Below, one piece after another: positions 1 through 64,000 of a stretch of DNA of 64,000 bases. The notes beneath the pieces were generated by a model that made no database searches, was not told the origin of the DNA, and saw nothing but the letters and a program-made list of their open reading frames with translations. Made by a program: the position numbers and the translations under genes. Every line of letters begins with the position of its first letter. Position 1 is the first letter of the stretch. The stretch comes from Turneriella sp. (lineage in GTDB: Bacteria; Spirochaetota; Leptospiria; Turneriellales; Turneriellaceae): assembly GCA_965279515.1 (NCBI GenBank), contig CBDIID010000003.1, forward strand, positions 2,784,001-2,848,000, read 5' to 3'.

Positions 1-1271
1 GCAAAATTATGGTTATCAATTTCTTTACGTCTTTCGGCATAATTCGAACTTGCATAAAGCTGATCAAACAACTCGGGCAAGACATTATTTTTTACGTGCT
101 GCCCGTAGTAGGTTACGGCATTCTGTCCCTGATAAAGATTTCGTTTGCGTACTCCGAGCGCATCGATCCCTAGCTCGACGGCGATATCTTCCAGAATATT
201 CTCGATAGCCGCTACCCCCTGCGGTCCGCCAAAGCCACGGAACGCAGTGTTGGATGGATAATTCGTACGGCAGATGGTTCCCGTGGCGCGCAGGTTGGGA
301 ATGTCATAGCAGTTATCGGTATGGAAAAGAGTGCGTGAGATAATCGAAGTCGAAAGGTCTGCCGTGCAACCGCCGTCGGAAAAATAATCGATCGCAAGTG
401 CAGTAACCCGGCCCTCTGCGGTAAATCCCACTTCGTAAAAAGATTTCACCGGGTGGCGTTTGCCCGTCACCATCATGTCGGTGTCTTTGTCGAACTGGCA
501 GCGCGCCGGCCGGCGTGTCTTCGCTGCCACAATACCCGCCATCAGCGCGGGCATCACCGCTTGCGTCTCTTTTCCCCCGAAGCCGCCGCCCATGCGCTTG
601 CAGATACAGATGACATCGCTGTGCTTGAGGCCCAGAACTTCGGCGACTACCTTCTGTACTTCGGTGGTATTCTGCGTCGAGGAATGCACGACAAGTTCGC
701 GGCCCTCGCCCGGCACAGCATACGCGGCCTGCGACTCAAGATAAAACTGTTCCTGGCCACCGGTAAAGAATTCACCTTTCAAGCTGCGTTCTGCCGTTTT
801 CAGCGCGGCTTCAACATCACCCTGTTCCATCTTGATGGTCTTGTCTATGAAGAGTTTTTTTTCGCGCGCCTCGTCGATCGAGAGCACGGCGGGCAACTCC
901 TTCAGCTCAAGCTTCACGGCTTTTTTGGCGAGATTTACCAGGTCGCGCGTCGGCGCCGCTACAACAACAATGGGCTCACCCAAATAATGCGCGTGTTTTT
1001 CCGCTAAGAAAACTTCATCTTTGATAATCGGGCCAAAGAGGTTGATGCCTTCGATATCCTTATGAGTGAATACAAACGCTCCGGGAATTTCACTGACCCC
1101 GCTGGTATCGACCCTGAGGATTTCACTATGCGCAAATCTACTGCCCACGAAGTCGACGATGAGCTCGCCGGGTAACTGCGGCATATCATCGATATACGGC
1201 GCCGCGCCCTGCACATGGCCAATAGCCGATTCGTGCGGGTGTGAAACTCCGACTGCGCCCGTCGCCGTCAT
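1..1271 (-). CDS. xdhB: xanthine dehydrogenase molybdopterin-binding subunit (partial, runs off left edge)
   Basis: Not in the ORF track because it has no stop in the window. Manual translation from ATG 1271 gives MTATGAVGVSHPHESAIGHVQGAAPYIDDMP..., with later GKRHP and TAFRGFGGPQG motifs typical of XdhB. Confidence 0.95.
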   Translation of the reverse strand, partial: MTATGAVGVSHPHESAIGHVQGAAPYIDDMPQLPGELIVDFVGSRFAHSEILRVDTSGVSEIPGAFVFTHKDIEGINLFGPIIKDEVFLAEKHAHYLGEPIVVVAAPTRDLVNLAKKAVKLELKELPAVLSIDEAREKKLFIDKTIKMEQGDVEAALKTAERSLKGEFFTGGQEQFYLESQAAYAVPGEGRELVVHSSTQNTTEVQKVVAEVLGLKHSDVICICKRMGGGFGGKETQAVMPALMAGIVAAKTRRPARCQFDKDTDMMVTGKRHPVKSFYEVGFTAEGRVTALAIDYFSDGGCTADLSTSIISRTLFHTDNCYDIPNLRATGTICRTNYPSNTAFRGFGGPQGVAAIENILEDIAVELGIDALGVRKRNLYQGQNAVTYYGQHVKNNVLPELFDQLYASSNYAERRKEIDNHNF

Positions 1272-1663
1272 GTGATTCTCCCGACTGCCTTCAGATAGGC
1301 AATCGTGGTTCCGAAAATAAGACCAGCCACAGCGGTTAAAGGTGCAATTCTCAGCAGGCGGGGAAACCGCGTCGCCGCGCCGCGATAAACACGAACCGAT
1401 AAGAACAGAATCAACCCCAAACCACAGATGCAGAAAATCCCGAGACCCAGTGTGACATAGTCTCCCGGAAGTTGTGGCTGAAGCAGTCCGGTAAGGCGGC
1501 GGTACGCTGTGACCGCGACACCGCCGAGGATTATACCCAGGGTGGGTGGCAAAAAGATCAAAACCGTCATCAGCCTGGGTTCCAGAAGATCCATCACCCG
1601 CCGCCGGCGCTCCGCCTTTTGTTCGGCGCGCTTTATCGTTTCATTGCCTGCGCCGATTTCCAT
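1268..1663 (-). CDS. small membrane protein (about 3 TM) inserted between xdhA and xdhB
   Basis: 131 aa with three hydrophobic stretches. Starts 2 nt after the xdhA stop, and its TGA overlaps the xdhB ATG (ATGA). Confidence 0.7.
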   Translation of the reverse strand: MEIGAGNETIKRAEQKAERRRRVMDLLEPRLMTVLIFLPPTLGIILGGVAVTAYRRLTGLLQPQLPGDYVTLGLGIFCICGLGLILFLSVRVYRGAATRFPRLLRIAPLTAVAGLIFGTTIAYLKAVGRIT

Positions 1664-1665
1664 AC

Positions 1666-3117
1666 TTAGCCCGCCTTAACACTCGCCGCATTTACGGTTT
1701 CAAAATGAAATTTCCGGAACAGGTTACGGATCAGAATCTTTCGGAAATCCGCCGAACCCCGCACATCGCTCTGCGGTTGCACTTCTGACATCGCAGATTC
1801 ACCGGCTTTGCGAAACCCTTCTTCTGAAAGTTCAGTACCCATCAAGAGCTTCTCCGTATTGCTGAGGCGCAGAATGGTCGCCGCAACGCCACCCGCAGCC
1901 AGTTGCGCACCGGCAATTTTAGATCCGGCCATTTGCAGGTGGATGGCCAACGTCACGGTTGAAATATCGAGATCACGGCGCTTCGATACTTTGTAGAGCT
2001 TGAACAAACTGCCCGGCTTGGGTAACGGTACGATAACTTTCGTCAAAAGTTCATCGGGCTTCAGGTCGAATTTTCTATAACCCGTGTAAAAACTATGGAT
2101 GTCAATTTCACGCGAGCCCGTAGCCGAGGTGACGACCAGGCGCGCACCCAATGCATAAAGGCACGGCAACGAATCGGCGATCGGCGAAGCGTTGATGATA
2201 TTGCCGCCAATGGTAGCGGCGTTTCTGATCTGCTCTGCGGCAAAAATCTTGAGGATGCCATGCAGTTCAGGCAATTCGGTTTTTGTGACAGCCAGCACGT
2301 CAGACCAGTTCGCCGCCGCGCCGATTTCGAGCGCATCACCTTTTTTTTGTATCGCGGCGATTTCATGCAGGTGCGCGATAAACAGCGCCTGCGTAATCAC
2401 CGACCGTCCTTTGTTATGCTGCACGCCGAGGTCAGTGGCGCCCGCTACGATTTTTAATTGCGGCATCGCGGCGCGTAGCTTCAGCGCTTCAGCCAGATTC
2501 GCGGGTTTAAAGAAGGTTTGTCCCGAAGTCGTTCCGATCTTCAGGGATTGGCCGGTGGTTTTCGCAAACTCGGTTTCCATCGTTTTGCGGTCAAAACGTT
2601 CGCTGATTTTGACCTGCTGCGCCGAATTCAGCGCCAAACCGGCTTTGACGATTGCCTCATAACCGGTGCAACGGCAGAGATTCCCAGCGAGTTTGTCTTT
2701 GATGGTAACAGTGGTATGCGACTTTTCTTTTTCAGCCATGTCGGCGAGCGCCATAACAAAGCCAGGCGTACAGAAGCCACATTGCGAACCGAAACACTCG
2801 ACCATCGCCTGTTGCGCGGGGTGCAGCGTACCGTTTTCTGCAAGGGCTTCGACGGTGATGACATGACACGAATCGAGCTGGAATAAAAACTGGATGCAGG
2901 AATCGACAATGCGGTATTCGAGTTTGCCGACGGGGTTCATCCAACCGAGAATGATCGTGCAGGCGCCGCAGTCACCTTCACTGCAAACAATCTTGGTGCC
3001 CGTCATGGCTCTTTTTACCCTGAGCCAGGTCGAGAGCGTCAGAAATGTATCTTCGCCCGAAATCTCAACACGTTCATGGTTCAGATAGAAGACAATCTTT
3101 TCGCGGGTAACAGCCAT
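1666..3117 (-). CDS. xdhA: xanthine dehydrogenase small subunit (2Fe-2S + FAD)
   Basis: GTKIVCSEGDCGACT, SQCGFCTPG, GNLCRCTGY, AEQIRNAATIGGN and KVSKRRDLDIS motifs. Confidence 0.96.
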   Translation of the reverse strand: MAVTREKIVFYLNHERVEISGEDTFLTLSTWLRVKRAMTGTKIVCSEGDCGACTIILGWMNPVGKLEYRIVDSCIQFLFQLDSCHVITVEALAENGTLHPAQQAMVECFGSQCGFCTPGFVMALADMAEKEKSHTTVTIKDKLAGNLCRCTGYEAIVKAGLALNSAQQVKISERFDRKTMETEFAKTTGQSLKIGTTSGQTFFKPANLAEALKLRAAMPQLKIVAGATDLGVQHNKGRSVITQALFIAHLHEIAAIQKKGDALEIGAAANWSDVLAVTKTELPELHGILKIFAAEQIRNAATIGGNIINASPIADSLPCLYALGARLVVTSATGSREIDIHSFYTGYRKFDLKPDELLTKVIVPLPKPGSLFKLYKVSKRRDLDISTVTLAIHLQMAGSKIAGAQLAAGGVAATILRLSNTEKLLMGTELSEEGFRKAGESAMSEVQPQSDVRGSADFRKILIRNLFRKFHFETVNAASVKAG

Positions 3118-3234
3118 GGCAATACAGGTTCGCTTAAGTCAGCATCTTTTGTGCCAAGCGGATGGCAGTAAAGCAGAAAAGCTTTGGGAGAAAAAAGTAC
3201 TCTTGCTTTCGGCGGATTATGCCGATCGACAAGC

Positions 3235-3927
3235 ATGATGTCCCGATTCACCGCCTTCGCCCTCGTTTTCGCTGGCCTCTTTGCCCTCGCTGCAGGTATC
3301 ACCGCGATCGATAGCGCGTATAAAAACGCCCCTGATACCGAGGTAAACCTCGAAGACCAGGCGCTCGATTCTCAGATTAAAGAAGAGATCGTAAAAATTG
3401 AAAAACTGCATACGCTGCGTAACCTGAAATCCATCCACATGGCCCCCCAGCAAACTAAAGTACGCATGAGCAGCAACGGCGAATGCCTCGAAGTCGATGC
3501 GCACGCAGAAAACCATGAAATGGTCCGTATCAAATCTGCACCGATTGACTACAAAGTGCAGAATATTCAGATCTGCTTCACGGGCGATAAAGTGTCACGC
3601 ATCGAATCGGCTTTCACGACCATTTCACTGCGCAAGCAAGAAACCGCAAATAATAGTTTTGTCCATAAAGACCCGGCCAAGGTGGGGGCCAATGATATTG
3701 TACTCACGACGGCAATGAACCAGCGACCGAAGCCGCCGCTACGGGTCGGCGACCTCGAAAACACCAAGGTTAATCCGTTGCGCTTGTCGTTCAAGCGCGA
3801 TTATTATTTACCACACCTGCGCAACACAACCTACATTTTACAGCTCACGTACGATTGGCATAAGCGCGAAGCGGTGAAAACAAACGAAAAAACCGTAAAC
3901 ACCTATATCAACGCGACTACTCCGTAG
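3235..3927 (+). CDS. secreted protein, divergent FcpB-like paralog
   Basis: Signal peptide. C-terminal LENTKVNPLRLSFKRDYYLPHL resembles VENDPSNPNRIKFKRDFYIEHL of ORF 51866-52600. Confidence 0.65.
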   Translation: MMSRFTAFALVFAGLFALAAGITAIDSAYKNAPDTEVNLEDQALDSQIKEEIVKIEKLHTLRNLKSIHMAPQQTKVRMSSNGECLEVDAHAENHEMVRIKSAPIDYKVQNIQICFTGDKVSRIESAFTTISLRKQETANNSFVHKDPAKVGANDIVLTTAMNQRPKPPLRVGDLENTKVNPLRLSFKRDYYLPHLRNTTYILQLTYDWHKREAVKTNEKTVNTYINATTP

Positions 3928-4582
3928 CGCCGGCCTTTTTTAGAATTTTACGGATTTCGTCCGTGTCCTTGCTGGGCGTGCCATAACCCTGGCCGATAAT
4001 GCCCAGCGGGGATTGCCCCTGTTTATTGCGGGTCGTTGCCTGCGCGCCGGCCTTCACCAGCAATTTCACGACGATAAGATCGTCGCGCCGCACCGCATGG
4101 TGCAGCGCGGTTAAACCTTCACTATCCGCCTTATTCACATCAGCGCCGGATTTCAAAAGTAATGCGACAACCTTCGCGACGGCAGCCTTGCGTTTTTCCA
4201 GGGCTTTTGGCCCATCCTTTTTCATTTCTTCTTTGAGACCGGGAGCAGTCCTGCCGCCGCCTGACTTGCGTATATGATGCATATCGAGGCCGCAGACCAT
4301 GAGCGCTGTTTTACCCTCGGCGTCCGTTGTATTAACATCGGCGCCCTTTTTCACCAACGCGGCAACCGCTTCCGGGAAATTACGCTCCGCCGCGTACATC
4401 AACGGTGTGCCGGCATCGGCAGAGCGCTGGTTGAGTTGTGCCGCGTTCGCGGACAGGGCTTCGTTAACCTCTTTGATATCGCCCGAAGCAATGGCGGCCA
4501 TCAGTTTTTGGTTGGGTTCTTCGCCATGTAGCGCCGTCAGCGCCAAGGCGACGAACAAGGTTGGATAAAAAATATTCCGCAT
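3917..4582 (-). CDS. secreted ankyrin-repeat protein
   Basis: GTPLMYAA, GKTALM and GLTALHHAV ankyrin repeats. N-terminal signal peptide. Confidence 0.9.
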   Translation of the reverse strand: MRNIFYPTLFVALALTALHGEEPNQKLMAAIASGDIKEVNEALSANAAQLNQRSADAGTPLMYAAERNFPEAVAALVKKGADVNTTDAEGKTALMVCGLDMHHIRKSGGGRTAPGLKEEMKKDGPKALEKRKAAVAKVVALLLKSGADVNKADSEGLTALHHAVRRDDLIVVKLLVKAGAQATTRNKQGQSPLGIIGQGYGTPSKDTDEIRKILKKAGATE

Positions 4583-4624
4583 AGCGGCCAGCACCGCTCT
4601 CAAACTTCCGCCGGGAATTCTTTT

Positions 4625-5914
4625 TTAAGCTTTGGGGCTGAAAACCCGGACGGGTTTCTCGCGTCCCTTGACGGGAACCTCGCCTTTTTCGACAAACTGA
4701 AAAGATTCCCCCGCAGCAACGCGCACTTCTTCAGAAACGAGAATCTCGCTCGCAAACTGCTTGTTGAGCTGCTCGATGCGCGAAGCCACATTGATGACAT
4801 CGCCAATCACGGTGTATTCCTTACGTTTGTCAGAGCCGACATTGCCCGTCAAAGCCTCGCCGCTGTGAATGCCGATACCGATACCCAGGGCTGCAACAGT
4901 GCCAGCTTCGGTGCGTTTTTTAAGCTCATCGGAAATCACCAGCGCCGTTTTCACGGCGTTGATGGCATGGCTGTTATCGTCGAGCGGCGCGCCAAACACG
5001 GCGAGAAACCCATCACCCAGGAACTTATTGATGATACCCGAATGCGCATGCACGATATCGATCATAAATTCGAGCAATTTGTTGAGCTCAGTATAAACCT
5101 CGTGCGCGCTGCGACTCTCCGAAAATGTCGTAAAACTGCGAATATCGAGAAACAGCGCGGTAATATGGCGGATCTCCGCCAGGTTCGTGTCACGCGACGT
5201 GAGCAGTTTCTGCACGACTTCCTGCGAAACATGTTCGCCGAAGAGCGCCTCAATTTCTTGTTTCTTTCGCTGTGATTCGATAACATGGAGGACGCGCTGT
5301 CTGAGCTGAGACGCGACGAAACCTGCGATCGCCGCGCCGCCCAGAATAAAGAACGCTTTCACAAAGTGGTTGGGCATCGTAAAAAGTAGCGACGGGTATG
5401 GGGGCTGGTTCGTTCCCATAATATGATAAACAAAAGCGATATAGGTAATCGCGGCGCTCAGCCCCGTCGTCAGGCAAATCCAGGGATTCAGCCGCAGCAC
5501 CGATAAGATCACGAAGAAAGCGTACGCGAAAAGCGGTGGCATAGCCAGCCCTGCTGCCAGATCACCCTGGGGCGCGAAGAGCCAGAGCGCAAAGCTCGGT
5601 ACCGTGCCTTCCATCGCAGCGTTGAAAAGACGTCCCGGTAGGGGCAGCGTTTTCTTTTTACGGGCCAGGCGCGAGATCACGGCGAAGGCGAGTGCATAAA
5701 ACACAGTCACACCTCCAAAAAAAGCCGGCAAAAGAGCTACGTTGACGCGGCCACGGAAAAGTTCATTATAACGCTCCGCGGCAACCAGGTAAAAACCGAG
5801 GCTGAGCACAAACATCGAAGCAAAACTGATGACGATAATCTTAATGCGCAGGACTTCGGAAGTGGCAATTTCTTCTGAGAGTGCGTCTAAAAGTTCGGTA
5901 TTCGGGTGGGCCAT
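4625..5914 (-). CDS. membrane-bound class III adenylate/guanylate cyclase
   Basis: About 6 TM segments, then LFLDIRSFT, NKFLGDG and YTVIGDVINVASRIE. Confidence 0.93.
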   Translation of the reverse strand: MAHPNTELLDALSEEIATSEVLRIKIIVISFASMFVLSLGFYLVAAERYNELFRGRVNVALLPAFFGGVTVFYALAFAVISRLARKKKTLPLPGRLFNAAMEGTVPSFALWLFAPQGDLAAGLAMPPLFAYAFFVILSVLRLNPWICLTTGLSAAITYIAFVYHIMGTNQPPYPSLLFTMPNHFVKAFFILGGAAIAGFVASQLRQRVLHVIESQRKKQEIEALFGEHVSQEVVQKLLTSRDTNLAEIRHITALFLDIRSFTTFSESRSAHEVYTELNKLLEFMIDIVHAHSGIINKFLGDGFLAVFGAPLDDNSHAINAVKTALVISDELKKRTEAGTVAALGIGIGIHSGEALTGNVGSDKRKEYTVIGDVINVASRIEQLNKQFASEILVSEEVRVAAGESFQFVEKGEVPVKGREKPVRVFSPKA

Positions 5915-5969
5915 AACGAAGCCTCAAAACGAATCTCAACCTGTAAATTCTCTTTGCCGAACTGAATAG

Positions 5970-6650
5970 CTATTCAGGAATCCGAATACTAAAATCGTCA
6001 AACGCAAAAGAGATTGGAGTGCCTGGCGTGGCGGCAAAACCATAGACACCTGAATAGCCCGTCACATAAGTTGAATCCAGAACAGTTAATGAATCCGATA
6101 CGGCACCGGCTAACTCGCAGCTTAGCTGGTTATATTCCAGTTTAAAGGTTATTAAATATTGATTTCCTACAATAACGGTAATCGGCGATGAAGAAACGGA
6201 CAAATCCGATCGAAGACCTGCACTGTTTTTGAAAATCGTAAGCCTTTTGGGATTTGTAGTCCCGTCAATTCCGCAGAAATATCCATCAGATGGCGCAGAC
6301 TTTAACTTTGATCTCGCAACCAGCATAAGCGAATGGTTCTGCGCGGGAAGAGTGGTTAAGGCCGTAAGCCGAGTGGCATGAAACGATTTCCTTTGATCTA
6401 CTTTGCGTGAACAAGCTACAAAAGTATAGTTTCCCCCGGAAAAATTAACTACAGCATTTTGGTTTATGATTGATGCTTGAAAATAATTAACCCCCGAAAC
6501 CTGCCAATTTTCACCCAAACTTGAAGAATCGCTCCTGTTGAAATCATCATTGCAGAATTCAGGATTGGATTCCCTTTCCATGTTTAATTGCGTACAGCAC
6601 GTAAGAAGCACCAAAATAATTGACCCATAACGCAGTCGAAATCGCAGCAT
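5970..6650 (-). CDS. hypothetical lipoprotein (beta-rich), paralog of 6652-7347
   Basis: Signal peptide ending LLTCC. CNDDFNRSDSSSLGENW motif, C-terminal FDDFS. Lower GC than flanks. Confidence 0.7.
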   Translation of the reverse strand: MLRFRLRYGSIILVLLTCCTQLNMERESNPEFCNDDFNRSDSSSLGENWQVSGVNYFQASIINQNAVVNFSGGNYTFVACSRKVDQRKSFHATRLTALTTLPAQNHSLMLVARSKLKSAPSDGYFCGIDGTTNPKRLTIFKNSAGLRSDLSVSSSPITVIVGNQYLITFKLEYNQLSCELAGAVSDSLTVLDSTYVTGYSGVYGFAATPGTPISFAFDDFSIRIPE

Positions 6651-6651
6651 A

Positions 6652-7347
6652 TTATTGTGCTACCTCCGACTTAAAACTATCAAAGAGTACCGTAATCGGC
6701 CCGCCTGTCCCTTCGCCGAAGAATCCCACTTGGCCGACCTGAAGGGCGCTATCCGTGGTCCGTAAAGCAACCTGACTCGAGCCGATATTTACGCTACACA
6801 AAAGCGATGCCCCATCCATCGCGAAAATAATAGATGCTGTTGTTCCTGCAGGAATACTGGAGATTGAATTATCTACCGCTAACTGTATAACGTTTCCTTG
6901 ACTAACATTAAACAGAGCAATTTTATTTTGATAGAAGCCACATAAATAAAGGTCTGTGATCAAATTCTTCACGCGCGCCACCAAGGCGAATTTGTGGTTT
7001 GCCAAAGCTGTCATTTGAGGCTGAATTCTAAGCGATATTTTAGATTTGGTATGCTCTATGCGATTCTTACAAGCGAGGACAATATACCTAAGCGTCAGAT
7101 CAAGTTTCCCCATTTGGTTGCTGATGCTAACTGTCGGTGGCGCCGAGTAGGGAAATAAGCCTGTAGCCTCCCATTTATCTCCAAGGTCCGAAGAATCTGG
7201 TCGATTAAACTCATCAGAGCATAAATCGTTATTAGAGGCTTCAAGTAAGTCTACTTGCGCGCAGTTTATGAACACTCCCAAGAGGACAAAAAGGGAAAAA
7301 ATAGATCCCGAAACAAAGCGATTAACCGACACCCCCTTAAAAACCAT
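6652..7347 (-). CDS. hypothetical lipoprotein (beta-rich), paralog of 5970-6650
   Basis: Lipobox-like FINC. CSDEFNRPDSSDLGDKW motif, C-terminal FDSFK. Confidence 0.7.
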   Translation of the reverse strand: MVFKGVSVNRFVSGSIFSLFVLLGVFINCAQVDLLEASNNDLCSDEFNRPDSSDLGDKWEATGLFPYSAPPTVSISNQMGKLDLTLRYIVLACKNRIEHTKSKISLRIQPQMTALANHKFALVARVKNLITDLYLCGFYQNKIALFNVSQGNVIQLAVDNSISSIPAGTTASIIFAMDGASLLCSVNIGSSQVALRTTDSALQVGQVGFFGEGTGGPITVLFDSFKSEVAQ

Positions 7348-8359
7348 AACCCATACCCATTAAAACTTGCAGGGTGTTTAAATCTGCGCCCTGGAATAGG
7401 ATATGTGAGTAACTTCCCATCACTGATAGCGAAAGAGTTCGCCAGAGAATATAACGTAACTCCAGATTTGCGCGCAGTTCAATGTCCCGCGATTGCAATA
7501 TGGCATTGTCAAAATCCCGCTGCAGCTCGGAAATTGCAGCACCCACGAGTGCCGAGAAATGGATGGTAAACGTTCGAAAAGCTGAATAGCCGAAATCCAC
7601 GCCACCCAATATAGAAACGGGTTGAATACGTAAGCCAGGAAAGATACCTGCTTTATTCTGGTATTTAACGTAAGAGCCTGCAATTACAGGTGAAAAATGG
7701 AATCTACCCGACTGAAATGCCGAATAACCAATCTGACCATAAATTCCGAATGCGCCTTTGTAAATTTCGCTGAATTGTCCCTGCAGTGGCGCCGAGTAGA
7801 ATCCGTAGACACCAACGTGAAGTTCGTTTGTTTTTTGATAGCGAATAATTTCTTCGCGTGGGAGCGGAGGTAAGGCTGTTTTCATTTTCATACTCATCTT
7901 ATTGGAAAGCATATTAATGCCCTCAAATAATTTCAGGCTGGTTACCTGCATGACAATATTTTCCGTCACTTTTACCCGTTGGGATTGAACGTCGATAGCT
8001 TGAGCCTGAACCTGGGCAACTCCCTGGATCGTCAGAAAATTACCAATCAGCACAATATCAGCCTCAGCTTTCTTTCCCAAACCAACTGCCGTTTCAATTT
8101 CGTATAACTTAGCGGCCGAAATTTGCAGATCTTGAGCGAGTTTGCGACCTTTTTGTGGATCAAGGATATCAAAGGAGCCCGTTTCCTCCAAAGGTTTTAC
8201 AAAGGAATCGGGAATTGTTGGTGTTAGGAAATCACTCGCCACATCTTTTTTCTGGTTAACGAAATCCAGAATCAACACACGGCGCTTAATCATTTCCTTA
8301 GCACCGATAGTGGAAGAATACACCAGGAACAAAAGGAAGAATAAGCAATAATTTTTCAC
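7337..8359 (-). CDS. putative outer-membrane protein: TolB/FlgO/CsgG-like N-domain plus beta-barrel C-domain
   Basis: RVLILDFVN...LGKKAEADIVLIG N-domain. Alternating beta-strand pattern in the C-half, ending MGMGYGF. Start codon uncertain. Confidence 0.6.
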   Translation of the reverse strand: MKNYCLFFLLFLVYSSTIGAKEMIKRRVLILDFVNQKKDVASDFLTPTIPDSFVKPLEETGSFDILDPQKGRKLAQDLQISAAKLYEIETAVGLGKKAEADIVLIGNFLTIQGVAQVQAQAIDVQSQRVKVTENIVMQVTSLKLFEGINMLSNKMSMKMKTALPPLPREEIIRYQKTNELHVGVYGFYSAPLQGQFSEIYKGAFGIYGQIGYSAFQSGRFHFSPVIAGSYVKYQNKAGIFPGLRIQPVSILGGVDFGYSAFRTFTIHFSALVGAAISELQRDFDNAILQSRDIELRANLELRYILWRTLSLSVMGSYSHILFQGADLNTLQVLMGMGYGF

Positions 8360-8487
8360 TGGATTAGCACCGGAAAAATGAACGTCACGTAAATAGACTT
8401 TCACCAATAGCTGCCAGGAATTCCGGTGTTTTTCCTCGGGCTCAAAATCCTTGACCCGGCATAACGCGGCACACCAACGCTACCATT

Positions 8488-9675
8488 ATGGAATCTTACC
8501 TTCTCGACTGGTTACAACTCGGCGTGCGCTGGCTGCACATGATCGCCGGCATCGCCTGGATCGGCGCCTCGTTCTATTTCGTCTGGCTGAATAATAACGT
8601 CCGCCGGCCCGTTGAGCCCAATGCTCCCGATGGCGAAAAAGATGGCGAGCTGCATGCCATCCACGGCGGCGGGTTTTACCGCGTGCAGCGCTATGCGCTC
8701 GCGCCGAAAGAACTTCCCCATGACCTGCATTGGTTTAAATGGGAAGCGTATACGACATGGCTTTCGGGCATCAGCCTTCTGGCCTTAGTCTATTACCTGA
8801 ATCCCCAGGTCTATCTCGTCGACACCGCCATTGCAAAAATCGGCTCGGGTGCCGCCATCGGCATCGGCGTGGGATTCATACTTGCGGGGTGGTTTGTTTA
8901 CGATTTGCTGCAACGCTCGCCCCTGGGCAAAAGCCAGCTCGCGTTTGGGATTGTTTTCTTCGCTCTCGTCATGGGCGCGACCTGGTTTATCTGCCACACC
9001 TTCGGCGGCCGCGCCGCCTACCTGCATGTCGGCGCGATGCTAGGCACGATCATGGTCGCGAACGTGTTCTTTGTCATCATTCCCTCGCAGCGCGAACTCG
9101 TGCACGCCAAAGAGCAGGGCCGCCTGCCCGAAAAGAAAATGGCCGAAATGGCCAAGAACCGCTCGCTGCATAACAACTACCTGACGCTGCCTGTGCTCTT
9201 TATCATGATCTCGAATCATTACCCGATGACGTTCTCGCATGAATATAACTGGGCGATTCTGGGCGCGATCTCGATGGGTGGGGCGCTTATCCGCCACTGG
9301 TTCAACCTGCGCGGCCAAGGGAAGTCCGCACCATACCTGTGGGTCATCAGTGCGGCCGTCTTCATTGCCGTGATCTGGTTCACTGCCCCCAAAAAACAAG
9401 CCGCTGGGGCGCCCGTCGCATTCAGGGAAGTCGATGCCCTCATGGGTAAACACTGCCGGGGATGCCACTCGGAGAAACCGACAGACGCGATTTTCAAGAT
9501 CGCCCCGAACGGCGTGAAATACGATACCGCTCAGCAGATCGCCGTAATGGCCTCTAAGATCAAACAAAGGGCGGTTGAAACGCCTTCAATGCCCTTTGGA
9601 AACAAGACAAATATGACCCCCGAAGAGCGGGTGCTGCTCGGACGCTGGATCGATCAGGGCGCGAAGGTTGAGTAA
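8488..9675 (+). CDS. puuD: urate hydroxylase PuuD (membrane protein with C-terminal cytochrome c)
   Basis: RWLHMIAGIAWIGASFYF, HWFKWEAYTTWLSG, RSLHNNYLTLPVLFIMISNHYP and a C-terminal CRGCH. Confidence 0.93.
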   Translation: MESYLLDWLQLGVRWLHMIAGIAWIGASFYFVWLNNNVRRPVEPNAPDGEKDGELHAIHGGGFYRVQRYALAPKELPHDLHWFKWEAYTTWLSGISLLALVYYLNPQVYLVDTAIAKIGSGAAIGIGVGFILAGWFVYDLLQRSPLGKSQLAFGIVFFALVMGATWFICHTFGGRAAYLHVGAMLGTIMVANVFFVIIPSQRELVHAKEQGRLPEKKMAEMAKNRSLHNNYLTLPVLFIMISNHYPMTFSHEYNWAILGAISMGGALIRHWFNLRGQGKSAPYLWVISAAVFIAVIWFTAPKKQAAGAPVAFREVDALMGKHCRGCHSEKPTDAIFKIAPNGVKYDTAQQIAVMASKIKQRAVETPSMPFGNKTNMTPEERVLLGRWIDQGAKVE

Positions 9676-11029
9676 GACTCTGCTTAAGAGCCGGCGGGCC
9701 GTCATTGGCAATGAAGTCAAACCCGCGGCGGTCATGATCGACGGCGAAATGATTACCGATATTCTCCCCTATGACGCGGCTTTAGGGTCGACGGGTATCC
9801 ATATCATCGACTACGGCGACCTCGCTCTCATGCCCGGCGTCGTCGACACGCACGTGCACATCAACCAACCGGGCCGCACCGAGTGGGAGGGCTTTCAGAC
9901 GGCCACCGCCGCCGCCGCAAAAGGCGGCATCACTACCCTCGTCGACATGCCGCTCAACTGCGACCCGGTCACCACAACGCGTGCGGCGCTCGAGGCAAAA
10001 CTCAAATCGTGTGCGGGACTCTTGCATGTCGATTGCGGTTTTTATGGCGGCGTGATTCCCGGCAACCTGAACGACCTCGAACCGCTGATCGATGCCGGCG
10101 TGCTCGGCTTCAAGAGTTTTCTTATCCATTCGGGCATCCACGAGTTTCCGCACTGCGGCGAAGCCGAACTGCGCGCGGCGATCCCGATTCTCAAAAAAGG
10201 CGGAGTCCCCTACCTCATGCATGCGGAGTTGGAGTCCCCCTCCGCCTCCGGCGCCTCCCCCGTAAACGGGGGAGGCCGGATGGGGGACAATCGTTCGTAT
10301 GCTACCTACCTAGCCTCGCGCCCGCGCCGCTGGGAAAATGATGCCATCGAACTTATGGCCCGCCTCGCGGATGAGACCAACGCGCACCTGCATGTCGTGC
10401 ATCTGTCGTCGTCGGATGCCCTCACGACGCTGGAAGGTGCGCGCAAAAAAAATATCCCGCTGAGCGTCGAGACCTGCCATCATTACCTGACGTATTGCTC
10501 CGAAGAGATTCCTGACGGCCGTACCGAATTCAAATGCGCGCCGCCGATACGCGAAAGAGAGAACCGCGAAAAACTCTGGGCGGCGCTGAAAAACGGCACG
10601 ATTGATTTTGCCGTGTCAGACCATTCGCCGTGCACGCCTGAACTCAAGGCCGCCGAATCGGGCGATTTTATGAAAGCGTGGGGCGGCATCGCCGGATTGC
10701 AATTCAGCCTCTCTGTCTTCCACACGGGGGCATCCGCCCGTGGTCTTTCGCTGGCGCAGATCAGTCATTTTCTCTCGGCGGCGCCGGCGAAATTTGTCGG
10801 CCTGAAGAACAAGGGCGCCATCGCGCCAGGCATGGACGCCGATCTCATTGTTTTCGATTCAGGAAAAAAATTCCGCGTCGAGCGCAGCGACATAGAACAC
10901 CGCCACGATGTTTCACCCTATATCGGTATGGAGCTTTTAGGGCAGGTCAAAGAAACCTGGCTGCGCGGCGTCTGTGTACATAAAGAGGGAAAATCCGTCG
11001 GCCCGGCGGGCAGGCCAATCTTACGCTAA
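9668..11029 (+). CDS. allB: allantoinase
   Basis: PGVVDTHVHINQPGRTEWEGF, FKCAPPIR, SDHSPC and AWGGIAGLQ. Overlaps the puuD stop. Confidence 0.95.
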   Translation: MSKTLLKSRRAVIGNEVKPAAVMIDGEMITDILPYDAALGSTGIHIIDYGDLALMPGVVDTHVHINQPGRTEWEGFQTATAAAAKGGITTLVDMPLNCDPVTTTRAALEAKLKSCAGLLHVDCGFYGGVIPGNLNDLEPLIDAGVLGFKSFLIHSGIHEFPHCGEAELRAAIPILKKGGVPYLMHAELESPSASGASPVNGGGRMGDNRSYATYLASRPRRWENDAIELMARLADETNAHLHVVHLSSSDALTTLEGARKKNIPLSVETCHHYLTYCSEEIPDGRTEFKCAPPIRERENREKLWAALKNGTIDFAVSDHSPCTPELKAAESGDFMKAWGGIAGLQFSLSVFHTGASARGLSLAQISHFLSAAPAKFVGLKNKGAIAPGMDADLIVFDSGKKFRVERSDIEHRHDVSPYIGMELLGQVKETWLRGVCVHKEGKSVGPAGRPILR

Positions 11030-13107
11030 TGCTCAAAACTGCCTGAACCGATGAATTCGCGCAGAATCGATGTTGAGGGTACATCGTCGGGCGAGACCGC
11101 GACGAACTGTTCGAGCAGTTGCCGCAGGCGAAATGCAGTCGCGTACGACGGGCTGTGCGGCGGCACTTCGAGCAGGTAGCGGTCGGCATAGACCTTGAGC
11201 ACCGACATCTCATAGATCAGCGAAGTATCAAACACGGCATCAGCCCGGTCGACGTGCGGAAAGATATAGGCGTGCTCGCCCGCGCGCACATCGCCCCAGC
11301 GCCGGATGTTATCTTGCGTCGCGAAACCGCGCTGGCGGCGGTCGCGCACAATACGGCGCAACAGGCGCAGGTCAGAGGGATTCACATGGCTGACCTTGTC
11401 GATCGGCAGCGTCAAGAGCGGCTGAATGAAGATGCGGAACACGTGGTTCGCCGGCACAACATCGCTCAAAAGTTCAGGGTTGAGACCATGGATGCCTTCG
11501 AGCACGAGCAGCTTTTGCGGACCGAGTGTGATTTCGGGCCCTGCCGTGTGTTCGCAGACGCCGGTGCGAAAATCGTAACGCGCGGTTTTTTGCGGCCTGC
11601 CTGAAACCAGCGCCTTCAAATGTTCCGCCAAGAGCTGCAGATTCAGCGAATGTATAGTTTCGAAATCTTTCTCACCGCGCTCGTTGAGTGGCACATCGTC
11701 GCGGTTATGGTAATAGTCATCGATCGAAATGCCCTCGGGAATGAGTCCGTTGATGCGCAGCTGAATCGAAAGCCGGCGAATAAAAGTGGTTTTTCCGGAA
11801 GATGAGGGCCCGGCAACGCAGACAATCTTGATCTCGGGACGCGCCGCAATCTGGTCGGCGAGCGCTGCCAGCCGCTTTTCATGGTAACCCTCGGCAACGC
11901 GAATAACTTCGCTGACCCGGCCATCGACGCAGGCGCGGTTGAGCGCGCCGAGGCTATTCAGCTCGAAGGATTTCAGCCATTGCTGGCTCTCTTGAGAAAG
12001 ACGCGCAAACGAGGAAAATCCGGCGGTCACCGTACTTTCAGCGCCTGAAAGCAGAATGAGGCTTGAGCCATTGGCTTTGATGCGGAAGTCGCCGACGAGA
12101 CCGGCATGCGGCAAGAGCGGCCCATTGTAGATCGCCAGCATTCGGCCGCAGGTCACGAGGGGCACGTTGAGCATGCGCGCGGTCTGCAGTAACTGCACCG
12201 CGTCGACCTGACCGCGCTTTTCGAAATAATTGAGTGCTTCATCGATATTCCACCACTCTTCACGGAAATCCGCATGGTGCTGTATCAGCTCGCGCATGCG
12301 GCGCGTGAGCTTGTCGGCGATTTGTTGCGGGGTCAATGGATGGCCGTGCGGCAATTCAAGCCATTGCCCGGCGCCGACGCCGAAACCGAGCCGCAGCGAT
12401 AATTTAGGCGTAATTTCTTCTGCCGCCTCCATGAGCAACAAAGCGAGCGAATGGCGGAGCACACGCTCGCCCTCCCAGTGTGCGCTGGTCAGAGGCTCGA
12501 CGTCGACGTCGGAAAATATCTGCGTATCGAGCGAACTGACCCTGCGGTTCACGAGCGCCGCGACGACGGTTATCCCCGAAACCTGGGCAGGTAGAATATC
12601 CCGCACGAAAGTGCCGGTCTTCACTTCGCTGACAGAGCCGTCTTCACGCGTGACTTTAACCTCTGCCTGCCGCGGCAGAGAACGTTGCCGCAGAACCAGA
12701 TCGAGGCTTTCTGTGCGCTCGACCAGCTGGCGGCCCAGCGTCGCAATAAGGCCCGACATGAGTTTCACAGCAAGCTGCGGCTGTGAGGCCTGCAACTCTT
12801 CAAATCCCTTACGGTTGAGGCGGGCCAGCCGCAGGGATGTCTCGGCCCTGATGGTCGCGGCGCGGGGCCGGTGGGCAATGAGGCCCAGTTCGCCGAAATG
12901 ATCGCCCGGCTTCAGCATGCCGAGCTCGAGATCATGCTTGAACATACGCACCGTGCCTGAAAGCACGAAGTACATGTCATCGGCGGCGCTGCCGAAATGC
13001 ACGACTTCTTCGCCGGGTTTAAACTCAGGGTATTCGAAATATTTCCCGAGATCTTTTCTTTCTTCTGTATTGAGGCCGGCGAGCACATCCACGCCTTCGG
13101 GAAGCAT
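11026..13107 (-). CDS. cNMP-binding domain + ThrRS-N-like + uridine/nucleoside kinase fusion
   Basis: N-terminal FGELGLIAHRPRAAT (cNMP domain). C-terminal AGPSSSGKTT, SIDDYY, LEGIHGLN and RLLRRIVRD. Confidence 0.88.
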   Translation of the reverse strand: MLPEGVDVLAGLNTEERKDLGKYFEYPEFKPGEEVVHFGSAADDMYFVLSGTVRMFKHDLELGMLKPGDHFGELGLIAHRPRAATIRAETSLRLARLNRKGFEELQASQPQLAVKLMSGLIATLGRQLVERTESLDLVLRQRSLPRQAEVKVTREDGSVSEVKTGTFVRDILPAQVSGITVVAALVNRRVSSLDTQIFSDVDVEPLTSAHWEGERVLRHSLALLLMEAAEEITPKLSLRLGFGVGAGQWLELPHGHPLTPQQIADKLTRRMRELIQHHADFREEWWNIDEALNYFEKRGQVDAVQLLQTARMLNVPLVTCGRMLAIYNGPLLPHAGLVGDFRIKANGSSLILLSGAESTVTAGFSSFARLSQESQQWLKSFELNSLGALNRACVDGRVSEVIRVAEGYHEKRLAALADQIAARPEIKIVCVAGPSSSGKTTFIRRLSIQLRINGLIPEGISIDDYYHNRDDVPLNERGEKDFETIHSLNLQLLAEHLKALVSGRPQKTARYDFRTGVCEHTAGPEITLGPQKLLVLEGIHGLNPELLSDVVPANHVFRIFIQPLLTLPIDKVSHVNPSDLRLLRRIVRDRRQRGFATQDNIRRWGDVRAGEHAYIFPHVDRADAVFDTSLIYEMSVLKVYADRYLLEVPPHSPSYATAFRLRQLLEQFVAVSPDDVPSTSILREFIGSGSFEH

Positions 13108-13221
13108 GCGTCTAAACCGAACCCCAACACGCGGCGGCGAGTAAGTTCATTAGCGCGCCAGGCTTGGCTGTTTTTCTATTTACGCCCGCCGCGGCCCAAA
13201 CCCTTATCGCAGGCAAAACAT

Positions 13222-14436
13222 ATGTCAAACTATATCGAACTCGCAGAGACAGCCTTAAAGCGGGCTGACGAGCTTGCCCAATGCACCGAGGTACCGGGTA
13301 TTCTCAAGCGCACCTTCATGTCTGACCCGATGCAAAAGGCACATGGTCTGGTGCGCAGCTGGATGCAAGCGGCGGGCATGTCGGTGCGCGTCGATGCACT
13401 CGGCAACCTGATCGGCCGCTTACCTGGCAAAACCGAAAAGATGTTTTTGACCGGCAGCCATCTCGACACCGTGCCCGACGCGGGTAAATACGACGGCATG
13501 CTGGGTGTGCTGATCGGCATCGCCGCGGCTGAAGCCATCGGCAAAGACCAGTTGGATTTCCACTTTGATACCATCGGCTTCAGTGACGAAGAGGGCGTGC
13601 GTTACAAAATGCCCTACCTGGGTTCGCTCGCCATCAGCGGCCTCTTTAAAGAAGAGTATCTTGCCCGTGTCGATGAGAAGGGTATCACGATGGCAGACGC
13701 CATCAAAAATTTCGGCCTCAACCCGGCGGATTACCCCAGTGCTGCGTACAATTTCGCCGACGTGAAAGGTTTTGCCGAAGTACACATCGAGCAAGGCCCC
13801 GTACTCGAAACGGAAAGTCTGGCTCTGGGAGCCGTGACTGGTCTCGTGGGACAATCCCGCATCAAACTCTATTTCAAGGGATTAGCCAGCCATGCGGGCA
13901 CAACACCGATGCCGGGTCGCCGCGACGCCTTTGCCGGGCTCAGCGAACTCTCCGTTTTCGTCGAAAAGTATGCCCAATCGGTGCCCCACCTCGTTGCCAC
14001 GATCGGCATGGCGCAGATACGCCCCGGGGGGGCAAACGTGATTCCGGGCGAAGTCTATTTCAGCCTTGATATACGCCACGGCGACCAGCAGACGCTCGAT
14101 AAGGCCACTGAAGTCATTTTACATGAGGCTAAAACGATCTCAAGCGCTCGTAAGATCAAAATGGAGATCGAAACGCAAGAGGCGCAGGCGGTCGTTAAAT
14201 GCGACGATGGCTTAGTTAATAAAATGGCCCTGGCTATGGAAAAACACAGCCACAAGCCATTTCGCCTGGCCAGCGGGGCGGGTCACGATACGGCCATTCT
14301 CTCCAAAGTCACGCCGACCGCCATGCTATTCATCCGCAGCCCGGGCGGTATCAGCCACAACCCGGTCGAGACGGTGAATGTCGAAGATGTGGCCGAGGCG
14401 ATTCAAGTCTTCGTTGAATTTTTGAAATCCGTTTAG
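13222..14436 (+). CDS. allC: allantoate amidohydrolase (M20 family)
   Basis: GSHLDTVPDAGKYDG, FSDEEGVR, EVHIEQGP, HAGTTPM, SGAGHD and GGISHNP. ATG 13222 preferred as start. Confidence 0.88.
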   Translation: MSNYIELAETALKRADELAQCTEVPGILKRTFMSDPMQKAHGLVRSWMQAAGMSVRVDALGNLIGRLPGKTEKMFLTGSHLDTVPDAGKYDGMLGVLIGIAAAEAIGKDQLDFHFDTIGFSDEEGVRYKMPYLGSLAISGLFKEEYLARVDEKGITMADAIKNFGLNPADYPSAAYNFADVKGFAEVHIEQGPVLETESLALGAVTGLVGQSRIKLYFKGLASHAGTTPMPGRRDAFAGLSELSVFVEKYAQSVPHLVATIGMAQIRPGGANVIPGEVYFSLDIRHGDQQTLDKATEVILHEAKTISSARKIKMEIETQEAQAVVKCDDGLVNKMALAMEKHSHKPFRLASGAGHDTAILSKVTPTAMLFIRSPGGISHNPVETVNVEDVAEAIQVFVEFLKSV

Positions 14437-15587
14437 GATTCCACCGCGAATTTTAATCCGGCATGCGCTTCGAGGCGTGCGACGAGTGGCCCCGCCATGA
14501 CACCGCCCGGCGTAAAACAGCCACCGTCAGATTCGACATCGAGCAGCGTCAGCGCCGCTTCAGATATCATCTTCGAAGTCGAGCCATAGCCGGGGTCACG
14601 GTCGCCCTTGACCGAAGCTTTAATTATACCGCCGTCGGGATATTCACCGGTGAAGAGCACATCGTAGAAACCGTTTTCTCTTTCTTCTTTAGATGGGCCA
14701 TCGCCGGGCTTGAGACCCTTTCCGGAAAACGGATTGGCTTTCGCTGCGGCGTCGACGAGAGCGCGTGCGGCCTCGCCCAATGTTGTGAGCATCATTTCAT
14801 CGTAAACGAAATCGGTGCCGTACTGGTGCTTCAGTAGAAAATTGGTACGGTGCACGTTCTTCGTATTGATCGGCGCCATCACAAAGGGAGCCGCCCAGAC
14901 GCCCATGGTCTTATCGTATTCAGGAACCAGGCCCGACGGCTGCGACGGGCCGGTAAAGCCCGGCGTCAGCGCAAAGGGATTATTCAGCAGGCCCAGAATA
15001 CCCGGGTCTTTGATCGAAGCTTTCAGCGTGGCCTTCATACTCGCCATGGTACCGCCCGAAGCGCCGCCCTGCATCTTGCGCACGCGGCCCTTGACGCGCG
15101 GCGCAGGTTTGCCGAATTTCTGGATGGCTTCTTGTTGCAAAAACCAGACGCCGAGATCGAACGGAATTGAATCGAAACCAGCGGAGAGCACAATACGCGC
15201 GCCGCTTTTCTTCGCCGCCTCTTCATGCGCATCGATCATCTGCCGCGCCCAGGCGGGCTCGCCGTTGAGGTCGAGGTAGTCGGTGCCCGATGCGGCGCAG
15301 GCGGCGACGAGCGGAGTACCATAGAGCTGGTAGGGACCGACGGTGGTTAAGACCGAGCGGGTGCGGTTACACATCGCGGCCAGCGATGATGGGTTCTCCG
15401 CGTCAGCGGCAATGAGGGGGATGTCCTTCGATGCACCTACCGCATCGCGCACTTCGGCGAGTTTTGCCGTGTTGCGGCCCGCCATTGCCCAACCCTGGAT
15501 GCCGCGCTGTACAAGGTACTCGGCGACAAGCCGACCTGTAAAACCGCTTGCGCCATAGACGATGATGTCGAATTCTCTTTGTGCCAT
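14433..15587 (-). CDS. saccharopine dehydrogenase-like oxidoreductase / trans-acting enoyl reductase family
   Basis: YGASGFTG, TVGPYQLYG, GFDSIPFDLG and GDRDPGYGST. Confidence 0.9.
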   Translation of the reverse strand: MAQREFDIIVYGASGFTGRLVAEYLVQRGIQGWAMAGRNTAKLAEVRDAVGASKDIPLIAADAENPSSLAAMCNRTRSVLTTVGPYQLYGTPLVAACAASGTDYLDLNGEPAWARQMIDAHEEAAKKSGARIVLSAGFDSIPFDLGVWFLQQEAIQKFGKPAPRVKGRVRKMQGGASGGTMASMKATLKASIKDPGILGLLNNPFALTPGFTGPSQPSGLVPEYDKTMGVWAAPFVMAPINTKNVHRTNFLLKHQYGTDFVYDEMMLTTLGEAARALVDAAAKANPFSGKGLKPGDGPSKEERENGFYDVLFTGEYPDGGIIKASVKGDRDPGYGSTSKMISEAALTLLDVESDGGCFTPGGVMAGPLVARLEAHAGLKFAVES

Positions 15588-15669
15588 GGGTTATTTTAAG
15601 GAGGCGATTACTCGTGTCGCCACAAATTCCCTTAGGATGTAGCGTTCAGATTTTTAACGGAGAAAATTC

Positions 15670-16566
15670 ATGCGGCTAAAAATTCCGATTGTTTTTATTA
15701 AGCCATTTTTTATCCTTTTGCCCTTGCTGACCGTCTGGGCAGGCTTCGAATACTTTCAGATCCGGAAGAAACTGAATTATTCTACACAACACCCAGATTC
15801 ACGAAAGACCCCGGCGCTGGCCCTACCTGATGTGCAAGGCAAACTGCACCGCCTGGATAAAATCAATGCCCCAGGAATCGTCGTATTTTGGGCATCCTGG
15901 TGCGGACCCTGCATTGAAGAACTGCGCAAACTCGAAAAACAGGATTTGGGAAGCTGGAGTTATCTTGCTATAAACTCTGCGGATAATCGGGAAGACGCCG
16001 AAAAATTTCTTAAAAAAGAGAAATTTCAAAAACCGCTGATCTTATTCGACGACAAGGGGGAAATTTCCGGAATCAAGGGTTATCCCAGTGTCTATGCTTC
16101 CTTTGGCAATGGTGTTTGGGCGGGACCAATGCTCTGGGGTGATTTCGATGAGGTCATCACGGAGGTGAAGAACACCTTGAGTCAAACAGACTATAAGCCG
16201 CTGCAGGAATCCCAAAAAAGAAGGAGCGAGTATTTCGAAAATGCTGCATGGCACTTCTACTACGCTGTGACGAACTTAGTAGGCGTCGCATATATGCTCA
16301 TTTTACTTTTTCTAATGCGTAATGTAGTGCGCCGGACCGTCTTTCTTCGCTGGGTACTTCTCGCCTATCTCACGATATGTATTTTGGAGTCCCTGAACGT
16401 TTTTAGTATAAAGGAAGTCTTTGGGAAAGGAAGCCATTCGCCATGGCGGATAGTCATCTATCTTTATTACAGTCCATTATTCTGGGGAGCATGGGTTAGT
16501 TTGGGGATCCTGATCTACTTGCGTCAGTTCGTCCCGGCTACTAAACCTGAAAATTCCTTGTCGTAG
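15670..16566 (+). CDS. TlpA-like thioredoxin with additional C-terminal membrane domain
   Basis: FWASWCGPC motif, N-terminal TM, about 3 C-terminal TMs. Confidence 0.8.
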   Translation: MRLKIPIVFIKPFFILLPLLTVWAGFEYFQIRKKLNYSTQHPDSRKTPALALPDVQGKLHRLDKINAPGIVVFWASWCGPCIEELRKLEKQDLGSWSYLAINSADNREDAEKFLKKEKFQKPLILFDDKGEISGIKGYPSVYASFGNGVWAGPMLWGDFDEVITEVKNTLSQTDYKPLQESQKRRSEYFENAAWHFYYAVTNLVGVAYMLILLFLMRNVVRRTVFLRWVLLAYLTICILESLNVFSIKEVFGKGSHSPWRIVIYLYYSPLFWGAWVSLGILIYLRQFVPATKPENSLS

Positions 16567-16590
16567 GGTAGCAAGCCACTAACGCGAGCC

Positions 16591-17841
16591 ATGTCTTCTA
16601 TCCCCAAATTCACCATCGACGGCAAGCGCACTGCCGACGAACTCGAAAAGCTCGCGCGCTTTTCTGACCACAAGTACCCCGCTGTCACGCGCATCATCTT
16701 CACCGAGAACGATGTTAAAGCGCGCAATTATTTTAAGTCTCTGGCGAATGAAGCGGGACTCTCTGTGCGCGAAGACACGATCGGTAATATCTTTGTGCGC
16801 CTCGAGGGTTCGCAAAAAGACGGCGCGATCGGTACCGGTTCACACTGCGACGCGGTACCTTTTGCAGGACGCTTCGATGGTACGGTGGGAGTTTTCGGCG
16901 GCCTCGAAGCGTTGCGCGCGCTGAAGAATGCCGGCTTTAAGCCGAAGCGCCCGCTCGAAGTTGTCTTCTTTACCTCTGAAGAACCCACGCGCTTCGGCAT
17001 CGGCTGCATCGGCAGCAGAATCATGTCAAACACCATTACGATGGAAAAAGTGGCTGCTCTGCGCGATAAAGACGGCCTCAGCTTCGACCAGGCGAGAGAA
17101 TCGGCAGGGTATAAAGGCGCAGTACAAGACTCTATCCTACCTAAAGGTTATTACGATTATTTCTGCGAGCTGCACATCGAGCAGGGCCCTGTGCTCGAGC
17201 GCGAAAAAAAGCAGATCGGTGCTGTGACGGGCATCGCCGCGCCCGCTTCGTTCCGTATTCACTTCACGGGCGAAGGTGGCCACGCAGGGGGAGTTCTCAT
17301 GCCGGCGCGCAAAGACGCCCTGGTGCCGTGCGCTATCCTCATTCAGGAGACTGAGCGTCTCGCAAAGTCATCGGCGAGCCCTGACACTGTCGGCACCGTA
17401 GGCGTGGTGAAAGTGCATCCCGGTGCGATCAACAGTATTCCAGCGAAAGCAACGGTAGAGTTCGACATTCGCGACATACGCCTCGATACGCGCGACCATG
17501 TTGTGACCGAGGTCAAAAAACTCGCGCAGAAGCTCGCCGACGAGCGCGGCTTGAAAGTGGAAATCGAAGACATCAATTCCGATCCGCCGGCGGTTTCTGA
17601 CGAGGCCATCCTCAAAATCACGGAAAAGGCCGCGGCAAATTATGGTTATTCGCATATGCGTCTGCCGAGCCGCGCCTACCACGATTCGCTGTTCATCGCG
17701 CGCATCGCGCCGATGGGTATGATCTTTGTGCCCTCAAAGAGCGGTTACAGCCACCGCAGCGACGAGTATACCTCGCCTGAGGAAATCCAACGCGGCGTCG
17801 AGATGCTGGCGCAGACTATGGCCGAACTTTCACTGCTGTAA
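16591..17841 (+). CDS. Zn-dependent M20 hydrolase, probable ureidoglycolate amidohydrolase
   Basis: GSHCDAVP, FTSEEPTRFGIGCIGSR, ELHIEQGP, GGHAGGVLMP and SRAYHDSLF. These motifs resemble plant-type UAH rather than AllC. Confidence 0.8.
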   Translation: MSSIPKFTIDGKRTADELEKLARFSDHKYPAVTRIIFTENDVKARNYFKSLANEAGLSVREDTIGNIFVRLEGSQKDGAIGTGSHCDAVPFAGRFDGTVGVFGGLEALRALKNAGFKPKRPLEVVFFTSEEPTRFGIGCIGSRIMSNTITMEKVAALRDKDGLSFDQARESAGYKGAVQDSILPKGYYDYFCELHIEQGPVLEREKKQIGAVTGIAAPASFRIHFTGEGGHAGGVLMPARKDALVPCAILIQETERLAKSSASPDTVGTVGVVKVHPGAINSIPAKATVEFDIRDIRLDTRDHVVTEVKKLAQKLADERGLKVEIEDINSDPPAVSDEAILKITEKAAANYGYSHMRLPSRAYHDSLFIARIAPMGMIFVPSKSGYSHRSDEYTSPEEIQRGVEMLAQTMAELSLL

Positions 17842-17842
17842 C

Positions 17843-18250
17843 TTGGCTTCGTACCAAAGTTTCATTTTCTCAGCAGAGACGGCGCAGGTGTTCTGGCCCA
17901 AAGCACGGGCCGCTGTGGAAACGTATTGCCGCAAAGCCGGCCGTCCCGTTTCACTGATGGCCGATACGAAACGAATGCGCGTCGAGTATGGGCGTGAAGA
18001 ATATTATTTTTATCTTAGCCTCTTTGAGGGTGAGGCCGCGCTGGCTGAGTCGGAAGATATTGCCAGAAGCCGTCTATCCCACCCTTGGGCCAAAACCGTT
18101 GCAAACTGCGCTTACCGGATTGAATTTTCCGGGGATGACGACCCCGACATGGATTATTTCAACGAGTACTTTGCCTTAATGGAAGAGCTCGTGCAAGGTG
18201 CCGGGGCTATTGTTTTTGATTACCCAAGCGGCAAGTTCTTCGGCACTTAG
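17843..18250 (+). CDS. hypothetical protein
   Basis: In-frame TTG 1 nt after the upstream stop. Acidic C-terminal half. Confidence 0.6.
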   Translation: MASYQSFIFSAETAQVFWPKARAAVETYCRKAGRPVSLMADTKRMRVEYGREEYYFYLSLFEGEAALAESEDIARSRLSHPWAKTVANCAYRIEFSGDDDPDMDYFNEYFALMEELVQGAGAIVFDYPSGKFFGT

Positions 18251-18293
18251 GTTTTTTTGACACCTTGCATCGGCATCGGGCGTACATGAGGCT

Positions 18294-18878
18294 ATGCAAA
18301 AATTATCATTCACCCTGATTTTCGCCATTTTCATCGCCGGATGCGGCAAGGGCAAGGGTTCTGCGGCTGGCGCGCTCGTGGTACCCGCATTACCGGCAGA
18401 TTATACTGCCTTAGACTTAACCCAGACCGGCCTCAAGGCTACCGTGAAGGCACCTGCAGGCGCCACAGCTGAAAAATCTACCCTCGATGACAACGAGGGT
18501 AAGCGGCCCTATTACATCGTGCGCGCATTTTCGATTCCGAGCGATGCCGCGAACCCGGACAGAACCGCCCAGGCGAAATTCGATATCTATTCGACGAAGC
18601 GGCCCTTTGGCCAGCACCGCGAAGAAGTCAAATTCAGGCCGACCATCGGCTGGAAAAGCTGGCTCAAAGACGAAGGCGAACTGATCGTCTTTGCGGCGCG
18701 GCCCGGCAATTCGATCGGCCAGCCGATACGCGAAAAAGACAGTGAAGTCTATCACTTCATGCTGCTGCGCCAGGGCGCGGATGGCCAGCACTACATCGTG
18801 GCCTCTAGCTCGTCTATGGATTATACGAAGGATGAAATGCTGAGACTGCTGGCTATCGCCCAGTCGCTGAAGATCTGA
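18294..18878 (+). CDS. hypothetical lipoprotein
   Basis: Lipobox IAGC after a hydrophobic signal. Confidence 0.75.
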   Translation: MQKLSFTLIFAIFIAGCGKGKGSAAGALVVPALPADYTALDLTQTGLKATVKAPAGATAEKSTLDDNEGKRPYYIVRAFSIPSDAANPDRTAQAKFDIYSTKRPFGQHREEVKFRPTIGWKSWLKDEGELIVFAARPGNSIGQPIREKDSEVYHFMLLRQGADGQHYIVASSSSMDYTKDEMLRLLAIAQSLKI

Positions 18879-18880
18879 CC

Positions 18881-19234
18881 TCAGCGCGCCGCAAGGGCGC
18901 GCAGTGCTTCCTCTTGAGACGCATAGATGGAGACATAACGCGTGATCTGCACAAGATCGAGCATTTTTCTGACATGCAGGTTCGCGCCAAAAATGCACAC
19001 GGAGCCGGAAACGGGGCTAAGCAGTTTCAGCAGCGAGAATAAAACGCTGACCGCGGGGGAGTCGATCGCTTCCATTTTAGTCGCATCGACCAGAAAGGTG
19101 CGGCCGCCACCCTGAACCCGGGCCGTGAGTTCTTTGCGCAGCGCCTCGGCGCTTTCCATATTCATGTCGCCGGAGGTACTGAGGATCAGGGTCGTCGGAT
19201 CAACGGCGTGGAATTCTAATGTAAACGCCTGCAT
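18881..19234 (-). CDS. STAS-domain anti-sigma factor antagonist
   Basis: SGDMNMESA, VDATKMEAIDS and YASQEEAL match the SpoIIAA/RsbV pattern. Confidence 0.88.
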   Translation of the reverse strand: MQAFTLEFHAVDPTTLILSTSGDMNMESAEALRKELTARVQGGGRTFLVDATKMEAIDSPAVSVLFSLLKLLSPVSGSVCIFGANLHVRKMLDLVQITRYVSIYASQEEALRALAAR

Positions 19235-19265
19235 CGTTCATAATACGAACGGGCAGGCTTGGGGG

Positions 19266-19670
19266 TTACAGGCCGGCGATGCCGGCTTTGGCGACCTGGG
19301 TATCTTGCGTCGAAAGCGCGCCAGAGACGCCGATCGCGCCAACGATCTTATCGCCTTTGACAATGATCTCTCCGCCTTCGACGGGAATCACATTCGGCAT
19401 GCCAAGAATCTTGAGACCCGCGCCGCCCTTTTCGACAGTCTCTTCAAAAGCCTTCGTGGCACGCTTGAATTTTATCGAGGTCAGTGCCTTGGCCTGGCAG
19501 ATTTCAATCGAACCCAGCTGCGTGTTATCCATCTTTTCGAGCAGCACGAGATTCGCGCCCGAATCGACGATGGCAATCGCCATGTTCCAGCCGTTTTTCC
19601 CGGCCTCTGCCTGCGCAGCCGCGACAATTTTTTTCGCATCGGCAAGTGCGATGGGTTCACCGTAAGTCAT
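19266..19670 (-). CDS. GlcG/HbpS family heme-binding protein
   Basis: AIAIVDSGANL, KALTS and GAIGVSG. Start ATG 19670. Confidence 0.88.
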   Translation of the reverse strand: MTYGEPIALADAKKIVAAAQAEAGKNGWNMAIAIVDSGANLVLLEKMDNTQLGSIEICQAKALTSIKFKRATKAFEETVEKGGAGLKILGMPNVIPVEGGEIIVKGDKIVGAIGVSGALSTQDTQVAKAGIAGL

Positions 19671-19716
19671 GGGTAAATAAAGATTGCCGCGCACAGGCTG
19701 GCAATCGCAATAAGCA

Positions 19717-20436
19717 ATGTTATCACCTTTCTGGGGCGAATTTCTGGGCACGATGGTGCTCATCATCTTAGGCAGCGGCGTTGTCGCGGGCGTGCTGCTT
19801 GAAAAATCGAAGGCGCAAAACGCCGGGTGGATTGTCATCACGGCGGGCTGGGCCTTTGCCGTCACGCTGGGGATTTTCACCGCGAAGACTTTCGGCAGTC
19901 CCGATGCGCACCTAAACCCGGCCGTAACGCTGGCCTTCGCGATCAAATCGGGCTCGTATGAAAACGTGCCCGTCTTCTTCGCCGCCCAGTTCGCGGGCGC
20001 TTTTGCGGGAGCTGTCATCACCTGGCTGCACTATTTACCGCACTGGGGCGAAACAAAAAACCCCGCACTAAAACTCGCGGTCTTCTCAACCGACCCGGCC
20101 ATTCGCCATCCGGTGCACAACATGGTGAGCGAGATCATCGGCACATTGGTTCTCATCATCGGCGTCTACGTCATCTTCTCACGCGGCTCCGGCGGCATCA
20201 GCGCAGGCATGGGCCCGTTTCTCGTCGGCATACTCGTCTGGGCAATCGGCCTCTCGATGGGCGGCACGACCGGCTACGCGATCAACCCCGCCCGCGACCT
20301 CGGCCCACGCCTCGCGCATGCACTGCTGCCGATTGCTGGCAAGGGCTCATCGGACTGGCGCTATGCTTGGGTGCCAGTGGTCGCACCGCTGATTGGAGGG
20401 GGGATTGCGGGGGTGGTGTTGCGGTTGGTTTCGTAG
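19717..20436 (+). CDS. glpF: MIP family aquaglyceroporin
   Basis: HLNPAVT and GGTTGYAINPARDLGPR. Confidence 0.92.
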   Translation: MLSPFWGEFLGTMVLIILGSGVVAGVLLEKSKAQNAGWIVITAGWAFAVTLGIFTAKTFGSPDAHLNPAVTLAFAIKSGSYENVPVFFAAQFAGAFAGAVITWLHYLPHWGETKNPALKLAVFSTDPAIRHPVHNMVSEIIGTLVLIIGVYVIFSRGSGGISAGMGPFLVGILVWAIGLSMGGTTGYAINPARDLGPRLAHALLPIAGKGSSDWRYAWVPVVAPLIGGGIAGVVLRLVS

Positions 20437-20470
20437 AATAGGTGGAGTGTGACATGGGCAAAGAGTAATT

Positions 20471-21259
20471 ATGTACGCAAAATATTTTATCGCATTATTG
20501 ATTATCTTCTTAGGAAATTGCCGAGACCCCAAAGGCCAGATTGTTGAAGATTACTTAGATTCTACTCTGACGAGAGAAAGTACGATCAGAATGCAAGAGG
20601 TTTTTGTCGAAAAATTGCCACCGCAAATGCCGCGCTCAGTCAAGTTAAAACTCGGTGCCTTTGCACGCCGGATATGGGACTTTGAAACATACGCTGATAC
20701 ATTAAAGCAAACCTCGATACCGCCGGAAGTCATAGCCGGCATGAAGTCGACTATAGATTTCAGTAAGACAGAAGCTGGCAGGTCGTACAAAAAATCCCTT
20801 AAGAATTATTTTGACAATGAGCGGCAGCTTTTAGGCCAGAAGAGAATCTCCGATTTCCCCGCCGCTCGAATCGACTTTTTTACGCAGCGCTTTTTTGCCA
20901 ATAACGAGCCTGAAAACGGGGAACGGGTAAACCGCGACTTCAACTATCGTATGATGAAAATCTTTTGGATATTGAGCCATCCAAATAAACCCATTGACGA
21001 GGCAGAAATCAAGGCAAAGTCTCAGATTATCATAAACGCTGAGCGTAACAAAATGCAGAAATCAATTATTCAGGGCAAAGTCCCAGATTCTATGCTTCTT
21101 CGCAGCTTGGTACAGACTATGCTCTTAACCGAGCAAGAATTTGAGGCGTACAAATCCTACCTTAATGCAACAGAGGCCATTTCTCTGAAAAAGTTCATTT
21201 TTGACTTTGACCATACTCAGTCGCAAATCCGCATGGACAAATACATACAATCACTATAA
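20471..21259 (+). CDS. cassette 1: hypothetical lipoprotein
   Basis: Lipobox FLGNC. Flanked by inverted GTGTGACATGGGCAA (20447-20461) and TTGCCCACGTCACAC (21261-21275). Confidence 0.75.
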   Translation: MYAKYFIALLIIFLGNCRDPKGQIVEDYLDSTLTRESTIRMQEVFVEKLPPQMPRSVKLKLGAFARRIWDFETYADTLKQTSIPPEVIAGMKSTIDFSKTEAGRSYKKSLKNYFDNERQLLGQKRISDFPAARIDFFTQRFFANNEPENGERVNRDFNYRMMKIFWILSHPNKPIDEAEIKAKSQIIINAERNKMQKSIIQGKVPDSMLLRSLVQTMLLTEQEFEAYKSYLNATEAISLKKFIFDFDHTQSQIRMDKYIQSL

Positions 21260-21271
21260 GTTGCCCACGTC

Positions 21272-21455
21272 ACACAACAAATTTTACGCGCTGCGCCGCT
21301 GCGGTGCAGTAGCTCCCCGCGTGCTCCCTAAGGGGAGATTCGCTTCGCGCGTCGCCGCGAGCCGCTACGACCACATTTTTTGACGCAAATCGGCTTTACA
21401 AAGTGAATAATGACACAAGCATCAAAAAACGTCATCGTAAAATCCAACGTTAGCT
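21272..21455 (+). repeat. attC-like site 1 (184 bp)
   Basis: R'' ACACAAC at 21272 and L'' ATTTTACG at the left end. L' CGTAAAAT at 21436-21443 and R' GTTAGCT at 21449. Confidence 0.75.
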
Positions 21456-21468
21456 GCCATGGTGCATT

Positions 21469-22389
21469 ATGTCAGACCACTTAAATAAACTAATTAACTC
21501 AGTTCACTTTCAATCGATCCTTAAAGAGCAGAGTGTTTTTAACGTAGTTAAACAGCATTTACCAGACACTCAAATGGGGACTTTTTATGTAGACCCTGAT
21601 ACGAGTAAGTACAGAGAAATTGATGTATTGGCTTTAAAGGAGAGCACAATAAATCAAAAATCTGAAGAAATTAGAGTAAGAACTATTATACCAATCGAGT
21701 GCAAGACGTTGAAAAATTTTAGTGTCTTTTTGTATAATGAGCAGCCTAAAGAAAAATCCAGGCCAAATACGGTTTGGCCTCTTGAAATTCTTCAAACAAC
21801 AATTTTTCAGAAGATTCACCGTGAATCACTGAGTCTAAAAGTCCAAAAACGGTTTGAGCTTGAGCATTCAAATACACGCCCGAAACTAACAGATCAGATA
21901 GATTTGGCCGCCAGTTTCGCTGAACCTGTCTTTCCTACTTATGCGAGTTTTAGGGAGATGAACCCAGCAAATGTGCGACGCAAGGATGATGATGGGAGCG
22001 TCGTTTGGGAAGCTAGCCAAAGTCTTCGGGCCTGCCAGATGTACTTCGTAAATGAGGTTATCAAGACCGCCGTTGAGGATTCGATTGAACAAATGGCAGG
22101 CTTTATTGATGAAGTTGACAAAGCTAGAGATGCAACTTATACACGCATACCGCTAATAAGACTTGATGCCATTAAAGCATTGCATAATAGATTTTACTCA
22201 ATTCATCCCATATTGGTGGTAGACGCTCAGCTTTTTACAATTGATGAGAATGAAAACCCTAAGGAGATTTCCGCAGGCAATTTGGCATTTTACGGCGTTG
22301 GCGGCTTCGCAAATTTTCAAATGACAGTCATGCGGTATTCGACCTTTCAAGAGTCAATCGCTGCTTTGATAAAAGGCATCTTGATCTGA
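21469..22389 (+). CDS. cassette 2: PD-(D/E)XK restriction-endonuclease-like protein
   Basis: YVDPDTSKYREIDVLA...IECKT motif. AT-rich. Confidence 0.7.
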   Translation: MSDHLNKLINSVHFQSILKEQSVFNVVKQHLPDTQMGTFYVDPDTSKYREIDVLALKESTINQKSEEIRVRTIIPIECKTLKNFSVFLYNEQPKEKSRPNTVWPLEILQTTIFQKIHRESLSLKVQKRFELEHSNTRPKLTDQIDLAASFAEPVFPTYASFREMNPANVRRKDDDGSVVWEASQSLRACQMYFVNEVIKTAVEDSIEQMAGFIDEVDKARDATYTRIPLIRLDAIKALHNRFYSIHPILVVDAQLFTIDENENPKEISAGNLAFYGVGGFANFQMTVMRYSTFQESIAALIKGILI

Positions 22390-22401
22390 ATGCCCCACGG
22401 C

Positions 22402-22698
22402 AGCTAACAAATTTTACGCGCTGCGCGCTGCGGTGCCGTAGTTCCTCTGAAAACAGAGACCCGAGGACAGGTCGCGTGTGCTCCCTCAGGGGAGATTCGC
22501 TTCGCTCATCGCGGGTCTTCGCAGCAAAGATCGCGGACGACGCGCACACCGGGAGGTGTGTTTTCGCGCGGCGCTGCGTGACCTTTTAGGTCTTCGTCTT
22601 CGGTGCCGCTAGACCACATCTTTTGACGCGAATCGGCTTTACAAATTGATTAAATGGCACAGGCGTCAAAAAACGTCGGCGTTAGATCCAAGTTGTGT
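22402..22698 (+). repeat. attC-like site 2 (297 bp)
   Basis: R'' AGCTAAC is followed by the same AAATTTTACGCGCTGCG as site 1. Ends AAAACGTCGGCGTTAGATCCAAGTTGTGT. Confidence 0.75.
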
Positions 22699-22708
22699 TA
22701 CCTTTACT

Positions 22709-23497
22709 ATGAAACCATTCTCAAAGCGCTATTTTCTACTTATAATACTTGGCCTAAATTCGATTACGTGTAATAATCATAAAATTGCAACGAAAGATAT
22801 ACTTATTGTCGAAATCACTGATGCCGATCTCGGCCTGAAAATAACTGCTGAGCCGGAGTATCGGAGAATGATCCCCTTGTTCCGCACATCTCTGACGAAG
22901 TTTCTAACGGATTTAGGACCGTTAGCTCGATATGTTCTAATTCATATGACCCTTAGTTCGCACGAAAAAAATGACATCGATCATAACTTGCGCGACGCCA
23001 TACAGAAGCTGCCCCGTAAGACTCTAATTTATGGCAACTTACTTAAACGAAAGATGACGCATAAGTTTTTTTCCTCCGCAGTCGCCGAAATGGGTCACGT
23101 TGAATTTGCCGAAGCAGACGAAATGACATGGTTATTCTATCCGAGTATTTGTGACCGTGATAATGTAAACTCTGACAATGAGCCCGGCGATTGCCCTGAA
23201 AACAAAATCCGCAGAGATATTGCTTTGATCGCCGCTGAGGGGTATGCAGGTAAAAAAATTACGACAAAACTTGCTGATTCTATTGCCTACGAAAAATGGA
23301 GATTAAAAGGGTTATCGCGAATTACCTATACGAAAGCAACGCAATCGCCCGAGCTCTTGAAGGACAAGCTCATCATAATAATCAATCAACCGACACCTGA
23401 CAGCGATATGCACGATCTAATGGGGGATTCAAAAATATCCGGTTCAGAAATTCTTGGGAATCGAGTTTTGTTTTACAATGAATTAGCTGCCCCGTAG
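22709..23497 (+). CDS. cassette 3: lipoprotein with CHASE2-like extracellular domain
   Basis: Signal ending SITC. DILIVEITD...LKDKLIII...DMH...ISGSEI resembles the CHASE2 start and end motifs. Confidence 0.6.
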   Translation: MKPFSKRYFLLIILGLNSITCNNHKIATKDILIVEITDADLGLKITAEPEYRRMIPLFRTSLTKFLTDLGPLARYVLIHMTLSSHEKNDIDHNLRDAIQKLPRKTLIYGNLLKRKMTHKFFSSAVAEMGHVEFAEADEMTWLFYPSICDRDNVNSDNEPGDCPENKIRRDIALIAAEGYAGKKITTKLADSIAYEKWRLKGLSRITYTKATQSPELLKDKLIIIINQPTPDSDMHDLMGDSKISGSEILGNRVLFYNELAAP

Positions 23498-23505
23498 CAA
23501 ACGGC

Positions 23506-23818
23506 GCACATCGAGGTTTGCGGGGCTACGCTCGCTGGGGCGCCATAGCTTGAAACCGCAAGGGCGATGGCGCGGGCTTCCTAAAGGGAGATTCGCTTCG
23601 CTCATCGCGGGGTCTCCGCGGCAAAGATCGCGGATGACGCGCACACCGGGAGGTGTGTTTTTGCGCGGCGCTCGTGACCTTTTAGGTCACTGAAGACAGA
23701 GGCGAAGACGCCACCGTCTTCGGTGCTACGAGGGCACATTTTGTGTCGCGAATCGGCTTTACAGATTGATTAATTGGGGCAGGCGTCAACAAACGTCAGC
23801 GGAAAATCCACGTTGAGC
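23506..23818 (+). repeat. attC-like site 3 (313 bp)
   Basis: 23586-23688 is nearly identical to 22490-22592. Ends AAACGTCAGCGGAAAATCCACGTTGAGC. R'' is degenerate (GCACATC). Confidence 0.7.
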
Positions 23819-23836
23819 TCTATCGCCAGGAGACGA

Positions 23837-24361
23837 ATGAAAAAGAAACATTACTCCTATTCATTATTGATTCTTGTCATTTTCTTTGGAGTATCCTGCC
23901 AGCCGCGACTAAAGCTGTTTATCATTCAGAATATGACCGAAAAACCTTTAGCTATTGAACTATTTATTCATCCCTTTGAGGACATGCCAGCCAAACCGCC
24001 TGAAGATTTCCCCTTCGAAGTAACTTTCTTTAAGTCTGGCTATTTTGGAGAGCCGAGCATTGAGGAGAATGGTACGCGAATACCCTTAAAATCTTCTGCG
24101 ATTAAGTTAGATACGAAAAGGCATTCGATTATTTTTTCCCTAAAGCCCAGGGCGGGATTAGAGATTTTTAAAATGACGTTTCACCAGTTTAAGGCTTTGG
24201 ATGATAAAACTATTTCAAAGTTTCCTTTCAAATTACTTGCAATACAAACTCCAAGCAAGCAACTAGAAATTGCCATAACATCGAAAGGTTTAACTGAAAA
24301 CTTCCAGAGACCGTTTTTTTCAATCTGGGATCATGAGCGAAATGAACTAATTGTCCAATAG
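23837..24361 (+). CDS. cassette 4: hypothetical lipoprotein
   Basis: AGGAG RBS, ATG 23837, lipobox GVSC. AT-rich. Confidence 0.75.
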   Translation: MKKKHYSYSLLILVIFFGVSCQPRLKLFIIQNMTEKPLAIELFIHPFEDMPAKPPEDFPFEVTFFKSGYFGEPSIEENGTRIPLKSSAIKLDTKRHSIIFSLKPRAGLEIFKMTFHQFKALDDKTISKFPFKLLAIQTPSKQLEIAITSKGLTENFQRPFFSIWDHERNELIVQ

Positions 24362-24369
24362 GCAACGGC

Positions 24370-24615
24370 TCACAGCAAGAATTACCTGCGGTGCGGTAGC
24401 TGCCCTACAGACATAGACCCGAAGACGGGTCGCGCTTTGCGCGTCGCGGCCCTGGCAGCAGCAAGCGGTATACTTCTTTTGTGCACAACCCTCGGCGGAT
24501 ATCCGAAAGCGAGTTACAGAGAGGCGCCAGGAGTATATTAACTGCCGCAAGATCCCGCTACAGGCTAAAAAGTCGAACAAGGCGTCATTCAACGGTAAAT
24601 AAAATTCACGCCGCC
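24370..24615 (+). repeat. degenerate attC-like site 4
   Basis: Shares CTGCGGTGC and AGACCCGA.GAC.GGTCGCG with site 2. AATTACC and GGTAAAT could act as L boxes. No intact GTT end. Confidence 0.45.
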
Positions 24616-24653
24616 GGCCCTCCAACAGCAAAAATATTTCGTCTAAGTAGAGT

Positions 24654-25045
24654 ATGAGCATCTATCGAAGATACATGCTGGATGAATCCTGGGGCGATGA
24701 GCCCGAAATCAAGGCGCAGAAAAGTCTCGTCGCCGCACTCCGAAAAACACTGCTCACCCCTGCCGACGTTAAGAGCGCCCTCAAGAAGGGCATAAATCCC
24801 ATTGATTCATCCATAGAGAAATGGTCTCGCATTCAAGCGGTTTTGGCCGAAGCGAAGCGAATTGAAACATTGGCTGCTTTAGAAACCTTCATCGGCGCCA
24901 AGACCTGCGCGCTCTGTATCAGATTGTACAAAATGCCCGGCATGCACCCCAGCTCTATGCCGAAGATGAGGAGATATTTGAGCAAATAAAACAGCTGGCT
25001 CTTCAGATGGTGAATTTACTGAAATCAATTCCTCAGAATAGCTGA
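24654..25045 (+). pseudogene. frameshifted Cys-motif hypothetical protein
   Basis: TCALC is in frame. DCTKCP lies in a second frame and LYAEDEEIFEQIKQLALQMVNLLKSIPQNS* in the third. Confidence 0.5.
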
Positions 25046-25123
25046 GGGGTTATCTAAATAAAACGCCTTCACACTTAAACAGAAGATCAAAGCTTGCTCC
25101 GAAACCTTCTTTGGTTAACTAAG

Positions 25124-26158
25124 CTACGGTCGTCGCACGGGACGGAAACCGATGCTGGAGAACGCCTGATACGGGGAAATCGCGTTGATGCGGCTCGAGG
25201 TGCGTACAATGCCGGAACCGGGATCGTTCCAGCTACCGCTACGCCTGATACGAAGCGGGCCGGTTGCTGGGCCTATGCTATCCGCATCCGTGTAAGGTGA
25301 GGCGGTTGTATACGAGCCATTCCAGTCCCAAACCCATTCATAAACGTTGCCACTCATATGATAGAGGCCCAAAGCATTGGGTGCTTTGGTGTCTACCGGG
25401 TGTGTTGTTGTGGTATTGCCTGTAGTGCCATTAACGATGTTGCCGAACCAAGCTACGAAATCTGTTGCGGCAAAGTCAGAAACGTCGGCTGTTGCCCCGC
25501 TCGCATAGTTGCCCGGAGTGAATGCGGTGCCGTTAATATAACGTGCCGCATATTCCCACTCCACTTCGGTGGGCAACCGATAACCATTCGCCGACCAGTT
25601 GACGAAAGGAAAATCTATGCTGCCACTCCCCGGTGTGCCCAGAATCGAGAAGGTAGCCGACGAGGTTTTCTGCACGACCGAAAAACCAGCGTCACTGTAA
25701 TACACAGGGGTCAGTCCATCTTTTTGCGATGCCGCGTTGCACCAGAGGATGCTATCCCGCCAACTAACAGCCGTCACCGGGTGCTGGTCGGTGCGCGCTC
25801 CGTTGTCACCCGGAATGCCTGGGTTGGCGAAAGTGTACCCGTTATTCGTGGCCCAAGCCTTCACCGTTACCCAGTCGCTGTATTGCACCTCATATTTCGC
25901 GATGGCGAACGCGGTGATCGAGGGAACCGTGTGCGTCAGTTCAATACCAGTATCGTCCATAACGAAACCGGTAGTATTCGCTGGCACGCGTACCATCAGC
26001 AGGCTACAAGAGGCCATACTTATGGTGCAACTGCTTGAAATGTCGGTCGAGTCCCAGAATTTACCCCAACTCGTGCAGGAGTGGCTCATCCCTGTTGCTA
26101 TGCAAAGAAAAAACACGCCGATATAAGATATTTTTCCGGATAGCATTTCCGTAAACAT
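25124..26158 (-). CDS. FGE/SUMF1-domain lipoprotein
   Basis: HPVTAVSWRDS, GYRLPTEVEWEYAAR, NALGLYHMSGNVYEWVWD and IGFRP. Start uncertain. Confidence 0.9.
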   Translation of the reverse strand: MFTEMLSGKISYIGVFFLCIATGMSHSCTSWGKFWDSTDISSSCTISMASCSLLMVRVPANTTGFVMDDTGIELTHTVPSITAFAIAKYEVQYSDWVTVKAWATNNGYTFANPGIPGDNGARTDQHPVTAVSWRDSILWCNAASQKDGLTPVYYSDAGFSVVQKTSSATFSILGTPGSGSIDFPFVNWSANGYRLPTEVEWEYAARYINGTAFTPGNYASGATADVSDFAATDFVAWFGNIVNGTTGNTTTTHPVDTKAPNALGLYHMSGNVYEWVWDWNGSYTTASPYTDADSIGPATGPLRIRRSGSWNDPGSGIVRTSSRINAISPYQAFSSIGFRPVRRP

Positions 26159-26322
26159 ATCAGAATTTTGCCCTTTGTCGACCGGAATGATCATTCAAGA
26201 CCAATTTTTTTGCTTTATTCAGGGCGAGTCTCTGACTTCAGGGGCGCGGCATTAAAAATTTGTTTCATTTACGCCATGTACTTTTTATTAACTTTATTCG
26301 GGAAAATTGTTAAGAATCAAAA

Positions 26323-27243
26323 ATGGCTATGCTTAAAGATAAAATTCTGCAGAAAAAAAGAGGCTTGATATTTTATGGGTTAACACCTCCAAAAATAAAT
26401 ACCGAACCTCAACGCATAGTTGAAATTGCCCATAAGCAGGTTGAAAGGCTTCAAGACATCGATATAGACGGGTTGATATTGTATGATATCCAGGATGAAT
26501 CTGCACGAACGGATGCGCCGCGACCATTTCCATATATACCTACAGTTGCACCGGATAATTACAGCGAAATATACCTGAAAGAATTGAATGTTGCTAAAAT
26601 AATTTATAAAAGTGTCGGTAAATATTCAGCACAGGACTTTAAGACGTGGATAAGTGCTAAAAACCACGAAATAGAATGTGCCGTATTTGTCGGTAGCCCG
26701 TCTAAAAGTCATTTGCCGGCGTTAGCATTACATGACGCCTATAAACTCAAGCGGGAAGTAAATTCACCCATCGTGCTGGGCGGAGTTGCAATCCCGGAAC
26801 GGCATCTGATTAAGAACGATGAACATTTGAGAATGTTTAACAAGATAGATGAGGGCTGTTCTTTTTTCATTTCGCAATGCGTGTATAATATGGATAATGC
26901 TAAAAATCTTTTATCGGATTATTATTATACCGGCGTAGATACGGGTAAACCATTAGTGCCGATCATATTTACATTAACTCCATGTGGTTCACTCAAAACG
27001 CTGGAATTCATGAAATGGCTGGGCATAGATATGCCGCATTGGCTAAATAATGAATTAAAACATTCTGAGAATATTCTACAGAAGTCGCTGGATATTTGCA
27101 GGAAAATAGCTGTGGAGTTGCTGGAATTCAGCGCCGGTAAAAATATACCTGTAGGCTTTAATGTAGAAAGTGTTGCCATCAGAAAAGAAGAGATAGAAGC
27201 CTCTATACATTTGCTGAAAGATGTGAAAGAATTCATGAAATAA
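26323..27243 (+). CDS. methylenetetrahydrofolate reductase-like protein
   Basis: YGLTPPK, YDIQDES, GGVAIPERH, FFISQCVY and PCGSLKTLEFMKWLG. Low GC. Confidence 0.8.
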   Translation: MAMLKDKILQKKRGLIFYGLTPPKINTEPQRIVEIAHKQVERLQDIDIDGLILYDIQDESARTDAPRPFPYIPTVAPDNYSEIYLKELNVAKIIYKSVGKYSAQDFKTWISAKNHEIECAVFVGSPSKSHLPALALHDAYKLKREVNSPIVLGGVAIPERHLIKNDEHLRMFNKIDEGCSFFISQCVYNMDNAKNLLSDYYYTGVDTGKPLVPIIFTLTPCGSLKTLEFMKWLGIDMPHWLNNELKHSENILQKSLDICRKIAVELLEFSAGKNIPVGFNVESVAIRKEEIEASIHLLKDVKEFMK

Positions 27244-27434
27244 GATACAGAAGCTGGCAAAGGCACGACATGGTCATTTTTCAAAGCTTTTTACCGCGGA
27301 TTCCCCCGGCCATCCCCCGCCTTACGCACCAGAATCTGCATTTTTTCGTAACGTAACTGTCACAAACCCAAATTCAGGCGATATCACCTTTAACGGCGGG
27401 AACCCTGAGTTCTCCGCTGGTTAAGGAGAAATAA

Positions 27435-27758
27435 ATGTATATTCAATTGGCCCCAGGAAAAGTAAAAGCGGGTGTGGACGAGACTAAGATTCTTAAAGCA
27501 TCCGACGAATTTGATTCCCAGTTCGTTGCCCGGCAGCCGGGCATCGTCAAGCGCATACTCTTGAAAGGAAAAGACGGCACTTACGCAGATTTGGTCTTCT
27601 TTGAAAGCAAAGAGGCCGCGGATCGGGTCGCACAGGCTGAACAGGCCGGCCATCCGGCATGCGCGAACTTTTTCCAATTGTTTGAGATGGACGAAACAAA
27701 GCCAGATATGGGTGTCCTCAGTTTTCAGGAAATCAAGGCATACGGTAAGCAGATATAA
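27435..27758 (+). CDS. small hypothetical protein (ABM/dimeric alpha-beta barrel-like)
   Basis: AAGGAG RBS. FVARQPGIVKR...YADLVFFES pattern. Confidence 0.65.
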   Translation: MYIQLAPGKVKAGVDETKILKASDEFDSQFVARQPGIVKRILLKGKDGTYADLVFFESKEAADRVAQAEQAGHPACANFFQLFEMDETKPDMGVLSFQEIKAYGKQI

Positions 27759-27767
27759 GGTCTGACT

Positions 27768-28652
27768 ATGATTTTTTTAAGCAACAACGCACAGAGAAAA
27801 ACTGAGCATGATTGGGCTGACCTCGTGCGTAAGAGCCTCGCGGGAAACCGCGAGGTGCTGGATCATCTTCTCGCATCATTGCAGCCTTATATTTTCAATC
27901 TCGCCCAAAAAATGCTGCTGAACCCGGATGATGCCGCAGACATTACCCAGGAAGTACTGCTTAAAGTCATCCTGGGTCTCCAGACCTATGCGCCCGAGAA
28001 AGCCGAATTTACAACCTGGGCCTATGCCATAGCGCGGAATCAGCTTCTGAAATTCCGCAAAGGAAAAATCGAGGCCTTGACCGGTTCCTTCGACGAGTTT
28101 GCTGAAGAAATTTATGCCGTCGCCGATGAGGTCATCGAGGCGCGGGAGTTTCAGAATCCGGAGACCCAACTCTTGGTAAAGGAAGCCAATGTCGGCTGCA
28201 TGCTGGGGATGTTGTTGTGCCTGACACGCGAGCAGCGCTTAGTCTTCATTCTCGGCGAAATTCTTGCCCTCAAATCGGACGTAGCTGGTGAAATTTGCGG
28301 AGTCAGTTCTGAGAATTACAGGCAGCAGCTTTCCCGTGCAAGGCGCGATCTTTACTCATTCATGCAGAACAAATGCGGACTTGTCAACAAGGCGAACTCC
28401 TGTCGCTGCCACCGAAAAACGCGAGGCTTCGTTAAGGCAGGATATGTTGACCCGCAAAACATCCGCTTTGCCACGCCACACTATGAAAACGCGAGAATTT
28501 TTTCAGAAGAGCATGCGGCCGCGATGTGCGATCTGGATAATGAGTATGGGCAAATGTTCCGCAACTTGCCCGCATATGATGCCGGGCACACGCTGCTCAC
28601 GGTTGAGAGTCTTTTGCGTTCAGAAGAATTTAAAGGGACCTTCGGCATTTAA
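27768..28652 (+). CDS. ECF RNA polymerase sigma factor with Cys-rich C-terminal extension
   Basis: DAADITQEV, FTTWAYAIARN, region 4 YRQQLSRAR, then CGLVNKANSCRC. Confidence 0.88.
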   Translation: MIFLSNNAQRKTEHDWADLVRKSLAGNREVLDHLLASLQPYIFNLAQKMLLNPDDAADITQEVLLKVILGLQTYAPEKAEFTTWAYAIARNQLLKFRKGKIEALTGSFDEFAEEIYAVADEVIEAREFQNPETQLLVKEANVGCMLGMLLCLTREQRLVFILGEILALKSDVAGEICGVSSENYRQQLSRARRDLYSFMQNKCGLVNKANSCRCHRKTRGFVKAGYVDPQNIRFATPHYENARIFSEEHAAAMCDLDNEYGQMFRNLPAYDAGHTLLTVESLLRSEEFKGTFGI

Positions 28653-28792
28653 GATACCACTACTCAACCCATAAAACATGGAGTGTCTCCGGACAGGTCG
28701 GTTTTTTTATGGCATGGCATGTGTGCGGCGAGCGTATTTTAAAGGCGGCGGAAAAATCGGGGTTCCGGTCTTTTTGCACTTTAAGGAATCAA

Positions 28793-29266
28793 ATGTTACA
28801 CCTGTTCTGCGGAAAAATCGCATCCGGTAAATCGACGATGGCAAAAGAAATTGCCTCGAAGGAAGGCGCGATAATTATCAGCCAGGATGAATGGATGGCC
28901 ACCTTATTTCCCGGAGAAATTAAATCCATTGAAGATTTTGCCCATGCCCTGGGAAAGTTGCGAAAGGTCATGGGCCCGCACATCGTCATGTTATTGAAAC
29001 GGGGACAAACGGTAGTGCTCGACTTTCATGCAAATACGCTAAATGCGCGCCATTGGATGAAATCCATCTTTGAAGAAGCCGGCGCTGACCATACCCTGCA
29101 TTACATGAAAACGCCGGACGATATCTGCAGAACAAGACTCAATCAAAGGAATGCCAAAGGTGATCATGAATATCAGGTTAGCCAGGATGATTTTGATGCC
29201 TTTGCCCTGCATTTTTTGGCGCCATCAGCGGAAGAAGGTTTCAAGATAAAGATGTATAGGGTTTGA
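28793..29266 (+). CDS. AAA_33-type P-loop kinase-like protein
   Basis: CGKIASGKST, SQDEW and VVLDF. Confidence 0.82.
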   Translation: MLHLFCGKIASGKSTMAKEIASKEGAIIISQDEWMATLFPGEIKSIEDFAHALGKLRKVMGPHIVMLLKRGQTVVLDFHANTLNARHWMKSIFEEAGADHTLHYMKTPDDICRTRLNQRNAKGDHEYQVSQDDFDAFALHFLAPSAEEGFKIKMYRV

Positions 29267-29310
29267 CTTTTTTGCCGTTTTCTTTGGGATATTATAAATC
29301 ACGGGGCGAC

Positions 29311-29418
29311 GGCGGCTGGGCAGACCCGGAAAGAGGATGCCTCGCGACAAACCGGCGGCGAAGTCACCCGACTTTCAAGATCGATGATTTGGGATTTCGC
29401 CTGGCGAGATCGCTCTGA
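29311..29418 (+). pseudogene. 3' remnant of an FGE/SUMF1-domain gene
   Basis: Translates GGWADPERGCLATNRRRSHPTFKIDDLGFRLARSL*, which matches the C-terminus of FGE-family proteins. No 5' part present. Confidence 0.7.
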
Positions 29419-29608
29419 AAGCATCGACTGGATGACGGTCGCTGGGCGCGTCACCGCAGCGACCCGAAACTTTTTTTGGCATTATCCTGAGCCGCACGGC
29501 GTACATGCCTGAAGGATCAATGCCCGCTTTCCCTGCCTCAAACCGCGAAACGCTGCCAAATCCTACCCATCAGCCCCGAGTTCACTGTAAGGAGTTTTCT
29601 CATTTCGC

Positions 29609-30964
29609 ATGGAATCGATCAGAAATTTCGACGCCGGTCGAACACTTACCTACATCGGCATTTTAGAAGGCTTAACCAATGACATGAATTCGGCCATCCT
29701 GGCCGCTACTGGGCGGGGTCAAAGTTTGCCGCCCGAGATCTTCGAAATTGCAACACGCTGCAAGTCAATGCAGCAGCTTTCGGCTGACCTGCAGGAAGAC
29801 CTGGTGACCCTTCTGGACGTTCATGACCAGAAAACGCGCCAGGCGGAGGAACTCGAAATTCTCGTACGCGAAAGGACACAAAAACTCGAAGAGAGCTTCG
29901 CGCAGACGCTGCGGCTGAAAGAAGTCCAGGATGCTGATTATTTTCTTATCTCCCTGTTGCTGAAACCTCTGCTAAAACATGAATTGCAAAGTGAACATTT
30001 CCGGGTTTATTTTGACATCGAGCAGTATAAGAAAATTTTCTTCAAGAACCGTTATGCGGAGATCGGCGGCGATATCTGCGCTGCGCAGGAAATATGGCTC
30101 GGGGATCAACGCTACTGCCTGCTCATGAACGCCGACGCCATGGGCAAGTCGATGCAAGGTGCCGCAGGTTCACTGATACTTTCTGCCGTCCTGCGAACCC
30201 TCATATCACGGCCCACGGTTTCGGGGTTGAGGGGACAGTTTCCCGAACATTGGCTTATCAGCACATTCATCGACCTGCACAGGATATTCGAGTGCTTCGA
30301 GTATAGCATGATGGCTTCAATGTTCATCGGACTGTTGCATGAAGCAACGGGGATTCTCTATTTCATCAACGCGGAGCATCCATATCCCATCCTTTACCGC
30401 AATGGCGCTGCGTCTTTTGTCGAAAGTGCCGCACTAAATAAGATCGGCGCTTTTATCGATCTGGAAAATATTCACGTTAACATACTGGCATTGGAGGCGC
30501 ACGATATTCTATTCGTCGGTTCGGATGGAAAAGACGATTTGATTATCGGCGAACACCACGAAGGCAGCCGAATCTTTAACGAGGACGAAACCAGAATTCT
30601 TCGCCACATTGAAGCAGGCAAGGGTGACGGAGAAAAGGTGCGCGCTGAAATCATAGACGCGGGCAAACTTGCCGATGATTATTCTTTGTTACGCCTGCAA
30701 ATTCTGGACACAGCCGTGACCGCGAACTGGAAAAAGCCGCGGCCCAACCGGGGGTCGCGAATGGAATTTTGCCGGCAAATTCGCGCCGGCGATTATCATG
30801 CGGCACTGGAATCTGCGCTAAGAGCAATGCACGAAGATCCGTTAGATGAGGAAGTTGTAATCGCCTTTGCGAAAACAAATGAGAAGTTATCGAATTTCGA
30901 CGCCGCACGGGTTGCACATGAAAGACTGTTATACAGGGGGAAATCCCCAAAAAAAGCAATCTAA
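29609..30964 (+). CDS. SpoIIE/PP2C-family protein phosphatase
   Basis: IGGDIC, NADAMGKSMQGAAG, INAEHP, GSDGKDD and DDYSL. Confidence 0.9.
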   Translation: MESIRNFDAGRTLTYIGILEGLTNDMNSAILAATGRGQSLPPEIFEIATRCKSMQQLSADLQEDLVTLLDVHDQKTRQAEELEILVRERTQKLEESFAQTLRLKEVQDADYFLISLLLKPLLKHELQSEHFRVYFDIEQYKKIFFKNRYAEIGGDICAAQEIWLGDQRYCLLMNADAMGKSMQGAAGSLILSAVLRTLISRPTVSGLRGQFPEHWLISTFIDLHRIFECFEYSMMASMFIGLLHEATGILYFINAEHPYPILYRNGAASFVESAALNKIGAFIDLENIHVNILALEAHDILFVGSDGKDDLIIGEHHEGSRIFNEDETRILRHIEAGKGDGEKVRAEIIDAGKLADDYSLLRLQILDTAVTANWKKPRPNRGSRMEFCRQIRAGDYHAALESALRAMHEDPLDEEVVIAFAKTNEKLSNFDAARVAHERLLYRGKSPKKAI

Positions 30965-32385
30965 TAAACCGCAATGCCCTGGGCATTCGTGGCTGATTGC
31001 AGATTAATTTGGGTTAGGGCACCGGTTTGCTGGTCAATGGTGTAAGAACCCACCTGATTTGTCGTCGAACCATAGCTAATAACCGCAAAACGACCGCTGG
31101 CCTCGATCGCGATAAATGTCGGAAAATTCGCCACACTCAACGTTTGTACCGTGGTCGGGAAACCCGTCGAAGCGTTAATGCTGAATACGGAAATCGAGGG
31201 GCCGCTTGTGTTCACAATATAAACAAAGCGGCCCGTGGGATCGACAGCGGCGCCTTGGGGATTCGAACCGACGGAAACTGTGCCTAACAGCGTCAGCAGG
31301 CCGGTGGATGCATTGATGGAGTAGTAGGACATCGTTTGCGGAGTATTGTTTGCAGAATACAGATAATTACCACTGGGCTCGATGACCGGCGTTAGCGGAC
31401 TCGCACCGCCTGCGGAAACCTGTCCGGCCAGGCCCGTCAGGCTTCCGCTAGTCTGATTTACCTGTGCGACATAGATTTGGTTATCCCCACTCGAAGAAAC
31501 ATAAACGTATTTACCATTCGGATGAATACCGATGCCCGACGGAGCGCTACCTGAAAGCGCAAGATTGGCAGCGCTGAGCGGCGCTCCCGTGCTCATATTG
31601 ATTGAGTATTGCGTAACGGTTGAATTATTAGCGGCGCCATAAAGCACCGAAAGGGTTGGGTGATAGACAAACCCCCGGTTGAAGGTCACATCGGCATAGG
31701 TTGATCCGGTACTGGGCACACCCGTGGACTGGTTGATGCTGGAATAATTCAACGAAGTGCCGGAATTGGTACTCGAGACCAGGACTTTTCCATTAGGGTC
31801 CATCGCAACGGGTATTGTCAGCGACCCATTGGGCACCGTTAGGAACGTACTCACATTGCCCGTTGTCTGATTCAAGGTAGCGTATGAGAGGTTGGCCGAG
31901 GTAAAATTTCCCGTAAACACCCACTTACCAATATCCTTAGTCGTGTACGTGGTACTCGTGTATTCGCTGCCCAGTGCCACGCCTTGATAACTCCTGAGCC
32001 CCGTCGTAATGCGCACCTTATAGGTAGTAAGCGGTTTCAGGAAAGGTAAAGGGACTATGTTTAATCGAGTGCCGTCATTCGACAGGGTGGGCGTTTTAAG
32101 CGAAAGGCACGATGCAAAATTATCCAATGAAACCTGCACTGATCCCAAACAAAACGTGCTGCCGATGCTGGTATTTGCTGAAATCGATGCCGTATCAATG
32201 GCGACAGTGAAATCGACTGTAAATGGGCCGGAGACAGGAAAATTAGCCACGGCGCCTGCGCCGGAGTTCAAAGGCTCAAAACGCAGCTCCCAGAATCTGC
32301 TCCATGAAGAGCATCTGCCAAACCATAAAATAAGAAATACCAGCGGCATACGAACCCAAGCGCTTGTTTTATTACCGATAACCAT
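30961..32385 (-). CDS. lipoprotein with Ig-like (Big_5-like) domain and lactonase-family beta-propeller
   Basis: LKPLTTYKVRITTG (Ig-like). Repeated HPNGKYVY, EPSGNYLY and DPTGRFVY blades. Confidence 0.82.
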   Translation of the reverse strand: MVIGNKTSAWVRMPLVFLILWFGRCSSWSRFWELRFEPLNSGAGAVANFPVSGPFTVDFTVAIDTASISANTSIGSTFCLGSVQVSLDNFASCLSLKTPTLSNDGTRLNIVPLPFLKPLTTYKVRITTGLRSYQGVALGSEYTSTTYTTKDIGKWVFTGNFTSANLSYATLNQTTGNVSTFLTVPNGSLTIPVAMDPNGKVLVSSTNSGTSLNYSSINQSTGVPSTGSTYADVTFNRGFVYHPTLSVLYGAANNSTVTQYSINMSTGAPLSAANLALSGSAPSGIGIHPNGKYVYVSSSGDNQIYVAQVNQTSGSLTGLAGQVSAGGASPLTPVIEPSGNYLYSANNTPQTMSYYSINASTGLLTLLGTVSVGSNPQGAAVDPTGRFVYIVNTSGPSISVFSINASTGFPTTVQTLSVANFPTFIAIEASGRFAVISYGSTTNQVGSYTIDQQTGALTQINLQSATNAQGIAVY

Positions 32386-32573
32386 ATTGCGGCCGCCACG
32401 TTTGCTAACTCATGCCGGTATGCAACCAAAATACCCAGACTTTTTCTGAAAAAATGAAAAACTTAGGGACTGCTGGCAAGGTGGCTTAATTGCCTGGCTG
32501 TCACCTAACCATGCTTGCATGATTCGAATGCGAATTTCGCAGGCATGATGTTACCCAGTAGGCGCTTTATCTT

Positions 32574-33158
32574 TTATTTCTTAGTGACAGTCCACTTGAA
32601 ATTCGTCGTCTTTACGTCTTTCCAAGAAGCAGTTAAAGATGAGCCCTGTGAAACGCAGGTTGTACCGTTACCAACATACGTGGGGGTAAGCAGAACGAAG
32701 CCAGCAGCAGCAGCGGTATATGTATATGTCTTAGGCGTATTAACATCTAACCCACTCAATGCTAAAGCCGGAGTACCGTAAATTCCGTAATCATAGATTC
32801 CCGATGTGTTGCTAACTGTATCATTGAGAGAACCCGGCGTGGGCTGACCAATTAACCTGAGCTGAAGTGTAGCTGAAATAGCGCTATTTCCGCATTTACC
32901 TTCCAGTTTGCCCGCGGCCATTACAAATTCATAGGTACCGGCCGCGGGGATGGCAATCTTCGCCTGACAATTATCATAGCAAGAGCCACAAATTTCGCCC
33001 GTGCTGGCAGTTTGTTCGTAAATCACTTTGTTGCCCGACATCAGGCAGGCCGGGCCTTTATCTTCAGCTTCCGTTGTTTTTGCGCATGCCCCCAGAAACA
33101 AGATGGCAAGCATACTCAAGATGAGAGGATTATTGGGGATTTTTTTCATGCATCTCAT
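32574..33158 (-). CDS. hypothetical Cys-rich lipoprotein
   Basis: Lipobox LGAC and several further Cys residues. Confidence 0.7.
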   Translation of the reverse strand: MRCMKKIPNNPLILSMLAILFLGACAKTTEAEDKGPACLMSGNKVIYEQTASTGEICGSCYDNCQAKIAIPAAGTYEFVMAAGKLEGKCGNSAISATLQLRLIGQPTPGSLNDTVSNTSGIYDYGIYGTPALALSGLDVNTPKTYTYTAAAAGFVLLTPTYVGNGTTCVSQGSSLTASWKDVKTTNFKWTVTKK

Positions 33159-33387
33159 TAGAAATTATCCAACAATTGGTCAATGATATTGTTAGTCAAA
33201 ATCTGACACTGTTAAAAATCCAACTACTCACCGGAAGTGTCCCGGGGAATTTGGGCTTAAATATACCTCTACGCGGGATTTAGTATCAGCGTTTACGATA
33301 AGATGGGTATTCCGTCTCCATTAGCCTGCCGCGCGCTGAAACGACTCTGTCATTGACGCCCAACTTAAATCACGGGAGCTATCCGCA

Positions 33388-34131
33388 ATGACAGCGCCCC
33401 ATACCGCCCTCACCCGCAGCCGCATTACCAGCGATCACGCGCTGATCACACCAGAAAGCCATGTGTTGCTTTCGCCGCCGGGCTGGTCGAAAGCCACCGT
33501 GGTTTATTTTATCTCGCCGCAGATGGGTGCCAACTTCACCATGTTTATGGGCGTCTTCGAAGCGGGCGGCGAAGTCAAACGCAACCTCGGCGACAATGAG
33601 ATTCTGGGTTATGTCTTAGAGGGGGATGCAGAGCTGAGCGCAAAGTCGAAATCCGCGCTGCAACCGGGTTCGTTCTTTTTTCTGCCACCGGGCACCGCAT
33701 TCAGCATCGCCGCGAAGAAACCCAGTCGGGTATTGTTTTTCGAAAAGATGTATGAACCCCTCGCGGGAGTTAATCCCCCTGCTGAAATTATTTCACACGA
33801 AAACAAAGTCACCAAAGAACCCTTTCTCGGTGACCCAGGTGCCCTTTTGCAAGTGCTCATGCCGATGGGCGCCGAGTTCGATATGGGTGTGAATATTTTT
33901 GAATTCGCCCCGGGCGGTACGTTACCGAATGTCGAGAACCACTATATGGAGCATGGGCTGTATGTTCTGCAGGGCCAGGGCGTCTACCGCCTCAGCGAAA
34001 GCTGGTACCCCGTGCAAAAAGACGATGCCATCTGGATGGCGCCGTTTTGCCTGCAATGGTTTGTGGCATCGGGAAAACAGAATACGAAATATATTTATTA
34101 CAAGGACATGAACCGTCCACCGTTGGTATAA
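33388..34131 (+). CDS. allE: (S)-ureidoglycine aminohydrolase (YlbA/AllE bicupin)
   Basis: HALITPESHV, ENHYMEHGLYVLQGQG, WMAPFCLQWF and YIYYKDMNR. Confidence 0.92.
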   Translation: MTAPHTALTRSRITSDHALITPESHVLLSPPGWSKATVVYFISPQMGANFTMFMGVFEAGGEVKRNLGDNEILGYVLEGDAELSAKSKSALQPGSFFFLPPGTAFSIAAKKPSRVLFFEKMYEPLAGVNPPAEIISHENKVTKEPFLGDPGALLQVLMPMGAEFDMGVNIFEFAPGGTLPNVENHYMEHGLYVLQGQGVYRLSESWYPVQKDDAIWMAPFCLQWFVASGKQNTKYIYYKDMNRPPLV

Positions 34132-34132
34132 T

Positions 34133-34291
34133 ATGGCACTCGGGGAAAATTTAATCGCGAAAGGCCTGCTGACGAAGCAGCAACTCGACACTGCTCTCGC
34201 AAAGCAGAAAGAAACGCCCGGCGAACGTATCGGTGAAATTCTCGTCAAACTCGGCTTTGTGACTAAAGACCAGGTTGAAAGTTCACTTTAA
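34133..34291 (+). CDS. stand-alone MshEN-domain microprotein (putative c-di-GMP receptor), 52 aa
   Basis: Manual translation: MALGENLIAKGLLTKQQLDTALAKQKETPGERIGEILVKLGFVTKDQVESSL. Starts 1 nt after the allE stop. Below the ORF-track cutoff. Confidence 0.85.
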   Translation: MALGENLIAKGLLTKQQLDTALAKQKETPGERIGEILVKLGFVTKDQVESSL

Positions 34292-35724
34292 TTAATTTTT
34301 CGCCACGGCTTCGCCGCTTCGAGCGCAAAGGCAAGTTCAATGAGCGTGCGTTCGGCACCATGCGGCGCTTGCAGTTGCATGCCGATCGGCAGGCCATTCT
34401 TATCGGCACCCATCGGCAGCGAAATCGCCGGGCTGCCGGCAGCGTTGTTGAGCGGGGTAAAGGCGACGTAGCGCATCAGGCGCTCATAGAGCTGTTCGTA
34501 GTCCATATCGGGGTTTAAATGCCCGAGCTTCGGCACGACATGCCCCAGCACCGGTGAAAGTACCGCATCATAACCGCGCATCGCATCAGCATAGAGCTTT
34601 TGCGTCTGATTTAAACGGTAGAGCATCAGCGGTGCGCTCAGCATGCGCGCCTTAAAATAGTCTACCAACCCACGGCTAAACGGATCGAGCTTGGCGCCGT
34701 CAAAATCGCGGCTGACGACAAAACGCCCGAAAGTGCTGATCAGAAATGCCAGCATGGCCCAGTAGAGCGTGAAGTCTTCGAGAAAATTTTTACTCACAGG
34801 CAACGGCATCGGTACCAGTGTATGACCCATGGATTCGAAAATCTTCTGTGTCTCACTGAGTACCGCGCGCGTTTCCTCACAGGTGTGAGTTCCCGTAATC
34901 GAATCGACAATCACACCGATGCGCAGCTTTTTTTTCCCGGGGCCCTCGACGCGGCCAATCACGGGTAACTTAGGATTGCGGTAATAATCCTCAAGGCCGG
35001 CCATGAAGGCCGCAGTATCGCGCACGCTGCGCGTCACAACGCCTTCGCTCACGATATTGATCGGCATGGAACTCGCGGATGCATTATTGAGATGCCTGTC
35101 GCGCGTCGGTTTCAGGCCCACGAGGCCACAGCATGCGGCCGGCACGCGGATCGAACCACCGCCGTCGTTCGCGTGCGCGATCGGTACAACGCCGGCAGCG
35201 ACGAGCGCCGCCGAGCCGCCCGACGAGCCGCCGGCAGAATAATCGGTATTCCAGGGATTGCGCGTCGGGTGGTCGCTCTCAAATTCCGTCGAAGCATTGA
35301 AGCCGAATTCGGGCAACGAACTCTTGCCCAGAACGTTGAACCCCTGCGCGAGAAACTGCGCGGTAAATTTTCCATCGTCGGCCGCAATGTGCGCTTTCGC
35401 GGCCCGCGTGCCGTTGCGCGTGGGTAATCCCTTCATGTCGGCGTTGTCTTTAACAAAAGTGGGAACTCCCGCGAATATGCCCTGGCCATTGAATTTCCGC
35501 GCTGCATCCTGCGCACGTTCGAAGATAGGAAATTCGATCGCATTCAGGCTACCGTTCACCTTTTGGGCGCGCCGGATGGCAGCCTCGGTGACTTCGGTGG
35601 CAGTAATTTCACCGCGGTGGATGAGCCCGGCGAGGGCCACAGCGTCGTGTTCTGCAAGCACGTCGTTGCCAAAGGCATGGACGCGCTCTCCCAATGTTTC
35701 AGATTTCAAACGGGCAGATGGCAT
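34288..35724 (-). CDS. amidase signature family enzyme
   Basis: GVPTFVKD, GGSSGGSAA and NDGGGSIRVPAACCGLVGLKP. Confidence 0.92.
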   Translation of the reverse strand: MPSARLKSETLGERVHAFGNDVLAEHDAVALAGLIHRGEITATEVTEAAIRRAQKVNGSLNAIEFPIFERAQDAARKFNGQGIFAGVPTFVKDNADMKGLPTRNGTRAAKAHIAADDGKFTAQFLAQGFNVLGKSSLPEFGFNASTEFESDHPTRNPWNTDYSAGGSSGGSAALVAAGVVPIAHANDGGGSIRVPAACCGLVGLKPTRDRHLNNASASSMPINIVSEGVVTRSVRDTAAFMAGLEDYYRNPKLPVIGRVEGPGKKKLRIGVIVDSITGTHTCEETRAVLSETQKIFESMGHTLVPMPLPVSKNFLEDFTLYWAMLAFLISTFGRFVVSRDFDGAKLDPFSRGLVDYFKARMLSAPLMLYRLNQTQKLYADAMRGYDAVLSPVLGHVVPKLGHLNPDMDYEQLYERLMRYVAFTPLNNAAGSPAISLPMGADKNGLPIGMQLQAPHGAERTLIELAFALEAAKPWRKIN

Positions 35725-35825
35725 GAGAGCGGGTGCGACGCACAAATCGCAGCGTCAACGGAGAAAGTATTCCCTGAATTGTATTGACTTAGGGTGTAAA
35801 TGCGTCTGATTGCAACCATCTATCC

Positions 35826-37997
35826 ATGCGTTTATTGATCCAGGCATTACCCATCTTATTGCTCAGCGCAGCGCCGATCATTGCTGCCGGGGAGCCCCCC
35901 GCTATTGTCTATGGCGCCGACGAAGCATTTCGCCCCTATGAGTGGTTCAGCGAAGACGGCAAGCTCGAGGGTTTCCAGATCGATCTGGTACGCGCCATCG
36001 CGGCCTCGACCGGCCGGCGAGTGAATTTTGTCACCGGCGCATGGAATACCATCCGCAACGGATTCATGGATGGCAGCGTGCATGTCGTCACCATGTTCGA
36101 TCAGCCCGTGCGCAGGGGATACGCCGATTTCAGCAAACCGCACTCCGTGCTCGCTTCAGAAATTTTTATCCGTCAGGGCTCGAAGCCGATTTTATCACTC
36201 GCCGAACTCGCCGGTAAGGAAGTCATCCAGCAAGCGGGAGCTCTTTCTTCGGAATATCTGCACACGCAGACAATAAAGTATAAATCCATTCCCGTGCGCG
36301 ATCCGCTGGAAGCGATACAGCTTCTGGCCTCAGGCAAGCACGATTGTGTTATCACCACGCAGGTCGGCGGCCGCTACGCTTTGCAGAAACTCGGCATCAA
36401 AAATGTCATCGGCACGGGGCAGCCGATTTTGGCCTCCAATGTCGCCTTCGCGGTGCGCAAAGGTGATACAGAAATGCTGCGTTGGCTCAACGACGGTATC
36501 GACAAGGTCAAGGCCGACGGCAGTTACGAACAGATTTACCAGCGCTGGTTCGGTGACGGCGACCAGGCAAAAAAAGCGGAGCTACAAAAGTTACAGCGCG
36601 TCTTTTTTGCGGCGCTCGCAGTTCTGGTTTTAATCATCAGCGGCAGCCTGCTTTGGGTGAAAATGCTGCGCCGCGCCGTGGCGGCGCAAACGCTCGAACT
36701 GCAGTACCTCGCTGACCATGACTCTCTCACGGGCGTCTACAACCGCCACTATATCACACGCGCGGTCAGCGATGCTATCCAGGAATTTACCAACCTGGGG
36801 GCAAAAGGTTCCTTCGGTTTGTTATTCATCGACCTCGACCGCTTTAAGCTCGTCAATGACAGCCTGGGCCACCATTTCGGCGATCTTGTCATCAAGGCGG
36901 TGGCTTTTGAAATTCTCGCGGCGGTCGATAACCGCTGCCTGGTGGCGCGCTGGGGTGGGGATGAATTCATCGTGCTGGTAAATTCGGTGCCGCACGGGGG
37001 TGCGCTGGAAAAAATTGCCAACCGTATTGCCGACAAACTCAAATCTCCCTACAGTTTCCGTGATAAGGATATCTATGTCGGCGCGAGCATCGGTGCGGTG
37101 ATGTCATCGCTGCGTTATGGCAGTGCCGAAGAAATGCTCCGCGATGCCGATAACGCCATGTACAGCGCCAAGGCCGACAAACGCGCTTCGGTAAAACTTT
37201 TCGAACCGCAAATGCATGAGATTGCGGTACGCAGCATGCGGCTCAGCTCTGATTTTCGAAAGGCAGTCGACCGCGGCGAAATCATCAACTATTACCAGCC
37301 CATCTTCACGCTGAAAAACGCTGAACTCCGCGGTTTCGAAGCGTTGGTGCGCTGGCAGCACCCGGAACTGGGATTACTGTTGCCCGCATCATTCATGCCT
37401 ATTCTGGAAAAGACGGATGCGATGCGTCTTCTGGGCGATTGTGTAATGAAGAACGCGATTGCAGCCGCAAAAAGCTGGTCTCAGAGTTTTCCGGGTGATT
37501 TTTATATCAGTGTCAATATCTCTGACGAACAATTTGCCTTTGGCAACCTGACCGAACATATCGGTGGTTTGATTGATGCGGCAAAGCTTCCCCCACATTT
37601 TATGCGGTTGGAAATTACCGAGACGGTCCTGATGGCCGATACGGTGAGTGGCATGTCGCAGCTGGATGAACTCAAGGGCATGGGCCTCAGGTTACTCATC
37701 GACGATTTCGGTACCGGATTTTCTTCCCTGAGCCACCTCGCCTCGATTCCCGCAGATACGATTAAGATCGATCGTTCTTTCGTGCACGGTTTGAAGCCGG
37801 GCCTCAAGAACTATGAAATCGTCAAAGCCATGCTGGCTTTAACGGCGAATTTGCACCTCGAGGCCGTGGCAGAGGGTGTGGAAACCGATGAGGAGCGCGA
37901 ATGGTTGGGCAAGCTCGGCTGTGAATATGCGCAAGGTTTTCTGTTTTCGCATCCCCTCACCGAAGCTGCGGCGCTGCAACTTTTGGAGAAACAGTGA
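35826..37997 (+). CDS. periplasmic binding protein (SBP_bac_3)-TM-GGDEF-EAL c-di-GMP enzyme
   Basis: FRPYEW...GFQIDL, HDSLTGVYNR, WGGDEF, FEALVRW and IDDFGTGFSSL. Confidence 0.93.
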   Translation: MRLLIQALPILLLSAAPIIAAGEPPAIVYGADEAFRPYEWFSEDGKLEGFQIDLVRAIAASTGRRVNFVTGAWNTIRNGFMDGSVHVVTMFDQPVRRGYADFSKPHSVLASEIFIRQGSKPILSLAELAGKEVIQQAGALSSEYLHTQTIKYKSIPVRDPLEAIQLLASGKHDCVITTQVGGRYALQKLGIKNVIGTGQPILASNVAFAVRKGDTEMLRWLNDGIDKVKADGSYEQIYQRWFGDGDQAKKAELQKLQRVFFAALAVLVLIISGSLLWVKMLRRAVAAQTLELQYLADHDSLTGVYNRHYITRAVSDAIQEFTNLGAKGSFGLLFIDLDRFKLVNDSLGHHFGDLVIKAVAFEILAAVDNRCLVARWGGDEFIVLVNSVPHGGALEKIANRIADKLKSPYSFRDKDIYVGASIGAVMSSLRYGSAEEMLRDADNAMYSAKADKRASVKLFEPQMHEIAVRSMRLSSDFRKAVDRGEIINYYQPIFTLKNAELRGFEALVRWQHPELGLLLPASFMPILEKTDAMRLLGDCVMKNAIAAAKSWSQSFPGDFYISVNISDEQFAFGNLTEHIGGLIDAAKLPPHFMRLEITETVLMADTVSGMSQLDELKGMGLRLLIDDFGTGFSSLSHLASIPADTIKIDRSFVHGLKPGLKNYEIVKAMLALTANLHLEAVAEGVETDEEREWLGKLGCEYAQGFLFSHPLTEAAALQLLEKQ

Positions 37998-38497
37998 CAT
38001 TAAACGAACTAAATGCCTTACCCGAGACCGAAGCCCGCAAGGTGTTCCATGACTGCAATGCCGCGGAAAAATGGGGCAGCACGCTTGCGGCATCTCGCCC
38101 CTTTGCTGATCTCGATGCGCTGAAAAATCAAGCGGCATCGGTCTGGAAAACTCTCGGCGAGCCGGACTTTTTGCAGGCCTTCGAGGCACACCCGATGATC
38201 GGTGACGTGGACTCGTTACGCAAGAAGTATGCCTCGACAAAAGCCATGGCTTCGGGCGAACAATCGGGAGCCACAGGTGCCGACGAGGCGGTACTCACGG
38301 AACTTGCAGTAAAAAACCGCGAGTACCTGGAGAAATTTGGCTTTATCTTCATTGTCTTTGCCACCGGAAAAACCGCTGCCCAGATGCTCGATTTGCTGCG
38401 CGCACGCATCGGTAATACCAGGGCAGAGGAAATCCGTAATGCGGCGGCAGAGCAGTTGAAGATCAGTCTTTTACGTATCGATAAACTGCTGGCGTGA
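37994..38497 (+). CDS. uraD: OHCU decarboxylase
   Basis: AFEAHPMIG, EQSG, YLEKFGFIFIVFA and EQLKI. GTG overlaps the upstream TGA. Confidence 0.93.
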   Translation: MTLNELNALPETEARKVFHDCNAAEKWGSTLAASRPFADLDALKNQAASVWKTLGEPDFLQAFEAHPMIGDVDSLRKKYASTKAMASGEQSGATGADEAVLTELAVKNREYLEKFGFIFIVFATGKTAAQMLDLLRARIGNTRAEEIRNAAAEQLKISLLRIDKLLA

Positions 38498-38537
38498 ATT
38501 TGTATTGGCGCGGCATGAGCCGCACTTACATGCGATT

Positions 38538-38867
38538 ATGAAAAGCATCAGCACGCACATTCTCGATATCTCACGCGGCAAGCCTGCACAGGGCGTTCAG
38601 GTTGTTCTCGAGTTTCTTGACGGAGAGTTCAAAAAGGCCGCTGAAGGTGTGACCGATGCCGACGGCCGCGTGCGCGATTGGCAATTCACCATGAAGACCG
38701 GAACCTGGCGCATCCGTTTTGAAATCGCCTCGTATTTTGAAGGCCTGAAAGAATCGTGCTTTTATCCTTACGTCGAAATCGTCTTCCAGGTGACAAATGC
38801 CGAACAGCATTACCACGTGCCCTTACTGCTCAGCGCCTACGGGTTTTCCACCTACCGCGGCAGCTGA
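38538..38867 (+). CDS. uraH: 5-hydroxyisourate hydrolase
   Basis: ISTHILD, HYHVPLLLS and C-terminal YRGS. Confidence 0.95.
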   Translation: MKSISTHILDISRGKPAQGVQVVLEFLDGEFKKAAEGVTDADGRVRDWQFTMKTGTWRIRFEIASYFEGLKESCFYPYVEIVFQVTNAEQHYHVPLLLSAYGFSTYRGS

Positions 38868-39932
38868 TTACACCAACACCGCCGCGCCCTTAACCTGCGC
38901 GAAAACCTGCGCGCCGGCGATGAGGCCTAGGCTCTGCAGAGATTTGCGCGTGATGCGCGCGAGAACGATAGTTCCGCCCAGATCGAGCTTCAGTAATGCA
39001 AGGGGGATCTCCCCTTCGGAAATTTCCAGGATACGTGCCGGAAAAATGTTCACCACGCTGGTATCGGTGCCGTGACTGAGTGCAATACTGACATCGCTCG
39101 CCGCAACGCGCAGCTTTACACTTTCTCCCGGCGGCTTAGCAATGCGCGGAACAAGAAACTTACCTCCGGGAAAGGTTATCTCGCTGAGCTGCCATGCTTC
39201 ATCGTGAGAGACGACGATACCGGGGATAACCACTTCGGCCTCAGGACTTTTCGCGAGAGGCAGGTCCAACCGGGTGAGCATCCCGGTTGTCTCCCCCATG
39301 GCGGTAATTTTGCCCGCGTCGATCAGAATCATCTGATCGGCGAGGCGGGCAACCTCATCGAGTGCATGGCTGACATAAAGAATGGGGATGCCCATGCTAT
39401 CGGCAATATGTTCCAGAAGGGGATAGATACCGATACGCGCGGAAATATCGAGAGCCCCCAGGGGTTCATCCATCAGCAACAGTTGGGGCGAACTCAGCAG
39501 CGCACGCCCTAAGGCGATAAGCTGCCTCTCACCGCCGGAAAGATTTTGCGTACGGCGCCGCAGCAAATGGCCGATTTTCAACAGGTCAATGACCTGACCG
39601 GGCTGAAAACGCCGTTTGGCTATGGCGCGCCGACTGTATCCATAGAGAAGATTCTTTTCCACATTCAGGTGATCAAACAGATCAGCTTCCTGGAAAATAT
39701 ACCCTACGTGACGGCTGTGCGGGGGTACAAAGTGTTTTTTACTCTGCCAGTCCGAATCTCCGATCTGCAATATGCCATCGGCACGTTCGAGACCCACTAT
39801 CGCACGCAACAGCGAGGTTTTTCCGGAACCTGACGGCCCAAAGAGCGCGGTAATTCCGTTCAGAGGGAAATCCAACTGTGCATGCAACTCAAATGCACCC
39901 CGGGTCAGCTTCAGATCGGCGGTTAATTTCAT
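38868..39932 (-). CDS. modC: molybdate ABC transporter ATP-binding protein
   Basis: GPSGSGKT, LSGGERQ, LLMDEP and C-terminal TOBE domain (AQVKG). Confidence 0.93.
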   Translation of the reverse strand: MKLTADLKLTRGAFELHAQLDFPLNGITALFGPSGSGKTSLLRAIVGLERADGILQIGDSDWQSKKHFVPPHSRHVGYIFQEADLFDHLNVEKNLLYGYSRRAIAKRRFQPGQVIDLLKIGHLLRRRTQNLSGGERQLIALGRALLSSPQLLLMDEPLGALDISARIGIYPLLEHIADSMGIPILYVSHALDEVARLADQMILIDAGKITAMGETTGMLTRLDLPLAKSPEAEVVIPGIVVSHDEAWQLSEITFPGGKFLVPRIAKPPGESVKLRVAASDVSIALSHGTDTSVVNIFPARILEISEGEIPLALLKLDLGGTIVLARITRKSLQSLGLIAGAQVFAQVKGAAVLV

Positions 39933-39934
39933 TT

Positions 39935-40612
39935 TCAGATTTTGATCAAAATTTTGCGCCGACGCAGCACGTAGATCGTCAGCAAAATCAGAAAAGAAAA
40001 TATCACGAGCCCCAGTGCCAGGCGGTGCGCTTCTGTATAATGTAATGCTTCGACATGATTGTAGATCACCGTCGACAGCACCTGCGTGCGACCCGGAATA
40101 TTGCCGCCGATCATCAGTACAATACCGAATTCACCCAGCGTGTGCGCAAAAGTCAAAACAGCCGCAGTCAGGTAGGCTGGTCGTGCCAAGGGCAACGCCA
40201 CGGTCAGAAAACGGTTCAACGGCGATGCGCCGAGCGTTGCCGCGACTTCGAGCGGACGGCGCCCGATGGCCTCGAAGCCGTCTTTGAGCGGCCCAACGGC
40301 AAAGGGCAACGAATAGATAATCGAACCCACGACGAGCCCCGGAAAGGAAAACACCAGTTTTTCGCCGAAGATTTTTTCAAAAAACGCCCCGACGGGATTT
40401 GCAGGCGAGAACATCAGCAAAAGATAAAAACCCAGCACCGTGGGCGGCAAAACCAGCGGCAACGCGACGAGCGCTTCAGTAACAAGGCGTAACGGCGAGC
40501 GCGAATGCGCAAGCCACCATGCAATGGGTGTGGCAATGAGCAGTAGAAGGCATGTCGTCACACTGGCCAGCTTCAACGTTAAAAAAAGCGCACTCACATC
40601 ACTGCCGGACAC
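39935..40612 (-). CDS. modB: molybdate ABC transporter permease
   Basis: LPLVLPPTVLGFYLL and FAHTLGEFG. Confidence 0.93.
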   Translation of the reverse strand: MSGSDVSALFLTLKLASVTTCLLLLIATPIAWWLAHSRSPLRLVTEALVALPLVLPPTVLGFYLLLMFSPANPVGAFFEKIFGEKLVFSFPGLVVGSIIYSLPFAVGPLKDGFEAIGRRPLEVAATLGASPLNRFLTVALPLARPAYLTAAVLTFAHTLGEFGIVLMIGGNIPGRTQVLSTVIYNHVEALHYTEAHRLALGLVIFSFLILLTIYVLRRRKILIKI

Positions 40613-40668
40613 GGATGGGCAAATGTACTATTTATTTCACACGGAGTCCGCATTTTTTTAACTACACA

Positions 40669-41385
40669 ATGCGGGCCGAGCCTGTGCACATTTCCCCGGA
40701 ATCCATTATCCGCTATCGCGACCTGTGCCGCGTCTGCAACCGCTCACGCGCGACGTGTTTCTGCAAGTATACGACTCCGCTCAGAACAAACACACGTTTT
40801 ATTATTCTCATGCATCCCAAGGAATTCAAACGCCAGCGCACCGGAACCGGGCGCGTCACACGGTTATCGCTGCTCAACTCGGAAATCATCGTGGGTGCAG
40901 AATTTGGCGCCGATGCGAAATTAAGCGCAACCCTGAATGACCCGGCCTATTTTCCGCTGTTGCTTTTTCCTGGATTACATGCCATCCATGCCGCATCGGT
41001 CGAGTTTAGTTCCATGGTCTCGAATCGTCGACCCTTAGTCGTCATTGTGGATGCGACCTGGTCGAGCGCACGCAAGATGTTAAGGCTGAGCCCCAACCTG
41101 CAACAGCTGCCGCGACTCACGTTTAGAGAGGGGGACGTTTCGAAATTTGTCATCAAGCGGCAGCCCAATGCCGTTGCCCTGTCGACGATAGAAGCCGCTT
41201 ACCGGGTGCTAGACGAATTGAATGCGAATGGTTATGAAAATCTCGGAACTAAACACGATTCCCTGATGCGGACCCTCGAAGCAATTGTGGCATTTCAGAT
41301 CAAATGCGAGGCAGATCCGAATCTACCATCGCACCGCATCAAAAAACCGCTCAAAGCCCCTGAACAAAGTCACGCAGCTCTTTAA
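40669..41385 (+). CDS. DTW-domain tRNA-uridine aminocarboxypropyltransferase
   Basis: CRVC...CFC, HPKE, TGTG, VDATW and LSTIEA. Confidence 0.88.
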   Translation: MRAEPVHISPESIIRYRDLCRVCNRSRATCFCKYTTPLRTNTRFIILMHPKEFKRQRTGTGRVTRLSLLNSEIIVGAEFGADAKLSATLNDPAYFPLLLFPGLHAIHAASVEFSSMVSNRRPLVVIVDATWSSARKMLRLSPNLQQLPRLTFREGDVSKFVIKRQPNAVALSTIEAAYRVLDELNANGYENLGTKHDSLMRTLEAIVAFQIKCEADPNLPSHRIKKPLKAPEQSHAAL

Positions 41386-41884
41386 GGTAGTGGGTCTTCT
41401 TGCTGAGACTATCGATCATCAGGCAGCCTTCGATCGATGACAGAATAACAGTACTCAGAATTTTCGCTTCTTTATTAGTCTTGCCAAGCGCCATTATTTC
41501 GACCCTCAGCCAGTCACCGAGTGCACTGAAAAAATTCACAATGATGGTTTTCGCAGTATCTGAAATCTGAGCCGATTCGGCTGCCAAAATGCCGGCGGTG
41601 CACTGCCGGTCTTCGAGGTTATCTTCAATGAGATCAAAAACCTTTAACAGGCGGGCTTTGCCGGGTTTGAGTTTCTCCGTCTGTTCGCGGATCGCCGTAA
41701 ACATCGCTGCGGCATAGTTACGCGCGACCTCTTCGATGAGATCGTCTTTCTGCGGAAAATAATAATGCACACTCGATGACTTGATGCCGAGCCGGGCCGC
41801 GAGCTCACGGAAACTCAGGCTTGAAACGCCTTTTTCCTGCAGCTCGCGGTTCGCGAGAGTTAAGATCTCTTCTTTTTTACCCAT
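41351..41884 (-). CDS. TetR/AcrR family regulator
   Basis: SFRELAARLGIKSSSVHYYFPQKDDL HTH. Confidence 0.92.
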   Translation of the reverse strand: MGKKEEILTLANRELQEKGVSSLSFRELAARLGIKSSSVHYYFPQKDDLIEEVARNYAAAMFTAIREQTEKLKPGKARLLKVFDLIEDNLEDRQCTAGILAAESAQISDTAKTIIVNFFSALGDWLRVEIMALGKTNKEAKILSTVILSSIEGCLMIDSLSKKTHYLKELRDFVQGL

Positions 41885-41890
41885 ATGCGA

Positions 41891-43051
41891 TCAGCTTGCC
41901 AGCGGCTCCTCGACATAATGCGCCAGCACATTGTCGGTGACATTCTTGAGTTTTAACCGAACCTGTTGCACGCTTTGCACTCCTGCCCTGACCTTTTCAA
42001 AGAGCGCCTGACTGACAAGAATACCGCCGGGCCGGCAAGCCTTTTGCAACCGCGCGGCGATATTCACCGCATTGCCGATCAGCGTATTATCGCGCCGATC
42101 GACGCCGCCGACGTTCGCACGTATCGCCAGGCCGGCATTCATACCCATTGTTACCGAGAGCGTGCGCTTACCGGCGGCGGCGCGCTCGGCGTTCAGATTC
42201 GCCAGCATCGTACGGATGGCGAGCGCCGTACGCACAGCAGCCTGATCGTCATGGAAAATACAAAACAGCTGGTCGCCGACAAATTTATCGATGTCACCAC
42301 CTTTGGCAAAAACGACATCAACAATCGGTTTGAAGTACGCGTTGAGGAGTTCCACTGTGGCGGATGGCCCCAACTCTTCACTGAGGCGTGTAAAACCGAC
42401 GACGTCGAGAAAGAGATAGGTCGCATCGACCTCTTCATCGTGGATATCCAGGCGGCCGTTTTCGACGCTCAGGTCGGCGCGCTCCCAGACGCTGCGCGAG
42501 GTATAACGTTTCATCAGGTTTTCGAGCGAGATTGCCTTGCGCGTTGTTTTAGCGAGCGCACCGAGATTATGCCTGAGCTCAATCTGCGACATCGCCTGAC
42601 GCGCAAGCATCTTGAGCCTCTTCAGCTGTTCTTCAGAAATTTCACGCGGTTTGTTATCAATCACACACAGCGTGCCCAGATTGTGGCCATCGCTGGTTCT
42701 CAGGGGAGTGCCGGCGTAAAAGCGCACACTTTTCTCCGCATCGACGACGCCGTGCTGAAAGCGGGCATCGGCGCTGGTGTCGGGAATAACCATAGCGTCG
42801 TCACCGAGAATCGTGTGCGCGCAGAAGGCGCCCTGCCGCGGCGTCTGTGGCGTATCAAAACCGACGTTGGATTTAATCCAGACACGGTCTTTGTCAACGA
42901 GGCTGATCAGGCTCACGGGTGAGCCGGTGATATCAGCTGCCAGGCGGGTTAGATCGTCGAACAGCTCTTCTTTTTCGCTATCGAGAATATCATAGCGCCT
43001 GAGCGCGGCAAGACGGGCATCTTCGTTTACGGGAATGGGGGTACTCAGCAT
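41891..43051 (-). CDS. GAF-domain adenylate/guanylate cyclase
   Basis: GGAGGA RBS before ATG 43051. GAF domain (RFYAGTPL, LGTLCVID), then FLDVVGFT, DKFVGD and GNAVNIAARLQ. Confidence 0.92.
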   Translation of the reverse strand: MLSTPIPVNEDARLAALRRYDILDSEKEELFDDLTRLAADITGSPVSLISLVDKDRVWIKSNVGFDTPQTPRQGAFCAHTILGDDAMVIPDTSADARFQHGVVDAEKSVRFYAGTPLRTSDGHNLGTLCVIDNKPREISEEQLKRLKMLARQAMSQIELRHNLGALAKTTRKAISLENLMKRYTSRSVWERADLSVENGRLDIHDEEVDATYLFLDVVGFTRLSEELGPSATVELLNAYFKPIVDVVFAKGGDIDKFVGDQLFCIFHDDQAAVRTALAIRTMLANLNAERAAAGKRTLSVTMGMNAGLAIRANVGGVDRRDNTLIGNAVNIAARLQKACRPGGILVSQALFEKVRAGVQSVQQVRLKLKNVTDNVLAHYVEEPLAS

Positions 43052-43070
43052 GGTTAAATCCTCCGGAATT

Positions 43071-43148
43071 CTATCTACTGGTAGATAGTTTAACCACAAA
43101 TACATCTGTCGGCAAATTTTTTATCTATCAGTAGATAGGGTAAGTCAA
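43071..43148 (-). promoter_or_regulatory. two palindromic operators (probable TetR sites) and -35 box
   Basis: CTATCTAC-TG-GTAGATAG (43071-43088) and TTATCTAT-CA-GTAGATAG (43121-43138). Minus-strand TTGACT at 43148-43143. Confidence 0.75.
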
Positions 43149-43150
43149 GA

Positions 43151-43879
43151 CTACGGTACCGTGTACCCAAAGGTGCGGATGGTTTTCTTCGCGGCGGGGC
43201 TCCGCAGAAACTGCATGAACTCCCTGGCCGCAGCGGTGTCTTTCAACAAGATGGCTTCCTGTGTCAGGGGTGTATAGCTATCTTGAGGAATGATAAAGCT
43301 TGAACCCGCGGAAATCTGCGAAAGGGCCACAAAACCCATCTCAGAGGCACCTGAGGCAACAAAATGGTGGGTTTGGCCGATATCCTGGCCCATGACAATG
43401 CGGCCCTGTAGTTTCTCCCAGAGTCCCACAGCGAGCAGATACTCCTTCGCTGCCTGACCATACGGCGCCACATCGGGGTTTGCGATCGCCAGGGAACGGA
43501 AATTCTGACCTTGCAGCACTTTGCCATTTGCATCCACAAAATTCCCGCGGGGGCTCCATAATACGAGTTTGCCGGTCGCATAGTGAAATCGTGTATTTTT
43601 TATGCCGAAACCTGCCGATTCGAGCAAGCGCGGATGTTTCGCGTCGGCAGCTAGAAAAACATCAAAGGGCGCTCCGTTCCTGATTTGCAGGTAGAATTTT
43701 CCGGTCGAGCCGGATATGGCGGTGAACTTGTGCTGGTATTGTTTTTTAAACCCGGGCGCCAGGGCGTTCAAGGCATCGCTAAAATTGGCTGCCACCGCAA
43801 TCCGCAGTTCCTCTGCGGCCAAGCCACCGCTCATTACGGTGAAAATGGCAATCACCGCGGTCATCCAAATCGAGCGCAT
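43151..43879 (-). CDS. modA: molybdate ABC transporter substrate-binding protein
   Basis: IAVAANF, SGSTGK, GAPFDVFLAAD and ANPDVAPYG. Confidence 0.93.
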   Translation of the reverse strand: MRSIWMTAVIAIFTVMSGGLAAEELRIAVAANFSDALNALAPGFKKQYQHKFTAISGSTGKFYLQIRNGAPFDVFLAADAKHPRLLESAGFGIKNTRFHYATGKLVLWSPRGNFVDANGKVLQGQNFRSLAIANPDVAPYGQAAKEYLLAVGLWEKLQGRIVMGQDIGQTHHFVASGASEMGFVALSQISAGSSFIIPQDSYTPLTQEAILLKDTAAAREFMQFLRSPAAKKTIRTFGYTVP

Positions 43880-43957
43880 TTTTCCTGAATGAGCTGCAGG
43901 GTACATTGGCAACCGGATTCCTGTTTGACGTGCACATGCTTGCCGGTTTGCTGTCGT

Positions 43958-45679
43958 ATGCGACGAATACTCATCGCGGGTGTTTCGTTGCTCATCTTCG
44001 GCTGCCAGTCGTGGAACCGGTTCTGGGAAGTCGGGGCCATGGGAGGCAATGTTACGGGAGTATATTATCCTGTTACGGCCCGTCTCAATAGCATTGCAGA
44101 ATCACAGGTTATCACTAAAGGGCAGGCGCGTTACGCTTTTGAAAAAACCATTCTAACCGGTTCGGGCTTCAGCATCGATGTGGAGAATACGGCTTTCGCG
44201 CAAACCTGCAGCGTCGATAATTCCCGCGGCATAGCCGCCACGGGAAATAATGGCAATAATATCTTCTGCACCAATGCATTCTACGGCTTTTACGGAACCG
44301 CCGGCAGCGAACAGTTTAATGGTATAGCCGCAACTTCTGATAGCGGCACCGTGGTCGCTGGCAGCACCACCAGTGACATTGTCTTCACTTCAGCTGCACC
44401 CGCAAGTCCCGTGGGTGCTGCGCATTCGGGCGGGGGCGTCGGCGACATTTTTGTGATGAAACTCAACAACATTGGTGAAGTGGAATGGTATAACTACTTT
44501 GGGACGACGGCGGTCATAGAAAGCGCGGCGGGAATTGCCGCGACACCCGACGGGGGTTTTGTTGTGATCGGCAGCGCAGCCAATGGTTTTATTTCTCCCA
44601 TGCATGGCCTGAATCCGGTCTGCGCGCATAGCGCTGGTGGCACGGGTGATATTATCGTGATCAAACTGAGCCCGCAGGGTGCCCTGCAATGGTATACCTT
44701 TCTGGGCGCGGCGGCGAGCGGAGAGAGTGCCGTCGCGATTACTGTGGCGGGTGATGGCAGCATCTACACCCTGGGTAACGGCAACTCAGCGAACCTTTGC
44801 GGGGGTACGGTAAACCCGATCAATGTACAGACAGGTACGGGCGATATGAACGTGGTGAAACTGGACAGTAACGGCAATATCGTGTTTTACGAATATATTG
44901 GCGGCAATGGCGGTGACACACCCCTGGCCATCACCGCCACACCCGACAACGGCTTTATTGTCGGTGGTAGCGTGCAGTCATCCACAGGAATGACGAATGC
45001 TTCGAACATGCCTGGCCCATGCCTGAATAGCTTCGCAGGCAATCTCGACGGTATCATCGTACGCGTAAACTCCTCAGGTACAGGCCTGTGGTGCTTCTAC
45101 CTGGGCGAGGCCGCTGGTATTGACCAGGTCACTGGTGTCCGAATCGCCAGCGATAACAGTATTATCGTTGCGGGGCAATCCAGCGCGGCACTGAATTTAG
45201 TTTCCTGGTCAGTACAACCGACCCCGCTGCTTGCGCACTCAGGTAGCACCGATATCTTCGTCACAAAACTTTCGCTGAGTGGCGTACCCCAATGGCTCAC
45301 CTACCTGGGCAGCGCCGCGGCTGAAACAGCGGGGCAAATTGCTGCCACTTACGATGGCGGCCTCGTGGTCATAGGGCAGGCGCCGACGAGTTTCGCCTCC
45401 ATGGGGGGATTAACCCCGTTGAACAACCATGCGGGTGGTACCGACTGGATGCAGACGAAACTGAGTACCACAGGTGCTTTGCAGTGGTTTCAGTTTCTCG
45501 GTTCAGGTGTGGCTGATACTGCCTTAAGCGTCACCGAAACTGCCGACCGGAGTATTGCGGTGAGCGGGTCTTTCAGCGCGACAGTGCCGACCCTCAAAGG
45601 CCTCACACCGAAAAACGCCTATGCCGGTGCCGGTACGGACGCAACGGTCATCAAGCTTAACCCCAGCGGTGGCATCTAA
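43958..45679 (+). CDS. lipoprotein with beta-propeller (SBBP-like) repeats
   Basis: Lipobox IFGC. Repeated DIFVxKLxxxGxxxWxxxLG units. Confidence 0.82.
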   Translation: MRRILIAGVSLLIFGCQSWNRFWEVGAMGGNVTGVYYPVTARLNSIAESQVITKGQARYAFEKTILTGSGFSIDVENTAFAQTCSVDNSRGIAATGNNGNNIFCTNAFYGFYGTAGSEQFNGIAATSDSGTVVAGSTTSDIVFTSAAPASPVGAAHSGGGVGDIFVMKLNNIGEVEWYNYFGTTAVIESAAGIAATPDGGFVVIGSAANGFISPMHGLNPVCAHSAGGTGDIIVIKLSPQGALQWYTFLGAAASGESAVAITVAGDGSIYTLGNGNSANLCGGTVNPINVQTGTGDMNVVKLDSNGNIVFYEYIGGNGGDTPLAITATPDNGFIVGGSVQSSTGMTNASNMPGPCLNSFAGNLDGIIVRVNSSGTGLWCFYLGEAAGIDQVTGVRIASDNSIIVAGQSSAALNLVSWSVQPTPLLAHSGSTDIFVTKLSLSGVPQWLTYLGSAAAETAGQIAATYDGGLVVIGQAPTSFASMGGLTPLNNHAGGTDWMQTKLSTTGALQWFQFLGSGVADTALSVTETADRSIAVSGSFSATVPTLKGLTPKNAYAGAGTDATVIKLNPSGGI

Positions 45680-48401
45680 GCCTGCCCCGGAATTTTCTGC
45701 ACCATCAGGTAGCGCCAGAGAGAACTGAAAACCACGAATACTCCCAGTGCTGCAAAAATCCAGCGGAACTCAGGCCAGGCCAGGGGTTGCGTGTGCAGGA
45801 AAAGGTTGAGCTGGGGAATGTAGATGATCGCCAGCATTGCCACCAGCGAGATCAGAATTCCCAAAAACAGCCGGGGGTTCGAGAATGTATAACGACTGAA
45901 AATATTCTCGTTCGTGCGCAGATAAAAGATACTGACAAATTGCGTCAGCACGATGGTCACAAATGTGGATGTCAGGCCCGTTTCCCAGGCGCCGGGTTTG
46001 CCCTTGAGGTTGTGAAAGACCATGAGGCAGACTGCGGTGGCCAGGGCCCCGCGCATGATGCCCGAGACCAGTACGGTATAGATCCGCGTTTTATCGAGCA
46101 ACGCACCTTTCTGCCGCGGCGGCCGCTGCATCTCTCGCGGGTCTGCCGGATCATACGTCAGCATGAGCAGCGGAATCATTTCACCCACAAGATCCACCAG
46201 CAGAATCTGGACGGGTAGAATAATCGGTGGGATGCAAAAGGGATCAAAGCAAAGCCTGCAAGCACGCAGAGCAATTCTGTGAAGTTCGAAGAAAGCGTGG
46301 CGATGACATTGGTCTGCAGGTTGCGGAAAATTGTGCGCCCCTCACGGATCGCAGCGACGATCGTGGCAAAACTGTTGTCGAGCAGCACGAGGCTTGCTGC
46401 CTCTTGCGCCACCTTGCTGCCATTGTGGCCCATCGCCACGCCGATATCGGCGCGCTTCAGGCTCAAGGTATCGTTGACCCCGTCGCCCGTTACGGACACG
46501 ACATCGCCGCGTTTCTGCAGCGTGCCCACGATGCGCAGCTTTTCATCCGGTGAGACGCGCGAGAAAACAACCGAGCGGCTGGCCAAAACCTCTGAAAGCG
46601 CGGCATCATCCATCGCGACAAGTTTGTCGCGGTTGATAACCTGGATCGGTTGCGGCAGGCCATCTTGCATGCCGATCGCAATCGCGATGGTGCGCGCCGT
46701 CGCTTCATGGTCACCTGTAATCATCATCGTGCGGATGCCCGCCGTGTGCGCGGCGGCGACGGCGGCCTTCACCTCTTCGCGCGGCGGATCGATCATCGTG
46801 ACAAAACCGGAAAATACCAGGTTCGATTCGGCAGTTTGCTGCGTCAGCTCTTCATCGGCTGAAAGATCGCGGTAAGCGATCGCAATGACGCGCAACGCCT
46901 GTGCAGAATAGGCGCGCGAAACAGCGAGCAGCTCTTCGCGGTCGCGCTCCGCCATAGGTTTGACACTGCCGTCGACACATTGCCCGGCACACAGCGGCAG
47001 CAGCGATTCAATCGAACCCTTCACGAACGAGATGCGTTTGCCGCGGTGCTCGCGGATAATGGAAATTCTTTTGCGTTCAGAATCGAAGGGGAAAAGACGG
47101 ATTCTCGGATACGCGGCCAGAACCTCTTCGGGTTTAAAGCCCGCCTTCATGAGCAAGGTCGCGAACGCCGCTTCTGTGGGATCTCCCAGCGCGTAATAGT
47201 CGTTGTGGAATTCATCGGGCGCATTGACGCTGCCGGTGGAAGAGAGAAACCCCGCAAGAAAAAGAATCTTCTGATCACCCAGGGTGTTGGGATTCATCAC
47301 GCGCCCGGACTCCTCGAAAATTTCGCCGCCCGGATTGTACCCGGTGCCTGTGATCTTATAATTTTCACCCTCAAAAAAAGCAGAGGTGATTGTCATCTGG
47401 TTCTTCGTGACGGTACCCGTCTTGTCGGTGGCGATGACCGTCGCGGCGCCCAATGCCTCGACCGAAGAGAGGCGTTTGACAACCGCCTTTTTTCGCGCCA
47501 GACGCGCCACCCCGAGGGATAATCCCATCGAAATTTGCGCCGGCAGGCCCTCGGGCACCATCGCCGCCGCCACACTCACGGCAAAGACCAGCGCTGTCTT
47601 GAGGGGTTCGTCGCGCCAGATCTGGATCAGAAAAAGCAACACGGCAAGGGAAAGCGAAAAGCGCGTGATATAGACTCCCAGCCGGTTGAGCTCCTTTTGT
47701 AGGGGAGAGACTTCGCGGTTCATACTCTCTGACGTGCTCGCAATCTTACCGAGCTCGGTGTGATCTCCCGTTTCACACACGACCGCCGTCGCTTCGCCGC
47801 GCGCCAGTGAAGTGCCGAAGAAGACGTAGTTGAGCCGGTCGGGCAGGGGGATATCCGCCTGCGTCTCAAAGCCGGGATCTTTTTGCGCGGGGACAGATTC
47901 GCCCGAAAGCGCAAACTCATTCGCCATGAGGCTCTCTGCCTCGATCAGCCGGCAGTCGGCGGGTACCCCGTCGCCCTCTTGCAGAAAAATAATATCGCCC
48001 GGCACCAGCGACGATGCCGGCACTTCGATACGGTGGCCGTTTCTGACCGCAATGGCGTTTTCACTGACCATGCTGCCCAGGCGCGCGACAATATTCTCGG
48101 ATTTCCAGTCCTGCAAAAAGCCGACCACGGCGTTTACGACGACGATCACCATCAGTACGATGCCGTCGTTGACCGAGCCCAGGATAAAAGAAATCACCGC
48201 CGCGATAAAAAGCAGGACTACCAGCAGGTTGGCAAACTGCTCGATCAGCACCTGGAGCATGGTGCGCCCCGGGCGGGCTGTAATCACGTTGGGTCCGTGG
48301 CTGGCGAGACGGCGCTGGGCCTCGTCGGAAGCAAGGCCGGTAAGCGAATTTGTCTGGAAGGCGGAAATGACGGCGGCAAGGGCGCCCTGGTAATTGGCCA
48401 T
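45676..48401 (-). pseudogene. cation-transporting P-type ATPase (Ca/Na-type), split by a single frameshift near 46235
   Basis: DKTGT, MITGDH and TGDGVND in 46176-48401. The reading continues IPPIILPVQILLVDLVGEM in another frame into 45676-46197. Confidence 0.85.
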
Positions 48402-48485
48402 ATTAAAAAAGCGGCGCTAAGAGCTTGCACGTCAACTCAGAAAAGTGCTTGCGGTGAGCTTTAAAAAAAAGGAGTTTGAGATATT

Positions 48486-50078
48486 ATGTTTAACTTACCG
48501 GCAGGCTTGCAAATTAAAGACGAGGCAGTCCATAAATCGGGCGAAGCTTTCAAACAAATTCTTACTAAAGAGGCGTTGGAGTTCGTCGCCGCACTCTCGC
48601 GCCAGTTCGAAAGCCGCCGGCAAGAACTGCTCGCAGCCCGTGTTGCGCGCGCTCAGCGCCTCGAAGCGGGTGAGAAACCCGACTTTCTGAAAGACACGCA
48701 GAAAATCCGGGAATCCGACTGGGTGGTGGCAAAGTTGCCGAAAGACCTCGAATGCCGCCGCGTCGAAATCACTGGGCCGGTCGACCGCAAAATGGTAATC
48801 AATGCTCTGAACTCAGGCGCCGACAGCTACATGACCGACTTCGAAGACTCGAACACACCTAACTGGCAGAACCAGATCCAGGGCCAGATTAATCTTGGCG
48901 ATGCGATTCGCCGCCGCATCGATTTTGAATCGGGTGGCAAACAATACAAACTTGCCGAAAAACCCGCAACCTTACTGGTGCGCCCGCGCGGCTGGCACCT
49001 CGATGAAAAACATGTCGAGGTGGATGGCAAGCGTATCTCGGGCGGACTTTTTGACTTCGGCCTCTTTTTCTTCCACAACGCGAAAGAACTTTTGAGCCGC
49101 GGCAGCGGCCCGTATTTTTATCTGCCGAAAATGGAATCCCACCTCGAAGCACGGCTATGGAACGATGTGTTCGTCTTTGCACAAACGGCGCTGGGTATTC
49201 CGCAGGGGTCTATCCGCGCGACGGTTCTCATCGAAACGATTCTCGCCGCCTTCGAGATGGATGAAATTCTGTACGAACTTAAAGACCACAGCGCCGGCCT
49301 CAACGCCGGCCGCTGGGATTATATCTTCTCGTGCATCAAGAAGTTCAAGAACGACAAAAACTTTTGCCTCGCGAACCGCGCGCTTGTCACGATGACATCC
49401 CCTTTCATGCGCAGCTATGCACTGCTGCTGCTCAAGACCTGCCACAGGCGCGGCGCGCCGGCGATTGGCGGTATGAGTGCGCTGATACCGATCAAGAATG
49501 ACGCAGCAGCCAATGAGAAGGCTCTGGGTGGCGTGCGGAACGATAAAGCGCGCGACGCCAGCGACGGCTATGACGGCGGCTGGGTGGCACACCCGGGTCT
49601 CGTACCGATCGCAATGGAAGAATGGAAAAAAGTGCTGGGCGACAAACCTAACCAGATCGGCAAGCAGCGCCCTGATGTGAATGTCGTCGCCGGCGATCTC
49701 ATGAGTTTTCAACCCGAAGGCCCGATCACGGAACAAGGACTTAGCTATAATATCAACGTGGGCATACACTATCTCGGCTCGTGGCTGGCTGGTAACGGCT
49801 GCGTGCCGATACACAATCTCATGGAAGACGCCGCAACCGCTGAGATCTCACGCTCACAGGTCTGGCAATGGATTCGTTCAGAAAAAGGCAAGCTCGACGA
49901 CGGCCGCAAGATTACGGCGGAGCTGGTGAAATCGATGGTGCCGGGTGAGCTGGCGAAGGTTAAAGAGATCACGGGCGGCGGGGCGACGTATGACGACGCG
50001 GCGAAAATTTTCGTCGAGATGTCGACATCCGACGGGTTTGCAGAGTTTCTGACCCTGCCGCTTTACGAGAGAATTTAG
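48486..50078 (+). CDS. aceB: malate synthase A
   Basis: [30 protein letters not shown] and [12 protein letters not shown]. Confidence 0.96.
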
Positions 50079-50100
50079 AAGCGCGTCGGCGTTTAGCGAA

Positions 50101-50637
50101 CTACCAGTAGCTGTCGGTTTCGAAACGCATACAGCTTAACGTTCGATAAAATGGTCGTGAGCCACCGTTTACGGCAAAGATTTGTATCTCTTCGATGAAA
50201 CGGATACCTTCCCAGGTTAAATCGCTGTCTGAGATAAACCGGCGGCCATGGTTTTCCATAGCCAGGGCCGGAAGATATAGCTCTATTGCCAGCCGGATGA
50301 ACGCCGTCAGCGTTAAGCTAAGCTCAATAGCCGCAAGACGGATAATCTTCTCATCATCCCCATAGAGACACATCAAATGGCGATGCATATCGCGTGCAAG
50401 GTGAAGTCCTTGCTTAACACCCTGGGTGGAATTGCGCAATTTCTCGCTCCAACGCAACGAACACTTGCGGGCTAACCGTAATACACAAAACCGGGTAATT
50501 GTGGATAAAGTACGGCGGCGCTGAAAGGCAATGATCTTTATGCGATTCCATTGGGCAGGGGCGAGCCGCACCTCCAGGACATGGTTGATTCGAATCGGCT
50601 TTCCTGCGAGAAACCGGGGTTGTCGTGTGCATTGCAT
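50101..50637 (-). CDS. hypothetical protein, DUF1564-like (Leptospiraceae, ribbon-helix-helix-like)
   Basis: VRLAPAQWNRIKIIA...TITRF and IRLAAIELSLTLTAFIR form duplicated RHH-like patterns. Family assignment is from memory. Confidence 0.5.
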   Translation of the reverse strand: MQCTRQPRFLAGKPIRINHVLEVRLAPAQWNRIKIIAFQRRRTLSTITRFCVLRLARKCSLRWSEKLRNSTQGVKQGLHLARDMHRHLMCLYGDDEKIIRLAAIELSLTLTAFIRLAIELYLPALAMENHGRRFISDSDLTWEGIRFIEEIQIFAVNGGSRPFYRTLSCMRFETDSYW

Positions 50638-50784
50638 AGAAATCTCCTATATAAGAAATACCAAAGGTTGCTCTTTTCTTCTCACTTTATCGCTGGAAAT
50701 TCTTGCGTCGAAAATATCACAAGCAAGCAAACGATACAGAGTTGATTCCGATTTCCGGTATGTCTAAGGCGGCGACCTTGACCC

Positions 50785-51732
50785 ATGTCAGATAAAAAAC
50801 GCGACGACCTTTTGGTCGAGACTCTCAACCCCGACATGGGGTATTTCTTCAGAACAGCGAAGAAACTCTATGAAACCCGCACGAAATTCCAGGATCTGGA
50901 AATCCACGAACTACCCCGCCACGGCCGCATGCTGCGCCTGGACGGCGTTTTCCAGACTTCAGACCGCGACGAATTCCTATACCACGAACCACTGGCCCAC
51001 GTCGGCGGTATCAGCATCGATGGCCCTAAAAAAGCTCTTGTCATCGGCGGCGGTGACGGCGGCGCCGCGGAGGAATTCCTCAAATATAAAACCATCGATA
51101 AAGTGGTCATGGTCGAACTCGATGGCGGCGTAGTCGATGCCTGCAAAGAACATATACCCGGAATCTGCGGCAATGCCTTCAATGACCCGAAACTCGAACT
51201 CCTGATCGAAGACGGCATCAAATACGTCTTCGAAACGAAAGAGACTTTTGATCAGGTGCTGCTCGATCTCACCGACCCCTTCGGACCTTCGATCGAACTG
51301 TACACACATGAGTTCTATGCGCAGATTTCCAAAATCTTATCTGACAAGGGTATCCTGAGTCTGCATATCGAGTCGCCGATCACGCGCCCTGAACTCTTCA
51401 GTAAGCTCTACTGGACCTTGAAGTCGGTGTTCCCGATCGTGAAGCCAATGACGAATTATGTCCCGTTGTATGGCACTCTCTGGGGATTTGCGCTCGCGTC
51501 AAAAACACAGGACCCGACTGCAGTTGATAAGAAAACCATCCTCGACAGGCTGGCCAAACACAACCTCGGCAAGCTGCAGTTCTATAATGAAGATACACAC
51601 CACTCGCTTTTTGCCCTCCCCAACTACGTGCGTGAGATGATAAAGGACGAACAAAAGCCGATTCGTAAGGGCGATACCCTGCCCGTGCCCGCCGGTTCGA
51701 AACGGAACCTTGCACTCTACGAGGGTGAGTAA
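50785..51732 (+). CDS. speE: polyamine aminopropyltransferase (spermidine synthase)
   Basis: LRLDG, DEFLYHE, LVIGGGDGG and DLTDP. Confidence 0.93.
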   Translation: MSDKKRDDLLVETLNPDMGYFFRTAKKLYETRTKFQDLEIHELPRHGRMLRLDGVFQTSDRDEFLYHEPLAHVGGISIDGPKKALVIGGGDGGAAEEFLKYKTIDKVVMVELDGGVVDACKEHIPGICGNAFNDPKLELLIEDGIKYVFETKETFDQVLLDLTDPFGPSIELYTHEFYAQISKILSDKGILSLHIESPITRPELFSKLYWTLKSVFPIVKPMTNYVPLYGTLWGFALASKTQDPTAVDKKTILDRLAKHNLGKLQFYNEDTHHSLFALPNYVREMIKDEQKPIRKGDTLPVPAGSKRNLALYEGE

Positions 51733-51865
51733 GAGACGCGACGAGGCCTTTGCTTTTTCTACGACAATTTTTTTGGCGTAAAAAAAAATGCAAAATCGTA
51801 GCTACCTAATTTCAGTTTACGGGTTCAAGGGTCGATAGAGTGAGGGGAATACTCATAAAGGGAGC

Positions 51866-52600
51866 ATGTATATGCTGAGCAATATAAAGAAAACAATTTT
51901 GGCCGCAACGGTCATTACGGCGACAATTTCACTGGGAGCGATTGAAGACGCTTTCAAAGCAGGCAAGGATAGCCAAAAGGCGACTGATCTCGCAGAAACG
52001 GAGAAGCGTCTCGACGACCAGATCCGTCAGGTAGCGGAGCGCCTGCAGGCACTCTACACTCTGCGCGATATCGCACCGAAAGTCAAGCTGACACCGACAC
52101 AGACGATTTTTGAAACCGGTAAAGACGAAGACGGTGACTTCATCGAGCTAAAAGCTTATACTTTCAACCCGCAGTCTTACAACTACGGCAAGCCAGTCGG
52201 AACTGCAACGAAGTCAATGAGGCTCTATTTCAACGGCAAGGATCTGTCACGCATCAAAACCATTGTCGATGATCAGAACTTCTACGAGCAGTACAAGTAC
52301 TACACAAAATCATCGCATCCGAACCCGGCGAAGGGAAATCCGAATGAGATGCAACTCGCTACCTCGTTTAACAAACCCACCGAAGTAGCGGAAAAAAACC
52401 CGGATTACAAGGTCAAACTCGCAGATGTTGAAAACGATCCAAGTAACCCGAACCGCATCAAGTTCAAGCGCGATTTTTACATCGAGCACCTGATCTATTT
52501 CGAGAAACTCTTCCGTTTTACCTTTGAATTCCAAAAGCGCGGAGCGTCTAACGGCGACGTTGAGACAATCCACCGCTTGAAGAACTCTCTGCGTTACTAA
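51866..52600 (+). CDS. fcpB: flagellar coiling protein FcpB-like sheath protein
   Basis: Signal peptide. ETEKRLDDQI, VEN...FKRDFYIEHL and C-terminal LKNSLRY resemble Leptospira FcpB as recalled (...LKDSLRY). Confidence 0.72.
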   Translation: MYMLSNIKKTILAATVITATISLGAIEDAFKAGKDSQKATDLAETEKRLDDQIRQVAERLQALYTLRDIAPKVKLTPTQTIFETGKDEDGDFIELKAYTFNPQSYNYGKPVGTATKSMRLYFNGKDLSRIKTIVDDQNFYEQYKYYTKSSHPNPAKGNPNEMQLATSFNKPTEVAEKNPDYKVKLADVENDPSNPNRIKFKRDFYIEHLIYFEKLFRFTFEFQKRGASNGDVETIHRLKNSLRY

Positions 52601-52697
52601 GCTTACGCAAACGCCTGGACAGCAATTCAACCCGTTCAGGCGGCAAAGCCGCCAGGAAAAATTATATCAGGCAAAGCTCGAGTCACTCGAGCTTTTT

Positions 52698-53375
52698 GTG
52701 CGTGTTATTGCGCATGACCTGAACGGGCCTCTGACAGGCATGAACCTGACCCTGCAGGCATGCCAGCGTCTGAATAAGAATCCGGAGATGCATAAACTCC
52801 TGGACTCCATCGACGGCGACCTGCGCCAGGCGACAGACCTTCTCGAAGAACTGAAATCTCTCAATCGCCGGGAAACCTACCGGCTGCAAAAACTCGATTT
52901 AGCCCATGAGGTGAAACAGCTTGTGGAACAGCTGCGTATTGCACCGCGTAGCCCGATATTTATTGATTTTACCGAAGCGAATGTCAAGCTGGTCGTCGCT
53001 GGTGATTTGTCCCGCCTGCGGCGTGTCTGGCAGAATATTATCCGCAACGCCATGGATGCGGCTGAGGCGGGAAAAAGAGACGAGCGACCGCGACTCATGA
53101 TTACGGTAAAACAAACGGGAAAAATGGCGCGCCTGCAATTCCGCGATAATGCTGGGGGAATTCCCCGCCAACGCCTGACGCGCGTCTTTGAACCGTTCTT
53201 TACGACCAAGGGTGAAAAGAACCGCGGCCTCGGTCTTTTTATTGCACGTAAGATTGTCAGCGAACACAACGGCAAAATTCGCGTCGTGTCGCGGCGCCCC
53301 TACACGCGCGTGACATTGGATCTGCCACTCAGCGCATTTGCCACGAATAGCCCGTCAGAGCGTAGCGAACCATGA
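52698..53375 (+). CDS. sensor-less histidine kinase (HisKA + HATPase_c)
   Basis: IAHDLNGPL, QNIIRNAMDA, DNAGGI, FEPFFTTK and GLGL. Start uncertain. Confidence 0.85.
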   Translation: MRVIAHDLNGPLTGMNLTLQACQRLNKNPEMHKLLDSIDGDLRQATDLLEELKSLNRRETYRLQKLDLAHEVKQLVEQLRIAPRSPIFIDFTEANVKLVVAGDLSRLRRVWQNIIRNAMDAAEAGKRDERPRLMITVKQTGKMARLQFRDNAGGIPRQRLTRVFEPFFTTKGEKNRGLGLFIARKIVSEHNGKIRVVSRRPYTRVTLDLPLSAFATNSPSERSEP

Positions 53376-54445
53376 CAAAACCGGCATCGACACCTTTTCT
53401 CGATTTCGGTGAAGCCGGTAAAAAAACCACCGGCAAAATACTACTCGTGGAAGACGTCGAATCGATACAGCTGGCGATCCGCGATTTTCTGTTCGCACGC
53501 TACGATGTGCAGTCGGTAACAACGGCCGAACATGCACTGATGGCGCTCGCCATGTCACCGGATATCGACCTGCTCATCACCGATATCAAACTGCCCGAAA
53601 TGAACGGCTTTGAACTCGGCAGGCTGGCGCGCAAACTGAGACCCGAGATTCCCATCATTATCATCACTTCGTACGATGTGAACGAATTCATCGACATCAT
53701 TAAAGAACACGGTTTTTCACAGATCATTACCAAACACGGCCGCATGAGCCTCAAGGAAATTGAGATCACGGTCGAGAAGATGCTATCGCAGGATATTTTC
53801 GGTGTAAAAAAGTATTTTCCTGAACTGCGCGAGAGTGAAATTACACTCGCGAATTTCCCCCGCACGTTTGCTAACGGCGTTTTATACACCACAAAAATTA
53901 AATCGCTGCACGAGCGCGGCGAACTTACGGACCGCATCGCGGCGCAATTTAAGTCGCAGAAGAGGGCACCGGAATCGACGACGAAACTGGTACTCGATGA
54001 AATCACTTCGAATGCCATGTTCCGCGCACCTGTGACCGATGGCGGAGAATTCAAGTACCAGACAAAAAATTCTCATCAGGATATCCTGCAGACGCACCAG
54101 AATATCGTGCTCGACGAGGAAGATCGCTTCACGCTGCAGTTTGGCATCAGCGACGAATGGATCATTATGGCCTGTATCGATCCGCACGGGCGGCTCACAA
54201 AAAAGGAAATACTCTACCGTCTGCACCGGCACCTGACGCTCGACCCGAATACCAGCCTGCCTGCGGGTCTGCACGATTCGCACGGTCGCGGCATTTTTTT
54301 GCTGCGCGAGCAACTGTCATCGCTGGTATTTAATATTGACCGCGGGCGTAAGACCGAGGTTATTTGCTTCTATAATTCAGCGGCCGCGCAGGCCTACAAA
54401 AATATTTCCGTTTATGAAATCGACAATGTCTCAAAACCTGATTGA
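53372..54445 (+). CDS. response regulator with RsbW-like GHKL output domain
   Basis: ILLVED and LITDIKLPEMNG receiver. LDEITSNAM and GRGIFLL in the C-half. Confidence 0.85.
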   Translation: MTKPASTPFLDFGEAGKKTTGKILLVEDVESIQLAIRDFLFARYDVQSVTTAEHALMALAMSPDIDLLITDIKLPEMNGFELGRLARKLRPEIPIIIITSYDVNEFIDIIKEHGFSQIITKHGRMSLKEIEITVEKMLSQDIFGVKKYFPELRESEITLANFPRTFANGVLYTTKIKSLHERGELTDRIAAQFKSQKRAPESTTKLVLDEITSNAMFRAPVTDGGEFKYQTKNSHQDILQTHQNIVLDEEDRFTLQFGISDEWIIMACIDPHGRLTKKEILYRLHRHLTLDPNTSLPAGLHDSHGRGIFLLREQLSSLVFNIDRGRKTEVICFYNSAAAQAYKNISVYEIDNVSKPD

Positions 54446-55133
54446 TCTGAAAAACCTGAGCTTTTCCTATGGCAAGCGGGTCATCCTCGATGGCATCGAC
54501 CTGAGTTTTCCCGCCGGAAGTTTCTCAGTCATCGCCGGCGAATCAGGCAGCGGCAAGAGCACACTGCTCTATATACTCGGAGGCTTCCAAAGGCCGGGTG
54601 GCGGTGAATATCTCTTTGAAGGGAAGCGGGTCTACCGCCGGTGGAGTGAATTCGGCCTGGGCCGTTTCCGGAAAAAAAACATCGGCTTTCTGTTCCAGGA
54701 TTTCCGCCTGCTGCCGTTTTTAACCGTAGAGCAGAACATCCGCTTTCCTGTCTATTTCTCGGGCATGCGTTTCGATACGGCGCGCCTTAAGGACCGCATG
54801 GAAAAGCTCGGCATCGCACACCGCGCTAAGGCATACCCTACGGCGATCTCGGGCGGTGAGGCCCAGCGTACGGGACTTTGCCGGGCGCTGCTCATGGACC
54901 CGCCCGTGTTACTGCTCGATGAACCCACAGGGAATCTCGACCGGGCAACAGAGAAGGCTATAGTCGATGTGCTCGAAGAGCTGAAGCAGGGCGGCCTGAC
55001 GCTGATCTGCGTTTCGCATAGTTCATTCATCATGGAGCGGGCAGACCATGTGCATTTTCTGAAGGATGGCAAGCTGCAAAGGCAGGAAAAAGCACCTGCC
55101 GCCAAGCCACGGGCAACGGTGAAAAAGAAATGA
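54426..55133 (+). CDS. ABC transporter ATP-binding protein (LolD/MacB-like)
   Basis: GESGSGKST, ISGGEAQR and LLDEPTGNLD. Confidence 0.92.
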   Translation: MSQNLIDLKNLSFSYGKRVILDGIDLSFPAGSFSVIAGESGSGKSTLLYILGGFQRPGGGEYLFEGKRVYRRWSEFGLGRFRKKNIGFLFQDFRLLPFLTVEQNIRFPVYFSGMRFDTARLKDRMEKLGIAHRAKAYPTAISGGEAQRTGLCRALLMDPPVLLLDEPTGNLDRATEKAIVDVLEELKQGGLTLICVSHSSFIMERADHVHFLKDGKLQRQEKAPAAKPRATVKKK

Positions 55134-56500
55134 ATATTTTGCGATTTGTTTTGCGCCGTCTCTACCTGATCGTCTTTATTGCACGAAAACATTTCATCCG
55201 CAATGCACTCTCTTCGATCGGACTCTTCTTATCGCTGCTCGTCGTCATCACGATTCTCGGGGTTCTCGAACCTGTCAAAAAGATGATTCGCCAGAAAATG
55301 GAGTCGAGCCTGCCGCCGCAGACGCTGCGCCTCGTACCCGATCTTTCTCTGATGGGAAAGGGCAATAAGAACTGGAATCTCTTTAAAAAAGAGCAGGATA
55401 ACCTGATGCCGATTACCAGCCGAACGCTGGAGCGCGCGAAACACTGGGGTAAGCCCGGCGACGTGCGGCAGGTGAGCGCAACACAGCTTCTGCAACAACC
55501 GGCAATTGGCCGCTTCGAAGACCCTATACTCTCGCAGCTGGGCTTCCAGTTCGATCTGGTGCTCCAGGGGGTGCCGCAGCCCATGCTGAAGCCGCTGATG
55601 CGCTGCCGTGCGCCCTACAAGGGTGTCCAGGTCGAGGACAAGGACGATAAGATGATCGATGAGATCCCCGTCGTCGTTCCCGAAACCTATCTCGAAATCA
55701 TGTATGCCTATGCAATGATCAACGGCCTGCCAAACATTAGCGCGCAGAATCTCATCGGCATGAAGCTCAGGGCGCAGTTAGGGCAGAGCATCGTTGGCAC
55801 TAAATGGTCAAAAACCGAGGATGCCTTGCTTGTGGTCTGCGGGTTTGCGCCCGCAGGGGTAATCTCTGCGCTCGGCGTGCCGCTCGAATGGGTACAGAAA
55901 AAACACCGCGAGCGGAAACAGCTGAATGCGCTGGCGAGTTACGACCAGATTTTCATCGAAGTGGCGAATGAAAAGGCGCTGCCCGCTGTACTCAAGGCTG
56001 CGCGCAGCGAACGGCTGCGCGTGCCTGAGCAGAGCAAGAAATTTGATTCGATTCTGAAATCGCTGGAAAAGCTCGACCTCATTTTCCTGATCGTTGCGGC
56101 GATCCTGGGGGGCCTTGCCGCGATAGCGCTCGCGAATTCCTTCGCGCTGCTCGCCGTGCAGAACCGTTATGAATTCGGTCTCTATCTCGTGTTCGGGTCC
56201 TCGATGTTTTTCTTATGGTTTCTGCTCGCAGTCGAAGGGGCATTATGGGGATTTATACATTCTTCCTTGGCGGTAATGCTATCTGAGCCGGCCCTCAAAT
56301 TTCTGCAGGGGCATCTCAATGAACTGCCATGGCTCACGAAATTATCCGGGGCCGATCTTTCTGAACTGAAACTTGAACTCAGCAATGCAGAGCGCTTCCT
56401 GATCTATGGTGCAACAATTGGCATCAGCGCCCTGGCATCACTGATACCTGGCGCGATTATTCTCGGAAAACGAACTCTCTCGCTCGTCAAGAAAGACTAA
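55130..56500 (+). CDS. ABC transporter permease (FtsX/MacB-like)
   Basis: N-terminal TM, large periplasmic domain, three C-terminal TMs. Overlaps the ATPase stop. Confidence 0.8.
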   Translation: MNILRFVLRRLYLIVFIARKHFIRNALSSIGLFLSLLVVITILGVLEPVKKMIRQKMESSLPPQTLRLVPDLSLMGKGNKNWNLFKKEQDNLMPITSRTLERAKHWGKPGDVRQVSATQLLQQPAIGRFEDPILSQLGFQFDLVLQGVPQPMLKPLMRCRAPYKGVQVEDKDDKMIDEIPVVVPETYLEIMYAYAMINGLPNISAQNLIGMKLRAQLGQSIVGTKWSKTEDALLVVCGFAPAGVISALGVPLEWVQKKHRERKQLNALASYDQIFIEVANEKALPAVLKAARSERLRVPEQSKKFDSILKSLEKLDLIFLIVAAILGGLAAIALANSFALLAVQNRYEFGLYLVFGSSMFFLWFLLAVEGALWGFIHSSLAVMLSEPALKFLQGHLNELPWLTKLSGADLSELKLELSNAERFLIYGATIGISALASLIPGAIILGKRTLSLVKKD

Positions 56501-57006
56501 GACCCTGTGGGATAGTTATCCTTGTGGAATTTAAGGATGCGCTGCAAATCGACTTCACTCTGCTCTTTGAATTCATAGACGATCAGTTTTTCGATTAATT
56601 TGCCGATACCGGGGATCTTAACGTTAGCCTCAATATCAATCCGTCTTTTGCTCTTGCCGTCGCCATCAGGCGTATACAGGGATCTCTCGTTAAACTGAAC
56701 CGCCGAATTTGCCAGTTTTAAGACCGTAAACGATGTGAACTCGGATGTTTTTTCATTGAAGGTTGTCGTTTCGTCGCAGGACAACGCTTCGCCATTGGCG
56801 AGTAATTTTTGCGCGAATAACGGCAGTGCCGTGCGAATCATCAGCTTATATTCGCGCGTCCGTAAATCCCCTTCGGTTTTATCTCCCAAGGGCTTAACCG
56901 CGGAAAACATATCCCAGATGTCGAGATGATCATACCGGGCTACGCGGATATCTACCAGCGTTTTGAAACTAAAGGGAAAGTGGTGTTCGAGTTTCGCGTG
57001 TTGCAC
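56497..57006 (-). CDS. DUF2505/START-like fold protein
   Basis: HHFPFSFKTL...NVKIPGIGKLIEKLI. GTG 57006 preferred as start. Confidence 0.7.
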   Translation of the reverse strand: MQHAKLEHHFPFSFKTLVDIRVARYDHLDIWDMFSAVKPLGDKTEGDLRTREYKLMIRTALPLFAQKLLANGEALSCDETTTFNEKTSEFTSFTVLKLANSAVQFNERSLYTPDGDGKSKRRIDIEANVKIPGIGKLIEKLIVYEFKEQSEVDLQRILKFHKDNYPTGS

Positions 57007-57053
57007 GGGTTCGAATGAGAAAGACAGAGTGTCGGTCAAAAACAAATCGCACC

Positions 57054-57551
57054 ATGCGTTACCAGCTCAGGCAAGAGTTCCCTTACCCGATTAAGACCGT
57101 GATTGCAGCGCGGGAGCTGCGCTACGACGACATCGACAATCAACCGGGACTCAAATCACAGGAACTTATGGGTACTGAAAGACAGGGGGCGGTGATCATC
57201 ACAAAACGGCTTTTTCGCTTCGGCACTGCAATTCCGGAAATCGTAAAAAAAATGGTGCCCGCCAAATTACTCGAAATGGTAGATACAAACTACTTTGATA
57301 CGGAAACGTATCTGAGCCGGTTTGTGATGCAATCCGAATATGCCCCGGAGAAAATTAAAATCACGGCGACCTGCCCTTATTTGGAAATTTCGGAAAATCT
57401 GACCGCGCGTGAATACGATGTGCTCGTCGAGGTCAATATTCCTATCGTGGGAAAATCCGTCGCCAACGCTGTCGCCGATTCCCACCGCGAAGCACTCATC
57501 AAGGACCACCAGATTATTCTCAACGCCTGCGCACGTCTTGCGGCACAGTAA
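57054..57551 (+). CDS. DUF2505/START-like fold protein
   Basis: QEFPYPIKTV...EVNIPIVGKSV. Paralog of the divergent neighbour. Confidence 0.72.
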   Translation: MRYQLRQEFPYPIKTVIAARELRYDDIDNQPGLKSQELMGTERQGAVIITKRLFRFGTAIPEIVKKMVPAKLLEMVDTNYFDTETYLSRFVMQSEYAPEKIKITATCPYLEISENLTAREYDVLVEVNIPIVGKSVANAVADSHREALIKDHQIILNACARLAAQ

Positions 57552-57591
57552 TCGGCTTGACCGACACCGCGGGTCTGCATAAGGAGGCTCC

Positions 57592-57954
57592 ATGAAATCC
57601 ATGCTTCAACTCTTAATCGCGCTCTGCGCGGCGGTAACCCTGCTTTATGCCGGCGCCAAAGAAACAGCGAAAGCCGAGATCGGCCGGCAGTTTGATTTGG
57701 TAAAAAGAGGCGACCTGGAAAAACTTAAGGCGCGCTTCACCGAGCGGCAAAAAGACCGCATCACATTGGAGAAGGTAAAAAAGGCACAGGCTGAGATCTC
57801 ACATTATACCATGGATGACCTGGTCGCATCGGCCATTGAGGGTGAATACCAGGGAAAAAAGACCATTAAAATCAAGATGAAAAACGGGCGCACCCTCACC
57901 ACCCTGATCCAGGAAGGGTCAGAGTGGTATTCCGATACAATCTGGTTCAGGTAG
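57592..57954 (+). CDS. secreted hypothetical protein
   Basis: AAGGAGG RBS and signal peptide. Confidence 0.75.
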   Translation: MKSMLQLLIALCAAVTLLYAGAKETAKAEIGRQFDLVKRGDLEKLKARFTERQKDRITLEKVKKAQAEISHYTMDDLVASAIEGEYQGKKTIKIKMKNGRTLTTLIQEGSEWYSDTIWFR

Positions 57955-57963
57955 CCGGAAAAA

Positions 57964-59115
57964 TTATTTCGCGCTCACATCGAGCGCGTTGGGCTTCACG
58001 TCGCCGATCTTGAGTTTGATCGAAAGACCTGAGGTCAGCAGGCGGTCAGCCAGGTCGAAGGATGAACCCTCGAACTCGACCTCGAGCTTTGCTGCCTTGC
58101 CGGCCGAACCCTTGGGATTCACAGCCTTGACGCCGCGCACTTTTTCAGTCAGCTCACCGCGCAGAACCATCAGTTTCTCATAGTCAAGACCTGTGACGAG
58201 CAGCGCAATTGTGCTGCCGCGATTGATATCCCACAAACTGACAATATCACTGACGAGTTTTTCGCGGATGGGAGTCACGGCCTTCTTCACAGCCTGCACA
58301 CCACCTGATTCGGCATTGATGTGCGGGTAGGCGCCGTGCTGCTGGTCTGCAGTCAGAATTTTACCGGTGTTTATATCGATCACGCGCACATTGAGATCGG
58401 CCTGTACTGAAATAAGCTGCGAACCGCCAACCTTACCGGCCTCTTTCACGCGGCTGGAACCCACGAGAATGATTTCGGCGCCCGCATCGACACCCAGCTC
58501 GCGGGCAGCAGAGTTATTGCCACCCAGCGCTTCGGAGATTTTCTTGCGGTTCTTTTTGACAATTTTCTCTACCGTGGCGCGATCGACAAAAGGAAATCCC
58601 GCAGAGATGAACTGCGCTTCGATTTCGGTCTGCGCCACCTTATTGGTGTCAGGCTTACCGTTGAAACTTTCGTCGACGAGCACCATCATGCGCGGTTTGC
58701 CCTGCGACGCCACAACTTCTTCGATGGTCTGATTGATGAGCGCCATGCTCACCTTTGCCTTAATTTTAACGTTATACTCGGCGTCTGAAACGGCCGACGA
58801 TGAAAGTATTTCGAAGGTTTCGATCATGCCCTCAGACTTGCTCGTGACAGTTTGTTTTACGAGCTGGAAGTTTTTTACATCGCTGCGCGCAGAAACCACG
58901 CTGCCCAAAACTTCCTGAACCGCTACGCGCTTGGCATCTTTAAGGGCTTCGTCTTTTGCGAGGCCGAGATTTCCGCTTTGAATCGCGGCAATGCCTGTCA
59001 CGGTTACCCAGCCGTCGTTCTCTTCAGGCTTTGCGGTAGTCGACTTGCATGCCGCCGCAAGGAACAGAAATGGGATTAAGATTGAAACTAAAACTCTATG
59101 TGATTTGATACGCAT
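57964..59115 (-). CDS. lipoprotein with FlgT-N/CsgG-like domains (LipL46-like)
   Basis: Lipobox AAAC. VTGIAAI...AKDEALKDAKRVAVQEVLG, KPRMMVLV and GAEIILVG. Confidence 0.7.
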   Translation of the reverse strand: MRIKSHRVLVSILIPFLFLAAACKSTTAKPEENDGWVTVTGIAAIQSGNLGLAKDEALKDAKRVAVQEVLGSVVSARSDVKNFQLVKQTVTSKSEGMIETFEILSSSAVSDAEYNVKIKAKVSMALINQTIEEVVASQGKPRMMVLVDESFNGKPDTNKVAQTEIEAQFISAGFPFVDRATVEKIVKKNRKKISEALGGNNSAARELGVDAGAEIILVGSSRVKEAGKVGGSQLISVQADLNVRVIDINTGKILTADQQHGAYPHINAESGGVQAVKKAVTPIREKLVSDIVSLWDINRGSTIALLVTGLDYEKLMVLRGELTEKVRGVKAVNPKGSAGKAAKLEVEFEGSSFDLADRLLTSGLSIKLKIGDVKPNALDVSAK

Positions 59116-59249
59116 ACATGCAGGCTGAGAATAGCTATTTTACCCGTAAAGCACTTGGCGCTTAGCGGATCTGGAAAATTTTGGGCTCGATTTTCTCACC
59201 TGCGCCGCTGAGCAGATACCAGGCACTCTTGTCGTTCATCGAAAATTAA

Positions 59250-59420
59250 CGCCGTGCGTCAGTGAGGTATCGACCGCGCTTAAAAACGCCAACGGCCCCA
59301 TGAGAATTTCATCCGCACCCAGCGCAAACATCGTCACCGCCGTTCGATTTTATGAAAAAATACAGTGTATCCTGCACACCCCAGTCGCGTATCGTTTCAT
59401 AGAGCCGCTGCCGGCATGTG
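59250..59420 (-). pseudogene. deleted remnant of SDH_sah/ClpP-like serine protease gene
   Basis: LYFFIKSNGG, then in another frame TMFALGADEILMGPLAFLSAVDTSLTH. Confidence 0.6.
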
Positions 59421-60740
59421 TCATTCCCCGAGAAGTTTGAGATCTTTGTCAATAAAAGAAGCGAATATCTCCTGGATGCCGTTTCCACCGTTTTCTTTCG
59501 CGCCTCCCCAGAGAGCATGGGGGATCTTCCACTGCGCCAAAGCGCGGCGACGCTCTTCGAGGCCGCCCGGCGAGCGTATCTCTCCGGTAAGAGAAACCTG
59601 GCCCGCCACGGCGCGGCGCTTCATGAGCGGCTTTTCGAGATAACTCGACGCCATCGCGCACAGCAGCGCGAGGTCACCTGCCGGCTCGGCAAGCGCCGTG
59701 CCGCCATTGACTCGCACGAAAATATCGCACTGCGAAAGTTTCAGGCTGCAGAATTTTTCGAGAATCGCCGCGATCAGGTGGATGCGCGAAAGTTCGATAT
59801 TCTCCCCGATGCGGCGGCCATTGGCAAAACCTGTGGGCGTGACCAGCACCTGAATCTCGAGGGGGATTATCCGCGTGCCTTCGAGTTGGGGAAACAGGCA
59901 TGAGCCCATGCCACCGATTTCCTGCACCGGCAGCAGCGAATCGGCGTTCTGTATCTCCCGGAAACCTGTCGCCGTCATTTCAAAGATGGCGACATCGCCT
60001 GTCGCACCAAAACGATTCTTGACTGCACGCAGAAAACGATAGCGCGTCGCCTGGTTCTGCTCGAAATAGATAACCGTATCGACGGCGTGCTCGAGCAGTT
60101 TCGGTCCAGCAATCTGGCCATCCTTCGTGATATGCCCTGCCAGCACGAAGGCAACCTGGTTTGTCTTGGCAAATTCGATGATGCGTTGCGTGACTTCCCT
60201 GATCTGCGTCGGCGATCCCGCAAAGCCCGTGCGCTGGTCTGTATACGCGGTTTGTATGGAATCGAGCAGTACGAGCCGCGATTTTTTTTGTTTCACATAG
60301 TCGAGTAACTGCGAAACGCTGTTGCCCTGGATGATATCCAGATCATCGCCGAGGCCCAGCCGCGTGGCGCGGCTCTGCACCTGTGACAGGCTCTCTTCAC
60401 CAGTGACGTAAACCGCCTTGGTATTGCGCATAATCTCCAGCAGGAGTGTCGACTTACCGATGCCAGGTTCGCCGCCGATGAGAATCACCGCACCCGGCAT
60501 GATGCCGCCGCCGAGCAGGCTATCAAACTGCCTGAGGCCCGTTTGCATCACCGCAAGCGTCTCAGCTCTGCCGGTAATGAGTGGTTTAGACAGCGATTCA
60601 GCCGCCGTGACTTCTTCGAATCTGTTTTCGGTCAGGCTGTTCCAGGCCTTGCATGAAGGGCACTGGCCGTACCATTTCGGAAAGGAATCACCGCATTCGG
60701 AGCAGAGATAGGATGTTTTTTCTTTTTTAGGTTTTTGCAT
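59421..60740 (-). CDS. radA: DNA repair protein RadA/Sms
   Basis: CSECG...GQCPSC, GGEPGIGKSTLL and KNRFG. Confidence 0.96.
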   Translation of the reverse strand: MQKPKKEKTSYLCSECGDSFPKWYGQCPSCKAWNSLTENRFEEVTAAESLSKPLITGRAETLAVMQTGLRQFDSLLGGGIMPGAVILIGGEPGIGKSTLLLEIMRNTKAVYVTGEESLSQVQSRATRLGLGDDLDIIQGNSVSQLLDYVKQKKSRLVLLDSIQTAYTDQRTGFAGSPTQIREVTQRIIEFAKTNQVAFVLAGHITKDGQIAGPKLLEHAVDTVIYFEQNQATRYRFLRAVKNRFGATGDVAIFEMTATGFREIQNADSLLPVQEIGGMGSCLFPQLEGTRIIPLEIQVLVTPTGFANGRRIGENIELSRIHLIAAILEKFCSLKLSQCDIFVRVNGGTALAEPAGDLALLCAMASSYLEKPLMKRRAVAGQVSLTGEIRSPGGLEERRRALAQWKIPHALWGGAKENGGNGIQEIFASFIDKDLKLLGE

Positions 60741-60766
60741 AAAAAAGCCCACGCACGCGTGGGCTT
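60741..60766 (-). terminator. rho-independent terminator after the cox operon
   Basis: Minus strand AAGCCCACGC-GT-GCGTGGGCTT hairpin followed by a T-tract. Confidence 0.7.
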
Positions 60767-60789
60767 GCTCTTTTAGCGCGGAGTATTTG

Positions 60790-61122
60790 CTACTTCGCGT
60801 ACATCAATTCGCCCGTCTTCTCGGCCACGTCCCAAACCATGGTACCGACCATGAGAAAGAGAAACGGAATCGACAGAGCGGCGAAGCCGACGATGAGTTT
60901 TTCTTCCCATTTGAGGTGCATGAAATACAAGGCAACGAGCAGGGCTTTGATCGAAGCGATAAAGAGAGCGATGGAAATGTTAATCGCCACCGAGCCAAAA
61001 TCCACTTTAGAAATCTTAACGGTTACGATTGTTAAGATGATCAGCGCGACAAAGGTCAGCGTCAACTCCTTCATGTGAGAATGAACGCCGTGCGATTCTG
61101 CGTGTGTGTCTGAATGTGACAT
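60790..61122 (-). CDS. ctaF: cytochrome c oxidase subunit IV
   Basis: KALLVALYFMHLKWE motif and operon position. Confidence 0.88.
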   Translation of the reverse strand: MSHSDTHAESHGVHSHMKELTLTFVALIILTIVTVKISKVDFGSVAINISIALFIASIKALLVALYFMHLKWEEKLIVGFAALSIPFLFLMVGTMVWDVAEKTGELMYAK

Positions 61123-61131
61123 GGTAACTCC

Positions 61132-61929
61132 TTATGATACGAGATAGAGCAGCGGAAACAGGTAGATCCAGATTAAGTCCACAAGGTGCCAGTAAAGACC
61201 CGAGACTTCGACGGGCGTAAACCAGCCCGGGTGGAACTCCCCGCGGGCACCCTTAATCATCACCCAGATGAGCAATGACAGACCAATAATAATATGTAGC
61301 CCGTGGATACCTGTCATGATAAAGTAAAGAAAGAAGAACATGCTCGCGAAGGCCGGCTTCGACTTGTCTTTGCTGCCGATATTGTGCAGGTTAAACGGGA
61401 CAACTTTGCATTTTTCAAGGGCGACGTCTTCGCCGTGGTGTTTATCAAATGCTTCAGCGCATTTGTTTTCTGCTTTTAGTGCCTGGTAAAGATCGGGAGC
61501 GATGGCTTCTTTCGCCAGCTCGACTTCGTGCACCTTGTGGCTGTATTCAAAATACTTATTCACAAGGAAGCCGATGCCGCAGGCAACAGTAATCGCGAAA
61601 AGCAACATCATCAGGCGGTTATTGCCGCGTTTTACCGCTTCAATACCCCAGGCTACGGTGAACGAGCTAAAGAGAAGAATTACCGTGTTCGCAGTGCCAA
61701 AAGCAACGCTGAGTTCTTTTGCCGAAGCATGGAACGCTGCGCCGTCGCGGTAGTAGGCAATCGCATAGGCGGTGAAGAGAATTGCAAAAAGCAGGATCTC
61801 CGTCGCCAGAAAAAGCCACATGCCGAAACGCGACATGGAGTAGACAAGCGGCCCTGGGTTGCCCCAAAGACTGCCGTCGCGGACTGTACGTCCTTCGTAG
61901 GTGGTGTAACCTGCCTGATTCGAACTCAT
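61132..61929 (-). CDS. ctaE: cytochrome c oxidase subunit III
   Basis: GMWLFLATEILLF, TGIHGLH and YWHLVDLIW. Confidence 0.94.
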   Translation of the reverse strand: MSSNQAGYTTYEGRTVRDGSLWGNPGPLVYSMSRFGMWLFLATEILLFAILFTAYAIAYYRDGAAFHASAKELSVAFGTANTVILLFSSFTVAWGIEAVKRGNNRLMMLLFAITVACGIGFLVNKYFEYSHKVHEVELAKEAIAPDLYQALKAENKCAEAFDKHHGEDVALEKCKVVPFNLHNIGSKDKSKPAFASMFFFLYFIMTGIHGLHIIIGLSLLIWVMIKGARGEFHPGWFTPVEVSGLYWHLVDLIWIYLFPLLYLVS

Positions 61930-61942
61930 TCGCTTTGCTCCC

Positions 61943-63601
61943 TTATTTCTTTTCCTTAAGTGGAATCCCGTCACGGCCATATTCGTACGGCCATTCTGTA
62001 ATTGTCGGGATTTCGTGGAAGTTATGCTCTGGCATAGGTGATGGAATTTTCCACTCGAGCGTATTGCCGCCCCACGGATTCTGCGGTGCAGGTTTACCTT
62101 TAAAGCAAGACCAGACGATGTTCATCACGGCGATGAAATAACCCAGACCCAGCGCATAGGCGCCGAATGTCGAGATCATATGGTACATGTGGAACATCGG
62201 CTCATAGTCGTAATAGCGGCGCGGCATGCCTTGTGTGCCCATCAGGAACTGTGGGATAAATGTCAGGTTAAAGCCGAGGAATACGAAGATAAAGCTGGCG
62301 ATACCAAATTTTTCATTATACATGCGGCCCGAAAACTTCGGCATCCAGTAGTAGAGCGCCGCCATCAGCGAGATCACCGTACCGCCCTGGATTGTGTAGT
62401 GGAAGTGCGCGATCACGAAGTAGGTATCGTGATAGCTGACATCCACCGCAGGTGCCGCGAGTGGAAGGCCCGTGAGACCGCCGATCGCAAATAAGAATAC
62501 AAACGCCAGTGCATAAAGCATCGGCGTTTTAAGTGAGATCTGCCCGCCGTAGAGGGTGGCAATCCAGTTGAAGACCTTGATCGCCGTGGGAATAGCCACA
62601 AGGTAGGTCAGGAACGAGAAGAAGATCGCCACCGAAGAAGACAGTGTGCTCACAAACAAGTGGTGCGCCCAGACGATAAAGCTCACACCAGCGATCGCCA
62701 GTGATGATAGCGCAATCGCTTTGTAGCCGAAGATCGGCTTGCGTGCAAAGACGGGCAGAATTTCGGAAACCACACCCATCGCCGGGAGAATCATGATATA
62801 TACAACCGGGTGGGAATAGAACCAGAAGAAATGCTGAAACAGTACCGGATCGCCGCCCAATGCCGGGTCAAAAAAGCCGATACCAAAGAAACGTTCCGCG
62901 ATCAGCAGGAACAGCGTGATACCGATGACCGGGGTTGCGAGAACCTGGATTAACGATGTTGAATAGATCGCCCATGCAAAGAGCGGCATGCGGAACCAGG
63001 TCATACCCGGGGCGCGCATTTTGTGGATTGTGACGACGAAGTTCAAACCCGTCAGAATCGATGAAAATCCGAGCGTAAAGGCGCCCAAAGTCATCGTAAT
63101 GACGCTTGAGTTCGACTTCGCGCTGTAAGGCGTGTAGAATGTCCAACCTGTATCGGCAGGGCCACCAAACCAGTTAAACGGGTCGATGAGGCCAACGAGG
63201 ATCGTTGCGATACCAAAGAGGTATACCTGGTAGCTGAAACGGTTGAGCACCGGAAAAGCCACATCGCGTGCGCCGATCATGATCGGCATAAAGATGTTAC
63301 CAAACGAAGCAACAATACCCGGAACAATGAACACGAAGATCATGATCGAACCGTGCAGTGTGAAGAATACGTTGTAGGTCTTTTCGTCGATAAAGGTTCT
63401 GCCTGGGAAGAGGAGCTCCGTGCGGAGCAGCATCGCGAAGGCGCCGCCCACGAGGAATGCCAACAGGCCTGTGAACAGGTAAAGGAGGCCGATGCGTTTA
63501 TGGTCAACGCTTGAGAGCCATGACCAGATACCTTTTTTGCTTAAATAATTCTCATGATGATCATGGTGCGCGTGATCTGCTGTATGTGCTATGGATGACA
63601 T
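61943..63601 (-). CDS. ctaD: cytochrome c oxidase subunit I (A2-type YS motif)
   Basis: [21 protein letters not shown] and AHFHY. Confidence 0.96.
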
Positions 63602-63610
63602 CGTTTCCTC

Positions 63611-64000
63611 CTATTTTAATGACTTGATAAATGCGATGAGATACTTCGTCTCGTCTTCTTCTACCGGCATCGGTGGCATTGCAGCAAAACCTTTGACGAC
63701 TTTGACGCTGGGTTTCAGCATCGATTCCTTGAGGTAGGCCTCATCGACTTTAATCGGGCCTGTGGTCAGGGTTTCAGTCTTACCGAACAGACCTTTGAAC
63801 GAAGGCGCCGCGCGCGGTGAACCATCGATCGAGTGGCAGGCTGTGCAACCTTTAGTGTTATAGAGTTCTTTACCTTTTGCGGCCAGCGCGGTTTCATCTA
63901 CCGGTCCGCCTGCAGATTCTTTCGCCATGTCGTCGGTGATTTTCTGGAGTGAGGCTAACTTCCACTTTTCGAAATCCGCCGGCTCCATGACGCGCACTTT
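63611..64000 (-). CDS. ctaC: cytochrome c oxidase subunit II, C-terminal cytochrome c domain (partial)
   Basis: CTACH heme motif directly upstream of subunit I. Runs off the right edge. Confidence 0.85.
   Translation of the reverse strand, partial: KVRVMEPADFEKWKLASLQKITDDMAKESAGGPVDETALAAKGKELYNTKGCTACHSIDGSPRAAPSFKGLFGKTETLTTGPIKVDEAYLKESMLKPSVKVVKGFAAMPPMPVEEDETKYLIAFIKSLK

Follow-up and report, generated by a model that had tools for sequence, protein, structure and literature searches.

The definition of integrons, and the searches made for them, rely on an insert-bearing integrase together with attC sites of limited length, and the usual length range of classical attC sites lies well below 207-217 nt. 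The Vibrio cholerae superintegron (VCR sites, integrase VchIntIA, PDB 2a3v) is an example of a sedentary chromosomal integron with large arrays of co-oriented single-gene cassettes, most of which have no known function. A Xer-type enzyme that lacks the IntI insert also acts on a folded single-stranded hairpin, with one strand exchanged, when phage CTX integrates at dif, although in that case a single phage genome is integrated and there are neither cassette arrays nor a dedicated attI. Messier and Roy (2001, as cited in PMC4889954 and PMC9668308) reported that IntI needs the insert to be active, and the IntIs of archaeal integrons, which show the integron layout beyond the classical hosts, have the IntI-specific additional domain according to PMC9668308. 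Among spirochetes, Treponema, with chromosomal cassette arrays, is the sole clade found with integrons according to PMC3607928, and integrons have been reported as nearly absent from Bacillota (PMC9024848). PMC4889954 and bioRxiv 10.1101/2022.09.11.507474 describe small integrase-less cassette clusters located away from the main integron (CALIN or SALIN), the former being common (PMC4889954), and cassette insertion at genomic attG sites whose published consensus is GWT alone. In the supplement of PMC4889954, the IntegronFinder survey gives Turneriella parva as a genome without integron, CALIN, or In0.

Here we describe, in this free-living spirochete genus, cassette arrays as large as Vibrio superintegrons with a recombinase that lacks the insert and sites of typically 207-217 nt. 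No published description of such a system was found in the literature. The window, i.e., the whole stretch of 64,000 nucleotides that was analyzed, contains a small array at 20447-24612. We are fairly confident that it is a four-cassette satellite of a non-classical, integron-like gene-capture system running through the genus, with the mechanism proposed below for a 366-aa recombinase included. Its features are as follows.

19717..20436, + strand: host gene for an aquaporin-family (MIP) channel (Pfam PF00230, 128.8 bits)
20437..20446, + strand: attI-like junction AATAGGTGGA, left array boundary, with the motif common to first-cassette junctions of other arrays
20447..21275, + strand: cassette 1, ORF 20471-21259 (262 aa, lipoprotein-like N-terminus), start arm 20447-20461, end arm 21261-21275
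21276..21451, + strand: site e1, 176 nt, AAC at 21276-21278 and GTT at 21449-21451, aligned with 20 array copies, paired ends found
21452..22405, + strand: cassette 2, ORF 21469-22389 (306 aa), start and end pairing at 18/20 including the GTT/AAC cores
22406..22694, + strand: site e2, 289 nt (AAC to GTT), the family core with a pair of GC-rich modules inserted
22695..23510, + strand: cassette 3, ORF 22709-23497 (262 aa, lipoprotein-like N-terminus), arms 10/15
23511..23814, + strand: site e3, 304 nt, from direct repeats D1-D5 and alignment with array copies
23815..24373, + strand: cassette 4, ORF 23837-24361 (174 aa, lipoprotein-like N-terminus), arms 8/15
24374..24612, + strand: terminal site e4, 239 nt, from direct repeats D6-D8 and alignment with array copies

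The earlier note, made from the sequence of the window, had described four co-oriented AT-rich ORFs, each followed by a related GC-rich element, and all of this was borne out. The four orphan genes lie in a region of 0.42-0.47 GC compared with 0.53-0.57 in the flanks, and each is followed by a GC-rich, imperfect AAC...GTT palindrome; direct-repeat families D1 to D8 relate these elements to each other. The lengths proposed at the time (184, 297, and 313) correspond to the AAC-to-GTT lengths plus 4+4 nt of the 7-mer boxes. The start of every cassette pairs with its own 3' end, as had been proposed, with the same counts in cassette 2 (21449-21468 against 22389-22408, inverted repeat I4) and cassette 1 (14/15), and more weakly in cassettes 3 and 4, where the arms were counted by eye. 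In Pfam searches the proteins of cassettes 1, 2, and 4 matched no family, and that of cassette 3 gave a weak CHASE2 match below the cut-off (23.2 versus 26.3 bits). No promoter was established in the window, which was the region searched.

The four sites are preserved to different degrees. Site e1 is a short variant with its central core partly deleted, folding at -40.6 kcal/mol on the bottom strand and -32.3 on the top strand, while e2 shares 78-80% identity with copies from arrays in other parts of the genome. Decay in e3 affects the 5' end (AAC to ATC, with the inner-stem half unpaired) but the 3' half is intact down to the terminal GTT at 23812-23814, and in e4 it affects both ends (AAC to AGC, GTT to GCC). 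A left-end profile calls just two sites in this array and misses e3. The attI-like junction has GGA where GTT is expected. Judging from these features, cassettes 1 and 2 look still mobilizable, decay has affected cassettes 3 and 4 as well as the left junction, and the window copy may be past recombining, given its GGA junction and degenerate e3 and e4.

Across the genome, the site family has 142 copies (counted as left ends), 127 of which form two co-oriented arrays, one with 75 sites and one with 52 (5+47). The window array, with four sites in 4.2 kb, is a small, partly decayed satellite of this 142-site system. A matching right end was found in 133 of the 142. In 122 of these 133 the two halves of the 9-nt inner stem match without a mismatch (the other 11 have one or two mismatches; a shuffled control gave 16/142), and the stem occurs in 18 different, compensated sequence variants. 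The typical site measures 207-217 nt and comprises a 15-nt cassette-specific outer stem, AAC, an internal loop of 2 nt versus 4 nt, an inner stem of 9-10 bp, a branched GC-rich core of roughly 170 nt, and GTT. In minimum-energy folds the inner stem closes the whole site in 118/120 top strands and 120/120 bottom strands, the bottom strand being the more stable in 107 of 120 sites. AAC...GTT cores, an inner paired box, a variable centre, and structure kept over sequence are thus all present, as in the species-typical attC repeats of sedentary chromosomal integrons with their inner stem and branched variable core, which supports the original reading of integron-type cassettes bounded by attC-like folded sites with inner, L-box-like stems.

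The pairing of cassette ends follows the same logic. Own start and own end match on average at 15.1/20 positions (126 cassettes), compared with 7.8/20 for the adjacent start (133 pairs) and 7.9/20 for random pairs (710 pairs). The 15 nt before AAC pair with the start of their own cassette at 0.78-0.97 per position in the 126 cassettes, the neighboring start being at random level, and the four core-adjacent positions all match in 115/126 cassettes for the own start versus 17/133 for the adjacent one. Position -8 is a C against A mismatch in 126/126 cassettes, which becomes a G-T wobble on the bottom strand. This pattern places the crossover at or within GTT, so that the first bases of a cassette complement its own attC start, as in sedentary chromosomal integrons, where a cassette's own start also pairs with its own attC. 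Pairing of the first and last 15 nt is possible only once the cassette is excised as a circle.

These 126 cassettes have a median body of 712 bp and fall into 110 families, six of which recur, five of them in both arrays, and array neighbors come mostly from other families. An ORF of ≥50 aa is present in 111 cassettes, and in just 70 of these it lies on the array strand; the strand bias of cassette ORFs is stronger in classical integrons.

That the elements are a REP/MITE-like intergenic repeat family whose cassette look is incidental seems extremely improbable, even if they are GC-rich, strongly folding, intergenic, and present in many copies. REP/MITE-type repeats would be scattered in either orientation with unrelated flanks, which is contradicted by the concentration of sites in two co-oriented arrays (a single strand holds 135 of the 144 left-end matches, rather than the random orientation named beforehand as refuting) and by cassette-specific flanks complementary to the opposite end of their own gene. 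Moreover, arrays in relatives start at a conserved attI adjoining a recombinase, and no Rfam family matched the repeats.

The integron-like reading also fits what is found at the array boundaries. The first-cassette junctions of this genome's other arrays share the motif TTCAGnnAATAGryGTT, with the cassette starting after GTT, and the same motif adjoins the integrase gene in relatives. In the window, the stop codon of the MIP gene (TAG, 20434-20436) abuts the insertion site. Orthologues of this gene (71-90% identity) occur in 8 of 13 relatives in the genus; in the closest one (G001), TAGAATAGGTGTT stands at the same place, directly before the junction, followed by a cassette different from that of the present genome (G000), and in the seven others neither motif nor cassettes follow the MIP gene. 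Similarly, homology between relatives G011 and G002 (92.5% identity) ends 9 nt past the attI junction, with no shared cassette beyond it. Cassette content therefore differs between relatives, a comparison that the earlier note had called for. Contigs from public runs break at the repeats, and neither an excised circle nor cassette-level polymorphism was found in them; the site-specific cassette differences and recurring cassette families are indirect signs of excision and integration. Cassette turnover at an attI located beside a divergent integrase gene (here in the relatives) is another likeness to sedentary chromosomal integrons. The satellite arrays resemble CALINs or SALINs in being small, integrase-less, and inserted at genomic sites, but unlike attG sites, those at which they start share about 17 nt with the primary attI.

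Which enzyme serves these arrays is the point at which the system departs from classical integrons. None of the four PF00589 matches in the genome lies inside the window, so the absence of an integrase noted at first holds there, and the array is CALIN-like because it has no neighboring integrase; elsewhere in the genome there is a candidate. The two nearest tyrosine recombinases, on the same contig (C3) of G000, are

2781225-2782130: 301-aa IntI-like recombinase, ~23 kb upstream of the window array, best NCBIfam match IntI (149 bits), without the insert
2926096-2927193: 366-aa tyrosine recombinase, candidate integrase, Xer/IntI-like without the IntI insert, ~118 kb from the window array

The 366-aa protein is below every NCBIfam cut-off. 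It scores 196 bits against the 220 required by the XerA-type model (NF040815, "site-specific tyrosine recombinase/integron integrase") and 161 against 265 for IntI, the highest IntI score in the genome, so that no integrase with the IntI-specific additional domain and over the IntI cut-off is at hand; Treponema integrases reach 335-508 bits on the same model. Its IntI match comes in two pieces that skip model positions about 180-239, and the insert region has 23 residues versus 64 in VchIntIA, a difference that also separates it from archaeal IntIs. It has a roughly 95-aa N-terminal extension relative to the Vibrio enzyme, about 60 residues of which are helical in the predicted model, and this model is closest to VchIntIA and XerA. 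The GLR, HxxRH, LGH, and Y boxes characteristic of tyrosine recombinases, which we take to hold the catalytic residues, are invariant in 40 sequences. By source names the family belongs to Turneriella and Leptospiraceae. In a tree the protein groups with array-linked relatives from other phyla (87/81 support), apart from classical IntI and XerC/D; the tree does not separate a sister relation to IntI from other placements. In all five relatives examined (G011, G002, G005, G007, and G013) the orthologue is adjacent to, and divergent from, an array with attI. In the present genome, attI-homologous sequences head the arrays and the recombinase is elsewhere: no site occurs within about 9 kb either side of the 366-aa gene, and neither giant array has this gene at its attI end.

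A search for intI elsewhere in the genome thus returned the insert-less 366-aa recombinase and no classical IntI. No protein exceeded the cut-off of the IntI model, whether in this genome, among 40 relatives, or among another 45 genomes of the same class (same-class sample 0/46; f1 0/1, f8 0/45), whereas 29 of 301 genomes of the phylum did so as a positive control. The idea that the array is an orphan of a classical integron, a remnant whose IntI was lost and whose sites are long attC that classical IntI would recombine, is consequently very unlikely, despite the attC layout of the sites, the presence of intI genes in the phylum, and the commonness of CALINs. Throughout the genus, arrays with tens of sites are retained without such an enzyme and adjoin the insert-less recombinase in every relative examined, and neither the position-8 mismatch nor the 15-nt outer stem is known from classical attC.

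It is also unlikely, if less so, that the system is integron-like and its enzyme another host recombinase, either XerC/XerD, as with the CTX hairpins, or the 301-aa protein. Xer enzymes are able to use folded single strands, and the genome encodes XerD (348.7 bits, over the cut-off) and a XerC-like protein. The 301-aa protein has IntI as its best model, and its gene shares the chromosomal neighborhood of the MIP gene. However, in G011, G002, and G003, where the MIP locus is cassette-free, this gene occupies the same position, at 16-26 kb from the MIP gene, and it was not seen adjoining any array, while the array-adjacent family is that of the 366-aa protein.

Under the preferred reading, the 366-aa recombinase would act on a folded single strand, exchanging one strand and leaving replication to resolve the product, as happens in integrons. 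Of the two strands, the bottom one is the more probable substrate, since on it the invariant C/A mismatch turns into a G-T wobble. Cassettes would be inserted by the recombinase at the double-stranded attI-like site TTCAGnnAATAGryGTT, and in this genome it would act in trans, as assumed from the distance between its gene and any array. Against this reading stand the missing insert, the scores below every model cut-off, the separation of gene and arrays in this genome, and the weaker strand bias of cassette ORFs. An insert-less enzyme, a folded hairpin, and the proposed exchange of one strand recall CTX and Xer at dif, from which the cassette arrays and attI-like site differ. Compared with Vibrio, the outer stem extends 15 nt further and includes the invariant mismatch, attI and integrase gene are unlinked in this genome, and no extrahelical bases were identified on the bottom strand of the sites, where the C/A position 8 and the 2-nt/4-nt loop were seen instead. 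If the recombinase is confirmed, integron-type gene capture would have a wider range, Bacillota included, the system would provide a natural test of what the IntI insert serves for, and hundreds of unexplored cassette genes would come within reach.

Of 80 loci surrounding related recombinases in other phyla, 9 show the same signature, with 2-10 cassettes having the GTT+15 nt pairing and the C/A mismatch. We lean toward considering the window array an outpost of a system that would be sister to integrons and extend over Spirochaetota, Bacillota, candidate-phyla-radiation bacteria, and a gammaproteobacterial MAG. In this system an insert-less XerA/IntI-like recombinase would capture cassettes via folded sites, strand choice and recognition depending on the long outer stem with its universally conserved C/A (G-T) position 8, not on extrahelical bases recognized through the IntI insert. 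In that case, the domain that defines IntI would be dispensable for integron-type cassette capture, and standard integron searches would miss very large arrays (127 sites here; site matches spread over about 205 kb in G011). In seven of the nine loci the cassettes begin about 90-250 bp from the recombinase gene, and in two at ~940 and ~1,550 bp; six of seven array-linked recombinases exceed the XerA-type cut-off, at 214-237 bits. The earlier note had taken the sites to be longer than most attC, and in this genus they are far longer, but this is a peculiarity of the genus that does not define the system, since at a Desulfitobacterium locus bearing this signature the sites measure 71-75 nt, apart from two of 124-125 nt.

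The array stands on the forward strand, directly 3' of the stop codon of an aquaporin-family gene, and comprises the following features (window coordinates):

19717-20436, + strand, aquaporin-family (MIP) gene, Pfam PF00230
20447-24612, + strand, window array
20471-21259, cassette ORF 1, co-oriented with ORFs 2, 3 and 4
21276-21451, folded attC-like site e1
21469-22389, cassette ORF 2, co-oriented with ORFs 1, 3 and 4
22406-22694, folded site e2
22709-23497, cassette ORF 3, co-oriented with ORFs 1, 2 and 4
23511-23814, folded site e3
23837-24361, cassette ORF 4, co-oriented with ORFs 1, 2 and 3
24374-24612, folded site e4

As the earlier note had described, the four ORFs are AT-rich, with a GC content of 0.42 to 0.47 in the array versus 0.53 to 0.57 in its surroundings within the window, and behind each stands a GC-rich element that direct repeats (D1 to D8) and alignment place in a single repeat family. 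The complementarity claimed for the unit ends was also borne out, at 18/20 in cassette 2 and 14/15 in cassette 1, and the matches said to be weaker came to 10/15 (cassette 3) and 8/15 (cassette 4) when counted by eye on the sequence. None of the four ORFs reached a Pfam cut-off, and sequence inspection found a lipoprotein-like signal at the start of three of them. No Rfam family matched window positions 19500-25500 at E-values up to 1. The idea of an outward promoter (TTGACG-17-TTGAAT) in each folded site was dropped because a sigma-70 scan of 20300-24700 gave seven sites versus 6.6 expected, none of them within the folded sites. Contigs assembled from public sequencing runs (X1, X4, X5 and X6) break at the repeats and none joins cleanly across any cassette; X4 leaves 21510-22262 uncovered, and only short identical pieces come from X5 and X6 (both labelled drinking water metagenome). 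Directly after e4, a 111-aa ORF (24654-24989) without a Pfam match could be the remnant of a fifth cassette or a host gene. Two further stretches of the window have low GC, 6001-8000 (0.43) and 26001-27000 (0.39).

When the whole genome that contains the window (G000) was searched at the DNA level, the element turned up at many places. A left-end profile matched 144 times, with 135 matches on the same strand, and 142 could be anchored on AAC. Most prominent on contig CBDIID010000003.1 (C3) are two giant arrays:

C3:169916-90840, giant array 1, 75 co-oriented sites
C3:3804588-3734381, giant array 2, 5+47 co-oriented sites

Outside them we found several small clusters, including that of the window, and single sites. 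At 133 sites, the left 9-nt half of the inner stem has a reverse-complementary counterpart at the right end (perfect in 122; 16/142 in a shuffled control), and a 4-nt spacer, CCAC in 93 cases, separates this counterpart from GTT. Because all 18 different inner-stem sequences have complementary right halves, the pattern argues for base pairing in the inner stem and against a fixed sequence that a protein simply recognises. From AAC to GTT, most copies measure 207 to 217 nt (range, 101 to 365); the default upper attC size of IntegronFinder is 200 nt. When 120 sites were folded as single strands, the minimum-energy structure had the entire site enclosed by the inner stem for 118 top strands and for all 120 bottom strands; the bottom strand was the more stable in 107 of the 120, by a mean of 2.4 kcal/mol.

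In 126 cassettes, the 15-nt arm immediately upstream of AAC is complementary to the 15-nt arm that opens the same cassette, just behind the GTT of the site before it (per-position pairing, 0.78 to 0.97). Over 20 positions, the mean pairing was 15.1 with the own start, versus 7.8 with the adjacent start (that of the following cassette) and 7.9 for random pairs. Position -8 was paired in 0/126: the end arm has C there and the start arm A, and the resulting C/A mismatch of the top strand is a G-T wobble on the bottom strand. Since the end arms pair with their own start and the adjacent start stays at the random level, these sequences place the boundary of the mobile unit at or within GTT, like that of integron cassettes, and the outer stem can form in the excised circle only. 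Cassette bodies (n = 126) have a median length of 712 bp and represent 110 families, of which six recur, five of them in both giant arrays; neighbors in an array are mostly of other families. A 188-bp cassette without an ORF of at least 50 aa has 11 copies over both giant arrays (e.g., C3 positions 155724, 115564, 3773102 and 3735721) and may encode a small RNA or peptide.

In relatives of G000, a conserved junction, (G)AATA(G/A)A(C/A)GTT|, marks the start of the first cassette; it lies 92 to 913 bp from the start codon of the gene orthologous to that of the candidate integrase, a 366-aa protein. A candidate attI target for the system is TTCAGnnAATAGACGTT. Both giant arrays are headed by this junction together with ~45 bp of homologous upstream sequence. 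A TTGACA before attI was rejected as a promoter element, its spacing of ~22 to 25 nt not being a proper one. Platform and candidate enzyme are separated in G000, since no recombinase gene stands at the attI end of either giant array and no folded site within ~9 kb on either side of the 366-aa gene. The small arrays of this genome begin right after host genes, at sites with ~17 nt in common with attI. For the window array this site is TAGAATAGGTGGA|GTGTGACATGGGCAA, and the left junction has GGA in place of GTT. The cores of sites e1 and e2 are intact and their ends still pair; in e3 the AAC and the left inner-stem half are gone, and in e4 both cores are. We read the window array as a satellite built by the cassette system and now partly immobilised.

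Cassette content, which the earlier note proposed to compare between strains, does differ among relatives. In G011 and G002, 92.5% identity extends over the integrase gene and ends 9 nt beyond the junction, after which the two have no cassette in common. The closest relative of G000 (G001, with a MIP gene 90% identical) has TAGAATAGGTGTT| at the MIP site and then a different cassette, and seven other relatives have neither an attI-like motif nor cassettes after this gene. Just upstream of the integrase start codon, a direct repeat ATAGAAC-N4-ATAGAAC (L068:10195-10225, and at the same place in loci L069 and L070) is common to G000, G011 and G002; it resembles the attI core ATAGAC and could be a recombinase-binding or regulatory site. 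In G011 (L069:10438-12300), the first cassette after attI is repeated four times in tandem with 459-bp spacing (left ends at 10704, 11163, 11622 and 12081), which may mark recent repeated insertion.

Only four genes of G000 belong to PF00589:

Gene 1, XerD
Gene 2, XerC-like protein
C3:2781225-2782130, + strand, gene 3, 301-aa protein, ~2 kb before the window start
C3:2926096-2927193, gene 4, 366-aa protein

None of the four proteins reached the cut-off of the IntI model, so the search for intI elsewhere in the genome, as raised in the earlier note, gave no classical gene and instead the 366-aa candidate. Its orthologues adjoin an array and are divergent from it in all five relatives with fetched context (G011, G002, G005, G007 and G013), and in G003 a partial copy adjoins repeats. 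Aligned with VchIntIA (2a3v), the protein forms two blocks with 23 residues between them where IntIA has 64, and it lacks the IntI-specific insert. An alignment of 40 family members shows no variation at the box residues that characterise tyrosine recombinases. An AlphaFold model (mean pLDDT 88) has a confident extra three-helix N-terminal unit, and by fold it comes closest to IntIA, followed by XerA. In a tree of 27 hand-picked rows, from which locus L039 was left out for want of an ORF, the family clusters with further recombinases of spirochaetes and the candidate phyla radiation, away from classical Treponema-type IntI and from XerC/D; the tree does not separate the deeper branches leading to classical IntI, to the 301-aa family and to this clade, and carries a long-branch warning. 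Family members are named "tyrosine-type recombinase/integrase" at source, from Turneriella sp., Leptospiraceae and Spirochaetes. Within the phylum, the IntI model detected classical integrases in 29 of 301 genomes, and in none of the 46 same-class genomes sampled or of 40 relatives. Among NCBIfam models, the 301-aa protein scores highest with that for IntI (149 bits), and the insert is missing from it as well; it is kept at 65 to 79% identity in 7 of 13 genus relatives, and its gene is 16 to 26 kb from the MIP gene in G011, G002 and G003, cassettes present or not.

The observation of the earlier note is upheld, and its integron-cassette reading is retained in its logic. The window element probably belongs to a non-classical system, with a likely integrase that is encoded in the same genome and lacks the IntI hallmark. 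We infer that the 366-aa recombinase would be the enzyme of this system, using the bottom strand and acting in trans in G000. Passages of earlier work name Treponema as the sole spirochete clade with integrons (PMC3607928), define IntI by the insert profile (PMC4889954), give NA for CALIN, In0 and complete integron in Turneriella parva DSM 21527 (supplementary genome table of PMC4889954), record the insert in archaeal IntIs (PMC9668308), report, for Firmicutes, a single complete integron and a few CALINs (PMC9024848), and describe an attG route for isolated cassettes (bioRxiv 10.1101/2022.09.11.507474). In the openly searchable literature, we found neither these arrays nor an integron integrase without the insert described.

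The same arrangement was sought in 80 loci around distant recombinase homologues (35 to 47% identity), none from the genus, by pairing GTT and the following 15 nt with 15 nt plus AAC located 150 to 4000 nt downstream. Nine loci had 2 to 10 cassettes passing this test, all with C/A at position 8; among shuffled loci, 6/84 gave one chance hit. The distance from the recombinase gene to the first cassette was ~90 to 250 bp in seven loci, ~940 bp in L134 and ~1,550 bp in L104. Cassettes are co-oriented and downstream of the recombinase gene in Desulfitobacterium, Saccharibacillus and MAGs of Bacillota and Spirochaetota, and divergent and upstream of it in Peregrinibacteria, Uhrbacteria and a gammaproteobacterial MAG. 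Site length is not the defining trait of the system, because the twelve sites of the Desulfitobacterium locus are mostly of 71 to 75 nt (ten, the other two being of 124 to 125 nt). Of seven recombinases from array-bearing loci, six score above the cut-off of the NCBIfam XerA-type model and none above that of the IntI model.

Two further kinds of element occur in the arrays of G000. An insertion sequence with the end GGTACTATCACGACATAGGTAACAC has nine copies, all within the giant arrays and in a single orientation (e.g., C3 positions 3766293, 157974, 99147 and 90770), one of them with a 426-aa transposase-like ORF (C3:89395-90675, - strand). It appears to target the start arm of cassettes, since eight of the nine copies lie 15 to 16 nt beyond a site's GTT, which in one case reads ATT. 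Hairpins with a stem of at least 6 bp and a conserved TCCNTG loop number 80 on contig C3 (e.g., 169961, 149924 and 136162); 57 of them are in cassettes, all on the array strand, and the arrays make up 3.1% of the contig. These hairpins are placed 20 to 40 nt from the start or end of the cassette and are found in 29/41 cassettes with an opposite-strand ORF versus 7/70 with an array-strand ORF. On the reverse strand the loop resembles a ribosome-binding site (AAGGAGG), and the same loop type is present in the Desulfitobacterium array (L113:10945-20607).
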